The translations under genes were made by a program, and so were the position numbers. Under the pieces are notes generated by a model that did no database searches, was not told the origin of the DNA, and saw nothing but the letters and a program-made list of their open reading frames with translations. Below, in pieces: positions 1 through 64,000 of a stretch of 64,000 nucleotides of DNA (positions are counted from its first letter, which is position 1; every line of letters begins with the position of its first letter). Source of the DNA: Squalus acanthias (taxonomy: Eukaryota); contig CM059440.1 in assembly GCA_030390025.1 (NCBI GenBank), positions 52,080,001 to 52,144,000 on the forward strand, read 5' to 3'.

Positions 1-2023
1 ACCGAATTTTGGGGGACTGTAGTGATCATAAAATTATGATCCAATAAAATATTAATTTGATTACTGTAGAATTTAATTGCTGAGAAAATGCTTAAAGCAA
101 ATCAACTTAAAAACCATCAGGCATTGGGCAAAACTGAAGCATCCTGATGATTTTGTGTTCGTGTCTTTTAGAAGAATGGGCCAGACAATGTATCACTAAA
201 TCTTTGCCTGGTACAGAGGAAGAGAAAATATGGACCAATGCTGATAATTTAATAATCAACACACTCACTGGCCCACCATTATTGGAACTAAAGCATTATA
301 TGTGGTGCTATCACAGTAGATTGTACAGTGCAGCAAGGGTGAGCCAGCATCAGAATGGAGTCACGAATCCAAGGTAGTCACATTCCTGGTAAGATTACTG
401 AATCCACACTGATATTATGCTTGTATATTTTGCCCACAGTTTTGAAAAATAATCAAATCACGGTACTTTAGTGAAAAACAGAAGTGCAAATGGCAGGCCA
501 AATATGATCGGAAGAGCTCTTTTCTGTCCATTTAAAACAAATGGTATGGCCATGACAGGATATGCAGCAAGCCCACTTTCTTTTTTTTTCCAACTTTTTT
601 TTAAAAATAGAAAATACACTTTCAAGAGCTTTTTCCCTGCACCGAACACAATAAAAACCAGTCATTTCTTTTTTAAAAAGACACAAATAATATGTGCAAG
701 CTCACTTGTCACACATGTAGCATCGTGAAATACTTGTGCTTTTTCTTATCCATTTGTCTTTTTTTTTTAAAAAACAAAAATATTCTTAGGTTTTGTCACG
801 CCAAGAAATAGGTGGCGTGGTTTATACATTTAGCTATTGTACTAAAATACTTTCTCCAGCAGGCAAGTCCTGCTTTAAAATATACATATGCTACAAGTTT
901 TACACTTAGTTACGTGGCTCTTTCTACATGTTAAAACAAGGTTTCGGAAAAGAAACTGGCCATAAGAATTAATAACTTGCACATTAATTTTAACCAGCTT
1001 AATCCTTACACAATATTTTGACAGTTCTAAAATTAACACTACCCATTACTTTCTCTGTACAAAAATTTTTTGGCAAGTGATATAAATCTCAAACCCAATT
1101 AAAATTTGCATTCCAGTTTTACATTAAAATAACAAGGAGCAATTTTTGGAAGTGCTAATGGAGACAGGCAAAATAAAAACTTACGCCATGGGTATTTAAA
1201 AGGGTCTATTGTGTTAATCTTAGTATTAGCAGGCAACATAAATGCTCAATAATCTTTCAGTTAATAAAACTGACCAGACTTTTTAAGTGGTTGCCTATTC
1301 AGTGCAGTACACTTGCCTCAGTAGGTTGGTAAGATCGAAACTGCATTTCTCAATGAAAATATACATTAAAACACAAAAAGGCCCCAACAGGCCATTAACA
1401 CTGGTAGATGTGGTTGCATCTTGTAGCAAGCATTGTGCATTAGGTACTGTATTGTGGGATTTCACTAAATAGTCTTCCTCTCTAACTAAACACAAAGGAC
1501 CAATTTAATATCAGGAGTTCCAAAAATCACATTGAACGGTGGAGGTAATGAAACATGTTTTCCAGAACATGAAGCTACTCACACAACTTACTTCTGTTGC
1601 CCAATCACAGTTGGCAAATTCAGCAAGAAGGCCAACAAATATTGCTGTCTCAGCACTTTCAGACGTGATCAACTATCAATTGCAATGGAGGTTCCATAGC
1701 GGAAAGTGCCCAGCACTTGAAACATGGAAAATCCTGAGCTGCAATGCTAAACTTGAAATCAGTTTCCTCTTCACGGGCAAAGAGGGAAAGAAGGAAGACA
1801 GAATGGGAAGAGGAAACAAATTGCCTGGTTTACACCTGATAGTCTCAAATATCAAAACTGGACTAATACACACCAAGCAAACATCCAGCTTGGAAGGACA
1901 ATAAAAAGGCAATGCTTTTTTTTTTTAAAAAAGACTTAAAACTCCTGTATTAAATAATAGAATTAGAAACCATTAAAGTTTCCAGCTCTGCATGGTCCTT
2001 CCATATTTTAACCTGCAAATAGT

Positions 2024-2464
2024 CTATGCTTGCACTTTAAGCAAGGTCTTCAACTGAAAGGCCATTTCACTGTGGTCAGAAGGCTCCAAGGGAATGTGTA
2101 CCCAATGGCTTGGAGGCTTGGGCAGTACACTTGGTGACGGTGGCTCACTAAACTTGGCTCCAGCATAATTTTGATCACACTGTGATCTGAACAGTGTATT
2201 TGAGCTGCTCAGAACTGCCTCCCAATTCTGATTGTTTGTCGTAAAGTGCATAACATTCTTCCCTTCCTTCTGCACAACCTGACACGCTTCAGAAATAAAC
2301 GGATATCGTCCGTGTCCCTTCTCGCCTTTCTTGTGCATTGTCTTCACATGGTAGAGATTATCATCCTTGCTTCTCTGTCGGCTATTGCTTAAGTGCTGGT
2401 TCCTCTTTGGAGTGCCATGGTTTGGTTGGGATATTGGAATGTTTAATCTTTCAACACCTCCCAT
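2024..2464 (-). CDS. PNRC2: Proline-rich nuclear receptor coactivator 2 (146 aa; whole CDS in one exon)
   Basis: ORF begins MGGVERLNIP and ends NYAGAKFSEPPSPSVLPKPPSHW...FQLKTLLKVQA, the PNRC signature. Size and N-terminus fit PNRC2 rather than PNRC1. Splice acceptor (minus: tttctgtttgtacAG) lies at 2490-2491, just upstream of the ATG. Confidence 0.95.
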   Translation of the reverse strand: MGGVERLNIPISQPNHGTPKRNQHLSNSRQRSKDDNLYHVKTMHKKGEKGHGRYPFISEACQVVQKEGKNVMHFTTNNQNWEAVLSSSNTLFRSQCDQNYAGAKFSEPPSPSVLPKPPSHWVHIPLEPSDHSEMAFQLKTLLKVQA

Positions 2465-3291
2465 TTTCCTTTTCCAAAGAAACTATCACCTGTACAAACA
2501 GAAACAAAAGCCAGCTTTAAAAAAAAAGTCTTACTGTAGCAAATTTGAATCACTCATTAAATTACAAATACATTTCTTTAATATCAGAATTCGATATTAA
2601 ACTAATGCGTGCCCTTTGTGCTACAATGTTTTAAGTTGGTCCCAGGCGTGACTTTGTGCATTTGCAGCATTCTAAACTTTGAAACATTGTAATGTTGCTG
2701 TTTAAAATTTGAACTGCAAGCTGCAGTGATTCTACACTAACCACACACTGGGGCGGCAGAAATCCGATCTTTAATGCACGTTGCAACATTGAACATTTCA
2801 CCACACCCCCTTCCTCTCCAAAAACATAATGCACTCCCTGGCTGCTCTAAAGCAACAATCAAAGTGATAGTCACAGGGCATATTATAGCTCACTTACAAT
2901 TAAACGGAAACCTTCGTGGTTTTCAGAAACAGCTGTGCCTTTACCACAAGGCAGTGTTTACAAGAAAATTTAAATGGAAGTGATGTCATTGCAAACTGAC
3001 CTACGCACAACCCTTGAAACAACCCAGCAAAATCTGCAGACACTTGAGATTATTAGAAGACAGCAAAATAGAAAATTGACAAAAAAATAACCTGTTATGA
3101 ACATACTAACAACCACAAGTATTAAGTATGGAATACTCCTTCAACTTCTATTGCAGGTAATCCAACTAATTCCCCCCCCAAAAAAAAAGTCTCCTGGAAC
3201 ACTGATTTTAAATGTGAATAGGTTGAAGAAATTCAAACTCAGTTTCCTAATCACCCTCCCTTTTAGATGGAATAGAAGTCACTACAGTAAT

Positions 3292-3748
3292 CCGTGGCTC
3301 AGTTGGTAGCACCCTTGCCTCAGAGTCAGAAGGTCACGGGTTCAAATCCCACTCCAGAGACTGGAGCACAAAAATCTAGGCTGACACTCCAGTGCAGTGC
3401 TGAGGGAGTGCTGCACTGTCTGTGACGCCGTCTTTCGGATGAGATGTTAAACCGAGGCCCCGTCTGCTCTCTCAGGTGGACATAAAAGATCCCATGGCAC
3501 TATTTCGAGGAAGAGCAGCGGTGTTATCCCCGGTGTCCTGGGGCCAATATTTATCCCTCAATCAACATCACTAAAACTGATTATCTGGTCCTTATCACAT
3601 TGCTGTTTGTGGGAGCTTGCTGTGCGCAGATTGGCTGCCACGTTTCCCACATTACAACAGTGACTACACTCCAAAAGTACTTAATTGGCTGTAAAGCGCT
3701 TTGGGACGTCCGGTGGTTAGAAAGGCGCTATAGAAATGCAAGTCTTTT
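3292..3748 (+). mobile_element. tRNA-derived Deu-domain SINE (SacSINE1-like), near full length
   Basis: A-box tggctcagttggt and B-box ggttcaaatcc; Deu-type core gccgtctttcggatgagatgttaaaccgagg...aagatcccatggcact; tail aaatgcaagtcttt. Lies in the PNRC2 intron. Confidence 0.85.
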
Positions 3749-4399
3749 TGTTATCTGATCTTTGGACAGGGAATGGATGCGGTAATCTCTGGTAGCTCGA
3801 GAAGGGCTGACATCGATTTAAAAGTAAGAAGTTAACAAGCAATTAACAATGTTTTACGATCGGTGAACAGTTTGAGTTTGGGCAATACTTGGCCATTTGA
3901 AAGAAGTCTCCCTCCCTCCCCCCGACCTTTTGTCCACACACCTACCTCTTGGTTGAAAAATCCCAAAACGCGTCGACCTTCTTATCCAAAGCTTTCTGGA
4001 AACTCCGGCTCCAGATTATCGGGAATCTCTCGCTCCCAGTCGATCGGGCTGATGTTTGCCAGCGAGGAATTTGCATGAGCCGAACTCCGAGCGAAAATGG
4101 TGCAGCCAAGCACAACATGGGTCTCCTGGGCACAGCAGGCTCGTTGCAAGGCAGTGGCTTCCGGAGCAAGAAGACACAGGATTAAAAACTCAGATAAACC
4201 GGAAAATATTCCACAAGGTGAACACTTTTTTTTAAAGTTATGATTTGAACATTGCGCTCAGTTCAAACGCCCCCCTTTACAACCCAATTTCCTGATCACG
4301 GGACAGGGGAAGGGGAGGGAGGGAGAGATAGAGGGGGGAGGAAGGGGAAATGAAGAGGATGGGATGGGGGGGGGGGGGGGGGGGGAAAGGGAGGCAAGA

Positions 4400-5050
4400 A
4401 ACAAAAGGCAGGAGGCCCGTCTTAACATGGCGGCTGGAGAAAGTGAAAGCAGGAAAGCCCCCAGCGCCGATCCGCCCGTGTCCCCCCAACCTCTGTGTCT
4501 CCCTCTCTGTCCCCTGTCCCTCTTACCCACTCGGTCCTCTCGCCAGTGAGCCAACGCCTCCTGCTCGGCCACTCACTGAGCTCCGCCGCTCGCTCTGTCT
4601 CAGCTGCCCCGCTGTCGCTGCAGAAAATGGAACCCGGAGACAAAGCCGTGGGACCAATCAGGGCCCACCGAACCGATACACACTGCGCTCTCGGCCAATC
4701 GCCGTCCGCGCCGTTGCTTTTGTTACAACGCCACTCGGGTGACGTCACGGCTGGTGTGGAATCCCGATGAAATAAACAAAGGGCGCGGGAGAGGCGCTGT
4801 TCATTTCAGTGCTCCGCACTGGGGGGGAATCCTCTGGCTTACACTAATGGCTGCCTCTCTCTCTCTCTGTGTTTGTTGTCCAGTTGGGGTTTTTTTTTGC
4901 TTGCTCTTCAGTTGTTCAAAATGGCTCCTCTCCTTCCCTGGGCGGGGCTCTTGGCTTTGTTTTGTTATGTTCAGCCCCCATTGGTGAGTTTAAAATTGGA
5001 ACAGCATCTCATTACCTCCCCACCAATAGGCAGCAGTCGCAAACGTTGAG
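4400..5050 (-). promoter_or_regulatory. PNRC2 CpG-rich promoter with CCAAT boxes, CRE, GC box and YY1-type motif
   Basis: CCAAT at about 4654 and 4694; full CRE TGACGTCA at 4740-4747; GGGCGGGG at about 4940; AACATGGCGGC at 4424-4434; locally high CpG and no repeats. Confidence 0.7.
4527..4640 (-). other. PNRC2: Probable non-coding first exon of PNRC2
   Basis: Minus-strand donor GG|GTAAGA at 4525-4526, with an alternative GTGAGT at 4571-4576, inside the CpG-rich region. The 5' boundary is approximate. Confidence 0.55.
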
Positions 5051-5139
5051 GACATGTTGTACGTGAGGTGCACGAACTGGCAGATCCCCTGTTGGGTACA
5101 CACTGCGTTGCAGGTTCTGCTATATGTTACCAGAAAGAC

Positions 5140-5786
5140 TAGAACTTGCAACTTATTTATCATGTTTCATATCCTCGGGACGCCCCAAAGCGCTTCACAG
5201 CCAATGAGATACTTTTTTTTTGCTATGTAGTTACTGTTGCACGAATTAAACACACCAAGCTTCCACAAACAGCAGTGAGATTAATGACAAGATAATATTT
5301 ATTAGTAATGCTGGTTGAGGGCATAAATATTAAAGAAATAAAGACTTGCATTTATATAGCACTTTTCACGACCACCCGACGTCCCAAAGCGCTTTACAGC
5401 CAATGAAGTACTTTTTGACGTGTAGTCACTGTTGTAATGTAGGAAACACTACAGCCAATTTGCACACAGCAAGCTCCCACAAACAGCAATGTGATAATGC
5501 CAGATCATCTGTTTTAGTGATGTTGATTGAGAGATAAATATTGGCCAGGACACCAGGGATAACTCCCCTTGCTCTTCTTCAAAATAGTGCCATGGAATCT
5601 TTTACCTCCACCTGCGAGGTTAGACTGGGCCTCGGTTTAACGTCTCATCTGAAAGACGGCACCTCTGACAATGCATCACTCCCTCAGCACTGCACCAGAG
5701 CGTCAGCCTAGATTTTAGTGCTCAACTCTCTGGAGTGGAACTTGTACCCACAACCTTCTGATGCAGAGGCCAGGGTGCTACCCGCT
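5140..5786 (-). mobile_element. Deu-domain SINE copies (partial copy 5140-5330 plus near-full copy 5340-5786 whose 5' end continues at 7726-7756)
   Basis: Reverse complement of the 3292-3748 element. The tRNA head is interrupted at 5786 and resumes at 7726 (agagtgctacccactgagccac). Confidence 0.8.
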
Positions 5787-7725
5787 TTTTTAAAAATATA
5801 TTATTTATTGAAAATTAAAATCATTTACAACATCGTGATCATTCCATTGTATAATACAAATCCATTCCGCCGCTCTGCACAGCCATTCCTCCACCACATA
5901 TTAACATCAAAACCTGAAGTTTAATTTGTCTCCCATAACATATACTAATCTATTGTACTTTAAAAATTGAACAGTAATCATGGCTCTGAATTGGGGAAGT
6001 GTGCCTGATAATCCCCCATCATTTAATCTCCGGCCCTTCCCTCCTCTCATTCTCCTTCCCAACTTTTCGGGCAGCTGTTGCTTTCTCCTGCAGCCTCCGG
6101 CTCTTTTTCACCTCCTGTTTGAACCTTCCCTGCAGTTTCAGCCTCTTCCTTACAGTAGGTTTGGGCCGCAGAGCTGCTCCTTCTCCCTCCTTCTGCCCCT
6201 CACTAACCTTTCCCTTTCCACACAATGCCACCTCACCCCCCACTTCCATGTCTCTGTCCCACCCTGACTCCTCACTCTCGAGCTCTTCTGTAACCTCCCG
6301 TCCCTGCTCCCCGTCAGATACATAATCTCCCTTAGAGAGTCTTCCTGCTATCACAGTTTCTCCAACAGTGCCACTCCCTTCAGCCTCCTCTTCACCGCTG
6401 ACCCTTGCTCCCCGTTTCTTCTCTGTCTGGGACAATGGCGCATCTGCACCTATTTCGCTCCCTTCTGGCCTCTTTGTCTCCCCACTCCCTTCCTGCTGCC
6501 CCTTTAAGGCTCCTGCCTCTTGCCCCCTCTCCTTGTCTTGCCCCCTCCTGCTCCCCGAGATGTCCGACTCCCCGTCTTTCTTTGGAGTATTTACACTTAC
6601 CCTGCACCCCGCTCCCGCCTCCTCTCCCCCCGCGGATTCCAGATTCTTTAGGGAGAGCCGAGCCGTATTATGGCTCGACGCTGCCCTCGACCCGTGCGGC
6701 CCGCTGCTGTCTTTGTCCTTTTCTACCGTACTTGGTGTGTTTTCCACCATCTCCATCCTGTTCTCTGCTCCGCAATTTTCTGCCTCTTTTAGGCTGGGGT
6801 TGTTTTCTTTCGAACAGAGGAGGCTGAGGGGAGACTTGATTGAGGTGTATAAAATTATGAGAGGCCTAGATAGAGTGGATAGGAAGGACCTATTTCCCTT
6901 GGCAGAGGGGTTGATAACCAGGGGGCATAGATTTAAAGTAATTGGTAGAAGGATTAGAGGGGAGTTGAGGAGAACTTTTTTCACCCAGAGGATGGTGGGG
7001 GTCTGGAACTCACTGCCTGAAAGCGTGGTAGAGGCAGAAACCCTCATCGCATTTAAAAAGTACTTGGGTTTGCACTTGAAGGGCCGTAACCTACAGGGTT
7101 ACGGACCAAGTGCTGGAAAATGGGATTATGCTGGAGAGCTCTTTGTCGGCTGGCATGGATAAGATGAGCCAAATAGCCTCCTGTGCTGTAAATTTCTATG
7201 ATTCCATCCTCAATATAAACCGGCAGGTTTAAGAATGAGACCAGCACCTCTTCAGAATATAGCAGAGATACCTCCATGAACTTAGCTCCAACCTTCAAAC
7301 TCCGAAAAGTCTTTCCACCTCCTCTCAGCCACTGACCGTCACCTCAAACCCAACATTCGGCTTTGGTGGGCAGGCAAAGCAGCTTCCCTCACCGCAGTCC
7401 TCATGTACCACCTGGATAATATCCCAAGCTCGTATCTCCTTATCCTCACACTGAACCACCACCGTGTTTTCTTTTCCAAACCTCCTGGGGCCTTTTTTTC
7501 TCCCTTCCCCCAACATTTTCTCCCCTGATTAAATTCATCCTGGGAACATTGTCCTCTGAGGGGCCCGGTAATCCGGCCCCCTCAGCAGCCATCTTGCTGC
7601 TGTTTAAGGACCAAAAAGGCCCTAAACCCTGAAAAAAACCACCAACTTTTTACAAACTCACTCCAACTCCCTGCTGTAGTCAAGCACCCAGCAGCACCTG
7701 CTCACTCCTAGCCCCTCCCACCTAG
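5787..7725 (-). mobile_element. Internally deleted Tx1/L1-like non-LTR element inserted in the SINE tRNA head
   Basis: About 15-bp TSD, agggtgctacccgct (5772-5786) / agagtgctacccact (7726-7740). Minus-strand AATAAA and A-tail at about 5787-5810. ORF1-like peptides KENTVVVQC..IIQVVHEDCGEGSCFACPPK..FEVTV and VLVSFLNLPVYIED, followed by a low-complexity charged region. Confidence 0.65.
6791..7205 (+). mobile_element. CR1 LINE 3' fragment
   Basis: Translates as LGLFSFEQRRLRGDLIEVYKIMRGLDRVD...FFTQRMVGVWNSLP, the CR1 ORF2 C-terminus, followed by a 3' UTR. Confidence 0.9.
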
Positions 7726-7999
7726 AGAGTGCTACCCACTGAGCCACAGCTGACACATATTGACTAGGATATCTCCTCTGCACTTCTTTGAATCGGCCAT
7801 TGGATGTATTCTGTCCACCCAAGCAGGCTTACGGCCCCCCTGTCTCATTCATAAAACAGGACCTCCAACAGCCTTCTCCTTTCAGCCACTCATCTTGTTC
7901 CACCCCTCTCCTTTAAAATCCCCATCTACTGCCACCCCACCCCCCTACCCCGAGTTTCTCACCGAGATACATTTCCGCCCTCAGCCTCTCCACTGAACG

Positions 8000-8340
8000 A
8001 TTCCTCATACAAACATACGTACAAATTAGGAGCAGGAGTAGGCCACTCGGCCCCTCGAGCCTGCTCCGCCATTCAATAAGATCATGGCTGATCTGACTAC
8101 TCCACATTCCCGCCTACCCCCGATAACCTTTCACCCCCTTGCTTGTCAAGAATCTATCTACCTCTGCCTTAAAAATATTCAAAGACTCTGCTTCCACCGC
8201 CCTCTGAGGAAGAGAGTTCCAAAGACTCACGACCCTCTGTGAGAAAAAAATTCTCCTCATCTCTGTCTTAAATGGGCGACCCCTTATTTTTAAACAGTGA
8301 CCCCTAGTTCTAGATTCTCCCACAAGAGGAAACATCCTCT
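8000..8340 (-). mobile_element. CR1 LINE 3' fragment
   Basis: Translates as FPLVGESRTRGHCLKIRGRPFKTEMRR..FSQRVVSLWNSLP, plus the CR1 3' hairpin tail. Confidence 0.9.
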
Positions 8341-8874
8341 CATCAGTGGTTTAAATTTCCTTCTCTGCTCCCCTTGCCCTCTCTCCTCCGATTTCACTGT
8401 CCTCCTGTCACCGGTGAACCTCTCCCTCCAAATAAATTCTCCTACCCATATTCATCGCCTTCCCTTCAACCTTGCAATTTCCTGTGGCCTCTCTACTCCT
8501 ATGGTCTCAATCACGGACAAGGCTATCTCCAACCACTTGCTTGTATCCCTCACCACCTACATCCCTGTACCCGCTTCCAAACCCACTTCCTTCTGCGTCC
8601 ATCCTTGGAAACAAACACGCCCCCAAGTCATTTACAACTACACTTTCAAACTCCTAACTGCCTAATCTTTGGCCTTCCATTCACAATGCTACTTCTGCAG
8701 CTGTCAATTTGCTCATTCATAAAACACCACCTTACCTCCACCATTGATACCCTTAGCCCTAGCAAAGCCTTTATTCTCTTCCACCCTAGTCATTACCTCA
8801 GTATGGCCTCATCTTTGCTCACTGAAGTCCAAGGAGCACAGACTTGAGTGTATCTGGGGCACAACAGTTTTGTT

Positions 8875-9862
8875 TTTATTCGTTCATGGGGTGTGGGCGT
8901 CGCTGGCAAGTCCAGCATTTATTGCCCATCCCTAGTTGCCCTTGAGAAGGTGGTGATGAGCCACCTTCTTGAACCGCTGCAGTCTGTGTGGTGAAGGTAC
9001 TCCCACAGTGCTGTTTTTTTTGTTTTTTTTTAACATGGTTCAAATATTTTTATTCAAAAACAATAATACCTGTACAACTCATCAATTACATAGTAAATCC
9101 ATTACATAGTAAATCCATTACATTCATCCATCACAGTAAAAAAATAAAGCCTTAAAAACAGCCTTATAATTAATATAAATGCAATGATTACTTTTACAAA
9201 TAATCAATAATGTTTACAGTACAAATACCTTTAAACAATACCACACAACCTTTTAGATTTAAAATAATAAATCTCAAGGTTAACTCCACATAAAAAACCA
9301 TTTCAACACCACAGTGTACAAACACATAGCACCATCATAATCCAATTAAATGCTACAGATAACACTTATTCCAATAAACCAAGAAAAAACCCTTTTTACG
9401 CCAGTCCTACTGGCATTGTTCATTCGATCATTCATTCAAATGTTCGTTCGTTCATTCAAGCGTTCGTTCGTTCGTTCGATCGAGTGTAAGTTCCAATATG
9501 CCCACAGTGCTGTTAGGGAGGGAGTTCCAGGATTTTGACCCAGCGACATTGAAGGAATGGCGATATATTTCCAAGTCAGGATGGTGTGTGACTTGGAGGG
9601 GAACTTGGAGGTGGTGGTGTTCCCATGCGCCTGCTGCCCTTGTCCTTCTAGGTGGTAGAGGTCGCAGGTTTGAGAGGTGCTGTTGAAGAAGCCTTGGTGA
9701 GTTGCTGCAGTGCATCTTGTAGATGGTACACACTGCAGCCACGGTGCGCCGGTGGTGGAAGGAGTGAATGTTTAAGGTGGTGGATGGGGTACCAATCAAG
9801 CAGGCTGCTTTGTCCTGGATGGTGTCGAGCTTCTTCAGTGTTGTTGGAGCTGCACTCATCCA
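8875..9862 (-). mobile_element. 3' fragment of a second LINE family, interrupted at 9016-9500
   Basis: RT C-terminal peptides MSAAPTTLKKLDTIQDKAACLIG and KSWNSLPNS; same family as 25775-26430. Confidence 0.8.
9016..9500 (-). mobile_element. 5'-truncated poly(A) retroposon (L1/Tx1-type 3' end)
   Basis: 14-bp TSD cccacagtgctgtt at 9002-9015 and 9501-9514; poly-T (minus-strand A-tail) with AATAAA at about 9048. Confidence 0.75.
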
Positions 9863-10063
9863 TCAGCTAATCAAACGCTATTGGGCCTCATTCTCCTCTG
9901 CCAAAACTACCCACTACTTCAGGGTCATCATGGAGAGTAAAGATTGCCCTGAGCTTCTTTTCTCCATAGCAACTGTTTCCTTAAACCCCGGTCCCCTGCC
10001 CCGTCCATTCTCAACTCCAACAACAAGTATGCAGAGCTTATAGACTTCTTTGTCAGTAAGGCT

Positions 10064-11090
10064 GAGACTAGTGGGGTACCGCAAGGATCGGTGCTTGGGC
10101 CCCAGCTATTCACAATCTATATCAATGATTTGGATGAGGGGACTAAATGTCACATTTCCAAATTTGCTGATGAGACAAAGCTAGGTGTCAGTGTCAGTTG
10201 TGAAGAGGATGTGAAGAGGCTTCAAGGGGATCTCGACAGGCTCAGTGAGTGGGCGAGAACATGGCAGATGGATTATAATGTGGATAAATGTGAAGTTATC
10301 CACTTTGGTAGAAAAAACAGAAAGGCAGAGTATTTCCTAAATGGTGAAAGATCGGGGAATGCAGATGCTCAAAGCGACCTGGGTGTCCTTGTACATGAGT
10401 CACTGAAAGTGAATGTGCAGGTGCAGCAAGCCATTAGGAAGACAAATGGTATGCTGGCCTTCATTACAAGAGCATTTGAGTACAGGAGTAAAGAAGTCTT
10501 ACTCCAATTATATAGGGCCTTGGTGAGACCACACCAGGAGTACTGTGTGCAATTTTGGTCTCTTTACCTGAGGAAGGATATATTTGCAAGAGGGAGTGCA
10601 ACAAAGGTTCATGAGATTGATTCCTGGGATGGCAGGACTGTTGTATGAGAAGAGATTGAGTAAACTAGGCCTGTATTCTCTTGAATTCAGAAGAATGAGA
10701 GGGGATCTCATTGAAGCATACAAAATTATTACAGGGCTTGATAGGGTGGATGCTGGGAGAATGTTTCCCTTGGCTGGGGAGTCTAGAACCAGGGGCCACA
10801 GCCTCAGGATAAAGGGTAGGCCATTCAGGACTGAGATGAGAAGAAATTTCTTCACACAGAGGGTGGTGAATCTTTGGAATTCTCTACCCCAGAGGGCTGT
10901 GGCAGCTCAGTCATTGGGTATATTCAAAACAGAAGTCGATAGATTTCTGACTAGTAAGGGCATCAAGGGATATGGCGATAGGGCCGGTGAATGGAGTTGA
11001 GGCAGAAGATCAGCCATGATCTTATTGAATGGCGGAGCAGGCTCAAAGGGCCGAATGCCCGACTCCTGCTCCTATTTCTTATGTTCTTAT
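10064..11090 (+). mobile_element. CR1 LINE, 5'-truncated (RT C-terminal half and 3' UTR)
   Basis: Translates as GVPQGSVLGPQLFTIYINDLDEG...KFADETK, frameshifted. Nearly identical to 29150-30180. Confidence 0.92.
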
Positions 11091-12356
11091 CCATTCAGCT
11101 GCCTCTGGTGCATTTTCCCTCCCCCTTCCCACCAACTTAAACCTCGCCCCAGGATTCTCCCTGCCCTAGCCCTGAACCTGTATGTTTCTCTAGTTTCACT
11201 CCCATCTCCTCTCATTTCGAACTAATCTTGTGCGTGAAACCCACCTCCTGTTCCCTTGACCCCATTCTCATGAAATTGCTGACCACCTATCTTCCTGTCC
11301 TGAGCCCCATGCTAGTTGAAACATTGTAACTGATTCCCTCCCCTCAAAACCACTGTCATCAGCCCACTCCTCAAAAAACCCACCCTCGAACCCTGTCCTT
11401 GCAAACTACCACCCGATCGCTAATCACCCTTACCTCTCTAAAGTCCATGAGCGTGTTGTCCCCTCCCAAATTCATGCCCATCTTTCCCGTAACTCCATAT
11501 TTGAATCTTTTCAATCAGGTTTCCATCACTGCCACAGCACCAACATGGTCCGAAACAAAGTCACAAATGACATCCTCTGGAACTGTGACTGTGGTGAGTT
11601 ATCCCTCCTGGTCTTCCTTGATCTCTGTGCCTTTGAGATGGTCGACCACACCACCCTCCTCCGTTAAATGTTCCCATTAAGCTGCGCGTTGGTCTGGTGG
11701 TCCCACGCAGACCACTCAGCAGCTTTTAAATGGAAAAAGCGCACATGCGCAGAACTTTGAATGGGCCGCGCACCCAAAATAAATTAGCGGGAACATTGCC
11801 TCCATTGTCCAGCTCAAGGAAACTACCCTTGTTTGGTTTTATTCCTACCTATCAAATTATAGCCAGAGTATTCCCACCATTTGCTCCGGAGTCACCAAGG
11901 ATCTATCCTTGGTGTCCTATTCTTCCTGATCTACATATTGCCCCTTGGCGACATTATCTGCCCACATGGGGCCAGCTTCCACATGTACGCTGACAACACC
12001 CAGCTCTACCTCTCCATCACCTATTGCAACCCCTCCACTGCCTGTGTTTTCAGACAGCTTGTCCACCATTAAGCTGTGGATCAGCCGCAATTTCCTCCAG
12101 CTAAACATCGGTGAAGCCAAAGCCATCGTCTTCGGCCTCTGCCACAAATTCCATACCCTTGCCACGATCACTTTCCATACCCCAGCCACTGTCTCAGACC
12201 GAACCAGATTGTTCGCAACCTTGGCATCCAATTCAACCCTGAACTGAACTTCTGACCCCCATATATTCTCCATCACAAAGACCTGCTACTTCCATAACAT
12301 CACCCACCTCATCCGTGAGCTTCTGACCCCCATATATTCTCCATCACAAAGACCTG
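11090..12356 (+). mobile_element. Degenerate L2-like LINE RT fragment, continuing at 21064-21400 after the provirus
   Basis: Translates as [36 protein letters not shown] and WISRNFLQLNIGEAK; the sequence resumes after 21063. Confidence 0.75.
11666..11798. mobile_element. Small hAT-type MITE
   Basis: TIRs aatgttccc...gggaacatt; 8-bp TSD cctccgtt (11658-11665) / cctccatt (11799-11806). Confidence 0.65.
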
Positions 12357-13051
12357 TGTTAGATTCGAATTTGGAGAAACCTCAGATAGAGACAGAATTG
12401 AGGACAAGTTCAGAATTTATTAAAACAAACAAAAGACTTGTGCACAAGGGAGAGCCACTCAGCTTCCTCAAGCTAGGGGTGCACTCTCGAGGGACAAGTA
12501 ACAGTTCATTCAAGTTATACACTTCTATAAGCACCGCCCACTTACCACAGAATGGGGGTGTACACGTACAAACAGTGTCACTACAGTTACTCTTTATTGG
12601 TTATGTGGTTAGTCACTCAACTGTCGGGCCCTCCCCTTGAACTCGGATACCCTCTGACCATGCCAGTCACAGATGTTGGTTGTCTCATCCTACTCCCCAC
12701 ATTCCTGCTGTTATCTCTTCCCCTTTGTAGGCATAGTTTATAGTTTGAGAAAACATATTTTATCCTTAACTGTCGAACAAGCGGGATGGCTCAAGGCCGT
12801 AATGGCTTATGTGCCCAGTGACTGGAACAGTGTTGGTTGCTAATTGCACCCTTATCTCTTGGGAGGCCAGGCTGTGTTTTGACAATGGCTCTACTGAGGC
12901 TGTGAATACACACATTCCGAAGTTTGATAAGGGAAGGGCATCTTGCAATCTACAAATGTGCTTTAGTTAGCTAAAGCTACTCTATGGGTAAAATAGAGGG
13001 TTAATGTAGTCAAGTATCCCAGAATTCTTTGGGAACAAGCCGGATCCTTCA
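12357..13051 (-). repeat. 3' LTR of provirus 1
   Basis: Direct repeat of 20336-21063; minus-strand PPT ggaaggggggac at 13052-13063. Confidence 0.92.
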
Positions 13052-13479
13052 GTCCCCCCTTCCAACCCCCGGAAAGGACCCTTAAAGTGGGGTTGGAGAG
13101 TGTGCTCTCTACGCTAAATAGTGTGATAAGCTGGTGGGTTTATAGTATGTCAGAAACGCATATAGGTTTTTCCAGATCAAACAGCACGAATGATGAAGGT
13201 TTACCTGTAACCCTCCCCCCCAATTTGTTCTATACTTCCCCCCCCCTAGGCCTTTGGCTCATTGCATGCGGGCACATGATGATGGCGTGTCTGGTGAACC
13301 TCCTTCCAGCTTGGTACCTATCCGGTTTCCTTTTACCATCATTAAATTCAATTCACTGTTCCGGTTTTCCAATTCTGCCCCGCCTGGGGTATCCTCTGTT
13401 TCTTCTATCTTTCCTGATGTTACCCCGCCTGGGGTCTCCTCTACGTTGCTTCGGATCTTCTCTTTCGGTGTGCTCAATT

Positions 13480-14040
13480 AATTTGTTAGTGCTGGTTAGT
13501 CATAGGCATGAGTACCCAATTGGCTTATGTATCTTACTACATAGGTTACATATATCAAGTACACTATCATTGCAAGTTGGAGAACTACCAGAGCGTGTAA
13601 AATAATATGAACCTAAGGACGTGCTGATGTATTAAGCCCAATATCCCACCAATGTGTGTTGTCCCTTATGCTTTCAATTTCAAAATCTATTCTCGAGTTG
13701 TCTTGTTCCAAAACATAAAAATGCTTTAGGGAGGAGTTCAGTCGCATCACGAGCTCACTGAAACCCTCAAACAACAGGGGAATGTCATATCCGAATTGTG
13801 CCACATAATTGTGCAGCTCATACTTAAAACGTGTTGGTTGATGGGACAGGTCCTGTTAGACCCGTGAAGCATGGTAGTTGCGATAGTTGTGACACAGGAG
13901 GCACCACCAAAACCACCTCATACTGGATTCGTACTGGTTTTTCCCACACTCTGTTACCTACAAAACACAATTATTACAGTCACAGTTAAATTCAGTCTTA
14001 CAATCATTTCAAGCGACATTACAGTTTAACATCTAATCAA
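13480..14040 (-). pseudogene. env C-terminal remnant of provirus 1
   Basis: AQFGYDIP..LKHFYVLEQ..HWWDIG..SARP*VHIILHALVVLQLAMIVYLIY aligns with THFGYLIP..QKHFYTLEQ..PWWNLF..VPSWIRIASHILVVCQVFIVIYLL of the env at 59770-62121. Confidence 0.8.
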
Positions 14041-15789
14041 CAAATCATGGACTTAAAAGATTCTCCAGATCTCTCTTTTACTCGTATCCATCTTGTGGAT
14101 AATTCTTACTAAACATGATTTCTCCTTAGCCCTCAATTGTCCCAATCCAAATTCCAGGTAACTCTCCACTTCAACTTCAATTTCAATCCCTCTAACAGGT
14201 ACCAGTGTGTTTAACTCTATTCTGATTGTTTCATTAATTAGATAGTTTCTTGATGGAGTATGTGTCAATGCTTTAAAAGTTGTCTCACTCTCCTGAGCCA
14301 CATTAATTTTTCATGTCTTGCTGTTGTCAAGTAACTGAGCATGTCTGAGACCCGTTCTTCAGTGCAGATTCACCATGCATTTCCAGATGGTAATTGCTTC
14401 ATACGTAACAAATCACATTTGCACACTCATATCGGTATCTCAATATCGTGCCACACGTGCCATCTGATACAAGCCTTTCTCGGGCTTTCAGGTATCTTAT
14501 CAAAAGATTGTAGTCATCTGGAGATTTTTGCTCATCTTCCTCTGCATGGTTCTGATGTCTTGGGTAGTGGTCGGGCTATCAAATTCAGTTTTCTTAAAAG
14601 TTCATTAAAGGCAGGGACACAAATGTCTCCAAGAGAAAGCTATCAATTTAGTATTCTTAACTACACTTTCCTGACTTTCACTAGAAAGTTTTGAAAATTC
14701 CCATTCAGTAGTGTAATTCTCCTGTTTCAATCTTACACCCTCAATCACTTTCCTTTAATTACCATTCATATCCCATTCATGAATCCTGGAGAAACTTTAC
14801 TGTCCAGTACAATATTTAAGATTGAAAACATAGATCAAACATTCTCACTAGGTCCAAGTTATTAACACTTTTTATTCATCATTATTTTAGAGGATATTTT
14901 ATTTTTCCAAAAGTAACCCAATATATAGTGCCTGAGTCCATTTTGTTATTACAACATTATCCCAAAATCCAAACAGCAGTATTATTGAACTGACAGGTTT
15001 TGTCAATGTTCAATTTCATTTCTATCAATTTATCCTATCAATTTCAATTTCAGAAACAAGTGATTCCCAGGCTAGATGGCTTACACAGTGTTTTAACATT
15101 AGAGACAGAAGTGCTGCAATTAGTTTACAAGGTAACTTCCACATAACAAAAGAAAGAAGATAATCCATTGTGACTCTGCTTAAGAGCCCAAGGGGTTAAT
15201 TTATCAAATCATAATTTTCCTTCTGTCACTGTGGGGAAATATTAACTTAAAATTAAGAAACTTAAATTTAATAATGTCCAATATCTTTAAATTTCATTCA
15301 GCAATACTTAAGTTGTTGCTTGGTGAACTTAAACAGCTGTCAGTGGAAAGGGTTAACTCCTTTGCAAGTTTTTAAGAAGGCGGAGCGAAACATTGTCAGG
15401 CGCACGCAATTGCGTCACTTCACGTAAATTAAAAAAAAACTTTCCTGATCGAAAAAGACAGTTGTGTTTTGACACTTTAACTAAACACGAACAGAACAGA
15501 TAAAACAAAACAAAATAGCACATTCTTGCAGAAAACAGTAAATTACGTCATATTTCTTATTGTCCTTTCTTCAGATGTCTTTCCAAAATACTGTAAAAAC
15601 ATTGAATACAACTGGAGAAAAATTAGTTTTTCACATTTAAACGAATCAAATCAAACTGCTTTGTAAGGTTTCACCATAGCAACCGCAACTCCAAGGTTAA
15701 ATCTTAGACTGAAACATAATCTTTTGTTAAACAAACTTTTTGTTATTCTTCTCAGTTTTTACACACCAGCTTAACTTAAATTGTAGTTC

Positions 15790-16930
15790 AAAGTTTTTTT
15801 TTCTTGGGGCACAATCTATTGCAGCCACACATCGTGGCATTGCCTTCGCTACTGGATCCCTCTTGGTGGAGTAATACGCAACGGGTCTCTGTTTCCCTCC
15901 GTGATCTTGCATTACCACGGCTGAATAACTTCCTTGGTCCTCGTCACAGTACAAGTGGAAGGGTCGGGTATGGTCTGGCAGTCCTAGGGCAGGGGCTGTT
16001 ATTAATTCCTGTTTAAGGGCCCTAAATGCTTCCTCCTGCTCTGTCTCCCCCCTTTAACGAACCGTTGAATCGGCTCTGCTTTCCCTGCAAAGTCTGATAT
16101 AAAATTCCTGCAGTAGTTAAATAGTCCCAACACTTTCCTCACTCCCCAGACAAAAATGAGAAGTCGCACAACACCAGGTTATAGTCCAACAGATTTATTT
16201 AATTTTACAAGCTTTCGGAGCTGTCGCTCCTTCCTCAGGTAAGTTAGCAGTGAGAGAATCTCCCAGAATTCACAATTTAAACACAGACAAAATCTATTCA
16301 AATATTTCCCTACATCAAAGACACACTAAGAGCACAGCCAAGACAATGAGATGTGTCCCAGGGGGTCCAACGTGTCAAACCACCTGCTGGCTGCATATCC
16401 TGTCAATATGTGTTGGTTCTTGTGTTAGTCTTTTTAAAAAAAAAAAACCACCTGGGAAGACCGGCCATGATGTCAAGTCACGTTCTGTATCGTCACTGAC
16501 AGACAGTCACTGGCCTTGGCCTGTCTTTTATGGCTGCCTTTTGTTCCTGTGGGAGTGCCTTATACCCCTGGTTAATTTTGTGTCCTAGATACTTTACTTT
16601 GGACAGTCCAACCTGTGCCTTTTTGGGTTCAATTTAAAGCCAGCTTTCTTAAGTGTCTGGAGGGTGGCTAGTAATGCTCCCATGTGTCGTTTGGCATCCT
16701 CTGATGCAATCATTGTGTCATCGACATATTGGAGTAGGGCACTCTGATACTTTGATAGGTCTAACTCGTCTAAGGCTTGACTCAGTACACGGTGGAATAT
16801 ATTTGGACTATTGTGGAACCCCTGCAGGACCCTGGTCCATGTATCCTGTCTATCCCTGACAGTAAAGGCGAATTTCCCTTGTGATTCCTCTGTCAATGGT
16901 ATGGACCAGAACCCGTTCTGTATCCAAGAC
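15790..16930 (-). pseudogene. pol remnant of provirus 1 (RT core and tether/degenerate RNase H)
   Basis: Translates as KFAFTV..TWTRVLQGFHNSP..LLQYVDD and YCDEDQGSYSAVVMQDHGGKQRPVAYYS; interrupted by a Penelope-like insert. Confidence 0.85.
16156..16510 (-). mobile_element. Penelope-like short element with hammerhead motif
   Basis: Shares agtcgcacaacaccaggttatagtccaacag...ctttcggagct..ccttcctcagg with copies at 35.9, 46.0 and 50.9 kb; right boundary approximate. Confidence 0.65.
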
Positions 16931-17531
16931 TGTAAATATTTTAAAGTCTGGTTTCAGACCATTAAATATTTTATTCAATGCGGTCTACACAAATTTACAC
17001 CAACCAGAATTTCACCGTGACCATTGTGAAAGTCTGGTTTTAATAGGTTAATTAACCTCAATAACTCCAATTCAATCCAGATCAATTTTTTTTTAACTAA
17101 CCAGTATCACTTGGAAAAGAAAGAAACCATAGCCACATTAACAAAGAAACAATTACCCATGCCTTGTAAACATTCAAATTCATTTTCTTCCAGGCACATT
17201 GGCAACAGTGACTTCAAGGCTGAAGCTTATCTTTTGTAAAACAATTAACAAACTTAAAACAACACACGCTTGTCCATCCTTCAAGACAAGTCTTCAAAGG
17301 GTTAAACAGCTTTTAGCTCTCTGTACGAAAGAGTGGGTGGAGCTAAAACAAAAATGACAGACACTTTTAAAGACAGACTTTCAGACCGAAGAAATACTGT
17401 AACTTCTTAAACATTCACAGTCAGGGAAACTTTCATTCTTTTCACTCACACTTTTACACAAACTAAGATCTCAGCATTCCCTTTAAGATTCCTTTCACTC
17501 AACAAATCCTGGATTTTACTTATTTTAGTCT

Positions 17532-19926
17532 TCAAGAGATGGGGAAATCTTTTCCCCGGGCCCCGTCACCGGCTTGGTCTGGCTCCAGTGTCTCCATCTC
17601 TTGGTTTGACAAGCCCCCCTTGGGTTGTCCCTGAGGGCCTGAAGCGGGTCGGGTCGGTCCCTGCCCCTCTTTACCTCCACCCTGTCGGTAACAGTTGGCC
17701 TGTTGATGCCCTAGCCTCCCGCAATTAGTACACTTAACTCTCGGCTGGGTGCAATCATTAACCACGTGGCCCGGTGCGTTACAATTGTAACAGAGTCGAA
17801 CCTCGTGTATGACTGCTACAGGCTCTGTTTTAATACCCTGGGCTGCTTTGGTGGACCAGGGCAGAGAAGTTGGGGTGGGGCCTTGACGGGTGGCATAAAG
17901 GTCCGCCTGGTGAAGCTCAAAAAGTTGACTAGCCCACTCCCGGATTCCGGCCTCCGTGGGCTGGGGGCTGATCCCCAGTCGGAGGGCGGTTTGGTCGGGC
18001 TTTTCCAGCCCCTGGAGTAGATTATCTAAGAACCGTGGGTCGTCGTGATTAGCGGGAATGTTATTCGTCTGGCCCCAGTGCTCATACTGCTCGATTACTC
18101 GATCAATATACACAACGGGGTTTTCTCCGGGACTCTGTCACAGTGCCGTTGCCCAGTCCGGCCTGAGCCCAAGTTTTCAAACCATCGAATTGGATCTCAT
18201 ACTCCGCTGCCGTGACTGGGGCATTTAGGACATGGGGTCTCAACGTCCCATAAACCATAGAGGGACATTTCACCTCAATAATATCTTTTGGGGGAAAAAT
18301 TCAGTTGGTTGCGCCTCCTGTTAGCGCCTTAAGAGGGCGCTAATGGGGCGCAAAGCATCTAGCGCCCAGGCGCGGCGAAGTTTGCGCCGCTCGTGAAATT
18401 AACTAGACATTTTGCGGCGGCGCTAAACACTACCGCCACGATCTCCTGCGCCGGCAGATCGTGACGTCAGTCGAGTGCGCAACACCCCGGTATCGCCCCG
18501 GAGCGGATATTGAGTGGCGCCCCCTGCCTTACCGCCTGACGCTAGCAACGACAGGTTGAGGGGAGCGTTCTGCAGTCATGAAGGGAAAGGGGGAGCACTA
18601 TTTAAAGGTGACCGCTTCCTGCCTTTTATTGTTGGTGCCATTTTTGAACTACACATTCTGAGAGAGAGAGGGAGAGACTTCTGGAGAGATTCAACGTTGT
18701 GTGAAGGAGTTTTGGGTACTGAGCAGCACTTTGCAGGTTCATTTTGATTTGCCATTCCTTGTATCGATTTAGAAGAGACTGTGGGGGCTGCACTCTGAGC
18801 TCTTTGCCTGGTACTCTCCATTGTTCTTTCCAGCAGATTTGATGTACAGGTCTCTCCAGGCCGAGATTCAAGGCTGCAATGAGCAGGATGTGGATGGAAA
18901 GCAAGATTAACCATCCCCTTTAAGAACTGGCCCGTGCCATTGTGTGTGTGTTCCATTGCTGACTGACATTACATGAGCTTCGCCAGCGCTCTGAGGTAGC
19001 GCCTCGCTCCTCGGCCTTTGCGCCTTAAGACAGGTGTGAAGCGCCTGATTTAGCGCTCCAATCACCTCCAGGGGCGATAAAAGTCAAGTTTGCAGTCGGT
19101 GGCGATAATTAGCGCCAGGCGCTAATCTTTGCGCCCGGCCGATAATTGCGCCCCAAATGGGGCGATACTGAATTTCTCCCCCTTTATGTCTTGTATGGAC
19201 AAATTAAATTGCCGAGCAGCACTTTGTATTTTTGCCCATACTTCGATGTTAGGATTGTATCTTTTGAGGTCGGGAATGAGGAGGATGACGCTGGATCTCT
19301 CCTGGGGCGTAAAAGGCTGAGCCTCGCCCATCGTACCCCGTCCACCTATCTCTGCGTTTTGGGCTCCTACCACCGGATTAACTCGGACGGGGCCATGGGG
19401 TTGGGTTTTCCTGCCCCAGACTGAAGCGGTACAGTGGGATAGATACGAGTGTATTCAGGGGGGGCACATGGGTTGGGTGGCCTCGACTCGTTGAACCTCT
19501 ACGGTCCCCGATGGGGGCCGGGGATCTAAGGTCTGCGTGTCTCGAGGCTCTTGTTGTAGAGCCTCGACAATGTCACCCCAGTTTTTTAAGTCGTCTCGAT
19601 TCTCAGTCCCTGGTGACTTGAGGTGCAGGAGGCTACTGACTTGGGCTTTAGCCTCCTGCACGGGTCTCAAGAATTCTTGTAACGGGGCCGGTCTCCCCCC
19701 CCCCCCCCCCCCCCCCCTTGTCCACGATTATAGGTCCCATCTGATCCATCCAACTAGTACACAAAACCGCCCCGTACTTGGTTTGTTTGTCGTCCTTTTG
19801 TTCCGCCCACCACTTTATTTGGTCAACTACTGGGCTTGATTCTTTCCACCCCTTTTTAACCATCTCACTTTGAAGTTTCAAATTAGCCTCTCGGACCTGT
19901 TGAACGACAGTGACACTGGTGGCCAT
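17532..19926 (-). pseudogene. gag of provirus 1 (frameshifted, interrupted by a Harbinger MITE)
   Basis: Collinear ORF pieces 19648-19926, 19455-19670, 19183-19373 and 17532-18113; two CCHC knuckles, CYNCNAPGHVVNDC and CTNCGRLGHQQANC. Confidence 0.8.
18290..19182. mobile_element. Non-autonomous Harbinger derivative (internal deletion of the 37315-41460 family)
   Basis: TIRs gggggaaaaattcagt / actgaatttctccccc; TSD TTT on both sides; both halves align with the two ends of 37315-41460. Confidence 0.9.
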
Positions 19927-20315
19927 AGCCAGAACGTCCGGTGAAAGAGGTCTCCTATGTGACCTGTATTAATTGTTACGTATATTCTTATACTCTATCT
20001 TATACTTTATCGGTACAAACGAATCACCTTATACTCTAAATCAGAAATTAGTACTTATCACCTTCCACTCTAAATCAGAAATATACACTTATGTCTAATC
20101 AATTCCGTCAGTCCGCGGTCTCCGTGAGGAATAATTTAATTTGTGGGTACTTTTATACTGCCTGACCCATACACGGTTTTAGCCCCACCGGTGACGAGCG
20201 AGTCCTTGATCCTCCTAGAAGCCTTACTCTGGCTTCTTCCCTTAGGACACGACACGGTTCTCGCCTTAGCCGTCACTTCCAGTGTCTTTTAACTCCTATA
20301 ATCCTTAACTGCAGT

Positions 20316-20333
20316 GTCCCACTTCTGACACCA
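20316..20333 (-). promoter_or_regulatory. Primer-binding site complementary to tRNA-Leu
   Basis: Minus strand TGGTGTCAGAAGTGGGA lies 2 nt after the LTR; it is complementary to the tRNA-Leu 3' end ...TCCCACTTCTGACACCA. Confidence 0.85.
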
Positions 20334-20335
20334 AC

Positions 20336-21063
20336 TGTTAGATTCGAATTTGGAGAAACCTCAGGCGGAGACGGAATTGAGGACAAGTTCAGAATTTATT
20401 AAAACAAGCAAAAGACTTGTGCACAAGGGAGAGCCACTCAGCTTCCTCAAGCTAGGGGTGCACTCTCGAGGGACAAGTAACGGTTCATTGAAGTTATACA
20501 CTTCTATAAGCACCGCCCACTTACTACAGAATGGGGGCGTACACGTACAAACAGTGTCACTACAGTTACTCTTTATTGGTTATGTGGTTAGTCACTCAAC
20601 TGTCGGGCCCTCCCCTTGAACTCGGATACCCCCTGACCATGCCAGTCTCATCCTACTCCCCACATTCCTGCTGTTATCTCTTCCCCTTTGTAGGCATAGT
20701 TTATAGTTTGAGAAAACATATTTTATCCTTAACTGTCGAACAAGCGGGATGGCTCAAGGCCGTAATGGCTTATGTGCCCAGTGACTGGAACAGTGTTGGT
20801 TGTTAATTGCACCCTTATCTCTTGGGAGGCCAGGCTGTGTTTTGACAATGGCTCTACTGAGGCTGTGAATACGCACATTCCGAAGTTTGAAAAGGGAAGG
20901 GCGTCTTGCAATCTACAAATGTGCTTTAGTTAGCTAAAGCTACTCTATGGGTAAAATAGAGGGTTAATGTAGTCAAGTATCCCAGAATTCTTTGGGAACA
21001 AGCTGGACCTTTCAGTAGTAGTCAAGTATCCCAGAATTCTTTGGAAACAAGCTGGATCCTTCA
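20336..21063 (-). repeat. 5' LTR of provirus 1 (terminal about 46 bp tandemly duplicated)
   Basis: Direct repeat of 12357-13051; gtagtcaagtatcccagaattcttt...ttca occurs twice at about 20969-21063. Confidence 0.92.
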
Positions 21064-21403
21064 CCTGCTACCTCCATAACATCACCCACCTCATCCTTGC
21101 CGCAGCCTGTCTGCAGCTGAAACCCTCATGCAGGCCTTTTTTTAAATCTCTGGACTTGAGTATTCTAATGCTCTCCTGGGCTCCAACCTCCATAAAATTC
21201 AGCTCAACCAAAACTTTGCTATTTGTATCCTATCCTGCACCAATTCCTGCTTACCCATCACCCCTGTGCATGCTGACCTACATTGAATCCTGGCCCCTAA
21301 TGCTTCAAACGAAAAATAATCATTCTTGTGTTTAATTTCATTCATGGCATCACCGCCCTCTATCTCTGTAACCTCTTGAAGCCCTACAACCTACCCAACC
21401 CTG

Positions 21404-21487
21404 CAAATGCAAGTTGTTGTTGTATATAAATGCAAGTTGTTGTATATAAATGCAAGTTGTTGTTGTATATACATGCAAGTTGTTGAT
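21404..21487 (+). repeat. Tandem (aaatgcaagttgttgtatat)-like repeat, retroposon tail
   Basis: Four imperfect copies visible. Confidence 0.7.
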
Positions 21488-22711
21488 TGAACAAGTCAGA
21501 GCCACTGATTTACATTGAGTCAAATATGCTTTTATGACACGGTATTAAGGGAGCTTTAACGGTCTTTTGGCCCTGAATTATGTGATTATGGCCATATTCA
21601 TGCATAAATCTTTAGCTATCTACTCAATTTTATCTAAAGAAAATTTGAAGCTCAGGAGGGAAGGTATTTCAGATTGACGGTAAGCTGGAGGCACGTAGCA
21701 GTCCTGGTGGGTCATGTGGTTTGGTATTATTGGGAGGGTGGTGCTGGGATCTGGAAGTAATGGAACAGGAGTGGGCGTATGTTGGGAGTTGAGAGTATCA
21801 GGAAGGGGGATTTTCTGTGAAGAGAGGTAGTGGTGGGAAGAAGTTCTGGGTTGTGACATTCATGGGAGTGTGGTGCTGGGTGTGGGAGTGGGGAGATGAG
21901 AGTCGTAAACGTGGTCATAAGTTCTGGAAGCAACTGGTGCTGGGGGCCAATGTCTGGGTACATGGGGGAGGAGGGGGGGTGCTTTGGTCTGTGAGCACTG
22001 GGATAGGTGGGGTTTGGGAGAACTCGGGAGGGGTACCAGGTACTGGGAGGACAGATATTGGGAGAATTCTGGAGTCAGGGAATATGAGGGGAGGTTGTAG
22101 GGTCTGGGTATATAGGGGACAGATGATTCCTGGGTCAAGGGAAGTGAGGAGGGGAGTTCTGGGCTGTCAGCGTGTTGGGTGATCCTTGAGTGAGAGAACT
22201 GGGGGGGGTTTCTGGAAGCTTTGAGTAGTGGGAGGGGTATTGTGGGATCTGAGATGGTCCTGAACTGTGGGATAGGGTTCTGGAGCTGAGGAAGAGTGGG
22301 GAGAGGATTATGGGATATGGGAGGAGTGTGGAAGTTTGGGGTAAGGGTTTGGTATCATTTGGTTTCTAAGTTCTGACAGGGTTGAGAGGGACCAGGGGAT
22401 GACAGGGTTGATGGATAGATGGCTGAGGAGAATGTGGCCTAAAATCCGCTCAACCCCTTTGAGGCTGTCAATGACTATGCCATTGCTGGCCATCAGTCAT
22501 TTCAATTTCAATGACCTTAAAATTCAAAATGCTCTGATGACTGGATGGGCAATAGGGCAGTGGAAGCCCAAAAAGGATTGAGACAGGTCAAGTGCACATT
22601 AAGCTGCAGAGACTAAAAGAGACAGGACAAGAAGAACTGTCTGGCTGATGGCTGGTAACAGCGTACCCAAGTAGAGCTGAGATGGGTTGGACTGGCAGAG
22701 GCTGAAGCGAA

Positions 22712-23165
22712 ACAACAACAACAACTTGTATTTATATAGCGCCTTTAACATAGTAATACGTCCCAAGACGCTTCACAGGAATATTAGAAGACAAAAAATT
22801 TGACACCAAGCCATATAAGGAGAAATTAGGGCAGATGACCAAAAGCTTGGTCAAAGGGGTAGGTTTTAAGGAGTGTCTTAAAGGAGGAAAGAGAGGTAGA
22901 GAGGTAGAGAGGCAGAGAGGTTTAGACAGGGAATTCCAGAGCTTAGGGCCTAGGCAACAGAAGGCACGGCCACCAATGGTTGAGCGATTATAATCAGGGA
23001 TGCTCAAGAGGCCAGAATTAGAGGAGCGCAGATATCTTGAGTGATTGTGGGGCTGGAGGAGATTACAGAGATAGGGAGGGACGAGGCCATGGAGGGATTT
23101 GAAAACAAAGATGAGAATTTTGAAATCGAGGCAATGCTTAACCAGGAGCCAATGTAGGTCAGCGA
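22712..23165 (-). mobile_element. L2-like LINE 3' end
   Basis: Translates as STIGGRAFCCLGPKLWNSL; tail ggcgctatataaatacaagttgttgtt. Confidence 0.8.
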
Positions 23166-23582
23166 TGTAGGAAGAGGGCGAAGAGGCAACACTTTGGGAT
23201 GGAGAAATGTGAAGGACGAAGCAATCAGGCGAGACGGCAGTTGGAGTCGGAGAGAGAGGGAGGAGTTGACGGTTAGTGTTGGGAGGAGGTGCCAGGAAGC
23301 AGCATCAGGGACCAGGTGGATTTTGGGGTTGGGGGAGAGGTGGTAGGAGGTGCCAGTCAGGCAGCAGAAAAACAATTTAAAAAATACAACTTCATGGGAG
23401 GGAGAGAGCAACTTCCGAACGGACCTGAGTGACTCAGTTCAGAGGACGACTTTGGGAGTGAGACACATGGCAAGAATTAGCCAGCCTGTCGGCGGGAAAG
23501 AGAAAAATATGATTTAAAAAAAGCAAGTTTAACTGTGACAGAAAGTCATTACAGACAGGACAGAAATGGAAAAAATAGAAAA

Positions 23583-23900
23583 AGAAAGACTCGCATTTCT
23601 ACAGTGTCTTTCACGACCACCTAATGTCCCAAAGCACTTTACAGCCAATGAAGTACTTTTTGGAGTGTAGTCACTGTTGTAATGTAGGAAACACAGCAGC
23701 CAATTGGTGCACAGCAAGCTCCCACAAACAGCAATGTGATAATGAACAGATAATCTGTTTTCGTGATGTTGGTTGAGGGATAAACATTGGCCAAGACACC
23801 GGGGATAACTCCCCTGCTCTTCTTCCAAATAGTGCCATGGGATCTTTTACATCCACCTGAGAGAGCAGACGGGGCCTCAGTTTAACGTCTCATCCGAAAG
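23583..23900 (-). mobile_element. Deu-domain SINE, 5'-truncated
   Basis: Reverse complement of 3430-3748. Confidence 0.85.
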
Positions 23901-25774
23901 TGACAGGAAAATGTCCTGAGAAGTCAATGTTACATTTACAAGAAACATGTCACATGACTTTTAGTATGCTCAGGATCAAAAAGAGTGAGACCGCTTGTAA
24001 ACCCAATTAAACTTGTGAGGCTGTCTTTATTCTTAAGAATGAGATGAAGTAGAGTGTGTATGAGAATCGCAAAAAAGACTAAGCACAATTATTTGAAAGC
24101 GGTGAAACATGAGATAGAAATGGAATGCATTCCAGGGAGCAGCAGATTGCACAACATAAGACATTTGTATCACGATCATCGTAAACCGTGCCTTTGGCGT
24201 TTGTTAGTTTTCTTGGATTTTGTATAACCCACTGGCCTTTGAAATGTAATATAGACGTATACCGATTGTTGATTCTCACTCAGTACTTGCAGTGGTTAAT
24301 TCTTCAGGGAAGAAACTCTCAGCAATGCAGCGTGGAGGGTCCATCAGTGTTTTCATCTGTTGGCAAAGAAGTGGACGCTCAAAGAAATAAAAGCACCCCC
24401 TTGAAGTCCGCAGTTCGAATATCACAAAACATACTGGTACATAGGAACGATTTGAAGGCTGCAATGTCATCTCAGAGTTATACACCACTCAAGCTTCACT
24501 CTGGGAGTTTATGACATCATCTGAACCCCTCTATGAGTTTACTGCCATGTAATTACTTCCAGCTCTCCACTACCTAACATGTGCTGGACACAGGACCTCC
24601 CCAGTGTCTCAGTCTCCAAGCACTTTTTGTAGCGCTGAGCTGATCAAATTAAAGAAGCCCCCAGGGTTGATAGTTTCGAGGTTCTTGCTGAAACAATCAA
24701 CAGGAATGGATGCAACTGACCTCAGCTTCCTGGGCAATCGGAGCAAAAGAGAAACATCCGAGATTCCCATTCCTGATCCCTCCTGCAGTGCAGATGCCCG
24801 ATAAGGGTAGCGTTGGGCTTACCCCGCAGTCGAATAGTTTACCGGCAGTCGCTGCACAAAAAGAATAGGCACTTGGACAACAACAACCTGCATTTCTGTA
24901 GTGCCCCTCACATACAGGGTCGGCCGTGGCTCAGTGGGTAGCACTCTTGTGTCTGGGTCAGATTGTTGTGGGTTCCAAGTCCCTCTCCAGAGATTGAGCA
25001 CAAAAAATTCGGCTGATGCTTTGGTGCTGCACTGACACTGCCTTCATTTGGAAACCTTTTTAGCTGATTGCTTGTACGCGCTCCCTCCCTCTTTCCCTCT
25101 CGCTCTCTCACGCGCTCGCTCTCTTTCCTCGGCTCATTTCCTTGTAGCACGTTCTGCTGCTGGGTCGGCCTGCTGGCCAAATTGGGGCCACGCGGGCGGC
25201 TTTTATCAATGTGCAGAAAGGTCCACATCTTGTTCTGGTCTGAATTGGGCAAAGGCGTCTTGAATTGGGTTGTGGGCTTGAGCCTGTTTTAAGCAGCCGG
25301 GCCTGGGAGAGGAGAAAAAGCTGCTCCCTAATTGTGTGTATTTTGAGGCAGGAAGGAGCAGCGTTTTTAAAGCAGTGAGTGAGTGGGTGAGCGAGGTAAG
25401 GAAGGGTGGAGCTAATGGAGTTTTGAAGGTTGAGGCAAGGGGAAGGCAATGAAGGGTAGGGCTTGTAGTTTGTGTGTGTGGGAAGCCTGAGGAACAAGAG
25501 AGCAAGGTGGGGAAGGGGAGAAAGGAATATTAAAGGAAACACAAGCTAGACGACAGGACTGCAAGCCTTTAGGTAAAGGGAAAGCCAATCAGCAGATGCC
25601 TACCCTACTACTCTGAAAACGCCCGATCGTGCCATGAAGGAATGCTCTGTTTTATAAAGGTAGAAGAATAAATCTGAAAGAGTATTTTAAATATAGACTA
25701 AAAGAGCATTATGAGGCTTTGTGGTTCCATTATTCTGAAAGGAATTTAAGGATGATATTTTTTAATCAGTATTT

Positions 25775-26430
25775 GCAGTGCATCTTGTAGATGGTACACA
25801 CTGCAGCCACGGTACGCCAGTGGTGGAGGGAGTGACTGTTTAAGGTGGTGGATGGGGTGCCAATCAAGCGGGCTGTTTGTCCTGGATGGTGTCGAGCTTC
25901 TTGAGTGTTGTTGGAGCTGCACTCATCCAGGCAAGTGGAGAGCATTCCATCACACTCCTTACTTGTGCCTTGTAGATGGTAGAAAGGCTTTGGGGAGTCA
26001 GGAGGTGAGACACTTGCCGCAGAATACCCAGCCTCTGACCTGCTCTTGTTGCCACAGTATTTATGTGGCTGGACCAGTTAAGTTTCTGGTCAATGGTGAA
26101 TCCCAGGATGTTGATGGTGGGGGATTCAGCGATGGTAATGCCATTGAATGTCAAGGGGCGATGGTTAGACTCTCGCTTCTTGGAGATAGTCATTGCCTGT
26201 CACTTCTGTGGTGCGAATGTTACCTGCCACTTATCAGCCCAAGCCTGAACGTCGTCCAGGTCTTGTTGCATGCGGGCATGGATTGCTTCATTATCTGAGG
26301 AGTTGTGAATGGCACTGAACACTGTGCAGTCATCAGCGAACATCCCCACTTCTGAACTTATGTTGGATGGAAGGTCATTGATGAAGCAGCTGAAGATGGC
26401 AGTTAGGGATGGGCAATAAATGCTGGCCTT
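25775..26430 (-). mobile_element. LINE RT fragment (second family); upstream part at 30180-31080
   Basis: Translates as INILGFTIDQKLNWSSHIN..STIYKAQVRSVMECSPLAW. Confidence 0.8.
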
Positions 26431-26431
26431 G

Positions 26432-29400
26432 CCAGACAGAGTAAAAGAGCTAGGAAGGTAGTGCAGGAGTCCCCTGGGTCCATCTCCCTCTCCAACAGAT
26501 TTTCCGTTTTGGATACTGCTGGGGGAGATGGTTTCTCAGGGGAATGCAGCAAGAGCCAAGTCCGTGGCACTATGAGTGGCTCAGCTGCACAGGAGGGGAG
26601 GAAAAGAGTGGGAGGGCAATAGTGATAGGGGATTCTATTGTAAGGGGAACAGGTAGATGTTTCTGTGGCCGCAGACGTGACTCCAGGATGGTATGTTGCC
26701 TCCCTGGTGCCAGGGTCAAGGATGTCACTGAGCGGCAGCAGGACCTTCTGAAGGGGGATGGTGAACAGCCAGAGGTTGTGGTCCATATCAGTACCAACGA
26801 CATAGGTAGAAAGAGGGACGAGGTTCTGCAAGCAGAATATAGGGAGCTAGGAAATAAATTAAAAAGCAGGACCTCAAAGGTAGTAATCTCAGGATTACTC
26901 CCAGTGCCACGTGCTAGCGAGAGCAGAAATAGGAGAATAGAGCAGATGAATGCATGACTGGAGAGATGGTGTAGGAGGGAGGGATTTAAATTCCTGAGGC
27001 ATTGGGACCGATTCTGGGGAAGGCGGGACCTGTACAAGCTGGACGAATTACACCTCGGCAGAACCAGGACCAATATCCTCGCAGGGGGGTTTGCTAGTGC
27101 TGTTGGGAATGATTTAACCTAGTTTGTCAGGGGGCTGGGAACCTAAGTGTGGGCCCAGAATGGAGAGAAACAAAGCTGGTAGTGCAAGTTAGAAAAGTAG
27201 TCAGCAAAACTAGTAGGGAGCAGAAACAAAGGCCAACAGTAAAGAGGGTCAAAGTGCAGAAAAATATTAAACAGGCAAAGTTGAAGGCACTTTATCTAAA
27301 TGCACGTAGCATTCGCAACAAGGTGGATGAAATTAATGGCACTAATAGAAGTAAATAATATATGATGTCATTGCCATTACAGAGACATGGCTTCAGGGTA
27401 ACCAAAGCTGGGAACTGAATGTTCCAGGGTGCTCAACATTTAGGAAGGACAGACAAAAAGGAAAAGGAGGTGGCGTAGCGCTGTTAATAAGGGATGAGAT
27501 CGGTACGGTAGAGATAAAAGATCTTGGCTTGGCAGATCGTGATGTAGAACTGGATTTAGTTTGGGTGGAGCTAAGAAACAGCAAAGGGCGGAAAACATTG
27601 GTGGGAGTTGTGTATCGGCCACCAAACAGTAGTGGTAATGTAGGGCACAGTATCAATCCAGAAATTAGAAGTGCATGTAACAAGGGCAATACAGTAATCA
27701 TGGGGGACATTAATCTACATATGGACTGGGCAAATCAAATTACCACTAATGGTGTGGAGGACGAATTCTTGGAATGCATGCGAGATGGTTTCCTGGATCA
27801 GTATGTAGAGGAACCAACCATGGAACAGGCTATTCTGGATCTGGTACTGTGTAATGAGAAAGGGCTAATCAATAATCTTGTGGTAAAGGGGCCTTTAGGG
27901 ACAAGTGACCATAATATGATTGAATTTTACATTAATTTTGAGAGTGATGTAGTCCAATCTGAAACTAAGGTCGTCAATCTGAACAGAGGAAACTACAAGG
28001 GTATGAGGGACAAGTTGGCCATGGTAGATTGGGAGACTACACTAAAAGGTATGAAGGTGGACATACAATGGCTAACATTCAAGGAAATAATGCATAATTT
28101 GCAACAAATATATATTCCTCTCGGGCATAAAAACCCAAAAGCAAAAGTGATCCAACCATGGCTAACAAAAGAAATTAAAGCTAGTATTAAGTCAAAGGAG
28201 GAAGCTTATAAAGTTGCCAGAAAAAGCGGTCAGCCTGAGGATTGGGATCTTTTTAGAAATCAGCAAAGGGGGACCAAGAAATTGATAAAGAAAGGGAAAA
28301 TGGAATATGAGCACAAACTAGCAAAAAAACAGATTGTGAAAGCTTCTATAGGTATGTGAAAAGGAAAAGACTGGCGAAGGTAAATGTAGGTCCTTTACAA
28401 TCAGAGATGGGAGAATTTATAATGGGGAATGAGGAAATGGCTGAGAAATTAAATAAATACTTTGTTTCTGTCTTCACGGAGGAAGACACAAAAAACCTCC
28501 CAGAAATACGAGAAAACCAAGGGTGTGACGAGAATGAGGAACTTAAAGAAATTATTATTAGTAAAAAAACAGTACTAGCAAAATTAATGGGACTAAAAGT
28601 CGATAAATCCCAAAGACCGGATGACCTACATCCTAGGGTTTTGAAAGAGGTGGCCATTGGGATAGTGGACGCATTGGTTATCATCTTCCAAAATTCTATA
28701 GATTCTGGAACGGTTCCTGCAGATTGGAGGATAGCAAATGTAACCCCGCTATTTAAGAAAGGAGGGAGAGAGAAAATGGGGAATTACAGACCTGTTAGCC
28801 TCACATCAGTAGTTGGGAAAATGCTGGAATCTATTACAAAGGATGCAATAACTGGGCACTTAGAAACTATTTGGGCAGAGTCAACATGGATTTATGAAAG
28901 GGAAATCCTGTTTAACAAACCTATTGGAGTTCTTTGAGGATGTAACTAGTGGAGTAGACAAAGGGGAACCGGTAGATGTGGTGTATTTGGATATTCAGAA
29001 GGTCTTCGATAAAGTCCCACACAAGGGATTGGTGAAGAAAATTAGGGCACATGGAATTGGGGGTAATATACTAGCATGGATTGAGAATTGGTTAACAGAC
29101 AGAAAACAAAGAGTAGGGATAACCGAGTCGTTTTCAGGATGGCAGGCAGTGACTAGTGGGGTACCGCAAGGATCGGTGCTTGGGCCCCAGCTATTCACAA
29201 TCTATATCAATGATTTGGATGAGGGGACTAAATGTCACATTTCCAAATTTGCTGATAATACAAAGCTAGGTGGCAGTGTCAGTTGTGAAGAGGATGTGAA
29301 GAGGCTTCAAGGGGATCTCGACAGGCTCAGTGAGTGGGCGAGAATATGGCAGATGGAATATAATGTGGATAAATGTGAAGTTATCCACTTTGGTAGAAAA

Positions 29401-30178
29401 AACAGAAAGGCAGAGTATTTCCTAAATGGTGAAAGATTGGGGAATGCAGATGCTCAAAAGGGACCTGTGTGTCCTTGTACATGAGTCACTGAAAGTGAAT
29501 GTACAGGTGCAGCAGGCCATTAGGAAGACAAATGGTATGCTGGCCTTCATTACAAGAGGATTTGAGTACAGGAGTAAAGAAGTCTTACTCCAATTATATA
29601 GCGCCTTGCTGAGACCACACTTGGAGTACTGTGTACAATTTTGGTCTCCTTACCTAAGGAAGGATATACTTGCCATAGAGGGAGTGCAACAAAGGTTCAC
29701 GAGATTGATTCCTGGGATGGCGGGACTGTCGCATGAGAAGAGATTGAGTAAACTAGGCATGTATTCTCTTGAATTCAGAAGAATGAGAGGGGATCTCATT
29801 GAAGCATACAAAATTATTACAGGGCTTGATAGGGTGGATGCTGGGAGAATGTTTCCCTTGGCTGGGGAGTCTAGAACCAGGAGCCACAGCCTTAGGATAA
29901 AGGGTAGGCCATTCAGGACTGAGATGAGAAGAAATTTCTTCACACAGAGGGTGGTGAATCTTTGTAATTCTCTACCCCAGAGGGCTGTGGAGGCTTAGTC
30001 ATTGGGTATATTCAAAACAGAAGTCGATAGATTTCTGACTAGTAAGGGCATCAAGGGATATGGCGATAGGGCCGGTGAATGGAGTTGAGGTAGAAGATCA
30101 GCCATGATCTCATTGAATGGCGGAGCAGGCTCGAAGGGCCGAATGGCCGACTCCTGCTCCTATTTCTTATGTTCTTAT
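26432..30178 (+). mobile_element. Long CR1 LINE: ORF1 esterase-like domain and frameshifted ORF2 (APE endonuclease and RT)
   Basis: ORF1 IVIGDSIVRG..CCLPGARV..HISTNDIG; ORF2 YLNARSIRNK, VVYRPP, SDHN, NYRPVSLTS, GVPQGSVLGP, KFADNTK; CR1 3' tail. Confidence 0.95.
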
Positions 30179-30179
30179 G

Positions 30180-31080
30180 GTTGGGGCTAGGACACTGCCC
30201 TGAGAAACTCCTGCAGCGATGTCCTGGGGCTGTGATGATTGACCTTCAATCACCACAACCATCTTCCTTTGTGCTAGGTATGACTCCAGCCAGTGGAGAG
30301 TTTTTCCCCCTGATTCCCATTGACTTCAATTTTACTAGGGCTCCTTCATGCCACACTCAGTCAAATGCTGCCTTGATGTCAAGGGCAGTCACTCTCACCT
30401 CACCTCTGGAATTCAGTAATGAGGTCAGGAGCAGAGTGGTCTTGGCGGAATCCAAACTGGGCATCAGTGAGCAGGTTATTGGTGAATAAGTGCCGCTTGA
30501 TAGCAATGTCAATGACACCTTCCATCACTTTGCTGATGATTGAGATGGGGCGGTAATTGGCCGGATTGGATTTGGCCTGCTTTTTGTGGACAGGACATAC
30601 CTGGGCAGTTTTCCACATTGTCGAATAGATGCCAGTGTTGTAGCTGTACTGGAACAGCTTGGCTAGAGGCACGGCTGGTTCTGGAGCACAAGTCTTCAGC
30701 ACGATAGCCGGGATGTTGTCAGGGCCCCTAGCCTTTGCTGAATCCAGTGCGCTGAGCCGTTCCTTGATATCACGTGGAGTGAATCGAATTGGCTGAAGAC
30801 TGGCTTCTGTGATGGTGGGGACCTCAGGAGGAGGCCGATATGGATCATCCACTCGGCACTTCTGGCTGAAGATGGTTGCAAACGCTTCAGCCTTGTCTTT
30901 TGCACTCACGTGCTGGGCTCCACCATCATTGAGGATGGGGATATTCATGGAGCCTCCTCCTCCCGTTAGTTGTTTAATGGTCCACCACCATTCACAACTA
31001 GATGTGGCAGGACTGTAGAGCTTTGATCTGATCCATTGATTGTGGGATCGCTTAGCCCTGTCTATAGCATGCTGCTTCCG
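30180..31080 (-). mobile_element. LINE ORF2 fragment (second family)
   Basis: Translates as KARGPDNIPAIVLKTCAPE..PVHKKQAKSNPANYRPIS..QFGFRQDHS. Confidence 0.85.
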
Positions 31081-32129
31081 TTGTGGTAAGAATAAAGGTG
31101 AGGCTATTAGCGCTCACCGTTATAGAGTAAATTGGACAGCAACTTCCAGCCTCCGCACATGTGCAATTAAACACACAAATCCTGAAATTGCTGTCTGATT
31201 TGCCCTGCTCCTCCACAAGCTTCGCTACACTGGTACCTCGCTGAGAGATTCGGCATTCAAACAATGAATGGCGTGAAGTTGCAATACTAACCCACTAAAT
31301 ACACCAGAAAGTGTTAGGGCTGATGCATTCAGGTGTAAGTGAATTTTTAACAGCGTAATATGTCTTAATTACTGCCAAACAAACACTCTGCACCTGAAAA
31401 TTTATGTTTACAAGTGTGGGGTCTCATTCCTTCAGATTTTAATTATTGTTGGAGATTTAAAAAAATTAAAAATTAAATTTTTAAAAACTTTTTCTTTCTG
31501 TCTCTTTTATCTCTCTCTTAATCCCATCCTTTTTCCCTCTCTTTATTTTGCTTGCTGTGCATAATTTTACATTGAATTAAATATTCTAACTTACACTTCC
31601 TGGTTTAGACTGCGTGTCTCAGTGAGGATTCTTCAATCTGATTGGTTGAGGAGACACGTTGTTGCTTGTCCTGTTCGCACACGCCCCACATCTCCTGTAG
31701 AGGGCGCCGTGCTGTTTCAGACACCCGATGACCGTAAGTTGCCACTCAAAAGCTCACGAAAAGTCTGTGGGCAGCTGCAAGTGTAATGAACGGCGAGCGC
31801 CACTGAGAGCAAATTCCACGCCAGTGTGTTTAATGTTGGACTAATTTAATAAATACATTTTTTTTAAAAACAACGCCCGATCTCAGATGCTAGGCAGAGG
31901 CGGGCCTGGGTTAGTACCTACTTGGGAGACCGCCTGGGAATACCAGGTGCAGTGGGCTTTTCTTGCCAGCAGAGGCTGCTCTCAGCTCTGCACATTCACA
32001 CTGCCTTCAATCACCAGCCTTTTTGCTGCTCGCTCCTGCACTCACTCTCTCTTTCTCGCTCTCTTTCTCTTTCCTTTGCTGCACATTCTCTTGCTGGCAG
32101 ACATAGGGAAGGGGGCCGAGATAGAGTGG

Positions 32130-33240
32130 CATTGTCAGAATAGATGCGGCGGAGATGGAGAATGGAATAGAATCCTTGCAGGAAGCGGGGAGAGTCAGTG
32201 GGTTTGTAGTGGATTTTGGTCAATAGCCTATCCTCAGAAATGGAGACAGAGAAGTTGAGGAAGGGAAGGGAAGAGTCGTAGATGGACCATGTGAAGGTGA
32301 GGGAAGGGTGGAAATTGGAAGCCAAGTGAATGAAATTTTCCAGTTCAGGGCGAGAGCAGGAAACGGCACCAACACAGTCATCTGTTCTGACGATGCCACC
32401 TTCCATACTAGTGCTTCCGATATGTCTTCCTTTTTCCTCAACCGAGGATTCACCTCTACCGTGGTTGACATGGCCCTTGACCTTGTAAGTTCCATTTCCC
32501 GCACTTCTGCTCTCACCCCTTCCCCTCCCTCCCAGAACCACAATAGGGTTCCCCTTGTCCTCACCTTTCACCCCACCAGCCTCCACATTCAACGGGTCAT
32601 CCTACGTCATTTCCGCCACCTCCAGCGTGATCCCACCACCAAACACATCTTCCCCTCCCCCCCGCTTTCAGCATTCTGAAGGGACCGCTCCCTCCGCGAC
32701 ACCCTGGTCCACTCCTCTATCACCCCCAACACCCCTTCCCCTTCGCTCAACGTAAGCTCGAGGAACAGCACCTCATCTTTCGATTAAGCACTTTACAGCC
32801 TTCTGGATTTAATATCGAGTTCAACAATTTCAGACTATAACCTCGGCCCCTATATATTTTTTTCCAATTTTTCTCACATGGTAGCTGTTGATGATTCTAC
32901 CATTGCCATTTACACCCCATCTAGAGTCATCTTATGTTCCTTAACTTGTCCCATTACCTTCTCCTTTTGCCTTGCATCATCATCCCTTTTGTCATTTAAT
33001 CTCTCCTGCTTTCCAGCCTATCACAGTCCCTCCCTTTGTTCTTTCCTCCCCTCCTCCCTTTCCCTGCCCCTGCTTAAAAATCTGTTACGTCTGTAACCTT
33101 TTCTAGTTCTGACGAAGGGTCCTCGACCCGAAACGTTAACTCCGTTTCTCTCTCCTCGATGCTGCCTGACCTGCTGAGTGTTTCCAGCATTTTCTGTTGT
33201 TATTTCAGATTTCCAGCATCCACAGTATTTTGCTATTGAA
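32130..33240 (+). mobile_element. Penelope-like element remnant (inverted 5' part 32130-32380) with terminal hammerhead motif
   Basis: RT C-terminal peptides NFHPSLTFTWSI..LPFLNFSV..HYKPTDS (minus) and ICSDDATFH..MSSFFLNRGF..RVPLVLTFHP (plus); ctgacgaagggtcctcgacccgaaacgttaac at 33109-33140. Confidence 0.8.
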
Positions 33241-33269
33241 CTGTGTTAAGCCCTGCCGACACCTCAAAA

Positions 33270-34260
33270 GGCTTTTGATCATTAAACTCAAGGCTGAGGG
33301 GGTTCAGGGTAAACTTTGGGAATGGAGAAGTAACTGGCTGAAGGATAGGAAACAGTAAGTGTTCATCAGAGGAGCTGGGTCAGATTGGAGGGGAGTACTG
33401 TGTCAGGTGCCTCAGGGTTGGTGCTGGGAGCACTATTATTTCCAATTTACATAAATGACCTGGATTCAGAAACTCGATGCAAAGTGGTCAGATTTATGGG
33501 TGATACCAAACTAGGAGAAGCAGTGGATTTGGAAGAGGCAGCTTTGAAATTACAGGGTGAGATGGACAACATATGCAAGTGGGCAGAACAATGGCAGATG
33601 AAATATAATGCAGACAAATGCTACACACAGGAAGGAAAAATAGACAACATGTATACTGCATGAATGGTGTTGAAATTGCTAAGAATGAAACTGAAAGAGA
33701 ACATGGAGTCTTGCTAGACTCTACGATAAATATGGCCAACCAAGGCAGAGCGGTTAGCAGCAAAGCTGACCCAATGTTGAATTATACAGCCCAAAAATGG
33801 TAGAATATAATGAAGAGGAATGAGCGATCAAAATTTATAGTGTCTTTGTTCACCCAAACCTTGAATACTGCATCCCATTCTGGTCACCCAGAAGCAAGAG
33901 ACAGCCAAATGCTGAAGGCGGTGCAGAGAAGAGCCACAAGACTGATTCTCAGGTGTCAGGGCTCTGAACTGAGGGGAAAGACTGGGTTTTTTTCCCACCT
34001 AAAAAGAGGCAGCTGAAAGATGATCTCAGAGGCATATAGATATTGCTACAGGTATAGAAAAAGTTAACCCAGAATGTGACTTTAAATTAAGTTGCCGAAG
34101 TAGATCTAGAGGACACAGGTTCAGGCTAGTAAAAGGTAGTTTTAGGACAGGTATCAGGAAATTCATCTTCACACAGTGATCAACATGTGGAATAAACTTC
34201 CAGAGTAAGTGGAGGCAAAAATCCTAGAATCACTTAAACAATTGGATGTTACAATGGGAG
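33270..34260 (+). mobile_element. Old degenerate CR1 fragment
   Basis: Translates as VLGALLFPIYINDLD..DTKLG..WAEQWQMKYNADKC and VQRRATRLI. Confidence 0.8.
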
Positions 34261-37200
34261 TGTTGTATGAACCGTATTTAACAGATTCAAGGACCCATGA
34301 GTCAGTGACACAATGACAGATGTTTATTGATATTTTACAGAGCACTGAGACTTCAAGTAAGCGATATATGTCTATATGCTCACAAGTAGGAGGCCCATTG
34401 AGGACATATAAACGATACCCCTCATGTAGTTTGCAGCGCTGGGAATCAACTTGTGTTACAAATCACACATTTGTACAGATTAGCAAACAAGGATAGCTGA
34501 ACTGAGTTCTGTTAGTTCCATCTTTGTATTTCCCTTTCAACTGCTGTCTTTTCCTCCCTTGTTCTAACCTTATCTGTAGCAGACGGTCCCAGTTCACTGA
34601 TCCCGAGGCGTCTTTTGCTTGTTTTCTTACATGGCCGTCATGAGCTCATTGTTGTACTTTTCCATTTTCCCTAAACTAGGTTGACCCACAGTAACCCTAG
34701 AAATTCTGAAGGCATTCACTCAATGCTTTCTCCTCATGTCGAGGTATCCTAACTGTAAGGTTTCCAAAATTTGCAGATCCCCAAAACCTAAGGAAAAAGG
34801 ACTTTGGAACTACCTCAGAGTGATAAAATTGCATTTGGGCCTAACATAAGGAATTTAAGACCAAAAACCAAGCTGTATGCAAGAAAATTGTAATCGCATT
34901 CCCTTCCGACACCCTCCTCACGTTCTAGACAGGAAAAAGTTAAAAGCTTGTTGTCTAATAGGTAATCCCTCGCACCTATAGCTTCCAACCTCTCTTTCTA
35001 CTGTAGTCTTTCTTGCTTCTATTTTATCAATACTGCTATGGTCAGTACTTCCCCGAATTTACCTCTCTTGTTCCTTATTAACTGCAAATTCACTGTCGTG
35101 CAAACTCTTCCTCCTCCCGGCATCTCCATTGTGTTGAAATCAAGATTGGTTTCACTATTTTCCGACACTAATTCTTTCCCCAGGCCTCAAACCTGTCGAA
35201 CTCCTCACGAACTTCAGCCTTCTCTTCTGCCCACAATCTAAAAGGGACACTTTTATTGGTATTTTACCTCCAATTTTCTCCTCTCCTGAAGGTGGTAACT
35301 CAAGTGTTGTATGGTGCACAGGTGCCAACAGCTGTCTAGTTCATCACTCAGAGTCCAATCTTCAGTTCTGAGGCTGAGTGTAAACCCTTTACAGATGTTG
35401 ATGGACCTGCCAAGTGTTTTTGTGAATTTGTTTCAGATTTCCAGCATTTGCAGCTCTTTCTCTTTTTACCCTTTCTTCATGTCTAAGCCTAGACAGCGAG
35501 ATGTTTGGACATTGAGGGTATCCACCTGACCTGAATCACGATCCTCATTTAACATCCACACACACACACTCTTTCCAGCACGGGTGACGGGCAGTGATCA
35601 GGAATGGGAAACCTGACTGACGTCTTGCAGCCAGAGCCAAATGTAGAGCCCCACTATTGGCCTTGCTCAGATCAGCAAACTCAGCATAGACCTGGCATCA
35701 TCCTAGTCAGTACTAAATTGTTCATTTTAAATCCGAGATTGATAGATTTCTGTTAACCAGGGGTGTTAAGGGATATGGGGCAAAGGCGGGTATATGGAGT
35801 TAGGTCGCAGATCAGCCATGATCTCATTGAATGGCGGAACAGGCTCGAGGGGCCTGTTTGAATATTTAAACTGAACCTTGCTCTAACACTGTGATATTTT
35901 TATTGAGAAGTCGCACAACACCAGGTTATAGTCCAACAGATTTATTTAAAATTACAAGCTTTCGGAGCTATCCTGCCCCTTCTTCAGGTAGAGTTACTGT
36001 GAGAGAATATTTTTATTGGAGTACAATGATGATTCCTCCTAATGTTTTAAGCAGCTCTGGATGGCTAGTGTGAAGATCCAGCACCACTAATAATGTAAAG
36101 GAGGATGGAAATTTGGATTACATAGGATATACAGCACGGAACAGGCCATTCGGCCCAACCAGTCATTGCCGGCGTTTATGCTCCACTAGAGCCTTCTCCT
36201 GTCTTTCCTCATCTAACTCTATCAGCATAACCCTCTATTCCCTTCTCCCTCATATGCTTATCCAGCCTCCCCTTAAATGCATCTATACTATTTGCTTCAA
36301 CCACTCCTTGTGGTGGCAAGTTCCACATTCTCACCACTCTCTGGGTAAAGAAGTTTCTTCTGAATTCCCCATTGGATTTCTTGGTGACTATCTTATATTG
36401 ATGGCCCTGAGCTTTGCTCTTCCCCACAAGTGGAAACACTGGGCTGGATTTTGAAGTTGGAGTCGGGTTGGGGTCGGGAATCACACATTCTGGCTTGTGA
36501 ATCCGCCTCCATCGAGATGTGGCCAACCCACTGTATTTTCCCTTGATTGACCTTGTTGAGCCCGCCCAGTGGGCTCAGCAGGCCAATTAAGGGCCACCCG
36601 GCAACAGGTGATGTCACAGACTGACATTTCATCTGTCAAGAGCTTCTGACAGATGAAATATCAGCGTTTGACAGCTCTGTGATTTCTAACTTCAGTCCTT
36701 CCTTTCAGGCTGAGTTAGAAATCATTCCAGCACAGGAAACAGAAGGCTGCAGGTTTTGACAGAACCACGGCTTTCCTGCTTTCTGTGCCGGTGAGATTTC
36801 TAACTCCCGAGAACTGAAGGGCTGACACCTGCAGGAGGAAGTTAAGGTAAGTAAAACTTTTTGCAACACTTAGCACTTACCTTACACACTTACCTCTGCA
36901 CACATGCACCCATCACTCACCTGCCCACCGGACATATCGACCCCTCCAACCCCTGCAGACCCACGGCCCGCCCCGATAACTTGGAGTGGTTGCCACCTGT
37001 CGGGAAGCCCACACTTTTCTTTTTAAAATAGGGATTAGGCAAAAAACTGCCTGTTAACTACCTGTTAGGTTGATTTGGCTATGATAAATTGACCCTTAGT
37101 GTTAGGGGGGATTAAATATGTGGGGTTATGGGGATAGGATGGGATATGTTAGGGGGAATTAAATGCGTGGGGTTACGGGGGTAGGGTGGGATGTGAGTAC

Positions 37201-37825
37201 TGTGGGGATTGGGGCAGGGACAGGGTGCTGGATTTGGATGATCAGCCATGATCGTATTGAATGGCGGAGCAGGCTCGACGGGCCGAATGGCCTACTCCTG
37301 CTCCTAGATTCTATGGGGTAAAAATTCAGTTGGTTGCGCCTCCCGTTAGCGCCTTAAATGGGCGCTAATGGGGCGTTAAGGCGCTAACGCCCGGGCGCGG
37401 CGCTGTTTGCGCCGCTCGAGAACTTAACTTGAGATTGTGCGGCGGCGCTAAAACTTACCGCTGCGACCACCTGCGCGCGCAGATTGTGACGTCAGTCCGT
37501 GGTGCAACGCCGTTGGGGCGCCCCGGAGCGGAAATTGAGTGGCGCCCCCTGCCTTACCGCCTGGCGCTTCCAACGACCGGAAGACTGGAACGTTATCAAT
37601 CGGTCTGGGGCTGGGGGGGCGCTATTTAAAGGGGGCCTCTTCCTGTCTTTTTCTGTGGTCGACATTTATGCACCACTCGTTCTGAGAGAGAGAGAGAGAT
37701 TCGGAGAGAGAGAGAGAGAGACTTCTACATTGACTCAACGCTTTGTGAGGTAGTTTTGCCTAGTTCATCCTAACTTTGCTGCTACTTTCGTTGCTGTACC
37801 TCATTACTTTTCTGGCAAAGAGAAG

Positions 37826-38986
37826 ATGGGGGCTGCAATGATTGGGGGCGTCGTCCTGCTCCAGCTCAATCGGAGCAGAGTGAGACGCAGACAGAGAGTG
37901 GCAATGATGGCCAGACGGAGGAGGCCCATCAGGCGCATGTACAGGAGAGCTTACCCTCCCAGGGTATATCGTGAACAGCTCTCCTACATCCACATGTCCG
38001 AGGAGCTGTGTTTGCGAAGGCTGCGATTCAGCAAGGAGGTGGTCACTGAGCTCTGCCACCTGCTGCAGCCAGATCTGCAGCCTCAGCTGAGGTCCAGGAC
38101 GTCTCTGTCGGTGGCAGTGAAGGTCACAGTGGCCTTGAACTTCTACGCCACTGGCTCATTCCAAGCTGCTGTTGGGGACCTCGCCAATATCTCCCAGTTT
38201 GCGGTGCATCGCTGCATCCGGCAGGTCACCAATGCCCTCTTCACAAGGAGACGAGACTTCATCTCCTTCCCTATGACCCCAGACAAGCAGCATGACCGTG
38301 CTATGGGCTTTGCGAGGGTAGCGGGCTTCCCCATGGTGCAGGGCGCCATTGACTGCACGCATGTGGCTTTGCGTGCTCCGCGAGAGAATGCAGAGGAGTT
38401 CCGGAACAGAAAAGGGTTCCATTCCTTGAATGTGCAGTTGGTCTGTGACCACAGACAGGTGATTCTCGCTGTCAATGCCCACTATCCGGGCAGCTGCCAT
38501 GATGCTTTCATCCTGCGCCAGAGTACTGTGGCAGAAATTTTCGAGGCACCGCATCAGCCAGTCGGTTGGCTTCTGGGGGACAAGGGGTACGCATTGAGCA
38601 CCTGGCTGATGACACCGCTCCGTGCGCCAAACACCCCTGCTGAGCTGCGGTACCAGGAAAGCCAACAAGCAACGAGGAACATTATTGAGCGCACAATCGG
38701 CGTGCTCAAACAACGATTCCGCTGTCTGGACCATTCCGGAGGAGCCCTGCAGTACTCGCCTGAGCAAGTTTCCAAATTCGTAGTGGTGTGCTGCATGTTG
38801 CACAACATGGCAATCCTCAGGACGCAGCCAATGCCACCAGGCCTTGCAGCACCACAAGAGGAGGAGGAGGAAGAGGAGGAACTGGCCGAGGACGATGATC
38901 AGCAGCAGCACCAAGGCAGGAGGGCGGCCCACAATGGTCAAACTGCAAGGGCCGTCCGTCAACGACTAATAGCAAGCCGCTTCTAG
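37826..38986 (+). CDS. Harbinger DDE transposase (HARBI1-like, 386 aa)
   Basis: Motifs LNFYATGSFQ, GAIDCTH, NRKGFHSLNVQLVCD, GSCHDAFIL, LLGDKGY, IERTIGVLKQRFRCL; uninterrupted ORF. Confidence 0.93.
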   Translation: MGAAMIGGVVLLQLNRSRVRRRQRVAMMARRRRPIRRMYRRAYPPRVYREQLSYIHMSEELCLRRLRFSKEVVTELCHLLQPDLQPQLRSRTSLSVAVKVTVALNFYATGSFQAAVGDLANISQFAVHRCIRQVTNALFTRRRDFISFPMTPDKQHDRAMGFARVAGFPMVQGAIDCTHVALRAPRENAEEFRNRKGFHSLNVQLVCDHRQVILAVNAHYPGSCHDAFILRQSTVAEIFEAPHQPVGWLLGDKGYALSTWLMTPLRAPNTPAELRYQESQQATRNIIERTIGVLKQRFRCLDHSGGALQYSPEQVSKFVVVCCMLHNMAILRTQPMPPGLAAPQEEEEEEEELAEDDDQQQHQGRRAAHNGQTARAVRQRLIASRF

Positions 38987-39280
38987 GGCCCCTGCCAGTG
39001 CTACAAACACGAATCAACCCAGCACGCAACCCCTAAGCCGGCCAAGGCACCAATAATTCCAACCACCAGCCATGTATATTTTGAATACAGAAACTTATTT
39101 ATTGTACAAACTCTGTGTGTGTCAATTCCTCATGACAAACTCATAGAAATAAACACAAAAAAACAGTCAATAACATAACTGGTTCTCACAACCTGGAGAT
39201 AATGTCCAAAACACTAAACAAAAGTTGGGCCATGAACCTCGGCCTTTAATAAAAAAATGACCAGCATTTTGGCACACCTC

Positions 39281-41103
39281 CTACTTTTTGCCCTTCGAGG
39301 GTGATCTCCTTCCCTTGCGCACTTCCCCCCTTCTAACCCTACTGCTCCTCCGTAATGGGACCTCAGTGGCTGCAGCAAGGCTGGTGGAAGGCTGCTGCTT
39401 GTCAGACCCTGACACTGCAGATGCCCCTGAAGGACGGCCTCGACCACTTCTGGGCCTGGAGGGCCCGGCTGCAGACTGCACCAACTCTGCATGGGCGGCA
39501 GCAGTCTGTCCTACAGGCGGTGGCAAGTGCAGTGGAGAAGTGACAGTGTTGGCAGCAGGAATGCTGTCATCGTGAGAGAGGACAGCAACTCCCTGCTCGC
39601 CCGACACACTGGCACTCCCACGGGGCAGCACTTCAGCATCCGGAGCAATTTGCCTGAGAACAGATTGCTGGCCTGCTGCGGCGCGGTGACAGCCCCGGGG
39701 ACATGTGCACGAACCATCGAGGATGGCAGCAGTCAGTGCTCGCGTGGCCTCAATCTGAGTCTGCATGAGAGCAGGCTCAGATGGGTTCCTGGCAGCCAGT
39801 GACTGAATTGCAGCAGTAAGCTTTAGTGTGGCATCCGCCTGTGCTACAGCGAAGTGCTCCACACTCCTTGCCAGTGCCTCAATGCATTCGGGCACCCTTC
39901 CCACTGCACCCATGAGCTCAGTGTGCATGACCACCGCCTGGCTGTTCATTTCTGCAATCAGCCGCTCCTCCTCTGCGTCCATTGCATTAGGAGTGTCTGG
40001 CATACTCTCCCTCTGGGGAGAAGGCTCCCGTTCTTCCCTCCCCCCCCCATGGCGTTGCTGCAGCCCGCTGGGTCCTGGAACTTCACCATCATCAGCCCCT
40101 TCCCCCCTGCTCCCCTCCGGGGAAGGCGTGTTCCCAGTGTGGCCATGGGCTTCCTCGGGAGAGGGTGGCACTGATGCTCCGGCTTCCTCTTCCTCCTCAG
40201 CTGCAGCATCACTCCCAGTGGCAGCTTCAGGGACCATCTCCTCAGCTGGTGAATCACCATCTGAAAGCAGGGAGGTACAAGAGTGGCTTTAGCGTGAGGA
40301 CAGGGTGGCAGTAAGGGAGGAATAAGTGCAGCGAGTTAGCAAGTTGGATTGAAAGTGTCAAAGGCTGGTATTGTGAGGGACAAGTGGAAGGACAGAGGAC
40401 AAAAAGGTGATGACCTTACCATTGCTGTCCACAACGGGGTCGGCGTCTCCAGTGGCGACGGGACCGATCACCCGGCTTGCCACAATCCTGTGGACGCGCT
40501 CCTCCAGATCGCTGAGGGGTTGCAGCTGAAGCCGCCCTCCACCCGTCCGTTGCTGCTGTCTCCGATTATGAGCCAGCTTAGCCTGCAAGAAAAAGGACAG
40601 CATCTGAGTCAATATACAGCCATGGTCTTGCCTGATGTGCCTCCCATAGGTGAATAGCCCTTACAATATACAGCCATGGTCTTGCCTGATGTGCCTCCCA
40701 TAGGTGAATAGCCCTTACTGTATGCAAAGTGTGGAATGTGTGTGTGTGTTTGATGAAAGGGCCATAGGTGTTGGATGAGTGTTGTGCATTGGGGTTTTAA
40801 GACCCTCTGGCCATAGAGTGAGGTTGAGATGGAGGGATGGAGAGGTATTGAGAAAAAGCCACTCACCCTGACGACCCGAGTGAGGTCGTTGAACTTTTTG
40901 CGGCACTGGACATGGGTCCTGGGCACCATGCTCCTGGAGGAGACGCTCTGAGCCACCTCCCTCCACACTCTTCTGAACTCGCGTGGCAAAGGCCTCCTGC
41001 CACTCTCTGGGAACAGCATGCATCGTCTGCGCTCCACTGCGTCAACCAGAGCATCCAAGGCCCGCTCGGTGAAGCGATGAGCGCGTTCTCTCACCCTCTC
41101 CAT
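39281..41103 (-). CDS. Harbinger Myb/SANT-like DNA-binding protein, three exons (41103-40867, 40582-40420, 40260-39281; about 459 aa)
   Basis: RFTERALDALV..WREVAQSV..RTHVQCRKKFNDL in exon 1 and RTGGG in exon 2; GT-AG junctions with phases 0 and 1 keep the frame; basic C-terminus. Confidence 0.85.
40611..40717. repeat. 54-bp tandem duplication in intron 1 of the Myb-like gene
   Basis: aatatacagccatggtcttgcctgatgtgcctcccataggtgaatagcccttac occurs twice. Confidence 0.9.
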
Positions 41104-43329
41104 GCTTGGCAGCAAAATGGATTACAGGTCTCTCCAGGCTGAGATTCAAGGCTGCAATGAGCAGGGTGTGGCTGGGGAGCAAGTGGCCCCCCCCGCTTTA
41201 AGAAGTGTCCGGCGCCAGTGTGTCTGTGTTCCCTCGCTAACTGGCAGCAGCTGCGCTGCGCTCGTGCGCTGAGTTAGCGCCTCACTCCTAGGCCTTTGCG
41301 CCTTAAGAGAGGTGTGCAGCGCCTAATTTAGCGCTCCACTCACCTCCCGGGGCGGTAAAAGTGAAGTTTCCTGTCAGTGCCGATAATTAGCGCCAGGCGC
41401 TAATATTTGCGCGCGGACGATATTTGCGCCCCAAATGGGGCGCGACCTAATTTCTACCCCAATGTTTCTATGTTTATGTTTCTGTTAACAGGCAGTTAAT
41501 TGTCACTAATCCCTTCCCGCCTCGGGGAGTCGGGTCTCAGAACAGGTCGGGTACCCGCCTCCAGAGAAACTGGCATGGAGGCGGGTTGGAGTCGGGATGG
41601 GGTCGGGACCCCCGAATCTGCAACTTTAACCGCCCCCCCCCCCCCCCCCCCGCCTCCAAACCCGACTCCACGGGTCATTGAAAATCCAGCCCACTCTCTC
41701 TGTGTCCATTCTATCAAAACCTTTCATAATTTTGAAGACCTCTATTAGGTCACCTCTCAGCCTTCTCTTTTCAAAAGAGACCCAGCCTGTTCATCCTTTC
41801 CTGATAGGTATAACCTCGCATTTCTGGTATCAAATTTAAATTTGCGACTGACTGACTTCTGTTTCTCCACAGATGTTGCCTGACCTGCTGAGTAAGTCCT
41901 GCTTTTTTTCTGTTTTTGTTTCATGAAGAATTTTTAAGCCATGAACGAACAGTTAACAGCTCCCCAGGCACAGATGGAAAGCAAGAGAGCAAGTCACCCT
42001 GGACTGGTCTCAACCGCCAGCTGCTGGTCATTTACAAAACAGCACGGACAGGAAGTGTGAGCAGATTGCCTCTTTACTGTGTGGAACATAGGAACAGGAG
42101 GAGGCCATTCAGCCCCTCGAGCCTGTTCCGCCATTCAATGAGATCATGGCTGATCTGTGACCGAAAATGTTGGCAGTGAGGATCCCAGTGTTTTTCTTTT
42201 CCATGATTAGCTGCTGTGAGTTCTACACCATGTATTGTTGGAAATTGGGATTCATCGAGTTACATCGAGTCTACAGCACAGAAACAGGCCATTCGGCTCA
42301 ACTGGTCTATGCCGGCTTTTATGCTCCATGTGAGCCTCCTCCCACCGAGAGGATTTGAAGAATTATATTCATCACTGCGTGAGGATATGATTGTATGTTG
42401 GCCTCAGTCTGTGCTGCTTCAGGAGACAGATTTAACTGCAAAATGTATTCAGTTTCAAGGTTGAAATTCCATGAACCAAAGCTTGGAGTGGACAGTGCCA
42501 AAAACAGAGGGAAAAGCTAGAGTTTAAAAAAAAATGTGAATATTCAACCACAACACACAAGAAAGTGGAACCATGATAGGAAAGTAGTAGAGTGGGCAGT
42601 GCAGGGCATTGGTTTCTTTCACACGATGACCAGTCCCCCCCTTGCTCCCATCACATGGTTTTTTCTCTCCTTCCGTTCTTTCATAAACTTCTCCCATCGG
42701 CTCTCCCTGGTTTGTAACTTCAGTTGCTGAGGATCCTTTTTGTGAGATTAGGCGCTCGTCTCGTGATTTATTTTGAGCCACATTGTTCTCGTGTCTCCTC
42801 CCAAGTTGTCAGCTTAAGAACATAATAAATAGGAGCAGGAGTCGGCCACACGGCCCTTCGAGCCATTCAATATCACGGCCGATCTTCTACATCAACTCCA
42901 CATTCCCACCCGATCCCCATATCCCTTGGTTCCTTTAGTGTCCAGAAATCTATACTCAACGACTGAGCATCCACAGCCCTCTGGGGTAGAGAATTCCAAA
43001 GATTCACAAAGTTCCAAATAAGTGCACCCTTTGTGTGGCTTGTATCGAAGAGGATGAGACAAGCTTGACTTTAGGTTGAACTTTTTGCTGGTTCCAGTAG
43101 TGGTTCTGGGGAACCGGTATGAAGTAACCACTTTAGTCTGGGTAGGGTTAGTAGTGCTGGCAGGTTTGCATCTTATAGGTGCATCAGAGTGCCATTTCAC
43201 CCTTAAACTTATAAGGTTCTTAACTTAAAGTCAGTTCTGTGTAGTGTTACAATGCAATCTTTTTAAAACCGTACTCTGCACTAGTGCCATTCCTAGCACA
43301 CCCACTTTTACAAACGGAAAATTGGAGAC

Positions 43330-44597
43330 GCGTGCAATAAGGGCACAGCAGTTATCATGTGTGACTTTAATCTACATATAGATAAAGGAGAACCAGTGGA
43401 TGTGGTGTATTTGGACTTTCAGAAGGCTTTTCGATAAGGTCCCGCATAAGAGATTAGCGTGCAAAGTTAAAGCACACGGGATTGAGGGTAAGGTACTGTC
43501 TTGGATAGAGAACTGGTTGGCAGACAGGAAGCAAAGAGTTGGAATAAACGGGTCTTTTTCCGAGTGGCAGGCAGTGACTAGTGGGGTACCGCAGGGATCG
43601 GTGCTAGGACCCCAGCTATTCACAATATATATATAAATGATCTAGACAAGGGAACTAGATTTAATATCTCCAAGTTTGCAGACGACACAAAGCTGGGTGG
43701 GTGTGTGTGCTATGAGGAGGATGCAGAGAAACTCCAGTATGATTTGGACAGGTTGGGTGATTGGGCAGATGCTTGGCAAATGCAGTATAATGTGGATAAA
43801 TGCGAGGTTATCCACTTCGGTGGCAAAAAACAGGAAGACAGATTATCATCTGAACGGCAATAAATTGGGAAAAGGGGAAGTGCAACGAGACCTGTGCACC
43901 AGTCGCTGAAGGTAAGCATGCAGGTGCAGCAGGAGGTTAAGAAGGCAAATGGTATGTTGGCTTTCATAGCGAGAGGATTCGAGTACAGGAGCAAGGATGT
44001 CTTGCTGCAGTTGTACAGGGCCTTGGTGAGACCACACCTTGAGTATTGTGTGCAGTTTTGGTCACCTTATCTGAGGAAGGATGTTCTTGCCATGGAGAGA
44101 GTGCAGCGAAGATTCACTAGGCTGATACCTGGGATGGCAGGAATGAGGTATGAGGAGAGATTGGGTCGATTAGGCTTATATTCGCTGGAGTTTAGAAGAA
44201 TGAGAGGGGATCTCATTGAAACTTATAAAATTCTAACAGGACTATACAGACTAGAGGCAGGGAGGATGTTCCCGATGGCGGGGGAGTCCAGAACCAGGGG
44301 TCACTGTCTAAAGATAAGGGGTAAGCCATTTAGGACTGAGATGAGGTTGGAATTTCTTCACCCAGAGAGTGGTGAACCTATGGAATTCTCTACCACACAA
44401 GGCAGTTGAGGCCAATTCATTAAATATATTCAAGAAGGAGTTAGATATATTTCTTAAGGCTAAAGGGATCAAGGGATATGGGGAGAAAGCAGGGACAGGG
44501 TACTGAATTTGGATGATCAGCCATGATCTCATTAAATGGCGGAACAGGCTCGAGTGGCCGAATGGCCTACTCCTGCTCCTATCTATGTTTCTATGTC
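43330..44597 (+). mobile_element. CR1 LINE fragment (RT to 3' tail) with deletions
   Basis: Translates as FDKVPHKRL..GVPQGSVLGP..LVRPHLEYCVQFWSP; CR1 tail. Confidence 0.92.
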
Positions 44598-45343
44598 ATC
44601 TGATGGTACAGCTGACATAACCAGTATATAACAGCCATACTAAGAAGGCCCCAGGTTTAATTCCTAATTGGAGTAACGTGCTACAATTCCCTTAGTACCC
44701 CAGACTGACGGGGAAGAATCAGCCTCGGATGCGGTTTCTGGCTCCCAGTGTTTACTGTGTGTGGAACACTGATCCTCAAAACACCCTCAGTCAGTGTCTC
44801 AGCTCACAGAACTGCCAGGAAATTCTTTGGGGTTTTTCAGCCCCCCACACACAGTGCCGCCTTAACTTCAGCAGCAGTCAGTTTACGTAGGAAAACAGGG
44901 TTTCCAAAGTGATGGCGGTGGAGCGGGAGAAGGCCCGAAGAAATTCACCGCGCAAGTGTTAAACTAAAGGAGGACAGGGTGCTAAAATAACTAAAGCAAT
45001 TCTTGGAGACAATGACAAAAGAAGAAAATAGAATTAAATACAAAGCTTTATTGCATTAAGCTGTCCTGATCCAGCAGAAGATGACCACTCCTGGTCCAGA
45101 AGATAAACAAAAAACACGATTGTATTAAATAGAGAGAGTTTGGAAGTTACAAATGTGAAAAGGGACCATTCAGATGGCACTTGTTATTCTGAGTGTTGAT
45201 ATTTAGTAGTGAGGGTTAAGAAGACGTGTCCACATTGGCTCAAGGCTGCCATAAGCAGTAATCCACTATGTTGCAGCAATAAATATCGGTTTTCATGGCT
45301 GAAGGGGCAGCGTCCAATCACATGTATTTTCTTGAATGATCCA

Positions 45344-48300
45344 TCACGTAATGCCGTGTTCATTTTGTTTCTCTCCATTTGCCAGTGAAACACATTTCTT
45401 GCACACGGCTATGACTAGAATTAAAATTATAAATTCAATAGCAAGGACAGTGACTGCAAGCATCCAGAGATTTCTTGTGAGAATGTGATCAGTTTTCATT
45501 TCTGGTGAAAAAAAGAAAGAAAACTATTGATCATTACGGCAGTGGTTTCAGTGCTGGTTTGGTCTTCTATGCTAATAGTTTAAAATATAACCACCATAAA
45601 AGCACGACCGCATTTAAGAATGCTTAAAGAAACTGATAGCCAAGTTCCGCACCCATGAGGACGGCCTCAATAGGGATCTCGGGTTCATGTCACGCTACAG
45701 AACGTGACTCAACATCGTTGTCTGTCTTCCCGTTTTTAAAAAAAAACACAAAAAAAAGTTAAAAGCTTAACTGCAGACGGCAGCATTTGACACGTTGGAC
45801 CCCCTGTGACCCACCTCATTGTCTTAGCTGTACTCTGCTGTGTCTTTGATGTAATGCCTCCCTAACAGATTGTATCTCTGCAGACACATTGTTCTCTGTC
45901 TATATATACTGTGTAATCCATTCCCTCACTGTACCTTTACCTGAAGAAGGAGCGGAGCTCCGAAAGCTCGTAATTTTAAATAAAACTGTTGGACTATAAC
46001 CTGGTGTTGTGCGACTTTGCATTTAAGAATGTAATTGACGTAATAAAGACTCACTACGCACTTGAACATAAAGCAAGACTTTAATCAACTTGTAACAAAA
46101 CATGGAGGTCTAGTTAGCAGTCACTAGCTTCCTGTTTCCAGATTGTCTCTGCCCAAGGTGGGCCCATGCCTGAGTATTTATACTCCCTGGACGGCGCCCC
46201 AGCTGGCCACCCAGTAGTACTTCCTGAGTTGTTACTTGTGATTTATGACATTCTTCCTCCCTAAAAGGTTTGGAAGTCCAGTCTTCCTTTAACGGACTAG
46301 GCGGACCAGAAATAGCCGCAGACGTTTAGCTCTCTGCTTGTGACTGGAAGGCACGTCTCCCCGGACCGTGTCCTGGTCCCTGGGTCGCTTGGCCTGTACC
46401 GGTAAGTCAGTAGAGTCCGTGTCATCGTGATCATCCTGTGGAGGACTGGGAATATCATGACTCCGGGTGCGGGTCCCCACAGGTGCTGAGCTGGCCTCAT
46501 CCCGGGTCGTGGCTGGAGATTGTCCGGCGTCCTGGTTTCGGGTGGCCATCCTACGGGGAGCGTCCAGCTCCCCGAGTTGATCCGGTAGCGTTGCCGGCAG
46601 ATCCCCCGATGTCCCAGGCGGGGCGTCATTTTCATAGGGGTGCGGAGTGTTGATATCATTGTCGGGGGATCCTTCATCATTCGGGCCCGTGTGACTGGTT
46701 GGGCAGGGAGCCAGATCTCGGAGCGAGACGGTGGTCTCCCGGCCATCAGGGTACCGTACGTGCGCATACGTGGGATTTACCTCCGTTAACTCCACCTCGT
46801 CAACGAGAGGGTCGTTTTTGGCAGACCGGACGAACCTCCGGAGTAGTACCGGGCCTGGAGCCACCAACCATGACGGTAGAGACGTCCCATGTGTAGAGCG
46901 ACGCCGGAATTTGAAGAATCGCTCATGAGGCGTGACATTAGTAGATGTGGAGAGAAGAGACCTGACAGAGTGTAACGCGTCGGGGAGCACCGTTTCCCAC
47001 TGCTGGTCCGGCAGGTTGCGTGACCTTAGTGCCAGACGGACAGCGTTCCAGATGATGGCATTGTATCGTTCAACCTGTCCGTTACCGATTGGGTGATATG
47101 GTGTCGTCCTACTTGAGGCGATTCCCCGTTGGGAGAGATAACTTTTAAGTTCACTCGACATAAAGGAGGGACCCCGATCAGTGTGGATAAAATTGGCCGT
47201 CCCGCAAAGGGAAAAGACCTGATCGAGGCATTTAATTACCGTAGAGGTAAGCATATTAGGGCAGGGGAAGGCGAAGGGAGAGCGTGAATACTCGTCCACC
47301 ATCGTAAGTAGGTAGGTGTTCCTTGTCGACGAAGGCAATGGCCCTTTAAAGTCTATGCTGAGCCTCTGCATAGGCTGCATTGCATGTATGAGTAAGCAAT
47401 CTGATGGGCGAAAGAATTGTGGTTTCAATTCTGCACAAATCCTACAGGAGGAGCATGTTTTCTTTACGTCCTCGGTTGAAAATGGTAGATTTTTGGAGCG
47501 CACAAAGTGCAACATGCGGGTCACACCAGGATGGCATAAGTCCATATGCAAATCCGCCAGAGTCGACGTTGACATGGAGGAGCAAAATGCCCGTGTGAAG
47601 GTATCTGGGGCCACGTTCTGTTTGCCGGGTCGGTAACAGATAGTATATCCAAAGGCAGCCAGCTCCATCCTCCAGAGTTGAATTTTATTATTTTTGATTT
47701 TCGTGCGCCTCCGGTTATCCAACATGAAGGCCACAGAGCGCTGGTCAGTTATAAGCGTAAAATGACGCCGAGCAAGAAAATGACCCCATTGGCGTACAGC
47801 CTCGATGATGGCCGTAGCCTCCTTCTCGACGGGGGGGTAATGGAGCTCGCTACCCTGCAAGGTTCTGGATAGGAATGCCACGGGTCGGCCACCTTGATTC
47901 AAGGTAGCGGAGATCGCCACCTCCGATGCATCGCATTCGACCACAAAAGGAAGATTTTCATCAATGGAGCGAAGCGTGGCTTTCTCCAGCTGTCGTTTGA
48001 GGAGGTTGAAGGCAGAAATAGCCGTAGCTTCCAATGGAAAAAACTTCGCATGGAGCAGGGGCTGTATTTTATCGGAGAAGTGTGGTATCCATTTTGCGTA
48101 ATAAGCAAACATACCAAGTGCCCGACGAAGAGAGCCGAGGTTCGTCGGGGGAGGGAGCTCCTGAAGTGGACGAAGTCGCTCTGGGTCCGGTTTAATAACA
48201 CCGTTGCCCACCCAGTAGCCAAGAATGTTCACCGATGGCACCGACTTCACCGATTTGGATTCGTTTAACGTTAAGTGGCGACGGCGGAGTACGTCAAAAA

Positions 48301-51300
48301 ATCTCTGAAGATTGGCGTCATGCTCCTTTTGATCATGGCCGGCAATAGTGATATTGTCTAAATACGGAAAGGTATCCGTCAAGTTCTCTTGCCGGACTAG
48401 GCCATCCATGGCCCGTTGGAAGACGGCCACCCCATTGGTGACCCCGAATGGAAGGCGGCGAAACTGGAAAAGCCGACCATTGGCCTCAAAGGCCGTATAC
48501 TTCTTGTCGGAGTCTTGCAGTGGCACCTGATGGTACGCGCTTTTTAAATCGAAGGTCGAGAATACCTTGTATTTGGCAAGGTTGTTGACCATGTCATCTA
48601 TGCGTGGCAGCGGGTAGGCATCCAGATCGGTATATAGATTAATAGTCTGCGAATAATCGATACACAGACGTTTTTTATGTTGTTTTAAGGGATTCCTCAC
48701 GATGACGACCTGAGTCCGCCAGGGAGATGAACATGGCTCGATAATACCGTCGACTAAAAGGCGAGAGATTTCCGCCTCAATAAACGCTCGATCGTCTTGG
48801 CTAAAGCGCCGCGATTTGGTGGCTATGGGTTTACAGCGGGGGGGAAGATTGGCAAACAGGGAGGGTTCACCGAGTAAGGCCGCCGAGAGTGCACAAAACG
48901 GCACCTTAGAAATGGTAAGCTCCGGCCTTGACCCTCCAAACTCAAAAGTGATCTTCTTGTGCTGCTTCTGGAAGTCCTGTCCCAGAAGCACATCGCTGCA
49001 TAAGTTTGCGAGTACTCCGAGCCGGGTGGAGAGATACGTGCGGCCGTTGAGGATGAGGTTGACCAGACAGAAGCCAGAAGAATTGGTGGTCAGAGTCGTC
49101 AGAGCCATTGCAATCTCCCTGTCCGAGGGATAAATGTGCAGTTTTAACCTGTTGACAGCCCGCTTACTAATGAAGCTGTCAGAGCTGCAGGAGTCGATTA
49201 GCGCGCTTAGAGTGTGCCCATTTACTGAAACCTTCGTGGCTGCATGGGACAAACTTTGGGGAAAAACAGCCGTGATGGGAGGAGGGGCAATTTTCCCTTC
49301 GGCAACTGTAGCCTTAACAGTAGTTCTTGGGGGAGGAGCAGCTCCATAGATAGCAGCTGTGAAGCTAACAGGAGCTCTCGACCGGTATACTTTAGAGGAG
49401 CGGCCTTTCTTGTTAGCAAAGGCCCGTGACTGGCATACCTTGGAAAAGTGTCCTTTCTTGCTGCAATGATTGCAGGTCACATTACGAGCCGGGCAAAATT
49501 TTCTGTGATGGCACGCCCCTCCACAAAAGAAACACTTTCTTCCTGATTGCCAGGATGCTGCTAGGGCGGGGTCGTCATCAGCTAAGGCCTCTAGGGTAGG
49601 GTCGTCGTCTGTTAGAGTAGAGTCAACATCAGTGGGGGCATCTGCCCGAGACCTACCGAAAGACTCATTAAAGGAGATAGCCGCCGCCCGTGCACGTGGT
49701 GGGAGATAAGTGTCTGCATTTTTCTTGGCCAAGTCCAAGGAACACGCCTGGTCATAAGCAGCCCGTAAATTGAGGGTTTTATTTTCCAGCAGGCGCTGAC
49801 GTATAAAAGGGGACGCGATTCCATTGATAAAGGAATCGCGGATTAGTTCCTCTTGATACTGTTCAGCTGAAACTGCTTTAAGGTTACAATCCTTGCTGAG
49901 CCTGCGAAGTTTCTGGAGAAATTCATCGAGTGATTCCCCAGGCTGCTGCCGAGTTGTGGCCAGTAGGTGTCGAGCAAAGATTTCATTTGGGGACTTGACA
50001 TATAGCTGCTGTAAGATTTCGATAGCAGTGTCATAGTCTATACAGTCCTCAATATAATCATACACATGAGGAGACACGTAGTTGATAAGCATTCGTAACT
50101 TATTAGGGACATCCGCCCCACATTCTTCAAGAAAGTTGCTAAAGGTACGAAACCAATGCTTCCATACCTTTGCTGCCGCAGGTGCATTCGGGTCCAGGTC
50201 GAGACGAGCGGGTCTAAGGAGTTTTTCCATGATGGATCAGTTTCTTGCCCAAGTTCCCTTCTGTGGTTCGAGTTGCAGCTGGTTGTTCCGAATCACCCAA
50301 AGCGTGGAGACGATATCAAGTTGATTAAATTGACGTAATAAAGACTCACTACGCACTTGAACATAAAGCAAGGCTTTAATCAACTTGTAACAAAACATGG
50401 AGGTCTAGTTAGCAGTCACTAGCTTCCTGTTTCCAGATTGTCTCTGCCCAAGGTGGGCCCATGCCTGAGTATTTATACTCCCTGGACGGCGCCCCAGCTG
50501 GCCGCCCAGTAGTACTTCCTGAGTTGTTACTTGCGATTTATGACAGTAATTGTATGGTGAAAGTATTTTTAAACGTTGGATAACACAGTAGTAGCCTAAA
50601 CCAGAAACAAAGTGCATTGATACAGCGCATTTAATGTAGAAAAACATCCCAAGGTGCTTCACAGTAGCGTAATCTGCCCAAAAAAACACGTATTTATACA
50701 GCGCCTTTCACAACCCCAAAGCGCTTTACAGCCAATGAAGTACTTTAAGTGATCACTTTGGTCATGCAGGAAATGCAGCAGCCAATTTGTGCACAGCAAG
50801 CTCCCACAAACAGTAATTAGATAATGACCAGATAATGTGTTTATTTTAAAGTGATGTTGGTTGAAGGATAATAATAGTCAGGACACCGGGGAGAACTCCC
50901 CTGCTCTTCGTAATAGTTGAGAGGACGCACAACACCAGGTTATAGTCCAACAGTTTTATTTGAAATCACAAGCTTTCGGAGCTATCGATCGCCCCTTCCT
51001 CAGGTGAAGTAGTAAAGAAATACAGACTCGACAAAGCATATATAGATAGAGAACAATGCATGTGTACCTTACAATTGCAGACAACTAATAGTGCCATGGG
51101 ATCTTTTATGTCCACCTGAGAGAGCAGACGGTGCCTCGGTTTAACGTCTCATTTGAAAGGCGGCACCTCCGACAGTGCAGCACTCCCTCAGTACGGTGCT
51201 GGAGTGTCAGCCTAGATTTTTGTGCTCAAGTCTCTGGCGTTGGGCTTGAACCCACAACCTTCTCCCACCTGATGCAAGGCTGACACCTAAAGAGAGATAT

Positions 51301-54300
51301 TAGAAGGGGTGACTAAAAGCTTGGTCAAAGAGGTTGATTTTAAGGAAGGTTTTAAAATTGGGAGGAGGGAAGAGAGAGAGAGGTTTAGGGAGGGAATTCT
51401 GGAGCGCAAACTATAGATGGCTGCCAGTGGCAGAGCGATGGCAGTAGGGAATTCACAAGATGCCAGAGTTGGAGCAATGCAGAGGTCTCAGAGGGTTGTA
51501 GGGCTAGAGAAGGGTACAGAGAGATAAGGAGGGACGAGGCCATGAAGGGACTTAACCACAAGGATAAGAATTTTAAATTTGAGGTGTTGGTAACCAGGTG
51601 CTAATGTAGGCCAGCGAGCACAGGGGGAGGGTTAGCAGATTGTAGTGCAGGATAGGAGAAGGGCAGCAGAGATTTGGATGAGCTGAAGTTTACATAGCGT
51701 GGAGGGTACAATACAGCATAGAGAGAGAACTTCTTATATCCTCTCCAAGGAGCGAGGGAGACATTAAGGAGAGTCTTCCCAAATATGGGAGCAGAATCCA
51801 AGTCACAAAAGGACTCGAGCTATAGAGAGTTAAAGGTATTTGGTGAGAAGTGTTTGGCACAAACGAGGAAACAGCTTTTGAGCAGCCGAGCAATGCAGCA
51901 GCTCCATTTGTGGTCTTGGGAGATAGTGAGGCCAAGAACATTGATAAGTCAAGAGAAGTGTAGGCCCATGAAAGTTAAAAAGGTGCAGCGGTTTATACTT
52001 GTGGAACCAGAGACTGGAACAGAAGTTTCTGAAGAACTGAAAGAAGATTTCCTTTACTTCAAATGGCATGGAGATCAAGATGTCGTGATTCAGCATTGTA
52101 TCGCAAGACAACTGGAGGTTATGAGTACTGAGTGTAGGACACAACTTACCTACAGAAAGACCAAATGTTCGAGAAACTGATTGGTGTAGAACATCATTTC
52201 TTAATCTGAATGTGTAGTTCGAACTCCTATTGGTGTCACTGATTTGCAGAATACTCTGCAGGGAGTATAGACCATCTCCACTTTGTTGGTACGTAGTCTC
52301 AGACAGTGTCGAAATATCCTCATTTTCTTCATTGTACCAGGAAACAGTAGCCTCAGGGTAACCTTGGGACTCGAATCTGAACAATGTCCCGGATGGTGTT
52401 AACTGGATAAAAAAGTCAGGTTCTTTGTAGTATGCTGTAGATTTTACAAAAGGGCCATTAGAAACAAGAAATAAACTTGATAAAAAATAATGCCAACTAG
52501 GAATTTTGTTCCAGTTAATAACTAATTGAAAATTGCAATAAAAGCTTTAAATGCTCAAGAACAACAAATCCAAGTACAAACAGAATAGTAGATATTGCTG
52601 TTTGTGATCAATTTGGAGATATTCAAATCATTGTACCAAGTGATCAAGTTGAAGGTGAAAATCCCACAATATCCTGCTGGCAGCTGTTCAGCCAAAATCA
52701 TACGTAACCCTTGATGGTAAATATCAGTGGGCTTTTCACCTGTGAGGCCATCACAGTTCAGCCCGATCCTGGAGCCGTCCACAGGCAGGGCTTGCTGAAT
52801 AGCAAATGGGAGTGCCAACCCTAACCGAGGTGTGTCGATTGCACCAATAGCACTGCTCCAGCGGAGAGGAGCTACACCAGCACAGTCTGGGCATCAAACC
52901 TGGTCTGTACGGCTCAGGCACTCAATGGTGAGACTCACTGAGCCATCAGGGGAGGCCAAGAAGCATGACTTTAATTTGCAGCACTGACAGAACAAAAATG
53001 AAAACTGAAAGAAGCATGTACCTGCAAATATTAGAGACACAATGCCCTGGCCAATTCCTTTTCCGTTACTGACAAAGCACACATACTGTCCAGCATCCTC
53101 TGGTCTCACTCTGTCTAGCTTCACTGAAACGTTCCCTTGTTTTAATTCCTCTGGGAATAAGCTTGTCCTCCCCGAATACCGAGGGCTTTGGCGACTGAGT
53201 TGCTCTTTTCCAGAATAATAACTATAAACAACTTCCTCCGTCTCGACACGTTGCCAATTGATGACCAGCAGATCCAATGACGATTCACCCTGAGCTTTAA
53301 AGCTGCAACTCAGCACCGTGTACTGACCGTAGACAGTAGTCACTGGTGCTTCTGGGGTGTGAACAGTAAACTGAGCTGTGAATTAAAACAAATAGATTAG
53401 TAACAGTATTGTTCCAAGAGATTTAATCTTGAACACAGGAAAGCACTAAAAAGCAATTATCCCCGCTTCTGCATTTTCTCTCTTCCCTGAAGAGTTGATG
53501 GGCCAGAAATTCATCTCTTGTCGGGTGAGTACGCGCTGTGTACTCACCCGTAAGGCCACCTGAAGTGCCGGTTTCCTGCATGCACTGCGCATGCGCGGGA
53601 AACCGGAACTTCTGTTCCCCTGAAGGAAGGGGTTCAGAAGTCGAACGCGTGCGCGGTAGAGGCTGCGGACACGCAGCGAACTTCGCTTTTTTTTTCAGGT
53701 TTCTCCGTGAGGGTAAGCATGGAGAAGCTGCACTTTTAAAAAGGAGGCGCAAGGCCTGTTTTTAAAAAGGTAAGTGGTTAATTAATTACAATTTAAACAT
53801 TTTTTCAACAGGTTTATCTTTTTTACATACTTTAAAGAAAGGTAAGTTTATTTTTAGCACGTTAAAAAGTATAATTAATTTTTTCAAAAATTTAAATTTT
53901 TGTTTGAAGTAGTTAATTTATGTAACCTATAGTTATTTTAAAAATGCAATGTTTTTTTAAAAATTTATTTGAAGTTTAAGTGGTTTTGGGGCCGATCTCT
54001 ATTCATAGATTTGACAGGTCTTCCTGTCAAATCTATGAATGAAAATGCCCTGCTCTGATTGGCTCTCCATGGCCCACGTGATCCCAGGGGACGCTTCGAA
54101 CTAACTGCGCCCCTGGGATACGCAAGCACTGCACGCTGGCAGCTGCAGGAGGCCCAGGAGCCGAAGTCCTCGTGGGCCCGAAGCACAACGGCAGGCGCGG
54201 TAGGCAAGTACGCGCGCGATGCTTGCACCCTCAGGAAGCCGGAGAGCCGAATTTCTGGCTCGATATTTCCTGCGTTGATATTTCCTGTGATCTATTGAAA

Positions 54301-54371
54301 TAGAAGAAGTTTGGTTCCCTCACCTCACCAAATGGACATAAAAAAAGTAACTGCAGCATCTGCAGCAACAT
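45344..54371 (-). CDS. B7-family type I membrane protein (CD276/VTCN1/HHLA2-like). Exons: leader 54371-54329 (tentative), IgV 53375-53022, IgC 52434-52150, TM and tail 45501-45344
   Basis: All junctions are phase-1 GT-AG. IgV reads VLSCSF..LVINWQ..YSGRTSLFPEELKQGNVSVKL..EDAGQYVCFV; IgC reads AYYKEP..QGYPEATVSW..GDGLYSLQSIL; TM reads LWMLAVTVLAIEFIILILVIAVC then KKCVSLANGEKQNEHGIT*; leader MLLQMLQLLFLCPF; AATAAA at 45047-45052. Confidence 0.85.
45623..46018 (+). mobile_element. Penelope-like short element with hammerhead motif
   Basis: 13-bp TSD gcatttaagaatg (45610-45622 and 46019-46031); ctgaagaaggagcggagctccgaaagctc at 45941-45969. Confidence 0.7.
46036..50545 (-). mobile_element. Full-length Ty3/Gypsy LTR retrotransposon in the intron of the B7-family gene
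   Basis: 215-bp LTRs (46036-46250 and 50331-50545; TG..CA; about 3 differences by eye); 5-bp TSD GTAAT; PPT agggaggaagaa at 46251-46262. Confidence 0.96.
46289..50230 (-). CDS. Gypsy gag-pol polyprotein (1313 aa)
   Basis: Zinc knuckles CFFCGGACHHRKFC and CNHCSKKGHFSKVC; protease LIDSCSS; RT FDLKSAYHQ..LPFGV..YLDN; RNase H VECDAS..EKEA..TDQR; integrase HHCC and SIDFKG..TDRG..ERYN. Confidence 0.95.
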   Translation of the reverse strand: MEKLLRPARLDLDPNAPAAAKVWKHWFRTFSNFLEECGADVPNKLRMLINYVSPHVYDYIEDCIDYDTAIEILQQLYVKSPNEIFARHLLATTRQQPGESLDEFLQKLRRLSKDCNLKAVSAEQYQEELIRDSFINGIASPFIRQRLLENKTLNLRAAYDQACSLDLAKKNADTYLPPRARAAAISFNESFGRSRADAPTDVDSTLTDDDPTLEALADDDPALAASWQSGRKCFFCGGACHHRKFCPARNVTCNHCSKKGHFSKVCQSRAFANKKGRSSKVYRSRAPVSFTAAIYGAAPPPRTTVKATVAEGKIAPPPITAVFPQSLSHAATKVSVNGHTLSALIDSCSSDSFISKRAVNRLKLHIYPSDREIAMALTTLTTNSSGFCLVNLILNGRTYLSTRLGVLANLCSDVLLGQDFQKQHKKITFEFGGSRPELTISKVPFCALSAALLGEPSLFANLPPRCKPIATKSRRFSQDDRAFIEAEISRLLVDGIIEPCSSPWRTQVVIVRNPLKQHKKRLCIDYSQTINLYTDLDAYPLPRIDDMVNNLAKYKVFSTFDLKSAYHQVPLQDSDKKYTAFEANGRLFQFRRLPFGVTNGVAVFQRAMDGLVRQENLTDTFPYLDNITIAGHDQKEHDANLQRFFDVLRRRHLTLNESKSVKSVPSVNILGYWVGNGVIKPDPERLRPLQELPPPTNLGSLRRALGMFAYYAKWIPHFSDKIQPLLHAKFFPLEATAISAFNLLKRQLEKATLRSIDENLPFVVECDASEVAISATLNQGGRPVAFLSRTLQGSELHYPPVEKEATAIIEAVRQWGHFLARRHFTLITDQRSVAFMLDNRRRTKIKNNKIQLWRMELAAFGYTICYRPGKQNVAPDTFTRAFCSSMSTSTLADLHMDLCHPGVTRMLHFVRSKNLPFSTEDVKKTCSSCRICAELKPQFFRPSDCLLIHAMQPMQRLSIDFKGPLPSSTRNTYLLTMVDEYSRSPFAFPCPNMLTSTVIKCLDQVFSLCGTANFIHTDRGPSFMSSELKSYLSQRGIASSRTTPYHPIGNGQVERYNAIIWNAVRLALRSRNLPDQQWETVLPDALHSVRSLLSTSTNVTPHERFFKFRRRSTHGTSLPSWLVAPGPVLLRRFVRSAKNDPLVDEVELTEVNPTYAHVRYPDGRETTVSLRDLAPCPTSHTGPNDEGSPDNDINTPHPYENDAPPGTSGDLPATLPDQLGELDAPRRMATRNQDAGQSPATTRDEASSAPVGTRTRSHDIPSPPQDDHDDTDSTDLPVQAKRPRDQDTVRGDVPSSHKQRAKRLRLFLVRLVR
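50690..51265 (-). mobile_element. Deu-domain SINE interrupted by a Penelope-like fragment (50918-51085)
   Basis: SINE homology on both sides; insert flanked by TSD taatagt (50911-50917 and 51086-51092). Confidence 0.8.
51285..51705 (-). mobile_element. Degenerate L2-like LINE 3' fragment
   Basis: Similar to 22712-23165 (aaaagcttggtcaaag..gggaattc..gagggacgaggccat). Confidence 0.7.
53500..54261. mobile_element. Harbinger-type MITE in the leader/IgV intron
   Basis: TIRs gggccagaaattc / gaatttctggctc; 3-bp TSD GAT (53497-53499 and 54262-54264). Confidence 0.8.
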
Positions 54372-54462
54372 GATCAGTAAACACCACAAAATAGATGGGG
54401 CTATTTCTTTGAAATATTCTTTTCAGCTCCATGAACAATGTTTACTTGGGAAGTATCCATCT

Positions 54463-54913
54463 TAGAATCATAGAAAATTACAGCACGGAAGGAGGCCATT
54501 TCGGCCCATCGTGTCCGCGCCGGCCAACAAAGAGCTATCCAGCCGAATCCCACTTCCCAGCCCTGCAGGTTAGAGCATCCCAAGTGCACATCCAAGTACT
54601 TTTTAAATGTGATGAGGGTTCCTGCCTCTACCACCCTTTCAGGCAGTGAGTTCCAGACCCCCACAACCCTCTGGGTGAAGAAATTTCCCCTCTAAACCTT
54701 CCACCAATTACTTTAAATCTGTGCCCCCTGGTTTTTGACCCCTCTGCTAAGGGAAATAGGTCCTTTCTATCCACTTTATCTGTGCCCCTCATAATTTTAT
54801 ACACCTCAATAAGGTCTCCCTTCAGCCTCCTCTGTTCCAAGGAAAACAGACCCAGACTATCGAGTCTTTCCTCATGGCGAAGATTCTCTACTCCCGGCAA
54901 CATCCTTGTAAAT
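54463..54913 (-). mobile_element. CR1 3' fragment
   Basis: Translates as EERLDSLGLFSLEQRRLKGDLIEVYKIM; tail ctatgattcta. Confidence 0.9.
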
Positions 54914-54916
54914 CTG

Positions 54917-55065
54917 ATAGCAAAATACTGCGGATGCTGGAAATCCGAAATAACAACAGAAAACGCTGGAAAAACTCAGCAGGCCAGGCAGCATCCGTGG
55001 AGAAAGAAACAGAGTTAACGTTTCAGGTCGAAGACCTTCCGTCAGAACTGGAAAAAAGCAGGAAA
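54917..55065 (-). mobile_element. Penelope-like terminal fragment with hammerhead-like motif
   Basis: Reverse-complement match to 33100-33237. Confidence 0.75.
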
Positions 55066-55068
55066 TGA

Positions 55069-58000
55069 AATAGAAGGGTAGTTATTTGTTGGACACGGGA
55101 GCTTCATGCACCGTGATTCATACGGATAGCCCTTTTGACTCACCGCTATCTACCAAGGTCCCATATACATTAGCGGGGTTTACGGGAAAAGAGCAGGCTG
55201 GCGCGTTCTCCATTCCGCTATCCATTCATTTAGGAGCACTCCACACCACGTGGAAGTGCATACTGATGAAATGGCAAGAGGGGGGTGGGAGAGGCATCCT
55301 CGGATCAGACCTCCTATCGGGGCACGGGATCCTCGTGGACCTCAGGAATCACTGTCTCTGGGGAGCTAAGGGTGGAAAAGGCGAGGTAGTGGTAATCCCG
55401 GGGAAGGAAGGTAAAGGGGCCCTGTGTACCATGAAGCCATCCGGAGGCTACGACCTCGGGCTTATGGTCGCGGATGTCCCAACGGACATGCAAACGTACG
55501 TGTCAGATAATATGCACGCGTTTGCAACCCACAAGCACGATTGTGGGAGGGTTACCGGGTTTGAGGTCAGCGTAGATGGGGACCCCATGACCCAGCCCCA
55601 AAAGCAGTATAACTTCCCCAAAGAAGCAGAACCCGATATGGAGACAGCAATGTCCTCCTTGGTGCAGCAGGGCGTGTTGAGGCCGATAGCCACACACGTG
55701 AACTCCCCATTATGGCCGGTTAGGAAGCCGGATAATTCGTGGAGGGCCACGGTGGACTACAGAGTCCTTAACAGTAACATTCCCGCCTGCGCGCCCACGG
55801 TAGCAGCAGTTGCTGACCTAATAGGGAGTATCCCAGCGTCCGCGACCACGTTCACGGTGCTGGATATCTCGAACAGTTTTTGGTCCATCCCGCTGCGGCG
55901 AGAGGACCAGTACAAGTTTGCCTTTACTTTCAAAGGACAACAGTACACATGGAACTGTCTGCCACAGGGTTTCCACAACAGCCCTAGTATTTTCCATCAG
56001 TGTATGGCAGGAAGTTTAAAGGAGTTTAGTCAGCCCAATCAGATAGTGCAGTACGTGGATGATTTGCTCCTATTTACGGACTCAAGGGAGGAGCATGGAC
56101 CACTGCTGGCCGAGTTATTGGAGCTGCTAGCGAGAAAGGGTTTTAAAGTGAACCCTAAGAAAGCACGTATCGGTCAGCAGGAAGTAAAATTCCTGGGGCT
56201 GACCATTCTCGCTGGGGAAAGAGCCATAGATAAGGCTAGGAGGGAGTCGGTGCAAGAGTTACCGATTCCCAACACCATAAGGGGTGTGAGGTCCTTTTTG
56301 GGACTGACCGGTTACTGCAGGGATTTTATCGAAGACTATGCGGCCACAGCGGCGCCGCTGCTCCGACTCCTCCATAAGGGAGTGGAGTGGTCTTGGGACG
56401 AGGGATGCCAGACAGCCTTCGAGAAGTTAAAAAGGGATTTGCAGACCGCGCCAGCTTTAGGGGCCATAGATGGGGGGAAGGAGTTTTTCCTGGAGGTAGC
56501 TGCCAGCGGAGACAGCTTGAGCGCTGTGCTGCTCCAAGAGCGCCACGGCAAGCTGAGGCCGGTTGTCTATTCGTCCAGGGTGTTAACGGATGTGGAGAGA
56601 AGTTTCTCCAATTGCGAAAGGCACCTTTTAGCCACGCATTGAGCTGTGAAAAGATCAGCGATCTTCACAGGGCTCTCTCCCATCACTCTCCTCACCCATC
56701 ACACACCAACTAAGATGCTTCTAGATGGGAGGATTAAAGATGGGACCGTAAGCAGCGTGCGGATTGCGCGCTGGACCCTTCTCCTTTCCCAGATGGATCT
56801 TAGAATTAAAGGTCTTTGCGAGCCCAGGCTTGCGGCCAATTTGGTATACCCCGGTACAGCCCACCAGTGTTCGGTGGAAGGGGTGTGGGAAGTCAACATT
56901 GGTTTGCGGGCCGGGATACATCCCACCGGGCGCGAAATTTATGTTGATGGTTCCAGCACAGTGTCCGCTGGCGAACGACTCACAGGGTGCGGAGTTTATG
57001 ACCCTGCGGCAAACCTTGCCCTGGCGATTAAGCTCCCCAGCACCATGAGCGCGCAGCAGGCTGAGCTGTCTGCGGTGGTGTACGTCGTTACCCACCCAGA
57101 AACTTTCCCAACCCCATACACGATTTGCTCGGACAGTATGTTCACATGCAATTCGTGTACGGAATACCTGGCCATTTGGTCCCGCCGTGGATACACCTCC
57201 GCGGACGGACGACCTTTAACGGTGAAGCCCTTGCTGGAAAAGATCCTAGCAGCAGTAAGGGAGGAAGGGGAGATTTTCATCCATAAGGTGAAGGCTCACT
57301 CCACCACAGAGCCCCGTGGGGAAGGCAACCAGCAGGCGGATGCGCTAGCCAGGGAGGGTGCCCGTAACGGCACTTTCTGGGACCCCTATGGGCCCAGACC
57401 CGTGGCAGCGATCCAAGGCAGGGACGGGAATTCCGGGAACACCAGGGTAGCATTGCCCCTAGACCTTAAGACCGTCCAGAACCAGGATCCCGCCCTAAAA
57501 GCAGTTCTCAGAACCCTTGCTGAGGGGAAGCAGGTAGAGGGTCCGTACAGTACGGCAACCCTCTCCGTTAAGGAAGGCATGCTGTTCCGCGAGGAGCAGT
57601 GGGTTGTGCCGCAGCAGCACAGGAGAGAATTCCTCCAGTTGGCTCATGAGGGACCGGGGGCAGGGCACCCCGGGCCCGAGGTTACCTGGCAACGGGTAGA
57701 GCAAGCGGGATGGTGGCCGGGGCTCAGGGAGCAGGTCCGCGAGTTCTGTGCAAGCTGTCTCGTGTGCGCTGCAAACAACCCAGACCCCCAGAAAAGGAAA
57801 GTGCCCATGGGGCACATCAGGAGGGTAGAGGGACCATGGCAGTCGATACAGATCGACTATATAGGGCCCCTGCCCACCACCCAGGGAGGCTATAAATACT
57901 GCCTCGTCTTGGTGGATGTGTTTTCCAAATGGGTGGAAGCCTTCCCCTGTAGAACAGCTACGGCACTGGGTACTGCAAAAATCTTGGAAGTGTTCTCGCG

Positions 58001-59518
58001 GTGGGGACTCCCCCGTTTTGTGGAGTCAGACCAGGGAGTCATTTCACCGGCCAGGTGATGCAGAACACCCTCATGCTTTTGGGCATTGAAGGGAAATGGC
58101 ACGTAGCGCACAATCCCCAGTCATCCGGGATTGTTGAACGCATGAACCGGACCCTGAAGGAGAAATTGAGGAAAGAGACTATGAACTCGCCCCAAAAATG
58201 GGCGGAGGTTCTGCCTTTAGTCCTCATGGGGGTCCGGGCCAGTCAGTCGAAAAGTACGGGGTATTCCCCGCACGAGGTGATGACTGGGAGGATCATGCGA
58301 ACCCCCACCCATGTGCTAGCGCCGGTGCTCACTGAGGGTCAGCTCCAAGAGGTAAGCAGGGACAAGTTCGTCCAGACCCTCTTGGAGTGCCTGAAGCAGG
58401 TTTATGAGCAGGCGGCTGGGAACATGGGAAGGCAGCATCAGGGCAATCGCCTGTTGCTGGAACCCCGCAAGAAGCGGGAGTGGGAAGTAGGAGACCAGGT
58501 CATGGTCAGAAACTACGCCAGAGTAGGGAGTCTGGAACCACTGTATATGGGACCCTACAGCATTGTAGATAAGGCGAGTCCCATGGTATACGCCGTAAAG
58601 GTACCTCGGCGCACTAAGTGGTTCCACGTAAATCAGTGCAAACTGTATAAGCTGGGCGCACAAGGGCCTACCACAGGGGCCAAACCTGTGAGTGGGGACT
58701 CACAGCCCCAGGTAGGGCCACAGGGCACACAGGCAGGCAAAGCAGCTTGCGTTAGGGGAGAGGACATCCTAGAAAAATGTAGGATCCTTTATTTGGGTTG
58801 GGAGTCAGATGAGGAAGAGCTCGAGGAGCTCAACGAAGATAGTGACACTAGCGAAGAGGAGCTGGAATCGGAGGACGAAAGGGTCGCCCCCGATTCAGGT
58901 ATAGGGGAGACAGGGGCTGCAGATAGAGATCCACAAAGGGTGGAGGCCGAAGCTGCAGGTCCCGAACGCAGGGGGGCGGAGCTAGGGGAGGCGGAGCCAG
59001 CCGCTGTGGTGGGACCACAGGGCGTGGCGATGGAAGCCTCAGAGCCCGAGCCGCCCGCCTTGAACGTCTTGCCCTCGAGGGAGGTAGGAACTGCGAGTGA
59101 AGGGCCGCCTACTGGGCCAAGTAGGGCGGTGCCACAAGCTGCAGATCCCGAGTTCAGGGAGGCGGAGTCAGGGGAGGCGGAGCCAGCGACTGTGGTGGGA
59201 CCACGGGTTGCCACGCTGGAAGTCTCGAAACCCGGTCCGTCAGTCCTGGAGTTCCTGCCCACGGGAGTTCTCCGTAGGTCAAGTCGGAAACCCCAGCCCA
59301 GAAAGATTTGGGTAAGTCCCCCATATGTCCCCAGACGTAAGTTCAAGGTCAAGGCAGCTCAGGGAGATCCCAGTCCCAGCGCAGCAGCGATAGGCTGCGG
59401 CAGATCAAAGGGGGGGGGGTCAATGCCCTCCCACCGTTGGGAGAAGCCTGCGGCAGCAACCGCAGAATTTGAGTGGGCCGCCCTGGGAACGGGCGGCACT
59501 GTACAGTTATTAAGATGA
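55069..59518 (+). pseudogene. pol of lokiretrovirus-like element 2 (PR-RT-tether-RNase H-IN), with one stop and one frameshift
   Basis: LLDTGAS; LDISNSFW..LPQGFHNSP..QYVDD; tether FFLEVAAS..LRPVVYSS; second RNase H IYVDGSS..AQQAEL..SDS..KVKAH..GNQQADALA; integrase HHCC, IQIDYIG, SDQG, ERMN. TGA at 56640-56642 (probable Trp); frameshift at about 58036. Confidence 0.92.
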
Positions 59519-59769
59519 GTGATATGTTTAGGATGAGTTTATAAGTTTGAGTTTATAGTTTTTAAATCAGGTTAAGTCGGTAGTTTAATTTTGTTAACAG
59601 GAAAAGCTAAAATGATGGGAGTTTTAGGATAGGAATAGTTAAAGTCTATCCAGCGCACATGTCTTCTTACGTGAGGCGAGGTCAGGGGACCCGCTCACCC
59701 TTCACAAAAGCCAGAGACTCTTGGGAGGCTGGCTACCTCATTCTATCTGATCACAGGAACCAAGGAAGG

Positions 59770-62121
59770 ATGGAACGAATTCTAGTATTGCTCGCGGCAA
59801 TCGGATGTGGATTGGCCTATCGAGGCCGCACCAAGGATGTCGTGGTGTTTGGATGCTCCGGGGACACGGCCCCCATCGCGATGGATGGGACCGGAAGGCG
59901 AGAGGCTGAGGAGACCACCACCTATTTCCACAAGGGAAGGTGGCCAGGATGGCTGGGAATGAATTCAACTGAGTATTCCAGTACATCGGGTTTTGCCTAC
60001 AAAGAGACTTCTTTAATGTGCCCCAAAGTGAGGATCATCGCACCCAGAGTCAGCGTCACCGTCGGCAAACGGATTTGTTTGACTTGTAATGGGAATGTCC
60101 CATTGAGCCGATGGTGGTGGCTACGAAAGCTGAGCAAAAACATGAGGAACTCTTCGGTCGAGTGGGAGCGACTGGGTAATAATACCCATCGGACAATTAC
60201 GGGGACAAACGGACAAGTGAGAGTCTGTTGGGACAAATGGTGGGAACCGGATGAGGGAATTTATGTATGTATGTGGGGGTCAAAGCACGTTTGCCCAAAA
60301 GGCATCTCCATATTTTTCATCAATCAATGGCAGGATAACGGACAGGGGATGAGGTGGGATGCGAGCACCAGGGGGTGCGGAGCCCCATACTCTCCGATCC
60401 CGGTAAATGCCACTGAACTCATTACGCGCCCACGCAAAGCCCCGCCCATGATTCCGGTGGTTCTAGCTAAGGAAGAAGGGTGCCCTAAAACCAGTAAGGG
60501 ACCCGGGGATGGTTTGGTACTGGTCCCCACAGACCAGATACTATTTCAGGGGGTACATTACGCGGTGGCCTCGGTGATTTTAAATCTCACCGAGGTGCGG
60601 TTACCAGAGTGGTGCCGCAAAAAGACGGAACAGTTATATCAGGTCCTGTTGACCAAGATGTTTAGACAATTTTATGAGTTCGATTTCGCGGAAATTGATA
60701 AAACAAGTTTGTACACCGCACCACATGAAGTTTTGGGTCAGGTGGGGAGGCAAAGAAGGGGTGTTGTGAACGACATGTTCACTGCTTTCAATACAGGTAC
60801 ATCTGTGGTCAACGCTCTAGACAGTGTGGAGCTGCAGACCCAGATTAATGGCTTAAAAACGCAATTAAAAAGCATTCTCACAGATGAAAATAAGGTGGTT
60901 GGGTCTGGGTTACACGAGGACCAGGCCATGACTCTCCATTTAAAAGAAATAATAGCTGAACTAGAGAAACATGCGCGTACGGTAAATGCCCTGATTAGGG
61001 AAGATCGGAATGCGTCCGATCAGGCTGCGCAGAATGAGGTGTGCGTGCTTTACGGGGCGTGGTTACTGGGCGAGGGCCGCAGTAATTTGGAGGATTTAAA
61101 ACAAGGTTTGGTCCCGTCCTGGATAAGTAACAAACACCTGCAGGCGCTCCACCCTTTTCAGAACGCATTAAACCCGTGCCAGCTCAGACTAGCTTCAGAA
61201 GCATACCCAGTCCCCGTGGACTGCGGACGATCAAACCATACCATCATGGGTATAGTATTACGTATGCCGGTTTTGGGCGACACAGCAAAGCCCGCCCCGG
61301 TGTACCGGGTAGAGAACATTGGTGTCATTCAGGGGGGAGCCCACATTCGCTATGCAGCGGTTCCACCTTACGTCATCCGCTGGGAGCAAACGATGACAGG
61401 TACAGATCTCTCTGGTTGTCGTGGCCGGGGAGCACACATAATACTGTGTCCCCAGCACTTGAATGCCTTTTTAACACCACAGTGCGGGTTCAGAACGGCT
61501 GGCGCCAAGCCAATGAATTGCACCATGGAGGCAATGGCACAAGATCATGTGCCTCCGCAGGTAGCATACATCGGGGGTGGAACATATTGTGTTACCACTG
61601 CAGCGCAACACTACCAACATGGAAACCGTAGCCGGTGTCCGGTGAGTGACAGCAGTTTCTGTTTTAAACCCAGGGCGGAAGTTCAAGTAGCACAACAGCG
61701 AATTGTCCCGATCCCTGAACCATCCACGGTTCATCTTACCGTAAAAGAGAACTTCACCGACCTGCAGCGATTTGTCACGCATTTCGGATACCTCATTCCC
61801 CCTCTCCCTGAACACCTCACCAAGCTTTTGAAAGCCGTCGCGGTATTGCAAAAACATTTTTACACCCTAGAACAAAAGACTGTCGAGATAGGGACAGAAA
61901 TTCTGGACATAGTAATTCCACCGTGGTGGAATCTGTTCACCAACATTGAAGTGCCTTCCTGGATTAGAATAGCCTCCCACATTTTAGTTGTATGCCAAGT
62001 GTTTATTGTGATATACTTATTGGTCGTGCATTGTAAGAGAGGCAAACGCCTCACCAAGAACGAAAACACGGGAGAGTGGCGAGAACGTTACGGGCGCGTG
62101 CACGATGAAAGCACCGCGTAA
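59770..62121 (+). CDS. Intact envelope glycoprotein (F-like class I fusion type) with putative N-terminal Ig-like domain
   Basis: Acceptor-like tctgatcacAG at 59755-59756, then signal peptide MERILVLLAAIGCGLA; furin site RQRR at 60748-60759, then candidate fusion peptide and heptad repeat; Cys-rich region; second helix; TM IASHILVVCQVFIVIYLLVV; basic tail. Confidence 0.88.
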   Translation: MERILVLLAAIGCGLAYRGRTKDVVVFGCSGDTAPIAMDGTGRREAEETTTYFHKGRWPGWLGMNSTEYSSTSGFAYKETSLMCPKVRIIAPRVSVTVGKRICLTCNGNVPLSRWWWLRKLSKNMRNSSVEWERLGNNTHRTITGTNGQVRVCWDKWWEPDEGIYVCMWGSKHVCPKGISIFFINQWQDNGQGMRWDASTRGCGAPYSPIPVNATELITRPRKAPPMIPVVLAKEEGCPKTSKGPGDGLVLVPTDQILFQGVHYAVASVILNLTEVRLPEWCRKKTEQLYQVLLTKMFRQFYEFDFAEIDKTSLYTAPHEVLGQVGRQRRGVVNDMFTAFNTGTSVVNALDSVELQTQINGLKTQLKSILTDENKVVGSGLHEDQAMTLHLKEIIAELEKHARTVNALIREDRNASDQAAQNEVCVLYGAWLLGEGRSNLEDLKQGLVPSWISNKHLQALHPFQNALNPCQLRLASEAYPVPVDCGRSNHTIMGIVLRMPVLGDTAKPAPVYRVENIGVIQGGAHIRYAAVPPYVIRWEQTMTGTDLSGCRGRGAHIILCPQHLNAFLTPQCGFRTAGAKPMNCTMEAMAQDHVPPQVAYIGGGTYCVTTAAQHYQHGNRSRCPVSDSSFCFKPRAEVQVAQQRIVPIPEPSTVHLTVKENFTDLQRFVTHFGYLIPPLPEHLTKLLKAVAVLQKHFYTLEQKTVEIGTEILDIVIPPWWNLFTNIEVPSWIRIASHILVVCQVFIVIYLLVVHCKRGKRLTKNENTGEWRERYGRVHDESTA

Positions 62122-62567
62122 ACAGACAAAATGGCGTCACTCCAGTTTTCCACGTGCGCCTCGGAAGTGTTGTAATCGATCGTGATTTTTCTCAGAAACT
62201 GTAATTAAGTTTGGAACTCTACATGTTTAAGAGTTGGTTTTGATTATTTTGATTTGGTGTTGTTGAATATGATTGTTTGGTTGGTTTTTGTTTTCTTTTT
62301 TCCTTGAATAAAAAATATGCATATGCAGGTGGTGCGAGAGGCATCGGCCTGGTTACACCTGGAAGGAAATACACGCGGTGTAAGTTAAAGGCAAATGCTG
62401 CCTACGGTGTTATAAGAATGTAGTTTTCCTGGGAAATAAGGACGACACGGAGACCCTAGATAGTTTTTAAGTTATGGGAATTTTTGGATGTGGAGAATCG
62501 AGATAATATTGCTCACCACAATATTTTTGATACGATAAGCGGAGTTATTCGCATCAACAGGAGGGAC

Positions 62568-63571
62568 TGTAGAATTCGCAAAATTATCGCGATTTTATAA
62601 AATAAGAAGGAGACATAAAGTTTCGTACAAACAGCTTTATTTCAGCAGAATGCTGTCAGGTTTCAAAGCGGACACAAACAGCCTGTAAAATGGCCGCCAC
62701 GCCTCGTGGCAGAACGTTCTAGACTTTCAATGGGCAGACAAGATGGCGTTCCAATAAACATTTGTGCAAGATCGTACAGGACTCAGCACATTTGAGATAA
62801 TTCACAAGACATGATGGGTTTGCATTTTATACATAAATACTGGAATCGGTCTCCCAGGTGCGAATAAGGGCTATTGTACCGAGCGATCAAGAACCCATCC
62901 AAAGACATTAATATGCAAAATCCCCACGACTCTACGATGAGAGAGCCGTTTGCGGGTAGTTACAGAAAGCATTTGGAAGCCCCAAAACCCCTCCAGGGAG
63001 ACTACTAGCCGGTTCCACAATGGGAGAAGTATTAACGGGTACTCAGACAGTTACAAGTATCACCGAAACCCATTAAAAACGGAGATCACCCTATACAAGA
63101 AGTTTGAGCGCCAAAACCCTGACAAAAGATAGACATTAAGATTGGGCGGGAAAAGAGGAATTACAGCACTATAACTGTAAGGTACAACCGTCCATCTCTC
63201 TCTTGCTACTCTTGCTGCTGACTGCTGCCTCTGCTTCTTCTTGCGCTTGCTGCTTTGACTCGCTGGAAGGCTGTTGAACTTTTATTCTCTTGCCTGACGG
63301 CTCTGGACTCTGATCCGCTGGGATCAACCTCGTGGCTTGCCGCGAAGATCTGTGTAGAACTGGGCTGTGAGGCCTTGAAACGGGCGCACCATCCCGAGAA
63401 GTCGGTAAACGGTGTTGGAACCGAAGGCCCGAGAGGAGATGAGATGAGATGAGATGAGATGAGAAGAGAAGAAGACGACAATACGCATCGCCACGGTCAG
63501 TAAGCCCCGACCGCGCCTGTAAGTCGAATAAACACTTCCTTGCCCAAGAAGACCCTTCTTTGAGTTTTACA
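62568..63571 (+). repeat. LTR of element 2 (about 1004 bp)
   Basis: Preceded by PPT aacaggagggac; imperfect terminal inverted repeat tgtagaattc / gagttttaca (8 of 10); AATAAA at 63527-63532; YY1-type motifs at about 62687 and 62740. No second LTR in the window to confirm the ends. Confidence 0.75.
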
Positions 63572-64000
63572 ACTGGTGAGGGCACAGGAAGACTCTTTTT
63601 TGAGTAGTATCGGAACTCCGAGGACAACACAGATCTTCATGACAGCAGACGGTCCAGCCTGCTAGCCGGAGCAGAAACGAGTAAACAAGTGGGGTACAGA
63701 GACCCCTGATCAGCACGTGGATAGTCAGGTGCTGCGGTAAAAACATCCGAGCAGAGTTTCGGAATTCTCCGAGTTATCACGAGTGGTGAGCATGAGTCTC
63801 GATCCTACAAATCTAGATTAGGACAGGTATTGATAGGGGAGGGTTTAAGTTTTAAGGATAAGTATAATGTGTGTCCCCTTTTACGATGTGTCATGCGCTC
63901 CTCGTTTCCCTAAAATTAGTTACATAACTGTGTGTAAGATTGTACTGTCATTAATCTGTGCTTATGACATGTATCTCGTAATCTTGAATAATCTGCAATA

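Follow-up and report, generated by a model that had tools for sequence, protein, structure and literature searches.

Self-priming among Ty3/gypsy elements is tied to the Tf1/sushi chromoviruses in the accessible parts of the literature covered here (PMC3601003, PMC6317226, PMC6934838, PMC4600332, PMC10085805, PMC11117352, PMC6238403, PMC7175516, PMC5341516, PMC12801592, PMC5445492, PMC8220671 and PMC11042837). Tf1 and Tf2 from Schizosaccharomyces pombe, Tj1 and the Tf1/sushi elements share a primer site complementary to their own long terminal repeat (LTR) instead of a tRNA. For Tf1, the available text describes pairing of the first 11 bases with the primer site and RNase H cleavage after base 11 (PMC7175516), with about half of the cDNA ending in a single-stranded copy of the primer site that anneals to homologous sequence (PMC11042837). 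[quoted passage not shown] The fungal copia element GalEa likewise lacks a tRNA site and has a ‘Conserved Hairpin Site’ at the primer-site position, as far as the accessible text goes (PMC5445492). A search of openly accessible papers returned no description of a self-priming clade of animal non-chromoviruses.

The window analyzed here, a 64-kb stretch of Squalus acanthias DNA, contains a complete element on the minus strand (46036–50545) flanked by a 5-bp target-site duplication, ATTAC (left, 50546–50550; right, 46031–46035; both minus strand). The 5′ LTR (50331–50545, minus strand) and 3′ LTR (46036–46250, minus strand) each span 215 bp, run from TG to CA and differ at three positions. Between them lie a single open gag–protease–reverse transcriptase (RT)–RNase H–integrase frame of 1,313 amino acids (46289–50230, minus strand) and a polypurine tract (46251–46262, minus strand). 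The order of Pfam domains behind gag (protease, RT, RNase H, integrase) is that of gypsy elements, and the best PDB match of the polyprotein is Ty3-G Gag-Pol (E value 1e-54). With TG...CA LTRs, a polypurine tract and a target duplication within 4–6 bp, the element is a Ty3/gypsy LTR retrotransposon. The polyprotein had no Pfam match to Chromo or SH3_Tf2-1. Its double zinc knuckle presumably recalls Mag-type Gag, and the repeat adjoining the element has what we take to be a resemblance to the tail of a cartilaginous-fish SINE. Elsewhere in the window, a retrovirus-like element (55074–62121, plus strand) encodes an RT, a tether that resembles a degenerate RNase H, then a second RNase H, an integrase and an SH3 domain; its pol is disrupted by a stop plus a change of frame, behind it lies an 836-amino-acid frame without a Pfam match, and its RT groups with three similar loci of the same genome in the RT–RNase H tree. 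The window also holds a DDE_Tnp_4 transposase-like frame (37754–38986, plus strand) and a LINE endonuclease fragment (27355–28359, plus strand).

Directly after the 5′ LTR, a single spacer A (50330, minus strand) is followed by TTTAATCAACTTG (50329–50317, minus strand), the predicted primer-binding site. This segment is the exact reverse complement of CAAGTTGATTAAA (50387–50375, minus strand) within the same LTR, 45 nt away, and TGG is absent behind the LTR. The LTR segment, here termed the arm, is the predicted self-primer, and the cut is predicted to fall at its 3′ end, just ahead of GCC. A sequence-only reading of the window had described a 13-bp self-complement of the LTR in place of a tRNA site, ATTAAA within the paired segment and a TATA box about 80 nt upstream. 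All three descriptions hold: the match is exact over 50317–50329 and 50375–50387, the arm ends in ATTAAA and a TATA-like box, TATAAATA (50477–50470, minus strand), lies 83 nt from its end to the arm, a candidate promoter at a position not common to most relatives. A complement of at least 13 nt to the post-LTR sequence arose in 1 of 20,000 mononucleotide shuffles of the LTR (offsets 0–5). The 81-nt hairpin segment folds at a predicted −20.4 kcal/mol (z −3.9), a stability reached by 0 of 200 shuffles; for a wider segment of 161 nt, z is just −1.7. The 3′ LTR contains the arm as well (46080–46092, minus strand), and this copy could likewise pair with the primer site.

Searching the 3.7-Gb genome with the LTR and leader returned 1,349 candidates, of which 40 were scored, all 98–100% identical. 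With more than 1,300 near-identical candidates, the clade has recently been very active in this genome. The perfect pair is kept in 29 of the 30 best-scoring copies, the closest among the 1,349 candidates. Target sites often end in C or AC (left flanks of L001–L030), to which the flank in the query may contribute. A motif search for other families of the clade in the same genome gave 14 matches against 5 in the control, none of them near gag, and a diverged Gag query matched only the family of the window element.

Among 7,997 scored candidates, 745 were homologues of the window polyprotein, the best 120 at 48–66% identity; those with organism names come from crustaceans, cnidarians and a tunicate. 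No relatives were found in viral contigs. DNA of relatives was taken from 80 metagenome loci and 13 plus 3 new contigs of metagenome-assembled genomes (MAGs), and the relatives with selected junctions share roughly 40–70% protein identity with the window element. Sixteen of these loci (L111–L123 and L188–L190) are eukaryotic retrotransposons inside GTDB bacterial MAG contigs, most likely host contamination. In an unselected set of 38 gag starts with upstream sequence, the window included, 24 have a perfect complement of at least 11 nt positioned 0–2 nt after a CA. Among the 14 that fail, L042, L061, L075/L076, L083 and L088 show a duplex that is mismatched or accompanied by damage to the LTR end; in L047 a 12-nt arm lies at the opposite contig end, as judged by eye, and the remainder look truncated or decayed.

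For a finer comparison, 27 junctions were chosen by eye, mostly one per family, with near-duplicates among them. The sequence-only reading had named covariation of the two arms across relatives as a check, and the pairing is conserved: 25 of 27 junctions pair with their own LTR over 11–18 bp, compared with 16 of 702 cross-family comparisons that reach a complement of at least 11 nt. Duplex positions 1–13 are Watson–Crick paired in 26–27 of the 27 junctions, positions 14–16 exceed the expectation from base composition (p 0.002–0.003) and positions 17–20 are at chance. Only one of 432 cells at positions 1–16 is a G–U pair. Across 22 aligned junctions, both sides change in 13 of 16 pairs, a count that overstates independent events because the families are related; the covariation score was matched by none of 500 shuffles, and sliding the register lowers the paired fraction from 93% to 31–49%. 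The 27 junctions contain 24 different 13-nt primer sites, and in 25 of the 27 the site begins 1 nt from the LTR end. None of the 27 has a tRNA-type TGG, the mark near the 5′ LTR of gypsy elements primed by a tRNA 3′ end, whereas three outgroup gypsy elements have TGG and a self-complement of just 5–7 nt. The pairing is thus common to the whole clade. Its inner edge is fixed, with A–A at positions 1–2 in every junction and then mostly RCC; a small RCCT...AGGY helix adjoins this edge in 15 of 27, and the predicted hairpins have loops of 21–79 nt. The arm also shows sequence conservation beyond pairing (G at position 10 in 24 of 27 junctions, T at position 8 in 23–24), and position 23, upstream of the arm, is a purine in 23 of 27.

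A tree of RT–RNase H segments with 39 rows united the 30 rows from the clade in a single group (100/100); five loci whose segment was short or missing were left out, and the outgroups were tRNA-primed gypsy and retrovirus-like elements only. As chromovirus references from the same genome, SH3_Tf2-1 matches were rejected as retrovirus-like or devoid of RT, and 16 chromodomain loci were set aside since no polyprotein match lay within ~1.5 kb. Instead of YxDD, the window frame carries the RT motif YLDN (residue 623). Of 121 clade proteins, 90 have YxDN, 24 have YxDD and seven match neither; YxDN prevails although the frames are intact and the copies young. This motif was not found in the accessible parts of the literature searched, and the same material, including the supplements of PMC8556966, PMC6238403 and PMC3587641, yielded no name for the clade and no reference sequences of the named animal gypsy clades Mag, CsRN1, Barthez, MolGy and Cigr. 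No clade was named in the ESM Atlas.

Compared with the described systems, the clade appears to work like Tf1/sushi elements, and its duplex is similar in size to the 11 nt given for Tf1 in the available text (PMC7175516, PMC10085805 and PMC4600332). The likeness would be one of mechanism; two features of the Tf1/sushi group, the chromodomain and the RNA fold, were looked for and not found. Unlike Tf1/sushi elements, the clade has no chromodomain, either in the window polyprotein or in the precomputed domains of the 120 homologues listed. It shows no sign of the three-duplex ‘pretzel’ of Tf1 and has a short, simple hairpin instead: in a crude test over 27 junctions, pairing between the 25 nt behind the primer site and the loop scored 6.4 versus 6.6 in shuffles, and pairing of the U5 end scored 4.9 versus 4.3. 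Further differences from Tf1/sushi are the fixed AAA|RCC inner edge, often with a poly(A) hexamer at its end, the predominance of YxDN in RT and LTRs of roughly 130–300 bp. The plant predictions (PMC6317226) use the same criterion, but Tcn1 is a plant chromovirus and TAR has the copia domain order, whereas the present clade is animal and lacks a chromodomain. GalEa (PMC5445492) has its two 9-bp arms, conserved in sequence, downstream of the LTR; here, one arm sits inside the LTR and its sequence covaries, and both the downstream arms and the copia order are absent from the window element.

A compensated change was traced within Squalus acanthias itself. Starting from a variant in a contig, we followed an older subfamily whose LTR is ~94% identical. 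Among its 59 rows, 24 loci have the arm and the site altered together, giving C–G on both sides; 10 others combine T in the arm with G in the site as a wobble, and one has a mismatch. The wobble loci were considered as G–U intermediates and rejected: 6 of 7 older-subfamily copies with a 3′ LTR carry C there, so the wobble is mostly decay after insertion. CpG decay in this subfamily looks one-sided: nine loci show C to T in the arm and none shows the corresponding G to A in the site, despite the two contexts being reverse complements.

Self-priming in some form is very probable for this clade, supported by the covariation, the compensated subfamily, the absence of TGG and rearranged copies that run in register, described below. 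We also hold it likely, if with less assurance, that the primer is the arm copy in the 5′ LTR, cut at its 3′ end (AAA|RCC); the stable local hairpin, the Tf1 precedent and a synthesis stop in one rearranged copy favor this copy. From the pairing, its covariation, the fixed inner edge and the missing tRNA site, we infer the following course. The transcript would fold into a simple hairpin in which the primer site pairs with the 13–16-nt LTR arm. A cut at the arm 3′ end, probably made by the RNase H of the element by analogy to Tf1, would free a 3′ end facing into U5; RNase H motifs are invariant in 45 aligned clade proteins. RT would then copy the spacer A, U5 and a short stretch back to the cut, and the strong-stop DNA would be transferred to the 3′ LTR, at the stretch that matches it. 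Later, plus-strand synthesis would copy the primer and so rewrite the primer site, by which arm and site would stay matched.

Where the transcript begins bears on what this primer would look like. A Tf1-like start at the outer edge of the duplex strikes us as nearly an even call, leaning slightly against. A sub-case of priming by the 5′ copy, proposed by the sequence-only reading, would instead place the arm inside R: in the window family, transcription would start ~30 nt below the TATA at 50477 and the primer would be a capped RNA of ~70 nt. We regard this as doubtful. It is consistent with a canonical TATAAATA that precedes the arm start by 90 nt and persists in 49 of 50 copies inspected (a count of little weight, as these copies are 91–100% alike), and with the lack of any TATA 25–35 nt before the arm, which leaves the upstream box as the only good one in this family. 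In addition, duplexes reach 17–19 bp in some families, so that the RNA can extend past 13 nt. Among relatives, however, a TATA at that distance occurs in only 2 of 28 families (p 0.58), and 4 of 28 have one 41–47 nt before the arm 3′ end (p 0.012 for an interval picked after inspection, 0.06 for a wider one), from which the start would fall at the outer duplex edge. Overall, a TATA-like box lies within 130 nt in 10 of the 28 families. An initiator-like TCAKTY also peaks at duplex position 13 (mean 4.0 of 6, elsewhere at most 3.2; a post hoc observation), the L059 LTR has 55 nt from its start to the arm end and no copy was found in which run-through stops ~60 nt upstream. The internal arm thus keeps some plausibility for the window family, on the strength of one TATA, with mixed signals from relatives.

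The accompanying idea, equally doubtful for the window family, is that pairing keeps the polyadenylation machinery from recognizing the 5′ ATTAAA. Fifteen of the 27 arms end in or at A(A/T)TAAA. In the other 12, this hexamer is absent, and five families have it unpaired in the loop; masking is therefore not the clade-wide explanation, though it may operate in some families. A poly(A) signal so near the cap is poorly used anyway, which also counts against masking. Retroposed copies with poly(A) tails, sought for mapping the poly(A) site, gave no matches. Five loci (L050, L188, L099, L106 and L047) have a pyrimidine tract and YAG upstream of the arm in the LTR that resemble a 3′ splice site and could give a spliced, gag-only RNA, inconsistently across families; as a reading of the T-rich stretch before the arm, a splice acceptor was rejected, with 6 of 27 junctions conforming to a simple rule at scattered positions.

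Because the primer would be copied during plus-strand synthesis, we looked for copies in which the primer site is extended by the complement of LTR sequence lying upstream of the arm. The search gave four loci representing three events, each with TG...CA ends and a 5-bp duplication and each running from the primer site into the complement of the arm and U3 in exact register. The in-register start was the search criterion and hence selected for. In C2 (duplication TGTTT), the LTR and the A are followed by an inversion of the 3′ LTR that begins at the arm end, takes in U3 and the polypurine tract and reaches 126 nt past the LTR start, after which the normal strand continues to an intact 3′ LTR. 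C36 (duplication CCCCT), present twice in a tandem unit, starts as C2 does, with inverted segments templated by the 3′ LTR arm copy; its inversion extends more than 1,400 nt beyond the LTR, and two further switches occur at homologies of 9–12 nt. C25 (duplication CGCAC) belongs to the older subfamily and is a solo LTR interrupted exactly at the arm end. Its insert consists of a T, 17 nt that complement the very end of U5, and 102 nt of pol in antisense orientation; the LTR resumes at (A)GCC. The first piece of this insert is what the first minus-strand bases from a primer ending in AAA would be expected to be, and the resumption lies, within one base, where a cut template would end. This (A)GCC stop was not selected for and comes from one event; no second stop at GCC or chimeric LTR starting at the cut was found besides C25. 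The clean ends and duplications fit rearrangement before integration, and the three copies look like snapshots of the priming step; template switching in host DNA repair or replication could produce similar junctions.

These copies bear on whether the arm of the 3′ LTR, rather than that of the 5′ LTR, serves as primer. In that case, the RNA 3′ end would be cut at AAA|GCC and anneal to the primer site, closing the genome to a circle or linking two genomes, and the primer would be trimmed to 13–16 nt during copying of U3. In two of the three events, the sequence goes on beyond the LTR start to the polypurine tract and pol, which counts against the 5′ copy and would follow from the 3′ copy without an extra jump: the strands of C2 and C36 run unbroken through the arm, U3, the polypurine tract and 126 or more than 1,400 nt of internal sequence, as if a primer still attached to the genome were copied, and C25 likewise continues through all of U3. 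The invariant AAA at the inner edge is also in keeping with such a cut. We nevertheless consider the 3′ copy unlikely. If transcribed, the stable local hairpin at the 5′ end would be the first to form; the stop at (A)GCC in C25 fits a cut 5′ template; and the Tf1 model (PMC11042837) allows the same product through erroneous annealing of a single-stranded primer-site end to the 3′ arm.

Still less probable is a purely regulatory or structural hairpin, acting in poly(A) occlusion, packaging or gag translation, with priming by something else. The canonical hexamer lies under the duplex in 15 of 27 families, and gag starts 1–86 nt further on, directly behind the duplex in many families, as such a role might suggest. 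The 3′ strand, however, lies at a constant distance from the LTR end, 1 nt in 25 of 27 junctions, which is where a primer site belongs; no alternative primer site was seen; and a regulatory helix would tolerate G–U pairs, of which positions 1–16 hold the single case counted above. Binding of the site to an internal tRNA fragment or another host RNA, with the LTR match secondary, has a precedent in the half-tRNA priming of Ty1/copia lineages (PMC6317226, accessible part) and is nonetheless highly improbable, since the 24 different sites match their own LTR and rarely that of another family, the single-base change of the older subfamily is mirrored in the LTR and Rfam returned no match to any RNA family or ribozyme.

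We conclude that the pairing is real and conserved by covariation and that it is probably a self-primer, which makes the sequence-only proposal of a variant self-priming mechanism well supported in its core and weaker in its internal-arm and masking parts. The element would then exemplify a known mechanism in variant form, within a clade that appears to be separate. A bolder reading, which we put forward tentatively and with the balance against it, is that a large animal clade of Ty3/gypsy elements evolved self-priming independently of Tf1/sushi, with an internal piece that carries the poly(A) signal as primer, possibly the 3′ LTR copy. In an equally tentative extension, the genome would prime with its own tail, the rearranged insertions would be fossil records of primers and YxDN might be adaptive. 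A clade without a chromodomain spread across several animal phyla would represent a second origin of self-priming with a much simpler RNA structure. The question of whether hairpin priming is ancestral or was acquired more than once is touched by this, as are escape from the silencing of primer sites by tRNA fragments and annotation tools that need a tRNA site to be present. The rearranged copies, in turn, suggest a route to reading reverse-transcription intermediates from genome sequence alone.
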